From Batkoa obscura (taxonomy: Eukaryota), in assembly GCA_030770535.1 (NCBI GenBank), contig JASVEC010000010.1, positions 868,001 to 932,000 of the forward strand: 64,000 nucleotides of DNA, written 5' to 3'. Position 1 is the first letter of the stretch. Every line of letters begins with the position of its first letter. Shown one piece after another: positions 1 through 64,000 of this stretch. A model generated the notes under the pieces. It had not been told where the DNA came from and did not search any database. It was given only the letters and a program-made list of their open reading frames with translations. The translations under genes and the position numbers were made by a program.

Positions 1-455
1 TATAAGAAAAAAAACCAAATCAAATTAAAAGATAAGAAAAAGAATTCTGAATTTGTAAGAATTAATAAAAACTTTATTTTATAACTAAATTAATTAAATC
101 ACTTTAGGTATTTGATAAATTATTACAATTTCAAAGTAAGTTAAATGATATCCAACCAATAAAGGAAGATAAAGTTAAAGGAGAAGAAGAGGAACAATTG
201 TGTAGATTACATTCATTAGTTAATTGTGAATCATGTGAGGCCTTTGATAAAACATTTGAAAAAGGAATGCAAAAAGAAAAGACGATGAATGAATCTGGAT
301 GGTTAGCTCATAAGTTAAGTTTTCCAATAGAGAAGAAAGTAGGCGGGGATAAATTTGACGATTATGAAGTCATTGATCCAAAGTTATTAGCTGCTGGGCC
401 TATTGATAAGGAATTGGAACGCAAAAAAAACTATGATAAAAAAGCAAAATATTAA
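1..455 (+). CDS. CWC27: 3' end of spliceosome-associated cyclophilin CWC27 (partial; exons 1-54 and 108-455)
   Basis: GTAAGA..TAG intron at 55-107 keeps the frame. C-terminal motifs CRLHSLVNCESC, GWLAHKLSF and YEVIDP match the recalled fungal/animal CWC27 C-terminus. Confidence 0.7.
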
Positions 456-681
456 ATTAATACAAAATTGGTATATAATTACTTTTAATTATTTATTTAA
501 ATTATGACAAAACACTATCTTTTTAAATGATGTTTTTTACTAAGACTAATAACGAGAGAATGTAATGTAATATAATACCAGGTTATGTTTTTTTATATTA
601 AAAAAACATGTCAGTTTTAATCTTGATTATGTTGTTAATATATTTAATTATTATAATCTTAGTTTATAGGTAAATTATATG

Positions 682-785
682 TATGGGGATGTTTTTTTTA
701 GTTTAATTACTTTTTCCATCTTTTAAGCACTATTTGAGTGAAAAGATTATCAGTAAAATTCTTAAACAAAAAATACATCCCCATA
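682..785. mobile_element. MITE family A copy (~105 bp, TIR TATGGGGATGT..ACATCCCCATA)
   Basis: Terminal inverted repeats; internal sequence shared with about 14 other copies in the window. Confidence 0.85.
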
Positions 786-1744
786 TCAAGTAATAAAAAA
801 ATTTATTGTAACTTAAATTTGATCTTAATAGCGCTTCACTGCGTTTTTTTCATATTTAACATTGTTATAACTTAATTACACATTACACATTATACTAGTT
901 TAATGTGTTTAGTTTTTTTATAAACTGTAAAAGTAAAACAAAATAAAGTAAAATAAAATAAAATAAAACTTTAATATGACTTACTATGAGCATGAAACCT
1001 AAAGGGCTGTATTACCTGAAGCATTTTTTTAAATTTTATTTAAAATTTATCAAAATATTAAAAATTAAGGTAAATATTTTTGTAAAGTAAAAATAAATTG
1101 AATATTAAAAATTGAATAAACTAAAACAAAACCAAATGGTATATAAAATTAATATTAAGTTTTATACTGTAATTAAAATGACAATAAAATATTAATTTCT
1201 ACAATTTTTGTATTTTTATATTTTAAATTGACCACACGTTTGCCGTAAGCTTTTAAAACTATTTTACGACTTTTGATTTAGATAACAGATTATCTTATTT
1301 TTAGAACATCTTACAATTTTAATATTAAAAACCGGTATTTTTAAGTTAAATAGGTACTTGGTTTAATCTTCAAATAAATCAGAAAGTATTTATATTACTA
1401 TTATAACTATATTGTTAATTTCATAACATAATATAATATAACTAATTTAATATTAATTTAAAATATTATTTAAACTCAATTTATTTAAAATGTAAAAGAA
1501 TAAAAAATAACATCATCAAAAAGAATAATTTATACTTAACAAATAGAAATCTTTGATTAGATTGAAATTTTAATTTGTTTTAGATCGTTTGATAGAATCA
1601 ATCTCTCGATCTGGGTGGATTTAACTTAAAAAGTAATACAATCACAACTTGAATTTAATTTAGACGTAATCAAAAACATTACATTTAAAACTATTTACTT
1701 TTTAATCTTTTTATAACTTTTATCAGTTTGATATTATTTAAATC

Positions 1745-3082
1745 ATGTCCTATCTATTACGTAGCTTAAACAAAAGTTTGTATACTACTAGTAAGCTTTT
1801 ATTGTACTACTTTAACTTGATAAACATAAACTAACATCTCTTTTTACCTACTTCAGTCCCTCAAAGATATTTTTCTAGAGCTTTAGCTACTACTTTAAAC
1901 ACCAATGGCCCTTCTTCAAAAGGGTAAGTCAACCTCATTTATAACTTAACTCAAATATTGACATCTCCTTTTAGTCCTACTGGAGTGTTATTATTAAACT
2001 TAGGTGGCCCCTCCAATTTAGAAGAAGTGAATCCATTCCTTACCCGATTATTTTCAGATCCCGAATTGATTCCAATTCCCTTTCAAAAATATGCAGCACC
2101 ATTAATAGCTAAAAGACGTACTCCACAGATCAAAGAACAATATGCTAAAATTGGCGGAGGTTCTCCCATTTTAAGTTGGACTGAAAAGCAAGGTAATGAA
2201 ATGGTCAAGTTATTAGATCAATTATCACCAGAAACAGCTCCACATAAACCATATATTGCTTTCCGTTATGCACCCCCTTTGACAGAAGATACGTTGAAGC
2301 AGATTCAAAACGATGGTGTTAAAAGAGTCATCGCTTTCACACAGTACCCTCAATATTCTTGTTCTACCACAGGTTCTTCAATTACTGAATTATATCGAAG
2401 AATTCAAGAATTTAATTTACAGGATAAAATTGAATGGAGTGTTATTGATCGTTGGCCCACTCATTCTGGTTTAATTGAAGCATTTGCAGATAGAATTCAA
2501 AAAAAATTATTAGAATATTCGGAAGAAGATAGAAAGGAAGCCGTAATTTTGTTTTCAGCTCATTCTTTACCAATGAAAGTAGTTAATCGTGGTGATACTT
2601 ATCCTGCAGAAGTTGGAGCTACGGTGAATAGAGTTATGAAAAAATTAAATTTTTCTCATCCTTATCGTCTAGTTTGGCAAAGTCAAGTAGGTCCTTCTAC
2701 TTGGCTAGGTCCTCAAACGAATGATGTTATTCAAGAAATGGGCAAAAAGGGGCATAAAAATTTGTTATTAGTACCTATTGCATTTACTTCAGATCATATT
2801 GAAACATTATTTGAATTAGATTTAGAATATGGTGAAGAGGCAATTCATAATGGGGTTACTGGTTTTAAAAGAGCTGAATCTTTAAATGATAGTCCCATTT
2901 TCATTAAAGCATTAGCTAATATTGTTAATGACCATATCAAAAATGGATTTCCATTTAGTAATCAATTGGCTTTACGTTGTCCTGGTTGTACTAATGAACA
3001 ATGTCATTTATCAAAACAATTTTTTAAAAAAATTGCTCATCCTATTACTCCATCGAATCCTACTAAAGTTATTGAATTATAA
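1745..3082 (+). CDS. HEM15: Mitochondrial ferrochelatase (exons ~1745-1790, 1857-1923, 1975-3082)
   Basis: Motifs LLNLGGP, IGGGSPI, YPQYSCSTTGSS, FSAHSLP, WQSQVGP, FTSDHIETLFELD. Two short GT-AG introns in a presequence-like N-terminus. C-terminal CPGC-x4-C. Confidence 0.95.
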
Positions 3083-3156
3083 TATATATAAATATTCATC
3101 AAATTATGATTAAAGATTATTTAAATAAACAAATAAGCATAATAAAATATAATATA

Positions 3157-3260
3157 TATGGAGGTGTTTTTTTTGGTTTCCTCACTTTTCCGTTTTTAAA
3201 GCACTATTTAAGTGAAAAAGTTGCTAGTAAAATTCTTAAACAAAAAAATACATCCCCATA
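3157..3260. mobile_element. MITE family A copy
   Basis: TATGGAGGTGT...ACATCCCCATA with the shared internal sequence. Confidence 0.85.
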
Positions 3261-3408
3261 TATTAAATTAAATAAACATGTTTTAATTTGGTTTAATTAA
3301 TAGGTAAATATATAACAATAACAATAAATAATAATAATAAAATCAAACGTTCACTTTTTTATAGTAATTAATATGTAAAAAATAAAATTAAAAAATTGAA
3401 GAACTAAA

Positions 3409-6400
3409 TTAATAAGCCTCTTCATATAACTGTATTAAATTGAGTTGGGCAGGAGATAGTTTTGGAAAAAAAGATAAGATATCCATTTCAGGATCTAATT
3501 GCTCTTTAACTGCTAAAACTAAAGAAAGAGCATGATGTCTTACTTCAGTACTTAAATGCATGAATCCTGAGATAACTAAAGAATTTAAATCGGGTTGAAT
3601 TAATTCCAAGTCATTAGTAGTAGCCCTTATAACTGCTTTTGTTAATACCATAAAACCAGAAGTAATAGGTATAGCTAAATTATCAAACTCAGGTAATCTA
3701 CCTTTAGTAATTAATAAACCCGCCTGTAGCCATTTAATTGAAATTAAAAGACAACGATTTAAATCTAAATGTTTAGAGAAGGCCATTAAGGCATCTTCTG
3801 AAGCACTGTCGATTTCACGAGGTGAATTTTTACGACAATCAATTAAAATAGAAAATATTTCAGAAGCATAAGCGTTGGCTAGAGGAGCTTGATACGTTAT
3901 TAAATTCTCTAATAATCTTACATAAGGCAATTTAAATTCCCAGGGCATGGAAGGGAATTGTAATGATCTTACTGTTATTTTAACTAATTTATCAAAGTTA
4001 TTTTCCGTTTTCCATAATTCGATCCATTGAGGATCTGAAGAGGATGGTGTCTCTTTTGAAAAATGATCTAATCTTAAAAAATCAGATGAAGAAGATTTAC
4101 TATCTGGTCGTAATTTATCAATTAATTTAACTAACAATTCCACTCTTTCATTAAAGCTTTTTTCTATAATAAACAAATAAATAAATAGATAAACAATGGT
4201 ATTATTATAGCTTACCTTTCTTCTCCCCATCATTTTCCTTTGAATATTCCGTTGATACTTCTGAATTATTATCCTGGTTTTTATCTCCATCGTTTAATTT
4301 CCTTTCAATTTCTTGATTTAACCCTAATTCAAATTTAACGTGCTTATCCTTAATTTCTTTAACTTCATTATTAATACTGCTATTACTATTTTCCTAATAA
4401 AAAACAACAACATATATAAGTAAACATATTTTTATAATAATATATATAATTTACTTCTTCTATCATATTCAATTGTTTTTTATCTCCTTCCAATCTTGAT
4501 TTATTTTTATTCCTATTTAATGGAAATTCTAAATTAGCGATACCACTAATATTTTCATACTCTGATGGCATTTCCATGGATGTACGACATCTTATTGGTG
4601 GGATAGATCTCATATTAATACTACTATTATTTCCACTTCGATTATTTCCGTTACTATTATCATTGCTGTTATTGTTACTATTATTTACAATCCCATTTTT
4701 AAATTTATCCAAATCCAATTTAGTATGATTATTTAACAAAAAGGTAGTTGGTCGCCCATTTCTTTTATTTTCATTTACTGTTAATTTTAATTTGTCTATA
4801 TTATTATTCATTAAATTTTGACTTAACGTAGCTCCCAAAGCAACAGATTTAGGCCTTGCTTTTATGGATGTATCGTTATTAGTATTAGTTATCCTACCTA
4901 CTAAATTACTAGTGTTGTTCTTTAATTTATTTGTTTCTGCCTTTACTGTATTCGAAGCGATTCCATTTGATTTCGTTAATCCCATTATTGGACCATTTCT
5001 AGATATTGATGAGTTATTACTTTTAATACTTGAACTTGAAGGTGGCCGACTAACTGTTTTTATGTTTCTAATGTTTTCATTAATACCATACATAGTTCTT
5101 CTGTTATTAGATAAAATGGGGGATTTGGTATTATTAATTTCCTTTTTAATTGTATTGTTTTCATTTTTCACTGTTAAATTTGCATTTGTTTTTGAAGACA
5201 TTAATGTAGTCAAGGGCCTTGGTTTACGTAATATAGTATCTTTATTAGCTGTTGTCATTGTATTAGTTAAATTATTTCTAGGGGTAAGTGAGATATTACT
5301 ACTCGATGTAAATGTATTTAAATTGGGCTTTCTAATTAAATTGAATTTGGTTTCATTTAATTGACTATTGTTAGTATTTCCTCTTGTGGTATTAAATCGG
5401 CTCATAGAAGTAGAAGGCCTTGAATTAATTTTTGAGTTAATTGATTGAGATGATGATTCAGGTTTAAATATCATTGATTTTCTATTAGATATAGACTTTA
5501 AATTCCTATTGATATTATTGGATGAACTAGTATTAGTGCTAATACTAGATGTCCTTGATAAATCTAAACTATTACTATTTGAATCTTCTTTTAATAATTG
5601 TTTCCTAATACTAATATCATAGGAATTTAACATATCTTTAGCTTCCAAGGTCCAAATACTACTAAATGTTTTGAATATTTGTCTAGATAAATCACGTACT
5701 TTAGTATTTGCATCACTTAATCCTTTTTTAATTGCTTTAATTACTAATTCTTTCCCTATTAACAAACCCTTCTTTTCAAATAGCTTTGTTTTGGTATGTC
5801 CATGTCTCTTTAGAAATATTAATAGGTAGTTAGCTGAATATCCTCTTAATTGTACACTTTTATCATCCATTGCAGTACAAATTAGACTCAATATTTTTAA
5901 AGAATAGTTAGTATTGGCTAAAAATCGATTACTTGTTGAATAAGCTGCTTCTGCAATTAATTTCTTGCTTGAAGAGGAACTTTTTAGTAAAGTTTGAAAT
6001 AAAGTATAGGCAAATGGATCTAGACTATTTTCAGGTAAAAAATGACACAAATCGAAGATTAAATTAAAACAAGAGATTTGTAATGTAGTTCTAACACTTA
6101 ACATAGTTATCGGTAATATTTCCATAAATTCTTTTAAAAATAACATAATACTATTAAATTCTAATTCAATTGAATTACCCCTTATTAATTTTCTTAATTT
6201 TAATAGATTTTTATCTCTTAATTCCCAATTGACTTCTGTTTCTTTACCTTCAAATGATTTTAATATGGAATCTAATTGATTATTTAAATCTTGTTGATCA
6301 TAAATATTAATACTCTGCAAATTTTCAATTGAATCCAAAATAATTAAATTGATTGATTGAGAAGAGGAAGAGCCTAAATTATTAGTAGATACTTTACTAG

Positions 6401-6487
6401 TTGTAGATAATGTTGGTGATGTAAATGTTTCAGTTGTATTACGTGATAATTCATGTCCATCAAATAATCCTTTTAATCCTTCAGGTA

Positions 6488-6553
<66 letters not shown>

Positions 6554-7554
6554 TTTCATTATTTTCATTTATACTATTTTGTTTACTTGAATCAATTAAT
6601 TTATTATTAATCTGATCCAAAAATCCTTTTTTTAAGGTACTTTTATTGACATTTCGATTTAATGAATTACGTGATTCTTTAGAATGAATTCTATTTAAAT
6701 ATTAATTCTATTATTAATTAATTTATTATTATTATAAATTAAATCTTACGTAAATTGTTCTAATAATATTAATTTTGCTTTCTCTCTGACTGGTTCATTT
6801 GAATCCTCTACTAAATTAATAACTACCGAAGTTAATTTATATAATGGAAATTCGTTAGACTGTAAAGAACATTTTTGACCCCAAATTAATACCTGATTTA
6901 AATACTCATCATTAATTTCTATCAAATATAAAATAATTTAAAGAATATATGAATTTACCTGTTCTCTAACCCTCCAATTTTTATGATAAAATCCACTATT
7001 AATAATAATCTTCAAAAACTCTTCTTTTGCTTTAATTAATCCAGTACCATAATTAACATTAACTTTATCCACATTATCATTTAATTCAAACCACATATTA
7101 GTTAAACATTTTACTCCACTTTCTCTTATTCTCTCTTTACTATCTGCTAATCGATCTAATATATTTAATAAAAATATTGATAAATAAGATTTCAACGGTT
7201 TTTGATGTTGAATTAAAAAATTTAGTAAGATCGAAACTAGTTCTATTGACTTAATACTGAGATTAATAATAGAGGCTTTAATACATATTGGTAATTGTTT
7301 AATAACGGTGTCAATAGCTATTGTCTATTAAAGAAAGTTAATTAAAATGCTGTTTGTGAAATACTAATTAAAATTACTTGATATTCTATCTCTTCTTTTA
7401 GTAGTTCAGTTAACTTATCGATAGCTTGTAATTTATTATCAGGGTCTAAAATAAAAAATAAAACATATACATTAAGATTCTAATATTACAATAAAGTATA
7501 TTATTAGTTACCATTTTTCACCAATTCTTTAATAATATTATCTAGTTTTGACAT
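3409..7554 (-). CDS. STU1: CLASP/Stu1 microtubule-associated TOG/HEAT protein (multi-exon)
   Basis: HEAT-like exons (LDRLADSKERIRE, HKNWRVREQ), CLASP_N motif GKETEVNWELRD, KKGLSDANTKVR, low-complexity S/N-rich middle and helical C-terminal domain. Probable ATG at 7554. Confidence 0.8.
6489..6551. repeat. (ATT)n microsatellite encoding poly-Asn (~21 N) in the CLASP gene
   Basis: Perfect trinucleotide run. Confidence 0.95.
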
Positions 7555-7949
7555 GCAAATATATATAGAGTTTAAATGAAGCAAGTTATTAAGCCTTTGT
7601 TTTTACAATTCAATTTTGTATTCCAAATTCAAGTTTCCACTTTTAATTAAACCAGTTGATATTTTATTGGTCAATTGATTGTTAATGACTTGAAATTTAT
7701 AAGCCATTTTTTAAAAGTGAATTAAGAACTTGAAAATTTATGGTGCTTATATAATAATAACAAATTAATTGAAAAATCCAAATTGAATTTTAGCAATAGA
7801 AACTATTCTAATATGTCTAAATCTCTGATTTTTTGACTTATTTTAATATTTAAAATCCGTATAAAATATATATGAAAATCACTAATATTTAATATATTAT
7901 TGAATATTATTTATTATATAAAAACTCAATGAAATCAACTTGTAATTAA

Positions 7950-10091
7950 TTAACAAAATAATAAAATGGTAGAAAACAAATACAGCGGCAGTATTAAATT
8001 ATCATTTTGATAACTCCAAGCTTCTAATAAACCTAATAATAATATTAATTAATTAGACTATCTAAAAGACATTTATAATAATTCTTACCATTTAAAACAG
8101 ATATTAAAATAATAGCAAATAACTAAAAAAATATTAATAAATATTAACAAATATCAACAGGAATGAAAGATAAGGTATTTCGACTTACCCTTTCTATTTG
8201 CCAACAAATCTGTGGCTCAATTAACAAAAAAGAAGCTAACAATGCTAGTATAAATCCCACTGTCCCTTTGATTGTTTTATTTGATCCCACCCATTTAGTT
8301 TTTCCAAATTTTTTACCAATAATTGAAGCCTAAAAAGTAAAATAAAAATATTCATTAATACTCTTTCTTCATTTTTCCTTATTAAAATAAAAATTTACCG
8401 CTGCGTCAGCTAAACCTAGTACTAATATTCCTGATAAACTACAAGCAATGCTATCTTCTTTTAACCAAATTGGTAATGCACAACCCAATAATAAATAAAC
8501 ATGAGCAAAAATTAAATTGCCCGTATCCTTATCATCCGTAAAATGAATTAAGTAATTATTTAATACTTTATCAAAGGGTAAGATTTTAAAATATCTTATA
8601 TATTCTAATAATAGAAACAAACTTAAGGCAATGGAGAATGCTACATATAATAATTTTTTCTATTTAGAAATAAAAATTAATACGTGTAGTTATACAATAT
8701 ATGTGATTGACTTACATCAATAAAATAACCCGGTATAAATAATAAAGTTGCTAATCCATGAAAATATTTTCGTCGATTATTTAATGAGTTAGATTCTAAT
8801 ACAATTTGACTATAAATAACTCCAATTAAAATAGCAATTATCCAATAAATTATTAATAATTGGGCTGATGGATTTTTTAATATATAATTAAAGATCCTAA
8901 CAAATAATAAATAAATAATAAATAAATAATATAAATATTACCATAAAAAAGGATTTAATTTTAATCCCATATTTAAAAATGGAAATATAATAAAACCAAT
9001 ACCTCCACTTAATATCATATAAAATAATAAACTATTGATTATTTTATTCTTATTTTTCATTAACATATAATTCATTGTAAATATTACTCCAATAATTAAC
9101 ATACCAATAACAACTCCGTTTAATATAATAATCTCTTCACTTAAATTTAATAATATTATATTATTACTTTTAATCAACTATTGAAAATAAAATACAATTT
9201 AATTTCTAATTAATTTTGTATAATAAATAACTTAAAACTTACTATCATGTACCCTTGAATAGTTAAAAAAGATAAAGCTTGAGCTAATATACTTAACTCA
9301 GCTAATGTAAATGAAGTTGGTATTAAATTTAATATTAAATATTGAACCATATGAAACAAGGTAATGGAACTTAATATTAGATAACTTTCTATAAAAAAAT
9401 TTAAAATTATTTAAAAACCTTTTAAATTTGAATATAATTTCATACTTACTTTTAATAAATATTTGTTGTAGCATATCATTAAACCAAAACTTACTAATTA
9501 TTAATAAGATTATACTTAATGAATATGGAAGTTTCATTTGTTTTAAAATAACATGAGTCAATATAGTAAATCCGTTAATAATTGTCAATAATAATAAATC
9601 CGTCCATATTGCTGATGCTAGAATTAATTAAAAGTTTTACATTTAAAAAACGGATAAAGTTTTTAATTTCAATACTTACTTGAGTTGACTATTAATTTGG
9701 AACTAGCTATTAAAGTTGGTAATAAAGTAGCTAATAATAAACCGCTATCTACCTGAAATCTGAGTAATTGAAAAATAATGAGTACTTCTGAATTTAATTG
9801 AAACAGAGTTTGATACTTTACCTATATTGTTTTTTTTCACTAAAAAGTAATTGAACAAATGGTTGATTTCTTACGGTTAATAAAAATGTCAATCCAGAAA
9901 GTATTATTAAGCTAAGATAAGCTAATAAAATTATCGTTATTATTACTATTCATTTGTTATAATACTGATTTCCAAGACTTACCATCATTAATAAAATTGT
10001 TTATTGAACTATTTAATTTCCATAATTTTAAATAAGAATAACCACAAGTTAATAAGATTAATCCAGCTTCTAAAGGAATTGTTGAATTCAT
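7950..10091 (-). CDS. SEC59: Dolichol kinase (multi-exon membrane protein)
   Basis: Spliced motifs RRKYFH, FTDDKDTGNLIFAHVYLLLGCALPIW, GILVLGLADAA/SIIGKKFGKTKW..KTIKGT, LEAW..QNDNLILP. Confidence 0.85.
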
Positions 10092-10515
10092 TATCAATTA
10101 TCAATTATTATTATTATCTGAGAGATAATAATGTTTTTTGATTATTAAAATTAAAAAATTATTCTTATTTATATTATTATTTTATAAACTAAACTTGCTC
10201 GGTTTCAATTTCCTTTGAAAATTTAAAATTAGAATTTGCTATCTAAATTTAATTATCAATTTTAAGCCTTGAATTGAAAGATAAGCCCAGTAACTCTCCA
10301 CATTAACCGAAAATCAACTCATTTTAAAATTTCTAAAAATATATATTAAATCAAAGTTAAATAACTGTATTTAAAACTAATAAGTAAATATAATAAAACA
10401 TATCATAATTATTCTTATATCAGCCTTTAAATAACTACCCAAAAAAACGAAACTAGTATTTTTCTATTTCTCTTTTTTTATTAAAAAAATCAAACTTCTT
10501 CTTTTCTTCTACTTC

Positions 10516-11859
10516 TTATGCCAAAATTTCATACCTTTTACCACGAATCCCCATAATAGAATGATTAGCATTTAAAGTCATTCGAATATCTTGTAAATTA
10601 AGGTCTGCTTTTAAGGATCTAAAAGGATTTAACTTAGGTTCTAACAACCAATCAATTTCATCCTTATATTCTTCTTTTAATACATTAACATCATTATTAA
10701 TATCATTAGAATCATAGCCTGTAATAAATATTGGACATTTAGTTTCCAATAATAATTCTAAACTTGGCTTCCAACCTTCTTTAGTTAAAGGATACCCAAT
10801 ACCTGGATGAAATAAAAAGAATACATCTCTATACGGATCAAAAGGAATGGCTTCTTTATAATACTCATGAAATTTGCCTGTGAAATAATTAAATGATAAA
10901 TGCGGATTAATGGGCACTTTATTAGGTACACCTGGAGGTGGTGCTGTTTCAGGTCCAATGAAATGTAAACTAAAGCTTAAATTGGGAAATAAATAGCATA
11001 ATTGTAAATAAGCATAAGGTGGTAATTGACCTTCTGCTCTAGCTCCCAATATAAAAATACGCATTTGTTCCTTTTCTGCTTTCATATTATTGATATGTTG
11101 TTCCATAGTATAATGAATAGCTGCCATAGACCTTTGTCCTTCATAGCTTAGACCTTGTTTTCCTGGACGATGAGGACCAAATGGATGAATACAAGAGGCA
11201 ATAGTTAATGGATAAGTTAATATTTTACTTACATGTCTAGCTTGTCTTGCCTCATCTACCGCTTTAAAATTTCTAGTAACAAAAAAAGTATCCCAAGAAG
11301 TTAAATTAATGGTTGCTTCTGGTCCTAATACTGTTGGAAATTTAAATTCTGGAAAGTTTCTACCCGATCTTAAATCATGTTCATCTTCATTGATCTCTTT
11401 TAATATTGAACAGTACTTTGAGTGTGATGATTTTCCAGAATTATAATGCTCTTCACTGCAATGGGTTGGCATACCACAATCAGGACAAGTGTGACTTGGT
11501 CTTTTACTTTTTGAAATGCTTTCTTCTGTTACTAAAGTAGGTGTTGGACCCTCTTCATGTACGCAAGTTGGACATAATCCATGATCTTTAATTAAATTAC
11601 CACGTACTTTAATTTCTGGAATGGGGGAATTTAAAAATGGATGAAATAAATTGTCTTTAGTTAAAATGGGTACTTTTACTTCTTCCTCTTTTGGTTTGCT
11701 TTTTTTACTGAATAAATTCCAAAATAAATTCGGTTTGTTGGTGGAAAATGACTTTTGTTTTTGAGTTTTTAATAGTTTAATGGAATGTGATTGAAATACT
11801 CGTAAACCCATACTTCCTCGATAGACTTGAGTACACGTTTTAAAATGAGTTGGTAACAT
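10516..11859 (-). CDS. MSS51: Mitochondrial COX1 translation/assembly factor MSS51
   Basis: CPTC..CPDCGMPTHCSEEH zinc motif, NEDEHDLRSGR, IFILGARAE, DPYRDVFFLFHPG; presequence-like N-terminus; ATG of MLPTHF at 11859. Confidence 0.9.
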   Translation of the reverse strand: MLPTHFKTCTQVYRGSMGLRVFQSHSIKLLKTQKQKSFSTNKPNLFWNLFSKKSKPKEEEVKVPILTKDNLFHPFLNSPIPEIKVRGNLIKDHGLCPTCVHEEGPTPTLVTEESISKSKRPSHTCPDCGMPTHCSEEHYNSGKSSHSKYCSILKEINEDEHDLRSGRNFPEFKFPTVLGPEATINLTSWDTFFVTRNFKAVDEARQARHVSKILTYPLTIASCIHPFGPHRPGKQGLSYEGQRSMAAIHYTMEQHINNMKAEKEQMRIFILGARAEGQLPPYAYLQLCYLFPNLSFSLHFIGPETAPPPGVPNKVPINPHLSFNYFTGKFHEYYKEAIPFDPYRDVFFLFHPGIGYPLTKEGWKPSLELLLETKCPIFITGYDSNDINNDVNVLKEEYKDEIDWLLEPKLNPFRSLKADLNLQDIRMTLNANHSIMGIRGKRYEILA

Positions 11860-12159
11860 TATTTTCAAACTAAAAAACTCATATTATTATTTTAATGAAA
11901 GATAGCACTAATTCTAAATACCTTAATTTTGTAAAAATAAAATACCAAATTAACTATTATTATTTCTATTATTTCGTTAATTATAATAAAAAAAGATTAT
12001 TAATAATAGTTAAAATTATAAAAAAAATAATTTTTTAGAAACTTTGATTTTTGCATTTTATTTTTCTCGATTTTAAAAAACACTTACGATTCAATCAACC
12101 AATAATATACAAGGAAATAATATCAAAATCTAAAACCAATCCATTATAAATAATATAAA

Positions 12160-13739
12160 TTTATCTTTTATTACTAAATAATTGAATCATTTCTTCATAT
12201 ACCATACTAATATTTTGATTATTTTTTTCATGAGTTAATGAATTATTATTATATATAACAGTATAACAATTAAATGTTAATACTTTTTGATTTTCGTCAA
12301 ATACTTCACTATTATCTTTCAACGTTATAGCTATTAAAAAGGAATCCTAATAAGAATATTATAAACAAGAATAGTTGAAATAATTAAATAAACAAACTTA
12401 CTTTTTCTTGTAATAGGAACCAAGTTTTAAAACTGATAATACCATTTGTTGGTGAGATTTTAAAGAAGTTTCTTAATATTCTTGGGTTAAATTGATATTC
12501 ATTATTATTAATTTCATAGTTCATAGTCTCTTTTTCATTAATAAAATCATCAATATTAATTTGATTTTCACTAATAAAGACTTGTTTTTTTAACTAAAAT
12601 ATATTAATTAATTAATTATTACTATTATTAAAAATAAAAACTTACTTGATCAATTAAATAAACTGAAAATCCGTGTTGCTTAATTAAATAAGTACCATCA
12701 TGTGGACTAATAAACTTGGCTGTTAAGATTACTTTAAGCTAATGAATAAAATATTAGGTAATATAAATAAATAATATAAATAAATAATATAAATAAATAA
12801 TATAAATAAATAATATAAATAAATAATATAAATAATATAAATAAGTAATATAAATAATATAGATAAATAATAAACTTACCCTTAAAAAATAAGGAGATAA
12901 AATAGACCATGACTCAGAATAGATCCTATTGGGATGTAATACTAAAGGTGAAAATATAATATCTTTATTTATTATTGTTAAATAATTCTCATTCATAGTT
13001 TCCAAATCATAGCAAGTACTTAGTCTATTTTTATTAATATTCTATCTTAAAAAATTATTATCAATTTACTTCTCTTTTACATTATTATTAATTTTTTGTA
13101 TCTAGTTTAATATTAAATAACAATAATAGCAATAAACTAAAACAAATTACACTAATAGTCGTATTTTCATTATTTACTTTTTCATAAGTCTCAAAAGATA
13201 AACTAAATAGAACATTAGGTATTGGAAGAGCACCAGTATTATTAAATTTTATAGTTAAAATTGGTATATCTTTATTATTATCTGTTTCTATCTTTGATTC
13301 TAAAAGGATTAAAAATAATGTAATTAAATGAAAATAAGATTTACCTATAGATAAACTTGATAATAGAAAAGTTTCTAAAATTTTGGACATGGTAAAAGTA
13401 ATTTCACTTGTTTTCTGTAAATTACTTGTCAAGGCCTAAGTGATTGTTTTTATTATTATATATCTTAATTGCAAAATAACACTTACTTGATATCCTTTTG
13501 CAAAATTATTTTGAGTAGTTATTAATACATTTTTTAAATTATTAAATTCCGTTGTATCGATATCTCTTTTTATAAATTTAATTTCTATTTTTGATTCAAA
13601 TGAAATCGGTTTTACCCATCCACTATCTTTTTAATTTCTTCATCAAGTTCATCTATAATTAATATTTTATTTTATTATTCTATATTTTATATTCTATATC
13701 AATTACTTTTTATATTGCTTAATTCTTCTTTTTGATTCA
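12160..13739 (-). CDS. Multi-exon hypothetical protein (boundaries approximate)
   Basis: Series of CTTAC (GTAAG donor) and CTA (TAG acceptor) sites flanking short open segments; no recognisable domain. Confidence 0.45.
12759..12870. repeat. AT-rich 13-bp minisatellite (TAATATAAATAAA)n, intronic
   Basis: About five near-perfect units followed by degenerate ones. Confidence 0.8.
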
Positions 13740-13896
13740 TTTTGTTAAAAAATAATAACTAAATTCCAACTTCTTTTACTAAAATAGCAGTAATAAACTT
13801 CAACCAATTAGAAATATACTGTAATTCGAATTAAATGCTATGTTCTATAGCACAACACATCACTAATTTTTTGTATTAGCTTTTATTTTATTTAAA

Positions 13897-14513
13897 ATGG
13901 AAGATAATAACAACAATACTAGTATAACTACAATTGAGGATAATATAAATGATAATAAAATAAATAATGAAGATAATAATAGTATAAGTAATACTGAGAA
14001 TAACAATGATAATAATACTCCCAACGAAACTAATGATATATCTGGTAAACTAGAATCATATTCACATTTCATAATACTAACTACTTTTCCAAAAAGAATC
14101 AAAAAACAGAACAAAAAAGAACAAAGGACGAGTAGATCCTTCACGTCGAGCTCATTTAACACCCAATGTAGCGGGTAATTATCGGGGTAAAAAAGCAGCG
14201 GATGAGTTATTAACAGATTCTCAAAAAAAATTACATCATATAGCTTCTGAACAAAAAAGAAGAAGGAATATTAAATTAGGTTATGATAGGTTAACAGATT
14301 TGGTACCTAATTTAGAAATTAAAAAAAAAGTAGCTCAACCTTCAGAAACTTGTGTGTTACAAGAGTGTAAGTGATTCTTCATTTTGATTAGAAGATTATA
14401 TATTAATGATTGTCTATTTAGCTGTCGATTATCTAAGGTATTTAATTGAGAAAAAAGAAGAGTTATTGGGTGAAATTGAAACACTTGATCAAAGATCAAA
14501 TGAAAGTAATTGA
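13897..14513 (+). CDS. bHLH transcription factor (INO4/Mlx-like), 3 exons
   Basis: After splicing the intron at 14045-14096: ELLTDSQKKLHHIASEQKRRRNIKLGYDRLTDLVP...SETCVLQE/VDYLRYL; stop at 14511-14513. Confidence 0.85.
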
Positions 14514-14873
14514 GGAAGCATTTTAAACGAGGATGAGAATGTTTAATAAACTAAGTTATTAATTGAAATTTGTTCATAATTTATGTATAACTTTAAATGT
14601 TTTGTTCGATTTTTTTAAGTTAACAAATATAAGTATATTTGCTTAAAAATGATGAAAATTGATAGCACTATACCTTTTTTAATAGTTAAGTTATTGTAGT
14701 TAAATTAAAAAACTTAATTGAAATATACAATTTTTTTCATATTTGAATTCTTATGATCTTACATAACTTTACGCAATTAATGCCAAAACTAAAAATAAAA
14801 TCACTCATTTATGCCGTTTATCTTTAATTTAAATAAATCAAGATTATAATAAAAAGCGTAACAATTAGCTAAC

Positions 14874-15408
14874 TTAACCCAAATTAAGACGGAAAATATC
14901 GTTATGGACATAATAACCAGCAGCGTCTTTAGCCAAAAAGAAAGTTTGTGAAAATCCAAGGGGATTACTTTCTTCATCAACCTTATGAAAATATAAATAC
15001 TCGCTTCAAAAAAAATAAAATTTATAATAAACTTACAGCAAGTAAACCAGTAACCGAAATAATAATGCTTTCTCCAGCGACACTTGGTTGTGGGTCAAAA
15101 GTAGAGATTTTATGTTGGACTTTTTGGAATGGTAAGCTCTATTTTAAAACCATAAACTCTATAGTCAAAAAAAAACACATTAAATAACTTACGGTTAATT
15201 TCTCAGTGATACCAGCGATACTAGAAAATTGTTGACCTTCAAAAGTTAACATAGAGCTTTCCCTCTATGAAAAATTATATATAAATTATAATCAACTCGA
15301 TATAAAAATAAAACTTACGTAAAGGGAAGCCAGTTTACTTCTATCAGTGTCAAAAGTATTATAATAAAATTCAACAAATTGTTGAGCTACAGTAGCAAAA
15401 TCACCCAT
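14874..15408 (-). CDS. NTF2: Nuclear transport factor 2 (4 exons; missed by the ORF track)
   Basis: Spliced [69 protein letters not shown]. Confidence 0.93.
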
Positions 15409-15699
15409 TTTTATTTAATTTTAAAAAAAACAATTCCTTGATTACTAAAGTTTTTCAAATTTGTTAATTCATACGAATTTTTTAATGGGATCCTTTTTAT
15501 TATTAAAATTAAAGCTATGATCTTAATTTTAATTGGACAATTAAAATGGATTTTAGTTTTAATTGATGTTCTATTTTACTTAGCTACACACGCTTATTAA
15601 ACTAAAAAATAATTAAAACTCGCCAATAAAATTCAACTATTTTTAAGCTACAAAAAATTTAAAAAAATTTAAAATGTTTATAAACTAATAAACATAATA

Positions 15700-17106
15700 A
15701 TGATTCATAACAGTGAAGAAGACAATTACTATTTAATAGAAGCTATTCAAATATTAAACGAAAGAAAGAACCACATTTATCAATTAGTAGAGGAATGGGA
15801 ACACCAAATAATTAGCAGCAGTATTAATAACAATCAAACTTATTTATTAGAAGACCCAACCATCTCGTTATTAACAGGTATTGAACGTTTAAAGCAGCAT
15901 TTAAATAAAGAAGCACAACATTTGTCTTATTTGCTAGAAAACGAAGATTCAATATATCCTTATCATTTAACATGTTCCAATTTACCTTATTTAGAAGCCG
16001 TTTATTTAGCAGCCAAAAATCAACAAGGTTTAGTTACTTTGTTTAAAACATTTAGTTATAATATAAAAATTGATGGAGAGATAATCAACGAAAAGATAAC
16101 AATTGATATTATTGCTAATCATGGTTTAGATTGGATTAAAGTATCAGCAAGAAACACTAAGTATTTGATATCTCAATCTAAGATTGTGAATGAAGAAGAG
16201 GAAATGGAAGAGATGGGAGACGATAATGCAGAACTAAGTGAGATTGAAAACAAAGCATATCAGATGAAGTGTGCAGCTATAGAAAACCAAATCCATTTTA
16301 AGATACCTAATATTAAATTCAGTTTTTTAAATATTAATTTCAATCAACCTTATTATTTTCCGTTAATTAATAAATTATTACAACTTAATATTATACCAGA
16401 AAAAATTAATTCAAATCCTTCATCTACTCTCTCTTTAAGTGATAAAACCAATTTATCTACTGAATATTTAAATTTAGATTGTACTACTTTAATTGCTCTT
16501 GCTTCTGAATTAACAAATAGTTATAATACTACTAATAATCAATTATCTAACTTAAAGGTGGAACATTATAATCAAATGAATGCATTAAAAATACAAATAG
16601 AAAGTGAATTAAAGAAGCCATTGATGCCTATTTTAATTCATTTATTGAAAGGTCATCAACTTACTACAACTCGAGAATGTTATGAACGTTTTTTTTCAAT
16701 TGTAAGTACAATTGCTGGAGAAAAAGAAAAGTTACGTGCTAATATTTTGTTTCGTCATTATCATCAAGATAATGAATTAATTCATCAAGATACTTTAATG
16801 CTACCAAATGATCCGTTTTTAAATTTTAAATTAGTTACTAATCAATCTCATGCTTATTCTATTGAAGTTTTAGATAACATTATTGACCCTAACTTTGAAC
16901 ATTTTTTATCTTTAAATTTTCATAAATTATATACTTCATTTCATATGTTAGTATTTGGTTCAGCTTATCAAAGGAAAATGTCCACAATTACGGCAAATAC
17001 TTGGATTACTAGAGCTTTATTAGATAAAGCTCCTTATTTAAAAGATACTAATTTTATTTTATTACATGAACCTCGTTCTTTTGTTGAAAATAAGCTAAAA
17101 TTTTGA
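15700..17106 (+). CDS. DUF1308 / UPF0415 (C7orf25-like) protein
   Basis: Motifs CSNLPYLEAV, IDIIANHGLDWIKVSARN, LNLDCTTLIALASELTN, TITAN, HEPRS. Confidence 0.75.
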   Translation: MIHNSEEDNYYLIEAIQILNERKNHIYQLVEEWEHQIISSSINNNQTYLLEDPTISLLTGIERLKQHLNKEAQHLSYLLENEDSIYPYHLTCSNLPYLEAVYLAAKNQQGLVTLFKTFSYNIKIDGEIINEKITIDIIANHGLDWIKVSARNTKYLISQSKIVNEEEEMEEMGDDNAELSEIENKAYQMKCAAIENQIHFKIPNIKFSFLNINFNQPYYFPLINKLLQLNIIPEKINSNPSSTLSLSDKTNLSTEYLNLDCTTLIALASELTNSYNTTNNQLSNLKVEHYNQMNALKIQIESELKKPLMPILIHLLKGHQLTTTRECYERFFSIVSTIAGEKEKLRANILFRHYHQDNELIHQDTLMLPNDPFLNFKLVTNQSHAYSIEVLDNIIDPNFEHFLSLNFHKLYTSFHMLVFGSAYQRKMSTITANTWITRALLDKAPYLKDTNFILLHEPRSFVENKLKF

Positions 17107-17249
17107 TCACTTTAATCAGTTAAATCATTTGGTAGTAATGGTAATAGTATACTTTTCTTTTTTTATTGTTTTTAATAAAAATATAACATATTAAATTCCA
17201 AAATTGTGTTTTAATTTTTTGAAAAAATGAAATAAATTTAATAAAAGAA

Positions 17250-20200
17250 CTATTGCTGATAATTCTGTCCAGGTGGTGGAGGATAAGGTGCATTAGGATC
17301 ATGATAAGGTTGTTGATACCCTTGCATAGGATGCTGTACGTAATTACCATCTTGATATTGATGGGGTGCATAATTCGGATTCATATTTGGATAGTTTTGA
17401 TTAGGATCATAATATCCTTGATTTGGAACCTGTCCATAAATCGGTTGTCCATGTTGTTGTTGATTTCCATATTGTTCATTGGAATAAACTTGGCCTTGCA
17501 TTTGATCTATATAAGGTTGATTTGGCGGCGCATGTGTATAACTTGGGTTGCCTTGTTGATCAACGCTACTAAGAGGTGCTTGAGGTTGGTGATAATTGCT
17601 AGGATGACCATAACTGCCTTGAGAACTTCCATGCGACATTGGGTAACTATGCATTTGAGGATGAGGATAACCTTGAGGTGGTAAATGGCTTTGTTGATAA
17701 CCGCTTTGTGAAGGTTGATAGTTACTATAAGTTGGTTGTTGTGATGTACCAGATTGAGAGCCTTGATAATTACCATATTCTGATTGCTTCGTTGTAGCAG
17801 GTTGAGCTTGACTGTTTGATTGAGCTTTGGTTTGACTTTGTTTTTGCGAAGTGGTTTTGGATTTAGGTTGTGTTGGTGTTTTTGTTTGTGGGGATGAGGT
17901 TTGATATGAGGCAGACGAGTTTTGTGTCTTTGAGTTTGGTGATACTTCAGTAGTATTGTGCTGTGTTGTAGGATGACTTTGATTAGTATTTAATTCTTCA
18001 ACTTGTCCTGGGTTAGAACTATATTGTTGTGCACCTCCTATAACTGTTTCAATGAATTGATCTGATATACCTGTTGGAAGGTTCATTAAATTCTCTGGGT
18101 TAAATATACCCATCGGAATATCTTGTCCAAAGTTTTGATAACCTGGTCCATCCATAGCTGAACGGTTATTCCCAAGGGCATTTGCCATTAGCATTGGATT
18201 GTTGAAATCAGCATTTGATCCTGCGAGGGCATGTAAAGCATTTCCTAAATTCAAGTTGTAAGTTCCATTTTGGCTCATAGCTGCAAGCTCATTGAGAGTT
18301 TGTGGATCAATGCCACCGGAATTCATACCAAACATGGCTTGTGTACTTGCCATTGCGGTGGAGAATAAAGAATCATTATTAGAATTAGATCCATTATTGG
18401 AAGTAGGAGGTTGTACGTTTTTCTTTTTGAACATTTCTGGAAGTTTAACTTTTTGGTGCTCAGCCATACCTGTAATAACAGTCATACAATAACGACCATT
18501 TTCACTGTATTTGGCAAATTTGTTCAAGGTTGTTAAACAAGATAAAAATAAAGAGTACCATTGTTCAGAACCTTTAGAGCCGTCAGCTGATCCTTGTTGT
18601 CCTTGAGCTGAATTAGAGACTGAACTGACTTTGATCTTATGTAAAAAGACAAAAGCACTTACATATAACGGGAAATATTTAAATGAGAGTCCGTGAACTG
18701 CATAAAAAGAATCAAAACGCGTCATAATACGAACGATTTCTGTAGCAGCATTAACTGTATCTCCCATCAAGTTAGTATCAGTAACTCTGAATAAACCGTC
18801 AGTGTGACATAAGACTTGCCCAACGATGATAGCAGTATGGTAAAAGGAGTGTAAGAACGGGATAAGATACATCTCTGCATAGCAATTTTTAAGGTTAGAG
18901 ATATCCTCAGGTGGTGATTCTGGAAGTTTCTTTAAGCTAGGTGGAAGTGATTTGAACCAATTTTTGAGAGAAACCAAACAATCATGAGCTCTTGTAGCAC
19001 GATCTTGAAGATTTGACTTAAGTTTTACAGAAGTAAGTAATCTGTTTAATTTTCCTACAATTTGACCGAGTTTAGACATAGCAATAAAAACTAAGGTACA
19101 AGGGATCTCATCCGGATCATCTTCATCATCTGCAAGCGTAGGAAGTTTGACATCGCATAATTCTTGTTGAATTGAAAGTGGACGGCCTAACATTGTAGAA
19201 TATAAGGTATCTAAAACAAAACATCCCCACCATGTCTTTTTACGAATTTCTTGTTCAACAGGTTCAAAAGCACCATTTAAAAGATTCTCGCAATCCTTAT
19301 GCAACCCCAACTCCATAGCCATACGTGTAGCCATACCAGAATAAAGCCATACATTGTTAGAAACAGTAGTACGATGGTGATAAAGAGTCATGAGGAGTAA
19401 AGCTTGAATGGTGAATATCTCTGCTTCAGAGAAACATTCATCAAGACATTTCTTTGCTTGTGCTTCAAACTCCTCGGCTACTTCCTCATGGGATTTGTCT
19501 TTAAGTTGAGGGAAGTAGTTATAACTTTTTTCATTGGTATAAAAAATAGCAATCGCAAAAATAACGTTTAAAAGGAGAGCGGGTAGTTTCCCTAAATCAA
19601 ATTGAGACATAATAGTTGGCTTGTGAAGTACTGGGAAGAAAGGGTAATGATAGCGGAAATACAAGTCTAAAAGATGACGCTTTGCAGCAGTTGATAATAC
19701 GATCTCATCTTTTGGGGGTGCTAAATCATCTTCAATATGCGTTTCTTGTAAAAGCACAGCAAGCTTTTCACATATATCTTGAGTTTCCTTGTTAGTTGAT
19801 CCAAGAAGAGATCCTGGGAAGCAGCCATAATAAAATACGTTATCTGGACAAGTACGATCTCCAACCCAAATTCCATTCAAATCATCTTCCTCCTCATAAG
19901 GTGGTGAAGAGAAACGATTAGAATCAGACGGTTGTTGGGATGACTCATTTTCTACTGAACTTAAATTTGGGGAAGAGGAACTATTAATATTACCAAAATT
20001 GGGAGGAAGTGCACTAGCAAAATTTTGACCTAAAAAATTTAAATTGCCTGCTTCTGAAAATACGGCGTTATTGAAATCTTGTTCCGATACACCTTCTAAA
20101 GAAGAGAAAAAGGGAAAGAAGTTAGAAGTAGGGTTATTTGGAGCAGGTCCTTGAGTTCTTGGTTGGGACGAGGTTGGTTGGCTTTGAAAGTTAGGTATGT

Positions 20201-20459
20201 TTAAAGAAGGGTTTTGCTGCGAGTAAGAAGCACTCGATGTATTTGTTTGAGGATAGCCTTGGGAGCCTGTAGGATTAGATGAACTTGATGTATTAGGTGC
20301 ATTAGCTTGCGCTGCATGATTTTGAGCATAGTTAAATAAAGACTGCGCACTTATACAATGCCCACAGAAATAGCTTTGATCCATAGAAGGGAACTGATGG
20401 CAAGATCTACATAGGGGACCATTACTACCTGATGAGTTATTTGAGTTGGATTGATTCAT
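17250..20459 (-). CDS. Fungal-specific transcription factor domain protein with Q/P/Y-rich C-terminus
   Basis: LLDLYFRYHYPFFPVLHK, IQALLLM, WLYSGMATRMAMELGLHKD, EIRKKTWWGCFVLD..LGRP (Fungal_trans/middle homology region). Confidence 0.88.
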   Translation of the reverse strand: MNQSNSNNSSGSNGPLCRSCHQFPSMDQSYFCGHCISAQSLFNYAQNHAAQANAPNTSSSSNPTGSQGYPQTNTSSASYSQQNPSLNIPNFQSQPTSSQPRTQGPAPNNPTSNFFPFFSSLEGVSEQDFNNAVFSEAGNLNFLGQNFASALPPNFGNINSSSSPNLSSVENESSQQPSDSNRFSSPPYEEEDDLNGIWVGDRTCPDNVFYYGCFPGSLLGSTNKETQDICEKLAVLLQETHIEDDLAPPKDEIVLSTAAKRHLLDLYFRYHYPFFPVLHKPTIMSQFDLGKLPALLLNVIFAIAIFYTNEKSYNYFPQLKDKSHEEVAEEFEAQAKKCLDECFSEAEIFTIQALLLMTLYHHRTTVSNNVWLYSGMATRMAMELGLHKDCENLLNGAFEPVEQEIRKKTWWGCFVLDTLYSTMLGRPLSIQQELCDVKLPTLADDEDDPDEIPCTLVFIAMSKLGQIVGKLNRLLTSVKLKSNLQDRATRAHDCLVSLKNWFKSLPPSLKKLPESPPEDISNLKNCYAEMYLIPFLHSFYHTAIIVGQVLCHTDGLFRVTDTNLMGDTVNAATEIVRIMTRFDSFYAVHGLSFKYFPLYVSAFVFLHKIKVSSVSNSAQGQQGSADGSKGSEQWYSLFLSCLTTLNKFAKYSENGRYCMTVITGMAEHQKVKLPEMFKKKNVQPPTSNNGSNSNNDSLFSTAMASTQAMFGMNSGGIDPQTLNELAAMSQNGTYNLNLGNALHALAGSNADFNNPMLMANALGNNRSAMDGPGYQNFGQDIPMGIFNPENLMNLPTGISDQFIETVIGGAQQYSSNPGQVEELNTNQSHPTTQHNTTEVSPNSKTQNSSASYQTSSPQTKTPTQPKSKTTSQKQSQTKAQSNSQAQPATTKQSEYGNYQGSQSGTSQQPTYSNYQPSQSGYQQSHLPPQGYPHPQMHSYPMSHGSSQGSYGHPSNYHQPQAPLSSVDQQGNPSYTHAPPNQPYIDQMQGQVYSNEQYGNQQQHGQPIYGQVPNQGYYDPNQNYPNMNPNYAPHQYQDGNYVQHPMQGYQQPYHDPNAPYPPPPGQNYQQ

Positions 20460-21852
20460 CTTTATATGTTTAAATTAAAAGAGAAATTAATATATAAAAT
20501 ATTTGAAACTAACATTAAATTCATTTGCTTTTGCACAATCAAACCAATCATTTTACGATCATTTTAGTTTAACTAAAAATGAGCTTAAAAATACAGTATT
20601 CAAAATGATAAAGTAAGTCGAATGTAAGCAAAATAAGTATCAAATATACTAATATATGATGATTTATGCTATATTACTGCTATTACTTCATAAATAGTAG
20701 TTTAATATGTATTTACTTGTTGATAGTTTATGTTTGTTAGTAAAAAAAATTATTTAGTTTGCTTATTTTTTTTATGAATTCAATATACCTTTGATTGGCT
20801 CCATTAGCATTTATTTATGCAAGGAATATGCTTATGATGACAAATAGAACAGCTTACAGCTGGTCCAGATCAGTTTCGAAAAAAAAGGTTTATTTTAAGT
20901 AAAAGCTTAGTCTAAAATACTGTAAAAATCAAGTCAAACTTGAAGTTAGTTTTTGTTATATTTTAAGAAAATATTGTAAGTTAACTTAAATTAGCTTTTC
21001 CTTATGCTTATTGTGATGTTTTTAACCGATAACTGTTTTTATACTCTTAAATTTAAAATGTGAAAAAGTCTCAGATGTTCCAGCTTTCTTTTATTTTAAA
21101 CTCTACAACTAATATTTTATATTTTAATATATTTTTAACAAATAGAGATTTGGTATTGATTATATAAGAGCAAGATATTATAATAGTAGTAAAAACAATA
21201 ATGAGAATATATCAGATTATATTTGTAAAATAATCTTCAAGTTTAGATTACAAACCTCAATGTAAATCAAGCCTTTTTAAGCGACAAGCTTTAAAAAAAC
21301 TAGTCATTAAATGACTTTTTAAAATTATCACTTTTTTTAAAATTAAGCTGGACAGTTGTAACTAAAAAAGCTTGGGTTTTTGGGTTAGAAATGTCACTTC
21401 AAATGAGGCTCTGTTAAGCTTTGGTATAAAATTATTAGCTTAATTACGCCATCAAGATTGTTTGTATTTATGATATAAAATTACTAATATTTTATTGTTA
21501 TACTATCTGAAAAGAAAAACATTAGTAATCGGAAGGTTTATGTTTATTAACAAACCTTTTTTATAATACTTCAATACTACCAAAGTATCGAATTTTATCG
21601 ATTTACACTTTGTTTCATTTCTAAAACTTTTTTAATTTAAACTGTACTTAAAAAGCTACCATTTTATTTAATATATCTGGATAGAATATTGCTGCCATGA
21701 TTACATTAAAATAATAAATCATAGTCAATAATACTCTAATAAAGTAGATACAATTTAAAAAGCTTAATAAAAATATAAATTATTAGAATACCAATAATTT
21801 TATTAATAAATATAAAATTACAATCAAAAATTTCAACTAGATCAAAAAAATA

Positions 21853-21954
21853 CCAGGGATGTGTTTTTATATTTGAGAATTTTACTAACAATTTTTCTAC
21901 TCAAATAGCGCTTAAAAGATAGAAAAAATAATGAAGCCAAAAAAAAACACCCAT
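21853..21954. mobile_element. MITE family A copy (reverse orientation, degenerate ends) abutting the DIS3L2 stop codon
   Basis: GGGATGTGTTTT..GAATTTTACTAACAA..TCAAATAGCGCTTAAAAGAT..AAAACACCCA. Confidence 0.75.
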
Positions 21955-24900
21955 TATTGAATTTTGTCTTTATAATCTATTGAAATTGGTCTTATTGGAG
22001 CAATATCAATAGTAGGAAGCAACTTGTTTAAATCCACTTTAATTTTAACATCAATGGTATCTAAAAGGGCCAAGTTTTGCACAATGCTCTTTAGTTGACC
22101 ATTATTTTTATTACTATCTACTATAGTTTCCTCTTCTTTGGTATCAGAATCCTTTTTATTGTTATCTGACTTATTTCTTGTGTTTCTGTTCTTTTCTACA
22201 TTATCTTTCCATTTCAATAAAAGGCTTTTCTCTTGAACTTTAAATCCATCCAATGGTAAATCTTTGAAGTAAATTCGGGAGTCTATAGCATACTTTGATA
22301 CTACTACAAACATATATTCTTCATTAAAGTCAATGATTTTCGCTTTTTCTATTACTTCAACCAACTTGGATTCTTTATTTTCCCTATTCTTATCCATCGT
22401 ACTAAGAAAGTGAGCTAAATAAAGTACAATACTTTGATCTTGAACTTTACGGGACCTATCTTTTTGCAAATTACAACGATTAGCAATCATTGATAATTCA
22501 ATCTCATCCAACTCATATTTTTTATTTTCAAGTAAAGAGCTAAGCTGTCTATGAACTACTAAATCAGGATATCTTCGAATTGGTGATGTAAAATGAGTAT
22601 ACAATGGCATGTTGAGTGCATAATGATGTGGATTGATGTCCTTATTAAAACCAAGACATAAGTATTTTGCTCGTTGCATTGGTCTAATTACCAATAGCCT
22701 AAATGCCTCTAAAACTTCTGGGTTGCTGTTTTGACTAAGGGACTTTTGGAAAGCTTGAGACGAAGATATATCAAGATCAATATCATATTTACTAGCTGTA
22801 TTGATTAATTCTTTCATCCCCTTTTCATTAGGTGGAGGATGATGTCTTAGAAAAGCTAATTCTGGGAGTTCTTTGACCAATATTTCTGCAACAGAGCGAT
22901 TTGCTAATAGCATGAATTCTTCAATAAGTCGAGTAGCATCACTAGATTTATAAATTTCGCAAGAGCTTGGCATTCCAGCATCATTAAGTTTAAAGGATAA
23001 TTTTAATGAACTCATTTCTAATGAACCCTCATCAAATCTCTCTGTACGAAGCTTTTTAGATAAATTATACAGCAGCAGTATGTTTTCTTCCATTCGAGAG
23101 CAATTAATCCCTGGCTGAGGTACAACTAAATCTTGATTTAAATGCCACCATCGATAACTTTTTGCACTTGATCATAACTTAATTTAGCACATGAACGTAT
23201 CAATGATTTAAAATAGCTAGTTTCTAATACTTTTCCATTGGCATCTATTTTCCATGTAAATGAAAATGCTAACCTATCTTTATGGGGCACAAGAGAGCAT
23301 AGTTCATCACAAAGTTGGCGTGGAAGCATTGGTATATTCCTTTCTACCATATAAATTGTGGTTGCTCTATTCTTGCTTCTAGATCAAGCATACTTCCTTG
23401 AGGTACAAAAGGGCTTACATCAGCTATATGAACTCCTACATGAAATAGGCCATCTTCTAAACTTTCGATTGAAACAGCATCATCTAAATCCCTAGCTGTA
23501 GGAGGATCAATAGTAAAAATACACATTTCTCTAAGGTCTTTTCTGTTTTCAAAATACTCACCGCCAACTGCATATATATCTGATGGTAGACTAGAAATTA
23601 TCTTTTCATCGAAATCAGATGCATCTACGCCATTTTCAGTCAGGATAGAATTGGAACCACAGTCTATCTTACTTATTTCTCCCATAATACCGTTTAATTC
23701 GCCTAAAGGATTCTTCTGTAGGCTAGACCAATGGCTAATTTTAACAGAAAAGCATGTTTTGTAAAGCAAATTAGGATCTTCAAGGTACTTTTTAGGTAAA
23801 CTTAAAGTGTGAACAATGATAAGGGGTGCCCTAGAATCAAATGGTTTAAATTCCAACATTTTTGGTAATTTTCCTTGCTGGCTTTTATCTTTATTCTTCG
23901 AACTATTGTTCTCCATTTTAGCATCAGAAGTAGATGGCTCTTCATTGCTACTCTCATTATCTAGTTTTAAGTCTTGATTCTTTTTGGTTTTCTCTTTTGT
24001 GTTTTGTTTTGGTTCGTTGAAGACGCCTACAAAAATCCTGCTATGAACTTGCTTTGCTATTGAAACCACTTCCCCAGCATCCAAATCCCTTTCAATTATG
24101 CTTTTAGGCACGTCATTATTGCCTTTAAAGAGTTTTTGCTTTTCCTCTTGAGTTAACAATTTAATAATAACATCATCGCCTTCAAGTGCTCTATTATAAT
24201 GCTTTACTCCCATAATAAAAATATCGTCTTTTCTTCCATCTATAACGACGTACCCATGCTTTCGATTGAACGAACTAATTCTTAATTTACCAGAAAAGTA
24301 AAGACCCTTTTCAATATCACTTTTTAATGACTCAGGATCCAAATGTTTAGAATAATAGCTTGAATCAGTAGATTTTCTAGAGTCGTTAATCTTTTTTCCC
24401 TTTTTGATAGCTTTGGTTATTAATTGGATTTCAGTTTTAGCATCGAGTATAACTTCGTTTAATGAATATTTTAATACTTCATGATCTGTCTCAGTTTTAA
24501 TCAAGTTCACACTTTTCTGATCAAACTCTACCGATTTTGTTTTTGTTTCACTAACATCTTTGTCCTTAACCTTTGAGATTTTGTCTTTATCTGTAATGTA
24601 AATTAGTATATAAATTTAAAAGTTATAATTTATCTTACTTTGGTGTTTTTTAAGATTAAAGGCTGACTTTTCATTAAAGTTTGTATCTTTTCTGTCATTA
24701 TTTTCATTTACTGATTTATTGTTCAAATCTTTATTACTAACTGTGGAGCTGGAATCAGATTTTAAGCTGTGTGCAGTATCCACCGGTATTTTACTTTCAG
24801 CCTTCTTTCTTTCTACTATTTCAACTAAATATTTATTATATATATAAATGTAAAAAACATAATGTATTACTTTTATTAATTACAGCTTGAAGTTTTCCAT

Positions 24901-25374
24901 CTCTAACTTCAAATTGTTTTTTACTGCTTCTTTTTGCTTTATTTAATTCTCCATAATCAAACTTTACTTTAGAGTAATCTTGAAGGCCATTCCCCTCTTA
25001 CCTATTTACCATGTTAGTTTTTATATCTGAATATTCGCTTTTTATTAAAATTCAATGGTAACTTAATTTCAATTTAATTATATTTAGTTTAATTAATTAC
25101 CTTTATTATACTTCACATTATCACGCGTATTCGGTAATCTAGTTTGTTGTGGTTTGATCGAGAGCGTTTCTAATCTTTTCTCTAAATCAGTGTTTTCATT
25201 ATTGGAAGTGCTCATAGGCGTAGATTGTAGCAATTCAAACGAACCTGCTTCATACTTCAGTCCTTGGTCGATATTCTGTAATGATTCAAAAGAGAATGCT
25301 TCAACCTTTTTTTCTTTATCACTTTCTCGTAACAAATCAAAAGCTGGAATAAATGTATCTGTCATTCGACTCAT
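21954..25374 (-). CDS. DIS3L2: DIS3-like exonuclease 2 (RNase II/RNB family); two apparent single-base frameshifts; 5' exons approximate
   Basis: YNRALEGDDV, FTIDPPTARDLDDA, VGVHIADVS, PMLP..LCSL, LIEEFMLLAN, HYALNMPLYTHFTSPIRRYPDLVVHRQL; no PIN domain. Confidence 0.8.
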
Positions 25375-26688
25375 TAAATAAGAATAATAAATAATTTTAT
25401 AAAAAACAAAGAATAAACTGTTAAATTTTGATTTTATGAACCTTTTATCATTGATTACAAAGTTATTGCTGAGTCACTAAGCAATTATAGTGCTTTTTGC
25501 AGCTACCAACTACGCCTGTTGCAAGTTTTCTAAAACTAAATAAACTGCATATTTAAACCAAATTCATGTCAAAATTCGTTTAAACAAATAGGGTTTGAAA
25601 TTTATTATAAAAATTACCGCTAAGCAAGTCTCAAAAGAATTTAATAGTTGTATATTGTTAATGCCATTAAATCGGATTTATTAATGAGATCTTTGTTTTT
25701 GTACTTAATATATGTTTTAAAATTTTACTAATAATCAAAATGATGCTTAAAAGATTAATGAAGCTATATATCAATATCTATGTCAACAAAACCACACCTT
25801 TTTTTAAAATGATCGAGTAAAAAATAATAGTGAAAGTTAAAATAAAAAAATATTTATCCAACCGTTTTTTCTATTAGATATGATCACTTAAGCTTATAAT
25901 TGTTTAACTTAATAACTTAGACCCTATATTTCGTTTTTGCTTAAATTATTTTTTAAATAATTACAAGTAGTTAATATGATTGCTTATTTCTATAATTTAA
26001 CTGAAGATTTTTGATATTCTATAAACAGTGAACAAAATATAAATAAAAACATTACATAATTTTATTATTTTTGGGCTAAGCGAAAGCTATTTTAACTTGT
26101 TAAATAATAATTGTGGACCTTTTTCTTAGTAAATTTTACATTTAATCAAATAAATGAAATGTATTTATACAATAACTGTAATAAAATAATTAATAGAACC
26201 TTAGTTTTATCTTTAAAAAATCTATTGATTACAAATCAAACTTTTTAATATTTTCGCAGTCACTAGTAATTTTAGGAAATATTTCATAAAGGAAAATTAC
26301 GTGAATTTGGTTCTTTTTAGTTTCATGGTAAAATAGGCTGAATTTTGTATTAAAGTTTTTCATATTTAGCTGCTGGTCTCTATTCATAATAATTGGGAAA
26401 AAAACTAATTTTAATAGCATTTTAATAGAATGCTATTATTTCTTATAGGCAGTAATCTTTTTTGATAAATTTAGTCTAAACTTACAATTTAAGATAAAAT
26501 ACTTATAATAAATATACTTTTGTTTGCAACATTTAATAATATTTAAATGTAAACTTGAAGTTTGAAATTTGAAGTTTATTTGGCATAGGGATCTAGGCCC
26601 TTAAAAAATAATAACGAGAAAGGATGTGCTCTATAAAGCTATTAGTGAATGCAAAAAAGGACGGGTAGCTGGTTGAACTGAAAGCTAT

Positions 26689-27675
26689 TTAAGAGCTAAT
26701 CTCTTTGCTTTTTAACATGGTGGCTTCACTGGTTCCAAGGCTAGTAGAAAGGATAACACACTTCTTTCTTGCTGAATGTCTCCTCTGTGCATCTTTACGT
26801 GAAAAGCGACGTTTACAGCTTGGGCAAGCAAATGGTTTGATTTGAGTGTGGACTAATAAATGACGATTTAAATCCTGCTTACGACGGAAAGCATTACCAC
26901 ACTGGTCACAGCTAAAGGCTCTAGTTTCGGAGTGGGTGGTGGCATGTGATTTTAAATTAAATACGGAATAAAATACTTTGCCGCAGTTATCTTCAAGGCA
27001 TGTAAATGTACGATTTTCAAGATCTCTAGAAAAATGTAGAACTCTGCCGCTACCATCGCTCAATGGTAAAGGTGATATATTACCAGATTTATCAATACGA
27101 TCTTGTTGGTAAGTTTGAGCCATGGTACTAGAATTACGCCCTGTGTGGCTTGGTGTAGTTGAGCTATCATAACTTATTTTACTATTCAAAGATCCAGCTT
27201 CATATTTTGATTTACATAACTCGAGTTTGTTAACTAAACATTGGTAAAATAAATCTACATTTGAATGTTGATTTTGCGTTGGTGTAACAGAATCAAACTC
27301 AAAAGAATCAGGAGGTGAGCATGGAGAGTAGCTTTTAAATGAAGAACAGTAGGCTAAAATATCTAGCTTAGTATGATTGTTATTGGATAACGGTTCGTCC
27401 ATAAATTGATTAGCTAATGATATTTCGTTAAGAGTATGATATTGACTTGGACTATGAGGGGTATGAATCAAGCTCGGCGTCATTGTATCATTTTGTAATG
27501 GTGACGAGTTGACGTTCGACTTATTGGTATAATATAAGTTACTATTTAAAGGTGGAAGAGAATCGTCCAATGGGGGGCATTGAAAAGAATCAATAGAAGG
27601 AATAATAGTATAGTAAGGCTCAGGGGAGTTAAAAGGAACCATTAATATCTTTGAGTTTGGTTTGTTTGTAAGCAT
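26689..27675 (-). CDS. C2H2 zinc-finger transcription factor (3 C-terminal fingers)
   Basis: CLEDNCGK..HATTH, CDQCG..HLLVH, CPSCKRRFSRKDAQRRH. Confidence 0.9.
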   Translation of the reverse strand: MLTNKPNSKILMVPFNSPEPYYTIIPSIDSFQCPPLDDSLPPLNSNLYYTNKSNVNSSPLQNDTMTPSLIHTPHSPSQYHTLNEISLANQFMDEPLSNNNHTKLDILAYCSSFKSYSPCSPPDSFEFDSVTPTQNQHSNVDLFYQCLVNKLELCKSKYEAGSLNSKISYDSSTTPSHTGRNSSTMAQTYQQDRIDKSGNISPLPLSDGSGRVLHFSRDLENRTFTCLEDNCGKVFYSVFNLKSHATTHSETRAFSCDQCGNAFRRKQDLNRHLLVHTQIKPFACPSCKRRFSRKDAQRRHSARKKCVILSTSLGTSEATMLKSKEISS

Positions 27676-28873
27676 GGTTGTTTTAAAAAGATAAACTAAT
27701 CAAAAAATAAAATTGTGGCTTAAATAAGGTCGCTTTTATAAAAAAACTGGAATTATAATTTGAGATAATGAGGCTATACAACTAAAATTGGGATAGTTAA
27801 GTTGAGTGATAATATTTAAGGGAGTCTATGAAATCTATACTACAAAAAAAGGGATGGTTTATATTATCAAGCGATAAATTTATATTATTTCTAATAATGG
27901 GTTGTAAGTATAAATAATGTAAATATGGGGGATCTATAAATAAGATAACAATATGTAACAAAAACGGATCTATAAAGTAAAGAAATGATATTGAAAATGG
28001 CTGCTTAAATCATATTGGGATCTTGAAAGAATAAATATTGTACCAATCATTTATCAATATTTTATTCAATTTTAATAGCAATTGGGGTACTGCAAGCTCA
28101 AGTCTAAGCCATAATTTAGAAGCTATTATTTGAATTGTGGCTTAAATTCAAGAGTTAATTTGAATCTGAGGCTCTCCCTTGGATTATTAATGGGATTTAA
28201 CTGTACATCAATTATTTCCTCCAATTAAACAGCATAAAAATGAAATTTAGTTTTAATTACTTTAAAATTACACAATTGCTTAGAGAATATTCCAAATATC
28301 GTAACTTGATTGGATATTCATTCAGTCAGGGTAACCTGGCTTATTTAATTTAAATGAAAACTATTATTGGCTAATTTTGCCATCTTCATTAATATAACCC
28401 AATCAAAATTTAGATATTGTTATGCCTGATTATAACATCATTTATCAAAATAAAGCTAATTTACTTTATTTGGGATTATTTAAGTCCGCTGAATGATTAA
28501 ATAGATCATAGTTTTTATTTAAAGATCATGTTTAAAGCACTGGTCAATCTATTTTCAATAAATAAAAAGGGAGAAGTAAACCTTAGATAACAGAAGTTAT
28601 AATTAGACACCATTTTATAAATATTACTCAAAAGCCTTTCTTTATATAAAACTTAAATCAGAATTGTCAATTAATTTATATGCACCCACTTCGGATAACA
28701 ATTCCATTGTTGAGTGGCACTAATTTAAGTTGAAATCATTTTTTGTTATTCTAAATTTTAATTAGAATAAATATTGGTTTTAAAAGTTATAGAATATTCC
28801 AATGGGTATTATAATGATTTATTCATCTTTGAAATCAAAATTTGACACTGCGATATTTTTTATAAAGCTACTC

Positions 28874-29016
28874 TACTACTGGTTCGATTTAAACATAACT
28901 TGGGCATTTTCGTTTTTGTACTTAGTGAATATAAAAATAGACAAAAATTATTATAATTAAACTCAGAAAATATAATTCACAAATGCCCATGTTATGTTTA
29001 AATCAAATCAGAAGTA
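28874..29016. mobile_element. Foldback/MITE family B copy (~143 bp, ~36-bp TIRs)
   Basis: Left arm TACTACTGGTTCGATTTAAACATAACTTGGGCATTT; reverse complement of the right arm is TACTTCTGATTTGATTTAAACATAACATGGGCATTT. Confidence 0.65.
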
Positions 29017-30596
29017 CGTTTTGTAGAGAATTTATAACCTTTATTCGAGTACCTATTATTGATTGTATACTTGTTATTACCAAAAATCAATGACAATATA
29101 CTTTAAGTATATATTATGATATTAGCAAAGTGTTTCTTGATTATCATTATTTTGTTTTTTTATTTTAACTAAAGCTTAAGAAATATTTTGATCTTAATAT
29201 CGATCTGGGATGTTTTTCAGCATTTTGTCAACTTTTTATGTGGCATAAAGTGTTAAAAATATCAGATAGACCATAAAACGCTGTCGATTTATAGTTTTGC
29301 AAAAATTGACTTTAAATATGAATCTAAAAGATCAGTTTATAATATAAATATAAGTGAAACAAGATCAACTTTCTATAAAAAAAAAACATCGAATAAACTC
29401 TGCTTTTAATTTCTAATATAGAATATAAGCTTTAACACGCATCTTGATAAAATTATAGGTCCTAATTTTTAGACTATATAATGAATTCAGAATAAAAGTT
29501 ACTTTTTCCATCCATTTGTTACAGATCAAGTATCTTTTGACTATAGTGTATATCAGAGGATTTTAGAAAAAGATTTTTTTGTGAAGTTTTTTATTTAACT
29601 ATATGATTGATAATGTATATGTATATCCATATACTATACTATAACTATTTATTTTTATATATAACACCAATATTCATAATAGAATAGCTATCTAGAAGAT
29701 ATAAGAAAAAAAGTTAAATTCATAAGTTTACTAGTGTTAGTTTATTATAATATTAATGATTTCAAAATTATTTGGAATTGTGTTAGAATATAGTGCTTAA
29801 AGATTTATTGATAAATGTGGCGGAAACATTGTTTTTATATTTTTATTGTAAATTTTGTGTTAGAACTTAGTTTCAAATATACACAAAATCAAAATGTGTT
29901 TTAGTTATAATTGCTAAGCCAATACAGTTTACTTTTTAAATATAGTTAAAATAGCTCTAATATAACTTAAAAGCCCACTTTGATTTATAACAATTGTACT
30001 GTTTATTAAAAGAAAAAAACAAGCAACTAAAGTAGATATTTAAATAATATTATATATCGATACTGGGTAAGAGCAGGACAATCGATGTACACTATAAGAC
30101 TTTATTTTTGAAAAGAGAAATTTTTTCCGACACAAAAGAATAAAATAAAAAATTTATTTAACTTAATTCAAATATTTTATAACAACATTTAGTTGATTTC
30201 AAATAATTCACACTTAAAAGAACAAATGAAAGGGTGAATCCACAAAATTAAGGAGAGTTTCGGATAAACTTATAATGGAATTAGATAAGAAATTAAGTGA
30301 CAAGGGAGTATATAATATTTATAATAATGTGCTATGGAACAACACATTGGGATGGAAAATTACAATTCCTTAGTAATATAAAGGAACTCTTAATTACATG
30401 ATTCCTTTAATTAGTAAAGGTTTAAACCGATACACAAATGGTATATATCAGAATTATGCTTAGGATATTAATTTAGCATGGGCAATTAATGATCATTAAT
30501 TAGAATTTATAATGTTTCACTGATTTACTTTAATTGGTAGGCACAGTTGTATAAAATTATAAATACGAAGCCTTAAATTATTTTTTTATATTAAAA

Positions 30597-32035
30597 ATGT
30601 TAAAAAATAATAATAGCAATAATAATAATAGCAATAATAATAATAGCAATAACAATAATAGCATAGTCGAAGAGAAGCAGTTTAAAATATTAGAAGAAGA
30701 ATATGAAAGCAATTTATTAAAGGCGTTTAACAAAGAAGGGAAATGCTACTTGGATGATAAAAATTACTTAAGTTATCGAATCTATGGCAATGGTAAAAAT
30801 AAGCTTTTATTTATAATGGGTTTAAACGCTACTGGCTCTCATTGGGGTTATCAAGCCAAATATTTTGGCAATTTAGAAGACTATCAAGTATGTACTTTTG
30901 ATAATAGGGGTATTGGTACAAGTTCATGTCCACCTGGTCCATATACGTAATAATACTTGTTTATTTTTTATTTATTTATTTATTTATTTCTTTTAGTACT
31001 TCTCTTTTAGCCAATGATGCATTAGCATTGTTAAACCATCTGGAATGGAATGACAATGTTAATTTAATAGGAGTATCTATGGGAGGTATGATTGCACAGC
31101 TTATGGCATTAAAACAAACTCAACGTTTTAATTCAGTAACATTCACAAGCACTTATAACTCAGCAGCCTTAGTAGTACCAACCACTGAAGATATTCAAAT
31201 ATTTTTTAAAATGTTAAGTAGAACTCGCACAAAAATGATGCGTCCACTAATTAAAGTATGTTTTCCTAAGCCATGGTTAAAAGAAGAGATATTACCTGGT
31301 TTAAGTAATTTTCAATTTTTATTATCAACATTAAAAAAATTCGATTTTGATAATTCAGAACGCTATTCAATGGGAGAATATTGGCAAGCTATCGCAGCAT
31401 TATTGCATAATATACCACCTTACCGTTTAAAGCAAATTAAAAAAAGTGGGATAAAGACATTAGTATTACATGGTACTAAAGATAAAATAATAAGGCCAAC
31501 TTATGGCACCTTACTATCATCAATATTATCATGCCCGTTAATCCAGTTTAAAAATTCAGGTCATATGTTGATGATTGAAAGAGGAATAGAGTATAATTTA
31601 ATCCTAAGAGCACACATTGAAGGAAAAGAATTAAATCATTACCTTCAACTTGAGAATAGGGAGATTGATAATAAGAACTTAATATTAGTAAATGGAGTCG
31701 AAAATAAAAAGCTAGAAGAAGAAAGTAACAAATTATGCAACGAGCATAAACCTGAAAAATCATGGTTAAACAAATTATTTCATTTCAAAAAGAATAACGA
31801 TTCAATCGAGTTATTAAATAACAACGATCACAGTGATTTCCATGAGGATACTGATAACGATAATGTACTTGACGATAATAATAAATCTCCAAACTTAAAA
31901 ATCGAAAAGAGTTTATCATCACCGATTCCTGAAAATGGCCCTTTCACAATATTAAATAGAAGATCAAAATCCTTTTTTTCAGCTAATAATTTCAATGAGT
32001 TTTTGCAAAATTATTTAAGTACAAAGCAACATTAA
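30597..32035 (+). CDS. Alpha/beta hydrolase (intron 30947-30996)
   Basis: FIMGL, FDNRGIG, nucleophile elbow GVSMGG, HGTKD, catalytic SGH; N-terminal (NNNNS)x4 repeat. Confidence 0.88.
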
Positions 32036-32074
32036 CCAATATAAATAAATTAAAATATATCTTTTTATTATATT

Positions 32075-33811
32075 TTAAATTAAAAATGGTGAATCAATTA
32101 CTGAATGTCCTACGGCTACTCCACCTTCATTACTAGAGTCCAATTTAGTACGTAACAAATGGCCACCAGATTTATTAATTAAACTTTGGTCATCATTGGA
32201 TGGCAAATAAATTCCATAAATCCCTAATTCACTCACAAAGTTCCCCTTTAAGGCTGGTATTCCAAATCTTAAACCTAAATTGTTATTATGAAATTTAGGC
32301 GGTAAAATTTTATCCATCAATATATAAGCTTTCTTTTCTTCTTCATTTAATTTGTTTAATTGTATTAAAATATCTTCACCATAATAATTATTGCCTCCGC
32401 CTTCTCTTGATGGCTTCATTACATAATTTTTGACTTTTTTAGCTATTGAATTTAAGCTACTTTCATCTACTGGATATAACCCTGTAAAACATTGTTGAAT
32501 GTTGTTAAAATCATTTTCATTTTTAATAAACCTAGAATAAGATAAAGGTAAATATTTATAACATGATATTAATAATAAATTACTTTTTTAATATATCTTT
32601 ATCAGCTAATACCTGTTGTATTTTCTTAGAGCCAACCAGTTGGTATGCTAAGTTTGGACATTTATAAGCATAACTTGACTCTAATAACTTTCTTGCTAAC
32701 CATTCATTGTTACTTGGGTAGTCATTTGGACTATATCCTGAGCGAAAATAAATTACACTAATCTCGTTACCATCAATTATTAATTTATTGTTATCAGCTT
32801 CATTAATTTTAGCTTGTTTATAAACATCACTTAATGTTTTTCTTATAACTTTAATTGAATATCTATAAAACAATAAATAAATAAAAAGTATAAAAGTTAA
32901 GAATGATATTACTTTTCAAATAACTCCAACTCAATATGTCTTTGGTCAAAAATATTACGCTCGTTAGGTTGAACAACAAATAAAATGACTGAACTAAGAT
33001 TAAATTAATAAATATGACTATATAAATATTAAACTAATATTACTCCTTATTGTTGTATAATTCGTGTGTTTTTGCTAATCCATCAACAATCGAAGTTAAT
33101 GCTGAGTTATCTGGTATTTCGCCTTGTTCTTTAGGGAGCAAGTTGAAATAATTATCTGTTCTTTCTGAGAGGAACCTACATAAAGAATATAAATAAAGAA
33201 CACAAATAAACAAAATAGACTTACTTATGTAGTTTTGTAGTTTTTGAACTTAAAGCAGCAAATGAGGAGGCAATAGTGTTTAATTCTACTTGATACAACT
33301 TAAATTTGTCTTTTTCAGTTTTAAAAAATTGAATAACATCTTGAGTGTTATTGATTTCCTTATTTAAAGTATCTTCATAATGTAACAAATAATCGGAACG
33401 ATGAATACCCAATCTTCTGTTGATATTTTGATTATTATATAATTCCTTATAAATGAATATTAAATTTTTTAAAAAGTCATCGACTTCTACTAATGGTTCC
33501 AAAGTATTTAATAAAAATTCTTGATCTAAAGATATTTTATCTACCATCTCATTAAATATAGTTTGTATTTTAATAGAATGCTCAAACAACTCTTTTGGAA
33601 ATGGTGTTGGATAAAGGGTTGTCGGAGCTGGAGTTGACAATGAAACTAACCCGATTTCTTTTTGAACAACGTTGGATACAATGTTAGTAATATCTTCATT
33701 GTTTTGATTGTTTTCAGTTAATGGGTAAGGAGGTAATATAGTCAATCCGTTACTAAAGCAATAGAGCTGATTTAATTCGATCAATTGGTTTTCTTGTTGC
33801 TGACTTAACAT
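32075..33811 (-). CDS. GSH2: Eukaryotic glutathione synthetase (multi-exon)
   Basis: LGIHRSDYLL, QVELNTIASSF, VQPNERNIFDQ, YFRSGYSP, KCP..QLVGSKKIQQ, MKPSREGGGNN, SELGIYG, GHLLRTK..SNEGGVAVG. Confidence 0.95.
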
Positions 33812-34282
33812 ATTTATAGTTTGTAATAGCAAAAAATAAATTTAAAGGTGTATAATTTATACTTATTGCTATTATGCTATTAGTAAAACAAATTTCGAAA
33901 ATCAATAACCCTAATTTTCAGCCAATTAAATTTAGCAATATACATTAGTATTATTAATCCACTATAATTAAGATTCTATAGCATTCCCCCAAACAATTAT
34001 ACCTGCTTTATAAAGAACTATTTTAAAAACATTTTATAGTTAAAATTTCATATTAATAATGTGAAGCTTAATTTTCAAACTTTCATAGCCATTTATCGGT
34101 ATTGTTTATTCCTCCCAATTAATTATCCCCTACTAATATCGCCGAACATCTTGATCCTCAATATAAATTTGCTTAAATCACCTAATATTTTGAATCTTTG
34201 TTTAACATATCACCTTTATTAACTTGGTTTTTTTCTAAATTAGCTAGAAGCTTAAATGATAACACACTTAAATACTAAAAGA

Positions 34283-34385
34283 TATGAGGATGTTTTTTGG
34301 CTTTGTTATTTTTTCCATCTTTTAAATCCTATTTGAACAGAAAAATTGTTAGTAAAATTCTTAGACACAAAAATACATCCCCATA
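34283..34385. mobile_element. MITE family A copy
   Basis: TATGAGGATGT...ACATCCCCATA. Confidence 0.85.
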
Positions 34386-34416
34386 TATTATTCTTATAAA
34401 AAATAGAATTTGTTTA

Positions 34417-34522
34417 TACTGGAGTGTTTTTTTTTGGTTTCATCACTTTCTTTGTTTTTAGATGTTATTTGAATGGAAAAATTGTTAGTAAGATTCTTGA
34501 ACAAAAAAACGCATCCTTCTAT
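34417..34522. mobile_element. MITE family A copy (degenerate)
   Basis: Shared internal TTTGGTTTCATCACTTT..GGAAAAATTGTTAGTAAGATTCTTGAAC; decayed TIRs. Confidence 0.7.
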
Positions 34523-34718
34523 ATAATTACTCCCAGTGAATCTAATAAATAAGGAAGCTAATGTGTACTTACTTTTTATTTCATGGTTTTGAATGATATA
34601 TTCTATCAGTTTTACAACCTTTTCAAGCTTTACTTCTTTATCTTTATATAAATAATGACTTAATAAATAATGGCATTTAAATAACAAGTTAACAAACAAT
34701 AATTGATTGTTTCTATTA

Positions 34719-34823
34719 TACGGGAGTGTTTTTTTTAACTTCGTTGTTTTTTCCATTTTTTAAGCGCTATTTAAGCGGAAAATTTGTTAGTAAAATTCTT
34801 AAACATAAAAACACATCCCCATA
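34719..34823. mobile_element. MITE family A copy
   Basis: TACGGGAGTGT...ACATCCCCATA. Confidence 0.8.
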
Positions 34824-35046
34824 CTTTAGTACACGTCTAAAGTTATCAAATTCTCAGCACTAGCTTCTCAATTTACAATAGCAACAAAAAGCCAATTCAC
34901 TCTATAAAGTAGACATATACTAACCTTAAATAAAAACTATATGATTTAGTTTTAAGTTTCCATTTTTGATAAGTTATTTAAAATTATTTACTAACTTACA
35001 TATTATTTAAAAAAAACAATATTTTGAAAAATGACTATAAAATATA

Positions 35047-35151
35047 TATGGGGATGTATTTTTGTGTTTAAGAGCTTTACTAATAATTTTTCCACTCAAA
35101 TAGCGCTTAAAGGATGGAAAAAGTAATGAAGCCAAAAAATACATCCCCATA
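35047..35151. mobile_element. MITE family A copy (reverse orientation, near-perfect TIRs, TA flanks)
   Basis: TA-TATGGGGATGTATTTTTG...CAAAAAATACATCCCCATA-TA. Confidence 0.9.
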
Positions 35152-35193
35152 TATTAGTTTATAAAAACTTAAGTGATAGTATCAAACTTAAGA

Positions 35194-35298
35194 TATGGGG
35201 ATGTATTTTTGTGTTTAAGAATTTTACTAACAAATTTTCCGCTTGAATAGCGCTTAAAAGGTGGAAAAAGTAATGAAATCAAAAAAATTATCCCCATA
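35194..35298. mobile_element. MITE family A copy (reverse orientation)
   Basis: TATGGGGATGTA...TATCCCCATA. Confidence 0.85.
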
Positions 35299-35497
35299 TA
35301 AATAAGTAGATAGTTTTAAATTTTACAATAAAATTATAGCAGATAATAGTGATTATTACAAAAAGTAGTCAAAAATTAACTATTATTTTAAATAACTTTA
35401 TAATAATATCATTGTTAAATAAATGGAAAATAGTTTTTTTTAGTTAAAATATCATCTATTATAAATTTAATCTCAATTCAATTATAAATAAAAAGTA

Positions 35498-35602
35498 TAT
35501 GGGGGTGTTTTTTTCAACTCCATTACTTTTTCTATTTTTTAAGCACTATTTGAGCAGAAAATTTGTTAGTAAAGTTCTTGAACACAAAAATACATCCCCA
35601 TA
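35498..35602. mobile_element. MITE family A copy
   Basis: TATGGGGGTGT...ACATCCCCATA. Confidence 0.85.
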
Positions 35603-36256
35603 TGTTTAAAACTATACTATTACATCATCATTTTACTTTTAATATTTTGTTTTATTTAGTTATTTTTAAATATAAAAAGGATGGGGTTACTTACTACTTT
35701 ATGTAAAATATAGGATGCTGTATAGGTATTAGGAGTTTAAGAGTAGTGTTAGATCATTATTTTTACTAAAGGGCTTAGTCATTAGCTTTCATATATTGTA
35801 AATAAATTAATTGATAATTATTAATAAAAATAACAAAGATAATAAAAGTAAGATAAGAATTACTATTATTTATACAAAATTGAACTATTATATTTGAGAT
35901 TAATTTCAAATGTATCTACTAAATATAGTCAACTTAATTAATTAATTCATTAAACTAATAGTTTAGTCCAAGTTAACTAAAACACTTGACACTATCCAGT
36001 TTATAAATGTGACATAGCACATGCTATCATCTCACCTTAACTTTATTTATGTTGAAATTAAACTCAGAATTATAATTGATATTCAAACCAAGTAATAAAA
36101 GAAAACTCGACTCCAGTTATCAAATCAGTTTAGTTTCTAAAGGACTAGTTAATCCAAATAGTTATCAAACTATAAATTCAGTTTTAATTTCAATCAAAAT
36201 AATTCAATAGCATCTAGTTTATAAGTGTATTATAACATCATATTACTTTAAATCTA

Positions 36257-36357
36257 TTTGGAGATATTTTTTTGGCTTCATTATTTTTTCCATTTAAGTA
36301 TTATTTGAGCGGAAAAATTGTTAATAAAATTGTTAAATACAAAAATACATCCTCATT
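36257..36357. mobile_element. MITE family A copy (degenerate)
   Basis: TTTGGAGATATTTT..TATTTGAGCGGAAAAATTG..ACATCCTCA. Confidence 0.7.
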
Positions 36358-36862
36358 TATTTTGATAAATAATATTTTTATTTTAATGTATTCAAATTCC
36401 CAAAAGGAAGATAAATCCCAATTGATAATCAAGGGAGGGTTGACTTCAATTTAAAAGTATGAGCATGAGTTTGAATAAAAGCTCAGGTGTGATAAAAAAG
36501 TAAGTAAAAAAACAAGTCCAAGACAAGTGGGATTTTGGGAAAAATTTTAAGTATCAATTCCATCAATGTACTTATTGCATTATCATCTTATATCAATATA
36601 TTTCATTTAATATTAAAATCCCTTTTTTTAGATTGATTTTAAATCAAATTCAATATTCAATTTTAAACTAAGGGATAAAATTTAATATCTTAAATTTAGC
36701 TTAAAATAAGGCTTAGCTAGTAAAAAAACAAGAATTTTCAAAACTTCACGTATCAAGCTCATCAACGTTATTATGATATTATCATTTCAGTGTTGATGTA
36801 AAAAAATTCAAGTAAAATTTTTATCAAATGTAGTAATTGTAGTTTTCTCTCAAATTTCAATA

Positions 36863-36967
36863 TTTGGGGATGTATTTTTACGTTTAATAGTTTTACTAAT
36901 AATTTTTCCACTCAAATAGCGCTTAAAAGATAGAAAAAGTAATAACGCCAAAAAAAAGATCTCCATT
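36863..36967. mobile_element. MITE family A copy (reverse orientation)
   Basis: TTTGGGGATGTA..CTCAAATAGCGCTTAAAAGAT..GATCTCCA. Confidence 0.75.
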
Positions 36968-37116
36968 TTCTATCAAAATTGAAAATAGCCTATATAGTAC
37001 TATCCTAACCACGAAAATCATGACAGATAATCCACCTTTTTTAGAATGTATTAGTTTAAGCTCGATATCTTGGTAAATTAAATTCAATCCATTCCAAAAT
37101 TTCGCTTTATTTCTAT

Positions 37117-37258
37117 TACTGTTGATTCAGCTTTAACATTATATGGGCATTTTACTTTTGTATTTTTAGACTTGGCTCATGGTGGTTTTTCCTACTTCTT
37201 CATTTAATAAATAGAAAGTTCAAAATGCCCATATGATGTTAAAATTGAGTCAATAATG
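37117..37258. mobile_element. Foldback/MITE family B copy (~142 bp, ~32-bp TIRs)
   Basis: Left arm TTGATTCAGCTTTAACATTATATGGGCATTTT; reverse complement of the right arm is TTGACTCAATTTTAACATCATATGGGCATTTT. Confidence 0.6.
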
Positions 37259-37508
37259 TTCATTTTCCAAAATCATTTATAAATTTTTCCATGGCCTAAA
37301 AGTGATCAAATAAAGGAATCACTTTATAGCTTAATTAAGGGAAATTCTAGAACTTGGAGAATAAAATAAGTCATTAATAAAGTTCAAATCTTCTTGAAAT
37401 AAATGAAAGAAAAGGGTTTATAAGGAGATTAAATTCCACTTTCTATTGATTCGAATCTTAATTTAACTTACTCGAACTGTCACTACAAAATCAAGCTCCT
37501 GTTAAACA

Positions 37509-38907
37509 ATGAAATTCGGTAAAAAAATTCAAGAAGAAGTAGAAACCATGGGTCCGAAATGGCAGGCCCATGCTATCCCGTATAAAAAGTTAAAAAAAGC
37601 AATTAAACATGATAGTCCATCCAGCACCAATTATGCTCAACTTTCACCTTTATTTACAAATCTTTGGATAGATCATTTAGATCAAGCAAATACAATTACG
37701 GAAGAATTTATAAAAGAGGAGGGAGAAGGAAGGATGGATGATAAAGATTTCTATCATTTATTATTAAAATCCTTAAATCAATTAAAACTATTTCTTAATG
37801 AAGCATTTGAAGATACAAAATTAAGGATACTTCATTTAAAAGAGGAGCTATTTGAGGCTACTAACCCATTTCAAAAAGATGTCGTTGTTTGGTAAATTTT
37901 TTAGTTCAGTTTTAAAGTAATGAGGTTTTAACAATTTAACTTTTTTTTAAAATTATTTAGGAGAGAAATCTTTGAATTATATAAACAATCCCCAATATGG
38001 CAAATTAACTCAATACAAGATTTACATGGTATACGGTATTTAGATATGAAATGTCAATATGATTTATTTTTAAAACAATTATTAAAGTTAGAAAAAGTAA
38101 GTATTTATTCTTTAATTATATTATATTATTTTTATTTCCATTTTTATTAGACAAAAAAATTTGATAATAATCATTCCAAAGAAGCATTATTAAAGTTTTT
38201 AGAGGTAAATTCCATATTGTATTATTAAGTGTTAAATGTTGACTAAATCTAACCAGACTAATCAACAAATCTTATCATTAATAAAATTTTGTGAATTAAA
38301 TCAAACAGCTGCTATTAAAATATTAAAAAAATTTAATAAAGCCACCACATTAAAGTAAGTTAATTCTTGTTCCCATCTCTTTAGCCAATCAAAAAATTTA
38401 ATCTTTTTTATTTTTTAGTTTAACGAACACATTAATAAAAAAAGATAGCTCATTATTATTATATTGTCCGAAAGAATTAACTATTCAATGGTATGAGTTA
38501 ATTGAAACTATACTACCTAATATTGAGGATTTTTCATGCCCAATTTGTTTAGGTAAGTTAACTCATTCTAATCCTATATTATCATAATATAATATACCTT
38601 TTAATTTTAATTAGAAATCATATGGAAACCAACCAGGTTATCTTGTGGACACACTTTTTGTCATTGGTGTTGTATTCAATCTCAAGTACAACGAAAAAGA
38701 GATTGTCCCTTATGTCGATGTAGTGGTGCAATGTTAAAAGTAGATGAAAGAGGGACGGATAAAGCATTAGAAAATTATTTAAAATTGTATTTTCCAAGGG
38801 AGGTTAAAGTGAAAAGAAAACAACAGGAAAAAGAAATGATGTTATGTGAAGTTAGTAATATCCGTGGGGGTGAATTTATGATTAATAATGGATGTTGTTT
38901 GATGTAA
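37509..38907 (+). CDS. SPX-RING E3 ubiquitin ligase (NLA/Pqr1-like), multi-exon
   Basis: SPX N-terminus MKFGK..IPYKKLKKAIK and later NQTAAIKILKKFNK; RING CPICL..LSCGHTFCHWC..DCPLCR; LKLYFPREVK; ends GCCLM*. Confidence 0.88.
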
Positions 38908-39305
38908 GAGGAGAGATCAAAAAGGATCATACATTTTTTATTGCATTTTTAAAAGTCATGTTATATTAATTAGATAATTAAAAACAATTAATTATAAATG
39001 AAATGATTAAAGTTTAAAAATAAAATTTTGTTATATATTTATATATTTATTTATTTATTTAGCATTATTGAATATTATTTTTAATATTTATTAAATTTAA
39101 GCCACCTCCATTTTTAATAATCTTTTCGAAATTAAACAATCTCTATTAACCAATCAAATCTATTTTATACTTCTAAATTTACCAATAAAATAAGATTACA
39201 TCTCGAATTGTAAGAATTTTAAATCTTAAAAAATAGAAGTCAGCTTGACTAATTTGAATTCATTAAAATATAAAAATCGCTTTATTTTAACTAAAAACAA
39301 TAGTG

Positions 39306-41126
39306 ATGGCAATACGAGCACGTAACAAAAAAAAGAGTAATTTAGGAGACAGTGTCCATGACAGTACCAATGATTCTATTGAAGTTAGTGAGCTTGATAT
39401 AAGCAAAAAAGTGATTGTAGGTTGTCCAGGAGATGCTTTTTCCTTTATTGAATTATTATGTTTCACAATGATTTTACCTTTATTCACTACTTACATTGGT
39501 TCTTCGATTTATCTTTATTCACCAAAATTAATTGAACCATACCATGGCAATTTCTTTCCTTACTATTTTTATAACTTAAGTGTTGGTATAATAATATTAT
39601 TAGGTATATTATTAGGTATAATTTATGAAGCTAAATTCTTATTTCATTTACCTGCTAATATTGGAAGAATTGGTTTAGCATTAGTTTTATCACCCATTTA
39701 TACGGACTTAATAGCTAGACAATCTATGATTTTAGGGCCTTATTTAAGTGTTCAATTATCTTACTTATTACCAGTATATATACCTTTATTATGTTGTTCA
39801 TGGATTAATAGTAGTTTATTTTTAAAAAATTGTACTTTTTTTAAAAATGCAGATACTTTAAATCATTCTATTACTTTATTTGTAATTCATATGGCTACTT
39901 TAATTATGGGATTAAGTTTATTAACTACATTTCCATTGATCTATTCATTTACTAATTTAACATGTTATGGTTTGTTAATTAATGGTCTTATTTCAGCTTT
40001 GATTTTATATCTTCTCAATCTCACTTTACTTCAGAACTTAAGACCTACAACTTATGATAAAGTATTAGTACCAACAGTTATTATTTGTATTTTATTAGCT
40101 ACAATATCAAGACATGCTCAATGTTCCAGTGGATTATCGGAAAAACATTTAGATATAAATAAACCAATGGTAAATGGATTTATACCTTTAGCACGTACCG
40201 AGTCAATTACTGGATGGATTACAGTAGATGAAGAAAAAGCAAGAGAAATACGCGTATTACGTAGTGGTCATTCAATTATTGGTGGTATTTATCCTAATTA
40301 TCAAGAAAGTATATTTGGCACTTTTTATTATATGGAAACAATTAAATTTTTATTACCTTATAAATCTACAGAAGAAAGAGGTAATGTATTACAAATCGGA
40401 TTAGGTATTGGTGTATCAGCAAAGGATTTAATTGAGGATGATTATAAAGTAGACATAATTGAAATTGATCCCATAGTTTATAATTACTCAAGAACTTATT
40501 TTGAATTACCAGAACCTAATAAAGTATATTTAGAAGATGGTAGAACAGTATTAGAAAATAAAATTAAAGGTTCCAGCTATGATTTTATATTACATGATGT
40601 ATTTACAGGTGGTACAGTACCCTCTACCTTATTTTCAATTGAAGCATTACAGTTATGTAAATACGCTATGAAACCAGATGGTGTATTAGTACTCAATTTT
40701 GTTGGCGGTATTCTCGGTCCTTATAATATGGCTTTTGAAATGGTAGCTACTACATTAAGAGCTGTATTTCCTTATATGAGATTATTTACGGAAGATTTTA
40801 AAGATAATGAAGAAGAAGTAGTTTCTAATTTGATTAATTTAGTCTTCTTTGTTTCTGACAAACCAATTGAATTTGATTTACCACCTATTAGTCCAACCTA
40901 TAGATCTATTAAAGAACATGCTATTACTCATATGGAAAAATATGAAGTTAAGTTGGAAAAATACTTACCTCAATTAACTAAAGATTTGGAGTTAATTGAT
41001 AAATATCATAGTATGGTAGTTACTGATAAAGATAACAAATTAAATCAAGTTCAACATCATTCAGCTTATGAACATTGGTATAAAATGAAAGAGTTATTTC
41101 CATTAGAATATTGGGTGAAATATTAA
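39306..41126 (+). CDS. Membrane-fused spermidine-synthase-like SAM-dependent methyltransferase
   Basis: Multi-TM N-terminal half, then ESITGWITV, LRSGHSIIGG, VLQIGLGIG, IEIDP, YDFILHDVFTGG. Confidence 0.75.
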   Translation: MAIRARNKKKSNLGDSVHDSTNDSIEVSELDISKKVIVGCPGDAFSFIELLCFTMILPLFTTYIGSSIYLYSPKLIEPYHGNFFPYYFYNLSVGIIILLGILLGIIYEAKFLFHLPANIGRIGLALVLSPIYTDLIARQSMILGPYLSVQLSYLLPVYIPLLCCSWINSSLFLKNCTFFKNADTLNHSITLFVIHMATLIMGLSLLTTFPLIYSFTNLTCYGLLINGLISALILYLLNLTLLQNLRPTTYDKVLVPTVIICILLATISRHAQCSSGLSEKHLDINKPMVNGFIPLARTESITGWITVDEEKAREIRVLRSGHSIIGGIYPNYQESIFGTFYYMETIKFLLPYKSTEERGNVLQIGLGIGVSAKDLIEDDYKVDIIEIDPIVYNYSRTYFELPEPNKVYLEDGRTVLENKIKGSSYDFILHDVFTGGTVPSTLFSIEALQLCKYAMKPDGVLVLNFVGGILGPYNMAFEMVATTLRAVFPYMRLFTEDFKDNEEEVVSNLINLVFFVSDKPIEFDLPPISPTYRSIKEHAITHMEKYEVKLEKYLPQLTKDLELIDKYHSMVVTDKDNKLNQVQHHSAYEHWYKMKELFPLEYWVKY

Positions 41127-41307
41127 ATCAATTTCAAATATATGAAAATATTCAAATCATATAATAGCAGAAAGTTTTAAGAAAGTTTCAAAAATCAATT
41201 GCTCATTTTCTTGTTACTTTTTAATAAAAATAAACTTTATTTTTTAATTACTTTTTAGCTGATTCTTTTGATTTTATTTGACTTTTCTATTTTTTATAAG
41301 TTTAAAA

Positions 41308-42948
41308 ATGAACTATCAAGATAGTAGTACTTCCTCTGATGATGATAACAATTTCAAGATCAAACAATTAGAAAAAAGGGAATTGAAATTAATAAGTAGG
41401 ATTAATGAAATAGAGGGTCGAATATTAAAAATTGAAACACAGAATGAAAAAAAGAGTGAAACTAAGGATATAGAATTAGATACTGAGGTATCTTTGAATT
41501 ATGGTAATTATTTTATATTAAAATTGAACTTAAATAAAAGAAAAAAGAAAAGAAGAAGAAAAAAAGAAAATGTAGCAAATAAACTATAACAATTAATTTT
41601 TATAGATGATATTGATTGGAAACAATATGAAGCACCTCAATGGTGTGTCCCAATTAAAGCTAATGTATTAGAATTTGAATGGAAAGTAAGCAAACATTTC
41701 ACTAGAAACTTTCAATTCATTTTATTAATTTATTTTTATCAATTATTTTCATTTATTGAATTCTTAATTAGTTACTTTCTAATTACTGTAAATTTGATGT
41801 TATATTAATGGATCCACCTTGGCAATTAGCTACTCATGCACCTACTCGAGGGGTAAGAGTTTAACTAATTATTTTCATTATAAAAAAGAAGACAAAAAAA
41901 ATATAGTCGATTCTTTTAATTAACTAATTTACAAATATCTTAATTATTCTTCATTTAATTTGATTTCAAATTAAAAATATCAAATTTACTTTTTTTAAAG
42001 GTAGCTATAGGATATCAACAATTACCAGATACATTAATAGAGTCTTTACCAATTAACGATTTACAAGATAATGGGTTTATATTTATTTGGGTTATTAATA
42101 ATAAGTATGTTAAAGCATTTGAATTAATGAAACAATGGGGTTATGAGTAAGTTTTTAGTAATATAGAAATAATATATTATAATAATATAAATAACAACAT
42201 ATTAATAATAAGCGACTAATAGTTTATTATTATGATTTTGTTTCAATCCAAATTATTCAATTCTTTCTATTATTTTGTTTGAATTTTAATATGAATTTTA
42301 TTAGATATGTTGATGATATTACTTGGGTAAAACAAACAGTAAATCGTAGGATGGCCAAAGGTCATGGCTTTTATTTACAACATGCAAAAGAAACTTGTTT
42401 AGTTGGAAAAAAGGTAAATAGAATAAAAATTATGAATATAGAATATGATTCTAATATCAAATTAATATATAACAACAATTTAATAACAAGTTATATAGAA
42501 TCTATTCTATATGATAATGTGATGACGATATCGGATGATGATAATAATATTGATTCTATTTTAGGGAAAAGATCCACCACAATGTAAACGGTTAATCGGT
42601 AGTGATGTGATTTATTCCGAAAGAAGGGGTCAAAGTCAAAAACCTATTCAACTATATGAAATGATTGAAGAATTAGTACCTAATGGTAAGTAATAATAAC
42701 AAATAATAATAATACATTATTAATATAGGTTGATATATGGGGCTGTTTTTTTTGGTTTCATTATTTTTCCATTTTTTAAGCACTATTTGAGTGGAAAATT
42801 TGTTAAATTCTGAAATATATAAATACATCCCCATATATTGTTTTTATGATAATGTTAGATTAATTTGATTTTAGGTAAATATTTAGAAATCTTTGGAAGA
42901 AAAAATAATTTAAGAGATTATTGGGTTACTATTGGTAATGAACTTTAA
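41308..42948 (+). CDS. MTA1: MT-A70 family adenine methyltransferase, MTA1/AMT1 (DNA 6mA) clade; 7 exons
   Basis: Spliced: DVILMDPPWQLATHAPTRGVAIGYQQL..GFIFIWVINNKY..WGYEYVDDITWVKQT..MAKGHGFYLQHAKETCLVGKK..SDVIYSERRGQSQKP..YLEIFGRKNNLRDYWVTIGNEL*. Confidence 0.85.
42736..42835. mobile_element. MITE family A copy within the last intron of the MT-A70 gene
   Basis: TA-TATGGGGCTGT...ACATCCCCATA-TA inside intron 42686-42874. Confidence 0.85.
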
Positions 42949-43054
42949 TAACAATAATAAAATAAAATATATACATATATATAACACAAATAAACAATAA
43001 ACATTTTAAAATATATAAATAAAATTAACACTTATTCATTTATTTCATTTCAAT

Positions 43055-45186
43055 TTATAATTTAGCTTTAGTATTTTGAATACTAAATTCCCCTTTAAAA
43101 TCTTTTTCATTATAAATTTCCCAATCTTGTGCAATTGGTGAAAGAATTAATCCATCAGGAATACCAAAACCTTCAATATAAGTTAACGCTTGTTTAGATA
43201 CAAGTTCCACTTGTTGATTTAAGAGACTAGATAATTGTCTAGCTTGATTTGGATGAATAAATTCATGACTCATTAAATAAGTTAAATCCGATTCTAAAGT
43301 AGATAATATGTAGACTTTACATAATTCTTTTAAGGCAAGTCTAAATAAATTAAATTAGTATCTATAACAACATAACAAAATATTCCGATTTTACCTAGTT
43401 TCTTTAGATACACTTTGATCTTCAATAGTACGAATAAATTCTAATAAACTAAAGTATTCTCCATAAGCTTTAGATAAATTTTGAATTAAATCTGATTCTT
43501 CTTTCATCCAAATTTGGAAGATATCTTTACCCTCTTTTCTCTTTGTACAGTGATTTCGCCAAGCTAATTTAAAAAAAATCAGTATTACTTCCATAACTCT
43601 TTTCTTATATTCAAAGAACTTACTTGTTTAGCTCTATTAGCAAATCTCAAATTCATAAAATCGACCAAATCTTCCAATTTATCTACTTTCCAATTTTGTG
43701 GATTGGATTTATTATTAAACGGAGTAAATTGGAATTTCTTTTGTTTAATATCTTCAATCAATTCTTTAGCTGTCTTTTGCATTAAAACTGCATTATCACC
43801 TTCCGCAGTGATACCAGCATGAGAAAATCCAATAATGGATGCAAATGTAGAATGTTGTAAATAACCTTGACCACCACATCTTTCTCTACAAATAGAACCA
43901 CAGCGTTCTGCATTCCAAGTCACTAAAGGTTTAATAGCACAACATAAGCGTATGATCTCGGAATAAGGACGCCCTTCTGGCTTAACCCATACTTTTTTAG
44001 CATGATTTAAACCAAATTGTAATGCATATGTACGGGCTAATAATGGAATTAAAGCTTTTTGTTGAAGTTGAAATTCAAGGATTGGGGTATCTGATTTTCC
44101 TGAACGACCAGCAGCCAAACGGGTAGCAGCATAACGTAATGCAATAGTTAAAGCCAATTTAGCGCCCGAAGAATTCATAGAAGCAATACATAGACGACCA
44201 GTTAAAAGTTGATCAGCTACTTTAATAAATCGATTTCTACGACCTGCAATTTCCGAAGTATAAATACCATCAGCAGAAACATCGGAATATTTATTTAGTA
44301 AATTAATTCTTGGTATACGAACATGATCAAATTTTAATAAAGCATTATCTACTCCATCTAAATCTAATTTATTACCCATTTCACGAATAGTTACTCCAGG
44401 ACAAACTTCATTATTGGGACCATCTCTAATTTTGACAATAAAGCAATGAATCCCTTCTTGTTTTCCTTTAACTTCAAGTTGAGCAAATACAATGGCATAT
44501 TTAGCATGTTTAGCCCCATTAGTAATCCAAAATTTTTGACTTTTAGTGGAGGGACTATGAATTATAAATTCTTGTGTTTTTTCATCGTAAACTGAGGTGG
44601 TTTCCATTTCAATAGCATTATTACCATACCCTAATTCAGTTAATGCAAAACATCCAGTCGCATCCATATTGTTCACTTCTTTTAATATATCAGCATGACG
44701 TTCAGTACCTAATTTTACTAAGGTGCCACCAAACTAAAAAAAGTTTAAATATTATAAAAGATAAAATAAAGTATATAAAACTTACAAGATTATAATGAAC
44801 GGTAAGTTTAGTAGTTGAAGAACCGTTAACTAAACCAGCGGTTTCATGAACTAAAATCAAAGATTGATTAATCAAATTAATCATTTATCACAATTAGTTA
44901 ACTTACTAGCTAATACATTCAATGGATTTTCGATAAAATCAGTCACTTTAATAAATTTATTTTTACCAATTGCTTTTAATTGTTCAAAAGCTTGTTCCTG
45001 TTTTTCATGTTGTAAGCAATTGAATTTAGGAGCAAACAAATGAATATTTTCTTGCATAAAAGCTTTTAATCGTAGTCGATTTTCACGGTTATCAAAATCT
45101 AAAATTTCATTGATTTCTTGGGCATTGAAGCCAGCAGCATCAAATCGTGGTCGATTGTTGATAAAAGCAGATGAGGACGGATACAT
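43055..45186 (-). CDS. Peroxisomal acyl-CoA oxidase (multi-exon)
   Basis: [54 protein letters not shown]-terminal PTS1 AKL. Confidence 0.9.
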
Positions 45187-46133
45187 TTTTTGTAAATTTA
45201 AAATTTTAGATGTTTGGCTTTTAAAACCCCTTTTATACTTTTAAATAGCTCTTTTTTTCACACCAACTTTTAAAACGTGACTGGAATTTATAGGTGGTTT
45301 TATTTGCCATAATATTTAGTTGACGTATTTTAAAGGGTCAATTAATTAGATATTTTGAATTTTGAATTAGAATGTATGAATGTTTATTACTATATATTGT
45401 AATAAAATTGATAATAACAAATAATATTATATTATTTATTATCAATAATTGATAGTATATTTTAACTTCAATTACCTCATTGGTTTAAATTTTGTTTTTT
45501 TTGTATAAATAAAACTTCTTTTTAACCCCAATTTTTTGCCCAAAATTTAGTTCAATTAGACTTTTGGAATTAAAATTCACATGGATTTTCATTCTTTTTT
45601 AAAAGAATCGAAATTCAAATAAACTTTAATTCTTGAATACGTCAAGTAAAGACAATGACTTCTGACAGTAATACTTATACCGTTTTAATAGTTATGGTGC
45701 TATCTAAAGCCCGTTAGATCTTGAAAATTCATTCAAAAGATTAATTAATGGCTTAAGTTCTTATTATGAATTTTCAAATATTTTTTAGTTGAGCTTTTTT
45801 GACAGATTAATTATTTTTTTGAAATTCAAACTTAACCGCTTATTTTTAAAGAATTCATTTCATGTTAATTGCAGTCACACACTAAATCAATTGAATTTAA
45901 TACCGAATAAATCAATAATATTTAACATGCTAGAGCTGGTTTTTACTAGTAAAATAATTTACACCAAATAATATTAAATTCAACAATCTTTTTTACATAA
46001 ATAAGTTATTCCACTATATTGCTTAATACTTGAATTGATTTCTTTGTTTTTTTAATATAGTAAATCTCATTCAATTTTCTCATTGTCTAAGTACTACAAT
46101 GAATAGCCAGATTTCTCTATTACTTAATTACAA

Positions 46134-46237
46134 TATGAGGATGTTTTTTTGGCTTCATTACTTTTTCCATCTTTTAAGCACTACTTGAGTGGAAAATTTG
46201 TTAGTGGAATTCTTGAATACAAAAATACATCCTCATA
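46134..46237. mobile_element. MITE family A copy
   Basis: TATGAGGATGT...ACATCCTCATA (both TIRs carry the complementary GAGG/CCTC variant). Confidence 0.85.
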
Positions 46238-46826
46238 TAGATTCTTAAAAAATTGTTTTACAGCATTGTTTTTTTGTAAACACTATCTTTAACATTGAAA
46301 AGAGAATTATTGGCTACTTTTGAGTCAATAGAAATAAGTGTGGAAGACATTTCAATTCTATATTGTAAACAGTAGTTGCTGAAACTTATTTAAAAACATA
46401 GCTGTGCAATTATTTTAGTGATGTTATTTAAACTATTAAAAAAAAGTAATTTTTCATAAAGTATTATTTAAAGTTGATTTTATTCTATCAATGAGTTTGA
46501 CTCAATTTATTCCTATAAAAGTAGTTTAAACTATGGTTGAAAGTCCTCTTCATTTTTCTTTAGACAACTCTTGTTAGTTTTTTCTTTATTCATTTTAATA
46601 GAAAATAGACATCCTCAACATTGAATTGTTAAAAGTAATACTGAAATCTTGATTAAATTGAACCTATTTTTAATCTAACTGAAAAATAAATGAAATCTTT
46701 ATTTTAAAATTTGAAAACATTAAATGAAATAAAATAGAATAATATTGTAAAATTTACGATATTCAAAAAATTAAATTCTTTTTTAATAAATTCTCAATTG
46801 TATTAAATATTAGATTTATTTTACTA

Positions 46827-46927
46827 TATGGGGATGTTTTTTTTGGTTTCATTGCTTTTTCCTCTTAAGCGCTATTTGAGCAGAAAGATTATAGCAAAAT
46901 TCTTAAACAAAAAAATACATCCCCATA
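46827..46927. mobile_element. MITE family A copy
   Basis: TA-TATGGGGATGT...ACATCCCCATA-TA. Confidence 0.85.
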
Positions 46928-47369
46928 TATTAAAAATAATTATGAAATGAATTTTTGTATTCAAACATAAAAAGCTATTTGAGTTTGACTAGTGTTTATT
47001 TTGTTTAAAAATAATGATATTAAAACAATGATATAATAAACTACTATTGATTGTGATATAATTCAGATCTTAAAACTAATTACGAAAAAGTAAGTAAAGT
47101 AATTGAGACTAAAAAACTTTATGATTTATCTAATAAAAAAACTTCCCTCTAAAAACAGTAACGATAAATTAAAATATCAAAATTTTACGTTGCAGTTTAA
47201 AATGGCGCTTTTACTAAAAAAAATTCAAAAAAGTAGTCAATTTCGATCTACGTCTAACTGTTAAATTTCCGAAATTTTAAAAAAACTCAAAGTAAACCAA
47301 TTCATAGACCTATCCTTTATCTTTCTTGTAAATAATCTTTATCTTTTATTTATTCATACTTTAATTAAT

Positions 47370-48646
47370 ATGTTAAAATACTATTTCTTAATTCCGATAT
47401 TCATATTAGCCACTTCCGCTCATATGGAAATGCGCTTACCCCCACCTAGAAGATCAAAATACAACAGTGATTATCAAGCATTGGGAGATATCGATAATGA
47501 TATGCCTGCACCTTTGGGTGATGATGTAAGTTTAATTGTTATTTATATCTACAAACTCAATAACCTTTCATTTAGTTCCCATTCCCATGTCGAGCCACAA
47601 AGCCCGGCCCAGTATATAAAAAATACAAAGCAGGTGAAATGATGGACATCACTTTAGGAGGTAATGCCCCTCACAATGGCGGGCATTGTCAATTTGCTCT
47701 AAGTTATGATGGAGGAGAAAAATGGATAGTTATACATACTATAGTAAGGAATTGTATGCCCTCAAAAACAGGGCCAATAGAATTTAAATATCAAGTTCAG
47801 TTACCACCTGAAGCACCACCTAGTGATAGCGTAGTATTTTCTTGGAATTGGATCAATGCTAGTGGTGAAAGAGAATTTTATCAAAATTGTATTGATATAG
47901 CGATTGAAGGGGATCCCACTAGTAAAGGAGTAAAAGGCAAAGAATTATTAGTGGTTAATTTACCTGGTTTTCCTACCATTGAAGAATTTGGTCGTCCTGG
48001 TTCTTATGATGGTCATAAATTATTGGATTCTAGAAAAAATATTACAATGGCTAAAGATGGTAGTATTACTCCTACTACAGAAGATAATAAGCCCCCTCCA
48101 CCTCCGCCAGCTGCTGCTTCCACTACTCAAGCCCCACCACCTCCTCCTACAACTGCTGCTTCTTCAAAACCTCCTGCTGTATCCGTTTCAATTATTACAG
48201 TTACTACTACTATTGTTGTTACTGTTAATGCTAAAACCACACCAACAGCAGGTTATGGAATAGATATGTCTAATCAGCAAGACGAAAGTCTAAGTAAGCC
48301 GGTGCAGGAAATTATTAGAAATGAAGTGAGTGGAGAATCAATCCCAAGTTTTAGTCAAAAACAAGAGGAAGCTAATAATATGGGGATTACGAACCATAAC
48401 AATAATGTGAATGATAGTATGAATATGAACAATAGTATGAATGAAAATAATAGCAATAACATGAATAGTAATAGTGATAGTAATAATAATGGGATATTAA
48501 TAATGAGCCCAGAAATTGAAGTGAAAAAACAAGTAGAAAAAGAACTAAGCAAAAATGAAGGAAGTGGATTAGTTCGATTAAATAATAGTGTACTAAAAGG
48601 TAGTATCAAGAATTCGACTTGGTATAATAATTTTACACAAATTTAA
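47370..48646 (+). CDS. Secreted AA11-like lytic polysaccharide monooxygenase with Pro/Thr linker (one intron ~47527-47575)
   Basis: Signal peptide MLKYYFLIPIFILATSA followed by His (HMEMRLPPPR); FPC, GNAPHNGGHCQFALSYD, FSWNWINASGEREFYQNC. Confidence 0.8.
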
Positions 48647-48768
48647 ATAACTTTCATTAATAGCAACTTTTATTCATCAAATTAAATCTTAACTTTTTTT
48701 TATAAAAATTAATTTTTTAAATTTAAATTTTTAACTTTTTTAAATTTTATTACTTTTTAATATAAGCA

Positions 48769-49628
48769 ATGTTTCTCCTCTCCCGTCTAAAAGATACCAT
48801 ACAAATAGAACCTGTCAATCTAAATATTGATTTTAGTTTAGCTTTGATCAATGAAATTAATAAAAAATATTGCAACCGAGTAAATTTAATTTATAGTCAC
48901 ATAATCTCAACCAATTAAACTTCAAATTCAAGGTCATCCACAACGTCGGCCTTTGTATCACACTTTTTGATGTTATAGAACAACAGGATGCTTATTTATA
49001 TCATAGTGATGGCTGTTCTTATGTTAAAGGTAAGTAAATAGATTCTACTTTTTAATATAATAATTAACTAAACAAAAGAAAATTAAAAGTTGAGTTTCGA
49101 ATGATAGTATTCCGTCCTTTTATTGGGGAAGTAATCACTGGTAAAGTGAAGTCTATGTCAGATAAGGGTATAAAAAGTAACGAATTTATCATTTTTATTC
49201 TATATTTAGTTTAATTCAATTTTAATAGTAAGCCTTGGTTTCTTTGATGATATAGAAATTTTACCAAACTTATTACATGAAGGAACAAAATTGTAAGATT
49301 TTTAAATAGACTAAGTTTTAAATCGGTTAGTCTAACTTTACCATTTTATAGCCATACAGATACCCAAGTATATATATGGTGTAATGAACATGGAAATTAT
49401 GAGTGGGAGAAAGGTGAAGAGGTGAAGGTTAAAGTGGAAAAAGAAATATTTTTTGATGCTAAAAGTACGCCCAATCAACAGGAAAGTTTAGATGAATTTG
49501 TTAAATCTTCACCGTATCAATTAGTGGTAAGTTATTTATTTTCTCAAAGACGTTCTAGGTTTAAATTGAATCCTTTTTTTTAGTGCTCCGCTTTTGAAAG
49601 TGGCTATGGGCTCACTAGTTGGTGGTAA
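48769..49628 (+). CDS. RPC25: RNA polymerase III subunit RPC25/RPC8 (multi-exon; missed by the ORF track)
   Basis: Spliced MFLLSRLKDTIQIEP..EINKKYCNR/VIHNVGLCITLFD..VEFRMIVFRPFIGEVITGKV..SLGFFDDI..GYGLTSWW*. Confidence 0.9.
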
Positions 49629-50341
49629 ATTGATATTCAATATAGAATGTTATTATTATTATAGAAGCTTATTTTTTTGACGCTGTAAAGACTTTTAATG
49701 AGCATTTTTTGGCTTTTCCAAGATTGAATTTTATTCAAATAAAAATGTATTATTCTGCTATAAAGTCATTATTCTCAAACTACGTTTATTGAATAAAGGT
49801 AAATATGCAAATCCTTTTTCCTTTTATGTTTTAATCCTTTTTAAGTATAAATTTGAAAAATTAGGTGAAATTTTGAGCAAAAAAATACTAGTTTAAATCT
49901 TATATAAATCTTTAGATTTATTTTAATGAAATTGTAATTTTTTTGAACTGTTTATATCAAATTATTCAGACCCTAATCTAATATAATTAATCAGCTTTTA
50001 TAATTTTACAATTTTGTAATAATTTCCAACTTGTTCACAAATAAACATTTTTCATTAGATAAATATGAAGTTATAAATTTTTTACAATTTTTACTAAAGC
50101 TGAAATTATTTTTCTTTTAAGCTAACTTTTTGGTATTTTAAGCTCAAAATCAAGGAATTTTCTAATTGTAGCAACAGATGTTAATAAATTGATACTCCCA
50201 GAAGTTAAAATAAACATAGTTAAGAAATAAATTTGACGCTTACCTGATAATAAAGAAAGATTGAAAAGACTTAGTTAAATAAAACATGCCTTGTGATAAA
50301 GTTAATTTTATTTCAAATAAGCTTAATTTTGTACATTAACA

Positions 50342-50440
50342 TATGGGGATGTATTTTGGTGTTTAAGAATTTTACTAACAAATTTTCTGTTCAAATAGCG
50401 CCTAAAAGAAAAATAATGAAGCCAAAAAAATACCCTCATT
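50342..50440. mobile_element. MITE family A copy (reverse orientation)
   Basis: TATGGGGATGTA..TCAAATAGCGCCTAAAAG..TACCCTCA. Confidence 0.8.
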
Positions 50441-50681
50441 TATTGAAGATGTACAAGTACTCATTCTCATTATTTGGTAGTAAGATTTTGAAAAAGTCAT
50501 AACAAATCATTGTAATTAGTTAATTGTTTTATATTATATTGTTTTATAATTTTAATGAATCCAAAAAGTTTATATTTATTAGAATTTAATATTATATTCC
50601 TACTATTAATTAAAAAAAATTAAAAATTGCTGTTTAATATGAAAAATATTTAAAAAAGCTCTAGTTTATTAATTTAGCAAC

Positions 50682-53600
50682 CTAACTAAGCATATCTTCT
50701 CTATCAACCACATTATTATTCATATTACTTCCATCTTCCAATTGTGAAAAGTTCAAGTAATGAGCAGGTCTATGACGTTCGTCATAAAATGGTAAAGGTA
50801 CTTCTAAGCTAAGATGATATTCCTTATCAGGCTGATGAGAAGCACCCTGGAAATTATAATTCCAAATTGAATCAACAGGTGAAAGGAAAAATCCGAAAAA
50901 CTTGTCTGAAAGTAACATTTGAATACGCTCATAATGGGTTGGTAAGTATCCTGCTGGGTTAGTACCGCTTAGATCTTTGTTGGATGCTCCCCACTCATTA
51001 CCTGATGGTGTTACTTTGTAACAAGTGAGTGAACAAGAACCTGGTGTAAATGCACAGGTAATAATTACTGAAGTATCGATATCCCAACCTGGATAAGAGC
51101 CAAGTAATTTAGCATGTGTAGTAACGTCTTGTGGTGAAAGATGGGGTAACTCATTTGGCAGAGTATGGATCCAGCCTAAAGGTTCAAGGTCATTCAGCTG
51201 CTCATGTTCTGGTGGATTATTTGGAAGATGCACCATTTGGTGAGTACCCCATTGAGGCACCATAACTATGGAACGGATCTCTTTAACTTGTGGATTATCT
51301 TTTGGCGAAACACCATACAAAAATCCTGAAATTTGAGTTCGAAGATCAGAAATTATAATAAAACGCTTAAGTAAGTTTTTAGGCAACACATAAGTATACC
51401 CTGAATCCTTTAGATCATCACTAGCAACAAAGATGTGTTGGGTTCTCAATTGGAGATTGGTAGATGAAATAGCTCTTACTCTCCAATCTGTTTTAGAAGA
51501 AAAGGTTTGAGTTTCATACCCAGTTGTGGTAGTAGTAATAATTTCGTCTCCATGAATATTATGAGTTTTAGTGGTCACTGCCGTCAGTTGGCTTTGTTCT
51601 TTAGCTTGCTTTTCGATTTCAGCAATTTGTTGACGTTGAAGCGAAGGAGCTGAAATTTCCATACCAAGGATAATATCACGGATTTCAGGTTGAGTCAAAG
51701 AAGCAACGTTAACATTATTCTTTTTACCATAGTCTGCAAGGATAAGATCTTTTAAGGCAACCTCCACCTTAATCCATTCATCATCTGGTAAAGTGGGCCA
51801 GATATGATTTGCTTCAGTGATTGTATTCTTATCAGGACGAAGAATCATTTTAGTCTTATCATTATTCACATGAAGTGCTCTTAAAATCAAAATCAAACGG
51901 AAGAAAGCAGTATATGAGGAAATCGTCGTTAGGAAATTATCATAAAGATTAAACAGACACATCATTGGCTCATTCGCTTTAAGGATAAGATCTCCAAACT
52001 TCTCTACTTTAAGACAAGCTTGGAAAGGTAATTGTAACTCAGAACCTTTGATCACAATATTGGGGAAATCTAAAAGATGAACCTCAAGTGGATCCAACAT
52101 ACCCTTACGAGTAACAATGATTTGTCTTGGTTGTTCTTCCACTGGAAGTGAACGAATAAGAGCAGCTACTTCTTCAGCAGTCTTCCACTTGGCTAATTGG
52201 CCAAGACGTTTTTGTCCAGCCCATACCGAAGTATGAATAATCTTAAGGAAGAGATCACCATTACGTGGGTTGAAAATAAAGATAGCACCATTGATAGGTT
52301 TTGTGGTTAAATTACCTTCAAATGTCTTATGGATGGTAACGCGATAAACATTAGTATCATCCACAAACCAAATAATTTGATTTGAGAATAATTCACCGTA
52401 ATTTGTTGAGTTAAGGTATGGTTCGGTTGGTTCAGATGAATACAATTGCACACCTTTACGAATACGTTCACGGAGTACATAGAGAGCAGGATTAGCTTTA
52501 ATAATCTTACCCATGGCTTGCTGTGTAAGTGGCTTAAGCCCAGGGAACCAATTACCATAAGCAGAATAGAGATTGTAAGCAAGATCAACACCAATCATCA
52601 TACCAGTAGGTGAAGGGTAGATACTCATATTATCTGTAGTATAATCTAAGAACTTGGCACGAGTGTAACGTTCAACATCATGAGAGTCAAAGTCACCCCA
52701 GCGTAATTGGATATCAATCCAGAATTTTTGAATAGTACCATTATCCATTGAATCTTTATTATCATTCAAAAGGGAAGGTCTGGATACACCCCATTTATAA
52801 CTAGCAAACAAGAGAATATCCGCACATGAACTGTTCATTTTATAACTTTTACGTGGATGGATCGTTTCTTTTTGTACTGACTCAATTTGCAAGGCTTCGG
52901 ATTCTTGGTCAAACACTTGCACCATATCCATCACCAATGCTTCGTGGATTTTTTGCCACAAATGTGCACGGAAAATTTGAATCAAGGAAATTTTAAGTGT
53001 TGGGATTTTACCATGCATAAAAATACCTGTTAAATCAAGTTGTACTTGGAAACCAACATACACATTTGAATTGTGGACAACGGCATTATTACCAAGTAAA
53101 AAGAGCTTGTCGGAATCCTCGTCTAAAGTTATACCACAATATTGGCCTAGAGTTCCAGCTGTTTTAACAACATTAAATCTATATTCAACTGGTAAATATT
53201 GAACAGCGATTGGGGCCTCCCTGCGTTTGCGATCAATTGATGAGAGACTGAGTACTTTAGTTAAAGCACTGCAAGGCACAAACGTTACGCAGGACTCAAA
53301 GCCATTATTAGTTTCATGATTTGAAACAGAATATTTGATACCAAGGGAGCGAGCTAAAGCTAAGGCACCAGTAACAATGTTTTGGTGTATTGAAGTAAAT
53401 ACTACTTTTTGGTATTTTTCTCTGGCTTCTTTGAAATCATTGTATCGGGTCAACTCCATCTTATTTTCAAGCTCTTTATCTTCTGGATTTGGATTAACAA
53501 CTTCACCATCTGAATCAATTAAACCAGCCAAGAGATTCTCACGGACAGATATAGATTCAGTAAAAAACCATGTTGGTACAACCTTAGGTTGAGATCTTTT

Positions 53601-56600
53601 CATATTGAGTTGGCACATCAAATTCCATATTTTATTTGTTTTAATTTCTTTATTAACATTCACTTCTTCAGATACTAACTCTCCAATGTTTAATGCTTCA
53701 GCTCCGATGTTATGATATATTGCTCTAACACGTTTCATTTGACTTATATAGTCTTTATTGTCAGCATTCTTTTCTGCTGTTCTATCGCCGGCAATCCATA
53801 AACCAACAAGCCAGGCAACATTGTTTACTTCGCTAGCAGGCAAGCCTTCTTTTTTACATATTTCTTCAAATTTATTATTTCCAAGCAATACTGGTGCTAC
53901 AAGCTGGTAAGTTAATTGACGGATACTTTCATCCACAAATGAGTATAATTGTGTCTCAAGTTCCCAAGTAATGGTTGATTTACTCAAGTTGATTAAATTG
54001 TCTCTAAATCCTTTTGCAGCCTCGAATGTATTTGCTTTAGAGTTCTCATAATCTGATATATGGAACGATTTTTTGATCCAAGCAACCATTTGAATTTCCT
54101 CACCATTAAATTCTCTTGTTACAAGTGAAGTATAATTGATATAGAAGGATTCACCAGTTTGTTCATCTTTAGTCACTTCACCAACAGTCATATGGGTAGT
54201 CAGATGTAATAAATGCCTAGAATTACTGGTATACTTAATAAGATCTAATCCCTCTTCATTACTTGACTTTTCTTGGTCATGATGTACTTCGCAAACCTCA
54301 TACATAGTATCTTGTCCTGAGTGAACCCCAGTTACCTTCCTTGGCTTTGAGTCCATACCCAATACATTGTCTCCAATTTTAATGTCTTTAATAGCACGAA
54401 TAGACCCATCAGCCATGTATACAGGAGTAGAAGGAGCAAAGCACCTGTTGATCGTAGGTGACCACCAAAGAGTAAAACGACGATTTGGAATTTGATTCAA
54501 ACCAGATCTCTGTGCATTTGTGAGCTTCTTGTATTTCATACTTTCTTCGAATCCAGAGTTATGTACTACCATACTATCTGATCTTAAGAATCTTTGATTA
54601 CCGTCAACTAAGAAACCGTAATATTCTTGAGGTTCAGTCATTTTAATTGAAACAATTGGAACAAAGAATTCCTTGATGGCTACTGCATTGGTATCCGAAT
54701 TGATACTATTTTCGGGATTTTCATCAATATATAAAGCTGGATCAGCTTCGACCTTTTCAAAATCTGTTTCATTAATATAAATAAATTCTTCACTTTGATT
54801 AATAGCAACTTTATAAAGAGACCAAATATGCTGAACATGTTGAGGCAATGAAAGTAAATCTCTTACAGTTGTTTCAATTTGGTAAGTTTTAACTGCAGCA
54901 GAAGTTGTTTCTAAATGTTTCAAGAAATTAGCGCCTGCGTCACCTGCTTCTTTTTTAGTTTGAATTTCTTTTTCTCCAACCTTGAAGCTCATAGAGCAGT
55001 ATCCACTATTGTACCAATAGACAGTATAAGAAGATGAATCTTCGCTCCAGGACATAACCGCCTTATTTGAAGATGCTAAGCATAAAATATGATTACCAGT
55101 AACAGTTAAAGCTTCGCCAACACGGGGTAAAATTTCATATAATGGTGCAACGCCTTGAACGACTTCCTTAATATTGCGTGGTAATTGATCATCACCCATT
55201 AGTTTATCATTCACACTAACATCTTTAGCTAATTTTATAGATCCATCTTGGAGCATAAGTGGAGTAGCACCAGAGAAACAAGCTTTTTCCCAAAACAGAC
55301 CTTCCCAAGTAGGGAAGTAAGTACCTTTAAACAATGTATGTTCTAAAATACCTTCAACACCACCCAAGGCTTGAATCATATCAGTACGATAATTATTTAG
55401 ATTCCAAAGTTTACCATCGTGGCGTTGATGGGTCCACCAGAATGGATTATTTTTGAGTATTTGGTACTGTTTGAAATCAGTACGAACACGCCACCCTTTA
55501 TCATAGGCAAGGGTATGTCGATCCTTTTGGAATAAGGTATTAATTCTAGGGATACCTCGATCCCAACTATCTTCCAAATCTTCAAGAGTAAGTCGACGAT
55601 TTTGTGCTGTAGCTTCTTGACGTTTCAAAGCATATTCTGCCCATACACGTTGCGAATCAATAAACTCAGATTCCCAAGGTTGAAGATAACGAAATAAATT
55701 AGGAATCAAGGTATCTTCATCATGGGACATACCAGATCTAAAATGAGTGATACCAGTTTCAGTTTGACGTGACCATCTAAGGTCGGATTGTGGGATAAGT
55801 ACATGGCCCATAGACAACATACCTAGACCACCCAATTCCTTTGGACAATTATGACCAATTAAAAAGTCACCATGACAGAATAATTGTGATTGTCCTTTTT
55901 CTACTTGGAAACCATAATACTCATCAACTGCTTCAGCTTGGCTGGAGATCTCAAAGATACGATAATTGACTTTTGGAATGGCTGATTTCATACTTGCGAG
56001 TTTGACAAATTTACAAGGCAACACATCTAAATCGCTACTTAAATACACTTTTCCTACATACTCAGTAGAATCTTTGCTTTTAGTCTTTGTAGCAATAGTA
56101 GATAAACCAAGGGATCGACCCAACTCATAGACTAATTTCAATACGGGCTCATTTGAACCAAGGCTTTTAATAAAAACATACCCATCATCTTGAACTTGAC
56201 CACTTGAATCAATTAAACCTGCAAGTAAAGCACGACGAACATAGCCAGGCTCTTGTACAAAACGTTCGATTTCACTGTAATCATTAATTGTACTGTGATC
56301 TATGCACATCTTTGTTAGTAAAGCCTTAAATATGTCGATATCGATGTTCTTATTGGTTGAAGCATTTGATTTTGTAAATCCAGGGCTACCAAGGTGTGCT
56401 CCGATTGCCCAAGCGTAATCTTCAGCAGAATCCTTATTAAGCTTGTTTTTAAAGCTATGGCAAGAATGTAATAAACTTGGTATGCTTCTATTTTTGCTTC
56501 CAATCGGCCATTCTTCGATCGAAGTACTATATCTCATCATACATGGTAAAACTTTGGTTCCTGTTTTTATCATTTGTGATCTGTATTTATTGTATTCACT

Positions 56601-59600
56601 TACGCTTACAATCCATTCATTAGAATTTGACAAACCTTCAATGACATTCATAATCACTTCATCAATATCATTTTCATGTTTAATATACGTTGCATAATCA
56701 AATTCTACCAACTTTTCGATTTCAAATGGACGGATCAATTTAAGCATGGAATCGAATTTAAGCTTCCAATAATATACTTTATAAACTACGTTGGATTGGT
56801 TGGCTTTAACTTCTTCAATATCATAAAAGCACTGTACAACTCTTGAAACCTTTGGAATTTGTAAAACTAACAAATGGTTTTCATTACATAGAAATCCAGG
56901 CTCAAATAACAGCTCTTCATTATAGGCACAATTTAAAGCCTTTGAAAGTTTAACTCTATATAATGGTGCAGTACCTGAAACTAAATGTTCTACTCTACGG
57001 ATTTTACCATCATCACCAAGCACTTGGTTTCCAACTTTGATTTCTTCAATTGACTTTGTGGTACCATTAGCTAAACGTATAGGCATCCCCTTACCATAAC
57101 AATAGAATACAACAGGTGGGAAACGACTAGGCATTTTAGAATTAAGACCAATTTTTACACGAGTTTGAATCTTTGATTCACTCTTAACCAAAAGATCTAA
57201 GATTTCACGAGTATGTACTACTGCTTCACGATAATATGTCATTAATCCAATCAAAGCTGTATTCCATTTGTTGACAATCTTTGAAAAGGTAGTGGATCCA
57301 GAGGACATTAATATTTGACGGATACGATTATTGAAACGCTGGATAGACTCATCATCTACCCTTAAAAAGGCTTGTGCAGTACGTTCTTTAGTTTGTTCAT
57401 TAATTAAATTCCATACACCATCTTTAAGTGAAAATGTTTCTTCCTTTGCACGAATCTTTGGCAAAATTCGAACTTCAAATCCACACATGGAGAATAAAAG
57501 ATTGGGATTATCTCTTGAGTAAACACTCACAAATGTTTCTTCCCAATCAAGGGTTGTAACTGATCTTGGTAAACGATTTTTCATATCCCAAAAGGTAGCA
57601 CGACCTAAATTGACATCGTGCTTCATCAAACGCATTCTACAATCACGTGGCCAGCATTTTTTGTTATTGTAACCAACAATATTTTCATTATTAGGATCCG
57701 GATGCTCTGTTAAATATCTTTGAATCAAATCTCTTGATTCATCAGCACTGAATCTGAAAAGTATATAAATACGATCTATATAACGAGAGTAAAGTCTTAT
57801 TGGATGTTTAGTTTCAGTAGGAACATCTCTAAATTGCAAAAAGTCATTTGGGAGTTGAGGCGGTCCAGCCATTTCAGATGCTCTTTGTAAACCAAGGAGC
57901 AATAAATCCAAGACTAAGCCCCAGAACTGATAAATGAACGAAGCAAATTGTAAACCACGAATTAAACCATAAGAATTTAAATGATTCATATCCTTATAAT
58001 TAAGAACAACATTATTTTTTGCTGACATATAATCGGCTAAATTATGATCCAAGATTAAACGTAAAAGTCTATTCAAAACTGTAATATCCACTTTCTCATA
58101 TACTTTGTTAAGCCTTGTTTCTACCATTACATTACATTCACCTTCAGATGTTTCCCAAATATCAGTAAGATTGTTAATTCCTTGACACCATTTGTAAGTA
58201 AGCAATGGAGGAGGTTCATTATCTGATGGTTTAATCCATGCTGGGAAGAGATGACGCTTATCAGCTTCATACCAAAGATATTGATCAAGGTAGGCATCAG
58301 TGATCTTTTCCATTGGTTCCACGTCATAAACCGGGATAAGATGAGAGTATAAATCCATGAACTCAATTCCTACTTCTTTAAATGCTCTTTGGGTCAAAAG
58401 TAAACGTTTAATTCTAGAAAGAGCTTCATGAGGATTATCATAAGCTTGTTCAATTAAACCGAGTTCTTCACGTTGAGATTGATTCAAACGTCCTTTTACA
58501 GAGTACGCTTCTCTTAAGCGTTCAAGAGCAAGGATCAACAATTTGGTATCGTGTTTATATGAGAGTGGTGGGAAAGGAATAGGAGTGAATTTTCTAGATT
58601 CGAGCCAGTGTACTGTTGAAGTGAAGATTGCAACAGCTTCTTCAGGAGAAATATAAGGACCATCTTTAAGATAATTATGTTGTCTTTCTTGCTCAGCTTT
58701 AAGCCACAATCTGGTCAAACGTCCTAAATTCTTTTTGCAAACTGTTTTATCAACTGTTGCTCCTCTACGGATACGTTCACGATTATAATGGGCTACACTG
58801 GTCCACCAATCAGCTTTGGATTTGACATAACGGAGGATCATATTTTCTATAGGGGTAGGCAGACCTGGTACTTTCCATGGAATATTGGCTTTCCAACAAT
58901 TGTGGGCAACAATGAAATTTCCAAGTAAAAAGAGAGGGTCTTTACCATCTAACTCGAAACCAAAATATTCACCTTTACTTGAGACTTCAGTGACATCAAA
59001 TTGGTTATTGTTGTTGTCTTCCATAGCTACACTTTCTCCTTTCAGTTTGTTTATAAAAGGAAGAGTTGAAAATTCCCTGCCAAAAATATTAATCTGTTCC
59101 TCCCTATTTGATACAAATAAACCAAGAGATCTTGCAACTTGTATTACTAATTGTTTTAAAATAGGACTGATCTCATTGACTTTGATTTTAAGCTTTAAAT
59201 CAAGTTGATCGATATTGAATGGCAATGATTCTAATATACCGGCTAATATATTCGAGCGGAATAACTTTGATTGGTTCATAACACATGAAGCTAATAAATC
59301 AGAAGAAGGAAGTTCTTTCAATTTGCTTATACAATCCCATGCCATACTTCCAACACTTATATTACTATTGGGTTCTTTTATTCTAGTAAATGAAGCAAAT
59401 TGCTGACCAATAGCATAAGCTACCGAGTTGATCGGTGCTGGAGTTTGATCTAATTCACCAGATGCTTTAAAATGTAAATTATGGATAACTTGTTCTAAAT
59501 CTAATTCTGAAGAATATGGGAATTCGTTGACAGATTGACGAATCATAGTGAAAGTAAAAGAGGAGTGAAGAAGAGTTTTGGAAAATTTAACATAATTAAG

Positions 59601-62285
59601 TGAAGAAACTTCCCATCCAGCATTCAAAATGGTTGAATGATCTTTTTGGAGAGCTTTAATTGCACTTGGCTTGTCTTCAAATCTATATATTGTGACTGGG
59701 TGATTTTGTTTTAATTTAATGGTAGAACTGTCACCCCACGTGTATACTGATCCAACAACAGACGGTGCTTCAAACCCAAGTTCTTCATTATATCTGATTT
59801 GAGGATGATAAAATGCAGCATATTTCTTGTTGGAATCTCTAGACATAATTATATTACCTGAAGTAGAGCAATTAAGAACCAAAGTATGTTCATCATTACA
59901 TGTAAATAATTCTTCCTGAGTTTCTTTATCGCTGAACTTATACAAAGTTGAATGACCATACATTGTATCCTTCACTTTTTTTGGTTTTTGATCTTTACCC
60001 AAAACTCTATCCCCGATCTCAATATTTTCTACGCATTTTAAGTTACCATCAGCCATCATAACTTTAGTTCCACGAGCAAAACAACGCCATGCTTCACTGA
60101 GATGCTGTAAAATGGTTTTAGATTTATTGGCAGAAATACCTTCAGGCATCATATCTGTAATATCATGCATTACTGCAGCACGAAGTTCGAGGTCATAGTG
60201 GGATTCTACTCTCTGCTTAGTAACCGTTTTAGCAATACCTTTAGAATGACGTCCTTCAAATTGACGAGCAAGTAAATTACCAAGCCAGCGTTCGAGAAGT
60301 GGGACAATACCACGTAAGAAAAATAGCCATACTCTCCATCCTGGGGCCCAAAAACCACAACCAGGACCTTTGCCGACTGGCCCAGTATTGAATCTATAGT
60401 AGATCAAATGTTTTAAATCCTTGGTGAGACGGACTTGTCTCATTAATTTATACTTATAACGATACATACCAGTAAGCTGACCAACATGGGCAAAGATATA
60501 CTGAAGACCATCAGCTAATTGGAAAGCATCAACATTGCCTAAACGATATTGTACATGTGAATCAACCACAAGCTTAGTAAGCCTTAAAATTTCACGACAA
60601 AGATGGAAAGCATTTCCGAAACGAGATTTCTTACGTTCTTTAGTTGTTAAAGTTTTAATAGGCTTTAAATTGAAATTATAATCAAGATGGAGATAATTCA
60701 AATTTTTACGATGAATTAATAAATTCAGCATATTGTAACCTTGACGACACACTTGTAACCCTGCTTCTACCCAATCAAGATCAGTAATTTGGAAAAACTT
60801 GGTTGCTTTCAATTGACGGAATAAGTACTTTTTGTTTAACGCTTTAGGTTTACGATGCTTCAAGACATTCAAAACATAACATTTTAGTAACTTTTGGTAA
60901 GAAACACGGACCTTTACGGGTTGATCTGGTGGACAATGCTCTAAGTACCAATTTTTGACAAGTGGGATATCTTGAGCACGTCTAGTGTTACCTGAACGCT
61001 TATCAAAAGGATGAGGGGCCCAGTAAAGAGCAATAGCATTTGAAGTATTATCAGTGTAAAGTGGAGCATCTTCAAAGAAAGGAGTTACATTTTCTGGTAA
61101 AGAGAATTCGAGATCTTCATCTTCATCACCAAATATACTTTGTTCATGTAATCCAGAGATGCTTTTATCTTCGAAATCACGTGTAGAAATTGGATTAATA
61201 ATAGGATCAAAATAAAATGTAGGTAATTGAGGGTCATCATTACGAATGTAAACAACAGTTGGATAATGATACCATGAAACATGAACTGCTCTTGGTAAGG
61301 AATTATATAAAAATGGAAAAGCAATCTTATACTCAGTACGAATTTGTTGACGAATGATAATCTTATTAATATCATTAAACTCATTCCAATCTTCATCAGC
61401 TGGGTCTAAATCTCTATATAAAGGCTCAAACTTAGGGCCACCTGGAATAGCTAAATTAAGTGATTTAGCAGTTATAAAAGAATTGACATCAAAAAGATAA
61501 AAGTAATTCTTATCATTGAGATCAGATAAAAGTTGATGTGCTAAACGGTACAACGCTGACATGATTGGAAGATCAAGGTTCCATTTACGATAAGTATCGC
61601 CATTGATGAATTTTGTGCCAAGGAGTGGTTTATGGTCATAAAACCATTCATAAACTGCGCTATCTTCTTCTGGATCTAACTCCATTTGAATAGGCTCAAG
61701 AGGATCGACATCTAATATATTGTCACCATAATCTAATGGAGGTTCTTCATCATCAAAAGGAGGGAAACGCATACGTTTAAAATGACGACGGTCTCTTTTT
61801 TCTCTGCGCATCATAATCCACATGGTACCCCATTGAGCAAGGTAGATTGGCTCAACCACACGAGGTACCTCATTAACAAAAGTGATAGCACCAGTAATAT
61901 GATACAAAACTGGGACTTCTCTTTCTTGTTCCCAGGGCATAGGCATGTTTTCTAATAACTTTAAAACGGCATGAGGGATATATTTAAGGGCACCCAAATA
62001 GATACGCTTATCATGGCGAAATTTTTTCGAAGACATATCACCATGGTCTTTAATGATTTTTCTAACGTGCTCCGGTGGCATTTTTTGCTTTTCTTGTTCA
62101 GCGAACCCGAATTTTCTTTTGTCGCCATAACGTTTTGAGTTCATTTGTTGCCATCTCTTAGCCTTCTCTTTGATTTTTTCGAGAAATCTAGCATTTTGAG
62201 GATCTAAAAGGTTATCCTCAGAAGCAGAAACTTGATAAGGATAATAATTTGAATTATTAGGAGCAGAATCTCCCTGTTCAGTCAT
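50682..62285 (-). CDS. PRP8: Pre-mRNA splicing factor Prp8 precursor (3867 aa) containing four inteins; mature ~2355 aa
   Basis: Continuous Prp8 homology from [15 protein letters not shown] to the Jab1/MPN region LGWIHT; four in-frame insertions, each bounded by Cys...His-Asn; ATG of MTEQG at 62285. Confidence 0.98.
53070..54443 (-). mobile_element. Prp8 intein 4 (458 aa) at [15 protein letters not shown]; full-length LAGLIDADG, PI-SceI-like
   Basis: Starts [13 protein letters not shown]; block [43 protein letters not shown]; ends [24 protein letters not shown], +1 Ser. Confidence 0.96.
54558..55280 (-). mobile_element. Prp8 intein 3 (241 aa mini-intein) at the canonical FWEKA|SGFEES site
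   Basis: Starts [13 protein letters not shown]; block B TVTGNHIL; ends [22 protein letters not shown], +1 Ser; no LAGLIDADG motif. Confidence 0.96.
55848..57101 (-). mobile_element. Prp8 intein 2 (418 aa) at [15 protein letters not shown]; partially degenerate LAGLIDADG domain
   Basis: Starts [13 protein letters not shown]; block [26 protein letters not shown]; ends YYGFQV..FLIGHN, +1 Cys. Confidence 0.95.
58899..60083 (-). mobile_element. Prp8 intein 1 (395 aa) at [15 protein letters not shown]; degenerate LAGLIDADG domain
   Basis: Starts [13 protein letters not shown]; block B TCNDEHTL; ends [19 protein letters not shown], +1 Cys; remnants AYAIGQ, LAGILES, ARSLG. Confidence 0.95.
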
Positions 62286-63297
62286 CTTTAAATTGAACAA
62301 ATCGGAGATTGATAAAAAAGTGAGTTAAATTTCTTAGATTATTTAAAATATAACTTTTAAATAAAAAAGTTAGTTCAATTCAATCCAAGTTGAAGTTGGT
62401 TTAAACATCCACGAAATCTGAGATACTTATGAGACAAATCCTAGCTTCCAGTTATTTGATTGGATGCTAATTGCGCATTCCAATCCAAAAAGAACAAAAT
62501 CCTACTATATAGACAAAAAGTTTAGAGTAACAGATGCTCTCTACATTTTGCTCAAAACTGCGAAATGTGCATTTGCATTTGACTAACTAACTTCTATTTT
62601 GCAATTAGTTTTAGGACCAAACATTCTTTCAAAAGTAGCAATTCGAGCTGTGAGCGTTGTTTTTGGTTGAAATAATGAAACTATTAAATTAGAACTTAAT
62701 AACGATACATGTTATATTACTTTCTTAATAAATTAGAGAATAATCATTATTTTAAAGTTATAATCCTTGATTTAATCCTTGATTGTCTTTTTATATAATA
62801 TTCAATAGGTTATTTTTTTATATTATAATATGTTATTAGATAAACCAAATTGAGCTATTATTTTTAGGACTAACACAACTAATTGATCAATCACAATATT
62901 AAGAAATTTTGAACACAAACTTAGTTTATTTAATAAGCTTAAAAATTACTGATCTAGTTACAATCTAAAAATAAATAATCCCCAAGACATTATCTACAAT
63001 AACGCTCTCTTCATCTTGATGCTACAACCATATCTGATTGATAGTAAATAACGATATTAATTTTGTTCTTTAGCAACTTAAAAACTTTCAATTCAAACAA
63101 GTAATTTTTATATTAAAATTTTTATTAGAGAAGGAAACAAAATTGAAAACTTGGGCAGGTCAATTGAATTCTAAATTCAATTTCAATAACATAATAATAC
63201 TTTAAACTTCATAAGAAAGCTAAGAGTAATGAGCTGTTCATCATAAAATTATTGCATGGTCAATAACCTTTGTACCAATAGCTTAATAATTCTTACT

Positions 63298-64000
63298 TTA
63301 TGGGTTACGTAAATAGCTATGGTGTTCATGTTGAGATCCATAAACGACAGAATCATGTTTAGGATAAGTTAAATAATCGTTAATAGGGGGAAGATAATGT
63401 TTCGAACTTCCATTCTGCATACTACTGCTTACCATCAGTGGTGGTGTTTTTGGGTCTTTGGATCCAACAGCCTGTCTTGAGGTTCCACAACAATTACTCA
63501 GATGAACTGTTGGTGCATGACAGCTCGTATTTTCTGGTGACTGAGTGGAAGTTAAAAATGATTTTGAGCTATCAAATGAGTGGGAGTTACTAGTATATTT
63601 TCCATGATAGTCACGCTTAGTACCGTAGTAAGGAAGTCCTTGATCGATTGGCTGTGTGCTATTTAAGTTGATCAGCTCAGGTCTTAAAGATGGAGCAGAA
63701 TAAGAGTTCTCTCTACTTCTAGTGGCCCCATGCCTTATCCTATACTCTGGTGGGTTTCTGGAATGACTATAAATAGGCTCGAAGGATGCAGTGTTATTTA
63801 TAAGGTCTTGAGTGTCATATAGAAGTTCATTAGCTAATTTTCTTCTACGACTTGCTCTGTCATCATAGTCATTTAAAGTATCTTGCAACATGTATTGAAA
63901 AGAAGATATCAGTTTCATTGCATTTTTTTGAAACTTTATATTTTGTTCAAATTGTTGTTGCAATTTAATAATAGTTTCATTCTGGGAAAATACTATTCTT
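63298..64000 (-). CDS. 3' end of a hypothetical protein (truncated by window edge)
   Basis: Open frame of >221 codons with higher GC than the intergenic DNA; S/P-rich; no recognisable domain. Confidence 0.5.
   Translation of the reverse strand, partial: RIVFSQNETIIKLQQQFEQNIKFQKNAMKLISSFQYMLQDTLNDYDDRASRRRKLANELLYDTQDLINNTASFEPIYSHSRNPPEYRIRHGATRSRENSYSAPSLRPELINLNSTQPIDQGLPYYGTKRDYHGKYTSNSHSFDSSKSFLTSTQSPENTSCHAPTVHLSNCCGTSRQAVGSKDPKTPPLMVSSSMQNGSSKHYLPPINDYLTYPKHDSVVYGSQHEHHSYLRNP

What the first reader, a model, noticed from the sequence alone, without database searches (positions are those of the whole stretch)
50682..62285. Prp8 carrying four inteins in one polypeptide
Seen: four in-frame insertions (395, 418, 241 and 458 aa; 1512 aa, ~39% of the precursor). 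Each starts with Cys, has a block-B His, ends His-Asn and is followed by Cys or Ser. Removing them restores uninterrupted conserved Prp8 sequence (EAWR-CWKAN, VVFY-CPKE, WEKA-SGFE, TINR-SNVY), with exteins of 734+599+189+38+795 = 2355 aa. Known: most intein-bearing fungal Prp8 genes have a single intein at the FWEKA|SGFE site, and multi-intein Prp8s are uncommon. Inference: this essential spliceosome core protein needs four protein-splicing reactions to mature, making it an intein hotspot. Some of the three non-canonical sites may be undescribed; I cannot verify that here.
Basis: partly seen in the sequence, partly recalled or inferred. Interest (0 to 1): 0.95.

Follow-up and report, generated by a model that had tools for sequence, protein, structure and literature searches.

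The report
Fungal Prp8 with four inteins
A fungus's core RNA-splicing protein Prp8 is encoded with four inteins (inserts that likely cut themselves out of the protein), three at known spots and one at a spot we found in no paper, and database proteins of related fungi carry up to ten, twice the published record.

Summary
Confirmed. One 3867-aa ORF encodes Prp8 with four Hint-domain inserts (395, 418, 241, 458 aa), each Cys...His-Asn followed by Cys or Ser; the 2355 aa of extein run on without a gap against human and yeast Prp8. An independent DNA contig (94.5% alike) holds all four; RNA-type contigs cover them and bridge junctions. Three sites are published (b, e, a; yeast +1 792, 1390, 1579). 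The fourth (TINR|SNVY, yeast 1617) is in none of the site lists I could read; it is also filled in 20 of 162 homologues, its intein groups with V-ATPase (VMA1/PI-SceI-type) inteins, and +1 is Ser in every filled allele but Ala in 121 of 131 others. Four is no record: Anaeramoeba Prp8 has five in print, and 32 of 162 homologues have four or more (Mycoemilia ten, 22 sites in all), which nine paper searches did not find described. The matching NCBI protein (Neoconidiobolus thromboides) has the inteins cut out as 'introns'. Endonucleases look degenerate. Splicing itself is untested. The scan's notes held no earlier multi-intein Prp8.

The parts
50682..62285 (-). prp8 gene, one open frame, 3867-aa precursor
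   Evidence: all Prp8 Pfam domains from PRO8NT to PROCT
60084..62285 (-). Extein 1 (aa 1-734), ends EAWR
58899..60083 (-). Intein 1, 395 aa, published site b (yeast +1 792); both LAGLIDADG motifs degenerate
   Evidence: Pfam Hom_end_hint 6.7e-25; same site as Batrachochytrium P0042 and Capsaspora 'B' intein P0032; motifs
57102..58898 (-). Extein 2 (599 aa), CWKAN...VVFY
   Evidence: yeast 792-1389, human 719-1317
55848..57101 (-). Intein 2, 418 aa, published site e (yeast +1 1390); endonuclease remnant, both catalytic acid positions hold Ser
   Evidence: Pfam Hom_end_hint 1.8e-21, Hom_end 1.8e-5; same site as Capsaspora 'E' intein and A. ignava P0031; motifs
55281..55847 (-). Extein 3 (189 aa), CPKE...WEKA
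   Evidence: yeast 1391-1578
54558..55280 (-). Intein 3, 241 aa, mini-intein at the common fungal site a (yeast +1 1579); nearest Rhizopus microsporus and Batrachochytrium site-a inteins
54444..54557 (-). Extein 4 (38 aa), SGFE...TINR, yeast 1579-1616, which holds the '1585 loop'
   Evidence: loop named in PMC6805012 passage
53070..54443 (-). Intein 4, 458 aa, site TINR|SNVY (yeast +1 1617, human 1545), not among the published sites read here; VMA1/PI-SceI-type; second LAGLIDADG motif intact, first altered
   Evidence: PI-SceI E 2.3e-42 end to end; 35-44% identical to 20 allelic inteins; tree
50682..53069 (-). Extein 5 (795 aa) and stop codon
   Evidence: yeast 1617-2404

Best explanation
The gene encodes Prp8 with four unrelated inteins in one open frame, and the 3867-aa precursor likely matures by four separate cis protein-splicing reactions into an ordinary 2355-aa Prp8. 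Each insert has the class 1 set (Cys1, block-B His, His-Asn, +1 Cys/Ser; shown), so the standard four-step chemistry is inferred. The four came in separately, each by homing into its own site: each is closer to inteins at the same site in other species than to its neighbours (shown). Their endonucleases now look broken or lost (motifs shown, inactivity inferred), so they are likely fixed passengers kept only because splicing is needed for viability. The intein at the unlisted site belongs to the V-ATPase (VMA1/PI-SceI) intein lineage (shown by tree and alignment); a jump between the two host genes in an ancestor is inferred, and the Ser at +1 likely travels with the intein, since empty alleles mostly have Ala, which could not splice.
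For: Motifs and Pfam Hint hits 4 of 4. Extein numbering continuous with human and yeast Prp8. Best BLAST hit of each insert among the collected inteins is at the same site (bits 105, 218, 157, 342) against at most 81 between the window's own four; in the full-length tree each falls in its own site's group (support 86, 98, 97, 98). Run X10: one 15,383-nt contig spans 50563-62956 with 683 differences, 33 small gaps and no joint listed; run X8 covers 30 of 30 bins. Four RNA-guessed runs hold 0.91-0.94 of the words of a stretch that is 62% intein. X1 covers all four inserts, with a 0-difference contig across the end of intein 1; the recorded RNA run X9 has low-depth contigs across the end of intein 1 and the start of intein 2. 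Intein 4 aligns end to end with PI-SceI (E 2.3e-42); the 12 site-1617 inteins tested group with 2 VMA inteins and one other on a stem with support 100. +1 Ser in 21 of 21 filled alleles, Ala in 121 of 131 scored as empty, among them 4 Coemansia nested in the intein-bearing clade.
Against: No splicing or cleavage was measured. X1 is only guessed to be RNA, contigs drop rare variants, and the joint table was cut (24 rows not shown), so a minor spliced-out form is not excluded. The NCBI protein P0052 models all four inserts as removed at RNA level. Intein 1 is very diverged (25% to its best allelic hit, long branch; in the splicing-domain tree it sat with Anaeramoeba rows, support 91). Both trees are quick searches without bootstrap; only 2 VMA inteins were in the tree and the root is unknown, so the direction of the jump is not shown. 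Six empty alleles also have Ser at that +1, so invasion of alleles that already had Ser is possible.
Confidence: 0.9

Rival explanations
1. The inserts are spliceosomal introns removed from the mRNA, as the public gene model has it.
For: P0052 (2331 aa, named Neoconidiobolus thromboides FSU 785 by NCBI) is 99.8% identical to the exteins and lacks most of all four inserts; GT and AG letters lie near the cut points.
Against: That model spoils conserved Prp8 at all four junctions (EAWRCFAPNIP for EAWRCWKANIP; VFYSIPKE; WEKALHNSGF; 19 intein residues left after TINR). The inserts keep frame without a stop over 241-458 codons in a gene of about 35% GC and carry full Hint motifs. The joints shown for X1 that skip them all come from one contig that differs at 228 of 1252 listed letters, another organism's intein-free Prp8.
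Confidence: 0.03
2. The inteins are kept because they regulate the host: conditional splicing (metal, redox or heat) would pause Prp8 maturation under stress, and four inteins would sharpen that switch.
For: Copper and zinc inhibit the Cryptococcus Prp8 intein (PMC6805012 abstract). The inteins are kept after endonuclease decay, also in a strain or species 5.5% apart; two of them bracket the 38-residue stretch with the 1585 loop.
Against: Retention needs no benefit: only exact loss is viable. Occupancy is patchy, relatives differ in which sites are filled, and most eukaryotes do without. Nothing here tests regulation.
Confidence: 0.12
3. The four arose by copying of one intein within the gene.
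For: One such case was proposed for Anaeramoeba flamelloides sites b and d (PMC10710043 passage).
Against: The four are 23-26% alike over full length or alike only over short stretches, and each groups with its own site in other species.
Confidence: 0.02
4. Chimeric or mis-assembled contig.
For: None found.
Against: A contig from another study spans the whole gene with all four inserts (X10), a second DNA run covers every bin (X8), and the same four sites are filled together in Coemansia P0001 and P0014.
Confidence: 0.01

Closest known systems
Anaeramoeba ignava BMAN Prp8 with five inteins (Gallot-Lavallee et al. 2023, PMC10710043; passages read)
   Same: Several inteins in one Prp8; sites a, b and e shared (sites named in the text; e and a also seen in its fragment P0031).
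   Different: A metamonad with over 100 inteins per genome; has site d and AKWK|TAEE, and no intein at TINR in P0031 or in A. flamelloides P0060. Its Dataset S1 and appendix could not be read.
Prp8 intein sites a-g (Monier et al. 2013, PMC3749507; Green et al. 2018, PMC5784728; Green et al. 2019, PMC6805012)
   Same: Inteins 1, 2, 3 sit at b, e, a. Capsaspora has three (b, e, f), Batrachochytrium two (a, b).
   Different: TINR|SNVY is not a, b, c (C-extein CLDFPN), d (87 residues after a), e, or f (FLDY|); g is described as N-terminal (its exact place is in a figure I could not see). The most in one fungal Prp8 in these papers is two.
Saccharomyces cerevisiae VMA1 intein, PI-SceI (PDB 1dfa)
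   Same: Intein 4 aligns over its whole length (458 against 454 aa), including the DNA-recognition part, the second LAGLIDADG motif and the ends.
   Different: Other host gene and site, +1 Ser instead of Cys; first LAGLIDADG motif has one extra residue that displaces the Asp.
Unpublished database proteins of Kickxellomycotina (Coemansia, Kickxella, Dimargaris, Dispira, Mycoemilia, Smittium) and Sorochytrium
   Same: The same four sites are filled in Coemansia P0001 and P0014; site TINR is filled in 17 Coemansia, 1 Kickxella, 1 Sorochytrium, 1 unnamed protein.
   Different: They carry further inteins, up to 9 (Dimargaris) and 10 (Mycoemilia); none of the 162 has exactly these four alone.

Membership tests
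Class 1 (canonical) intein | In-frame insertion whose removal restores the host protein | tested here: met
   4 of 4
Class 1 (canonical) intein | Hint fold sequence at both ends | tested here: met
   Pfam Hom_end_hint above cut-off, 4 of 4; for intein 1 the matched stretch is only aa 1-90, its C-terminal motif is read from the sequence. No structure was predicted.
Class 1 (canonical) intein | Cys/Ser at 1, block-B His, His-Asn end, Cys/Ser/Thr at +1 (feature list recalled; also in PMC6805012 passage) | tested here: met
Class 1 (canonical) intein | Insert kept in the mRNA | tested here: met
   contigs only, X1 guessed RNA, X9 recorded RNA at low depth; moderate strength
Class 1 (canonical) intein | Self-excision and extein ligation | not testable with these tools
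   needs a reporter or peptides
Mobile (homing) LAGLIDADG intein | Two intact LAGLIDADG motifs with the catalytic acid at position 8 (rule recalled) | tested here: not met
   Intein 1 none, intein 2 Ser at both, intein 3 no endonuclease, intein 4 second motif intact (LAGLIDSDG) and first altered (LVGLWIAGD); none of 21 site-TINR inteins has the acid at that place in the first motif
Mobile (homing) LAGLIDADG intein | Cleavage of the empty allele | not testable with these tools
   needs an assay
Published Prp8 sites a-g | Inteins 1, 2, 3 at the same junction as named b, e, a inteins | tested here: met
   P0032, P0042, P0031 junctions matched to the labelled inteins in the PMC5784728 table
Published Prp8 sites a-g | Intein 4 at one of a-g or at the Anaeramoeba AKWK site | tested here: not met
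   a-f and AKWK placed elsewhere; g excluded only by its description as N-terminal
VMA1/PI-SceI-type intein lineage (intein 4) | Full-length similarity and grouping with V-ATPase A inteins rather than other Prp8 inteins | tested here: met
   179 bits to VMA P0164 against at most 89 to other Prp8 sites; support 100 (2 VMA rows, quick tree)

The most novel reading that the evidence does not exclude
Prp8 of the Zoopagomycota is the most intein-loaded protein yet seen: this gene is a modest member of an undescribed hotspot with up to ten inteins in one chain (Mycoemilia scoparia, 6458 aa, 64% intein) and at least 15 unlisted sites. New sites are founded by inteins jumping from other genes (here a VMA1-type intein) and bringing their own +1 nucleophile, which rewrites conserved residues of the spliceosome core; gene predictors hide part of this by calling inteins introns.
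Probability: 0.6. Interest if true: 0.75.

Novelty: new variant of a known kind. Interest (0 to 1): 0.55.

Why it matters
How inteins reach new sites is open, because homing only copies them to the same site. Site TINR gives a test case: a VMA1-type intein in Prp8, present in three distant fungal groups, with filled and empty alleles that differ at the +1 residue. The homologues fetched here raise the count per protein from five (published) to ten and the Prp8 sites from eight to over twenty, in culturable fungi, which makes the cost and order of many splicing events in one essential protein testable. The public model of this very gene drops the inteins as introns, so protein-based intein surveys undercount. 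The four inteins of this gene alone are a moderate result: known chemistry, three known sites.

Tried and rejected
No whole genome is held for this window, so other inteins of this genome were not counted. NCBIfam gave nothing above cut-off. None of 15 other ORFs of the window has a Hint hit. Read laying covered only the gene and about 1 kb upstream, not neighbouring intron-bearing genes, so X1's RNA nature rests on weak hints: depth falling from the 3' to the 5' end and no cover in one upstream bin where two DNA runs have cover; the tool warns that contig depth cannot rank parts of a gene. X10 was laid to look for empty alleles and has all four inteins; no empty allele of this species was seen. 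'Site 512' is a mis-mapped site-620 intein in a partial record and was dropped, leaving 22 sites. P0121 is truncated and meaningless in the extein tree. P0049 and P0052 were left out; P0020 and P0023 are truncated filled alleles scored there as empty. Searches of the two readable PNAS supplements found none of the terms. A search for a '1615 loop' found no paper, so no structural role is claimed for residue 1617. No structure or complex was predicted.
Full report
Observation. The window holds one ATG-to-stop frame at 50682-62285 (-), 3867 aa. All four pass Pfam's cut-off for the Hom_end-associated Hint family; inserts 2 and 4 also pass for the endonuclease family. The exteins match solved human and yeast Prp8 with numbering that runs on across each junction, giving +1 residues at yeast 792, 1390, 1579, 1617. 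Inserts and exteins have alike GC and GC3 (0.33-0.36 against 0.36-0.40), which gives no sign of a recent arrival.

Organism and the public model. Neighbouring genes are ordinary fungal ones. The exteins are 99.8% identical to P0052, which NCBI names Neoconidiobolus thromboides FSU 785; the next nearest of 162 proteins is 85%. P0052 is 2331 aa and lacks nearly all of the four inserts; it damages conserved Prp8 sequence at all four junctions and starts at a later Met. It reads as a gene predictor's intron calls. One residue differs in extein 5, so the window may be another haplotype or assembly.

Are they in the mRNA, and is the assembly right? Fourteen runs hold part of 53000-60300; eight hold half or more of its words, four RNA-guessed runs 0.91-0.94, although 62% of that stretch is intein. 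Four runs were laid. X10 (DNA, another study) has one contig over 50563-62956 with 683 differences and no joint listed, so a strain or sister species 94.5% alike has all four. X8 (DNA) covers 30 of 30 bins. X1 covers every intein bin and has a 491-nt contig with no difference across the end of intein 1. The joints shown for X1 all come from one 7387-nt contig that differs at 228 of 1252 listed letters, a foreign intein-free Prp8. X9, recorded as RNA, is mostly foreign Prp8 but has low-depth near-identical contigs across two junctions. Limits: contigs only, X1's RNA label is a guess, and the tables of joints and pieces were cut (24 and 300 rows not shown).

Which sites are known. From PMC3749507 (passages and section 17), PMC5784728 (passages, supplement file 2 parts 11-12 and search hits), PMC6805012 (abstract, passages, section 18) and PMC10710043 (passages) I placed the sites on this gene's extein: a = 1522 (WEKA|S), b = 734 (EAWR|C; Batrachochytrium, Capsaspora B), c = 1891 (Spizellomyces C-extein starts CLDFPN), d = 1609 (87 residues after a), e = 1333 (VVFY|; Capsaspora E), f = FLDY| (Capsaspora F), Anaeramoeba's new site = 1856. 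Site g is described as N-terminal; its figure could not be seen. Letters are not used alike: PMC10710043 writes b and d the other way round in one sentence, and the PMC5784728 table labels an Auxenochlorella intein E whose C-extein is that of b; I follow Monier. So inteins 1, 2, 3 are at b, e, a, and intein 4 (1560, TINR|SNVY) is at none. Unseen supplements that could bear on this: Dataset S1, S2 and the appendix of PMC10710043, supplementary figure 1 of PMC3749507, figures of PMC6805012.

How common. Two region searches gave 162 different Prp8-like proteins (ranked by likeness to intein-bearing regions, so biased). Aligning each to the extein and asking for Cys...Asn|Cys/Ser/Thr inserts of 120 aa or more gave 0 inteins in 6, 1 in 98, 2 in 13, 3 in 13, 4 in 13, 5 in 8, 6 in 5, 7 in 2, 8 in 1, 9 in 2, 10 in 1 (11 proteins have further unresolved inserts). 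Of the 32 with four or more, 26 are named Kickxellomycotina, 5 unnamed, 1 A. ignava. Mycoemilia scoparia P0028 has ten (4116 of 6458 aa). There are 22 sites after one mis-map is dropped; six are published ones and one more may be g. Site TINR is filled in 20 of 162 (17 Coemansia, Kickxella, Sorochytrium, one unnamed), plus two truncated records and P0163. The published record is five inteins in one protein. Nine paper searches (listings and abstract starts, plus passages of PMC8778642 and PMC5056185) found no account of Prp8 inteins in Zoopagomycota; subscription journals are not searched.

Origin of the four. Each insert's best hit among the collected inteins is at its own site, and in a tree of 42 full-length inteins each joins its own site group (86, 98, 97, 98; quick search, no bootstrap). 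A 199-row tree of splicing domains agrees for three and leaves intein 1 with long-branch Anaeramoeba rows. So four separate arrivals. Intein 4 aligns with yeast PI-SceI from end to end (E 2.3e-42; inteins 1 and 2 give 7e-18 and 2e-11); among proteins of 803-2290 aa its best hits after one allelic Prp8 are V-ATPase A inteins and kin. The site-TINR group joins two VMA inteins and the intein of P0166 with support 100, apart from all other Prp8 inteins. On the host tree the filled alleles need four changes, at least two forced by strong branches: patchy, by loss or transfer, not resolved.

The +1 residue. At TINR, +1 is Ser in 21 of 21 filled alleles and Ala in 121 of 131 scored as empty; 7 of these have Ser (one a truncated filled allele), and four Coemansia without the intein have Ala. 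The same pattern shows at other unlisted sites (181 Ser against Pro, 946 Ser against Asp, 1439 and 1473 Ser against mostly Gln; the empty set is rich in ascomycetes). The likely reading is that the nucleophile codon comes and goes with the intein; invasion of alleles that already had Ser is the rival.

Mechanism. Shown: frame, motifs, site identity, relatedness, presence in independent DNA and in RNA-type contigs. Inferred from established intein chemistry (recalled; also PMC6805012 passage): N-S acyl shift at Cys1, transfer to the +1 Cys or Ser, Asn cyclisation, acyl shift, four times and independently, since each Hint domain folds by itself. Inteins 3 and 4 are 38 residues apart and bracket the 1585 loop, where a retained intein was modelled to clash with spliceosome parts, so unspliced forms would not work. 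Homing looks lost: intein 3 has no endonuclease, inteins 1 and 2 lack the catalytic acids, intein 4 keeps only the second motif. A regulatory role is possible and untested.

Earlier notes of the scan. One word search found none with all words; three near notes concern introns beside site a and an eIF5B intein. They did not move this reading.

Verdict. Four inteins in Prp8 is below the published record and three sites are known, so 0.95 is too high. What is new as far as I can see is the fourth site with its VMA1-type intein and +1 change, the first multi-intein Prp8 seen here in Entomophthoromycotina, its masking in the public model, and the far larger load in Kickxellomycotina that the follow-up exposed. 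Interest 0.55.

Noticed in passing
P0028 (Mycoemilia scoparia, 6458 aa), P0024 and P0025 (Dimargaris, about 6000 aa), P0022: Prp8 with 10, 9, 9 and 8 intein-like inserts, above the published record of five per protein; 22 sites in 162 proteins, at least 15 in no list read here.
   Followed up: partly
P0052 against window:50682-62285: The NCBI protein for this gene has the four inteins cut out as introns, with wrong residues at each junction and a later start; one further residue differs in extein 5.
   Followed up: yes
Sites 633, 1815, 1688 (extein numbering) in Coemansia, Mycoemilia, Sorochytrium, Auxenochlorella and others; site 892; Coemansia site e: Intein groups that end Gly-Asn, Arg-Asn or Ser/Ala-Asn instead of His-Asn; the Gly-Asn group forms a far-off branch of its own.
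   Followed up: no
P0165, P0168, P0169, P0171 (Podila, Mortierella, Linnemannia): Proteins named V-ATPase subunit A that show only Hint and/or endonuclease Pfam domains and no intein-like ends by my pattern; they may be free-standing VMA-intein derivatives like yeast HO (comparison recalled).
   Followed up: no
P0166 (eukprot, 1241 aa) and P0170 (Cdc48-like, 1553 aa): A VMA-type intein in a protein with arginyl-transferase and UBX Pfam domains; a Cdc48-like ATPase with two related inteins, one in each Walker A motif, close to Prp8 site-a inteins.
   Followed up: no
window:50560-63250, runs X1 and X8: Two alleles are seen at many places, one often shared with X10, which suggests heterozygous or mixed material; both runs cover the inteins.
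   Followed up: no
window:21954-24213 (-): A Dis3-like exonuclease gene split over two long ORFs, as expected for exons; this and the partial glutathione synthase and acyl-CoA oxidase ORFs point to ordinary introns in neighbouring genes.
   Followed up: no
PMC10710043 text; PMC5784728 supplement file 2: Site letters for Prp8 are used inconsistently between papers (b and d swapped in one sentence; 'f' given twice; an Auxenochlorella site-b intein labelled E).
   Followed up: yes
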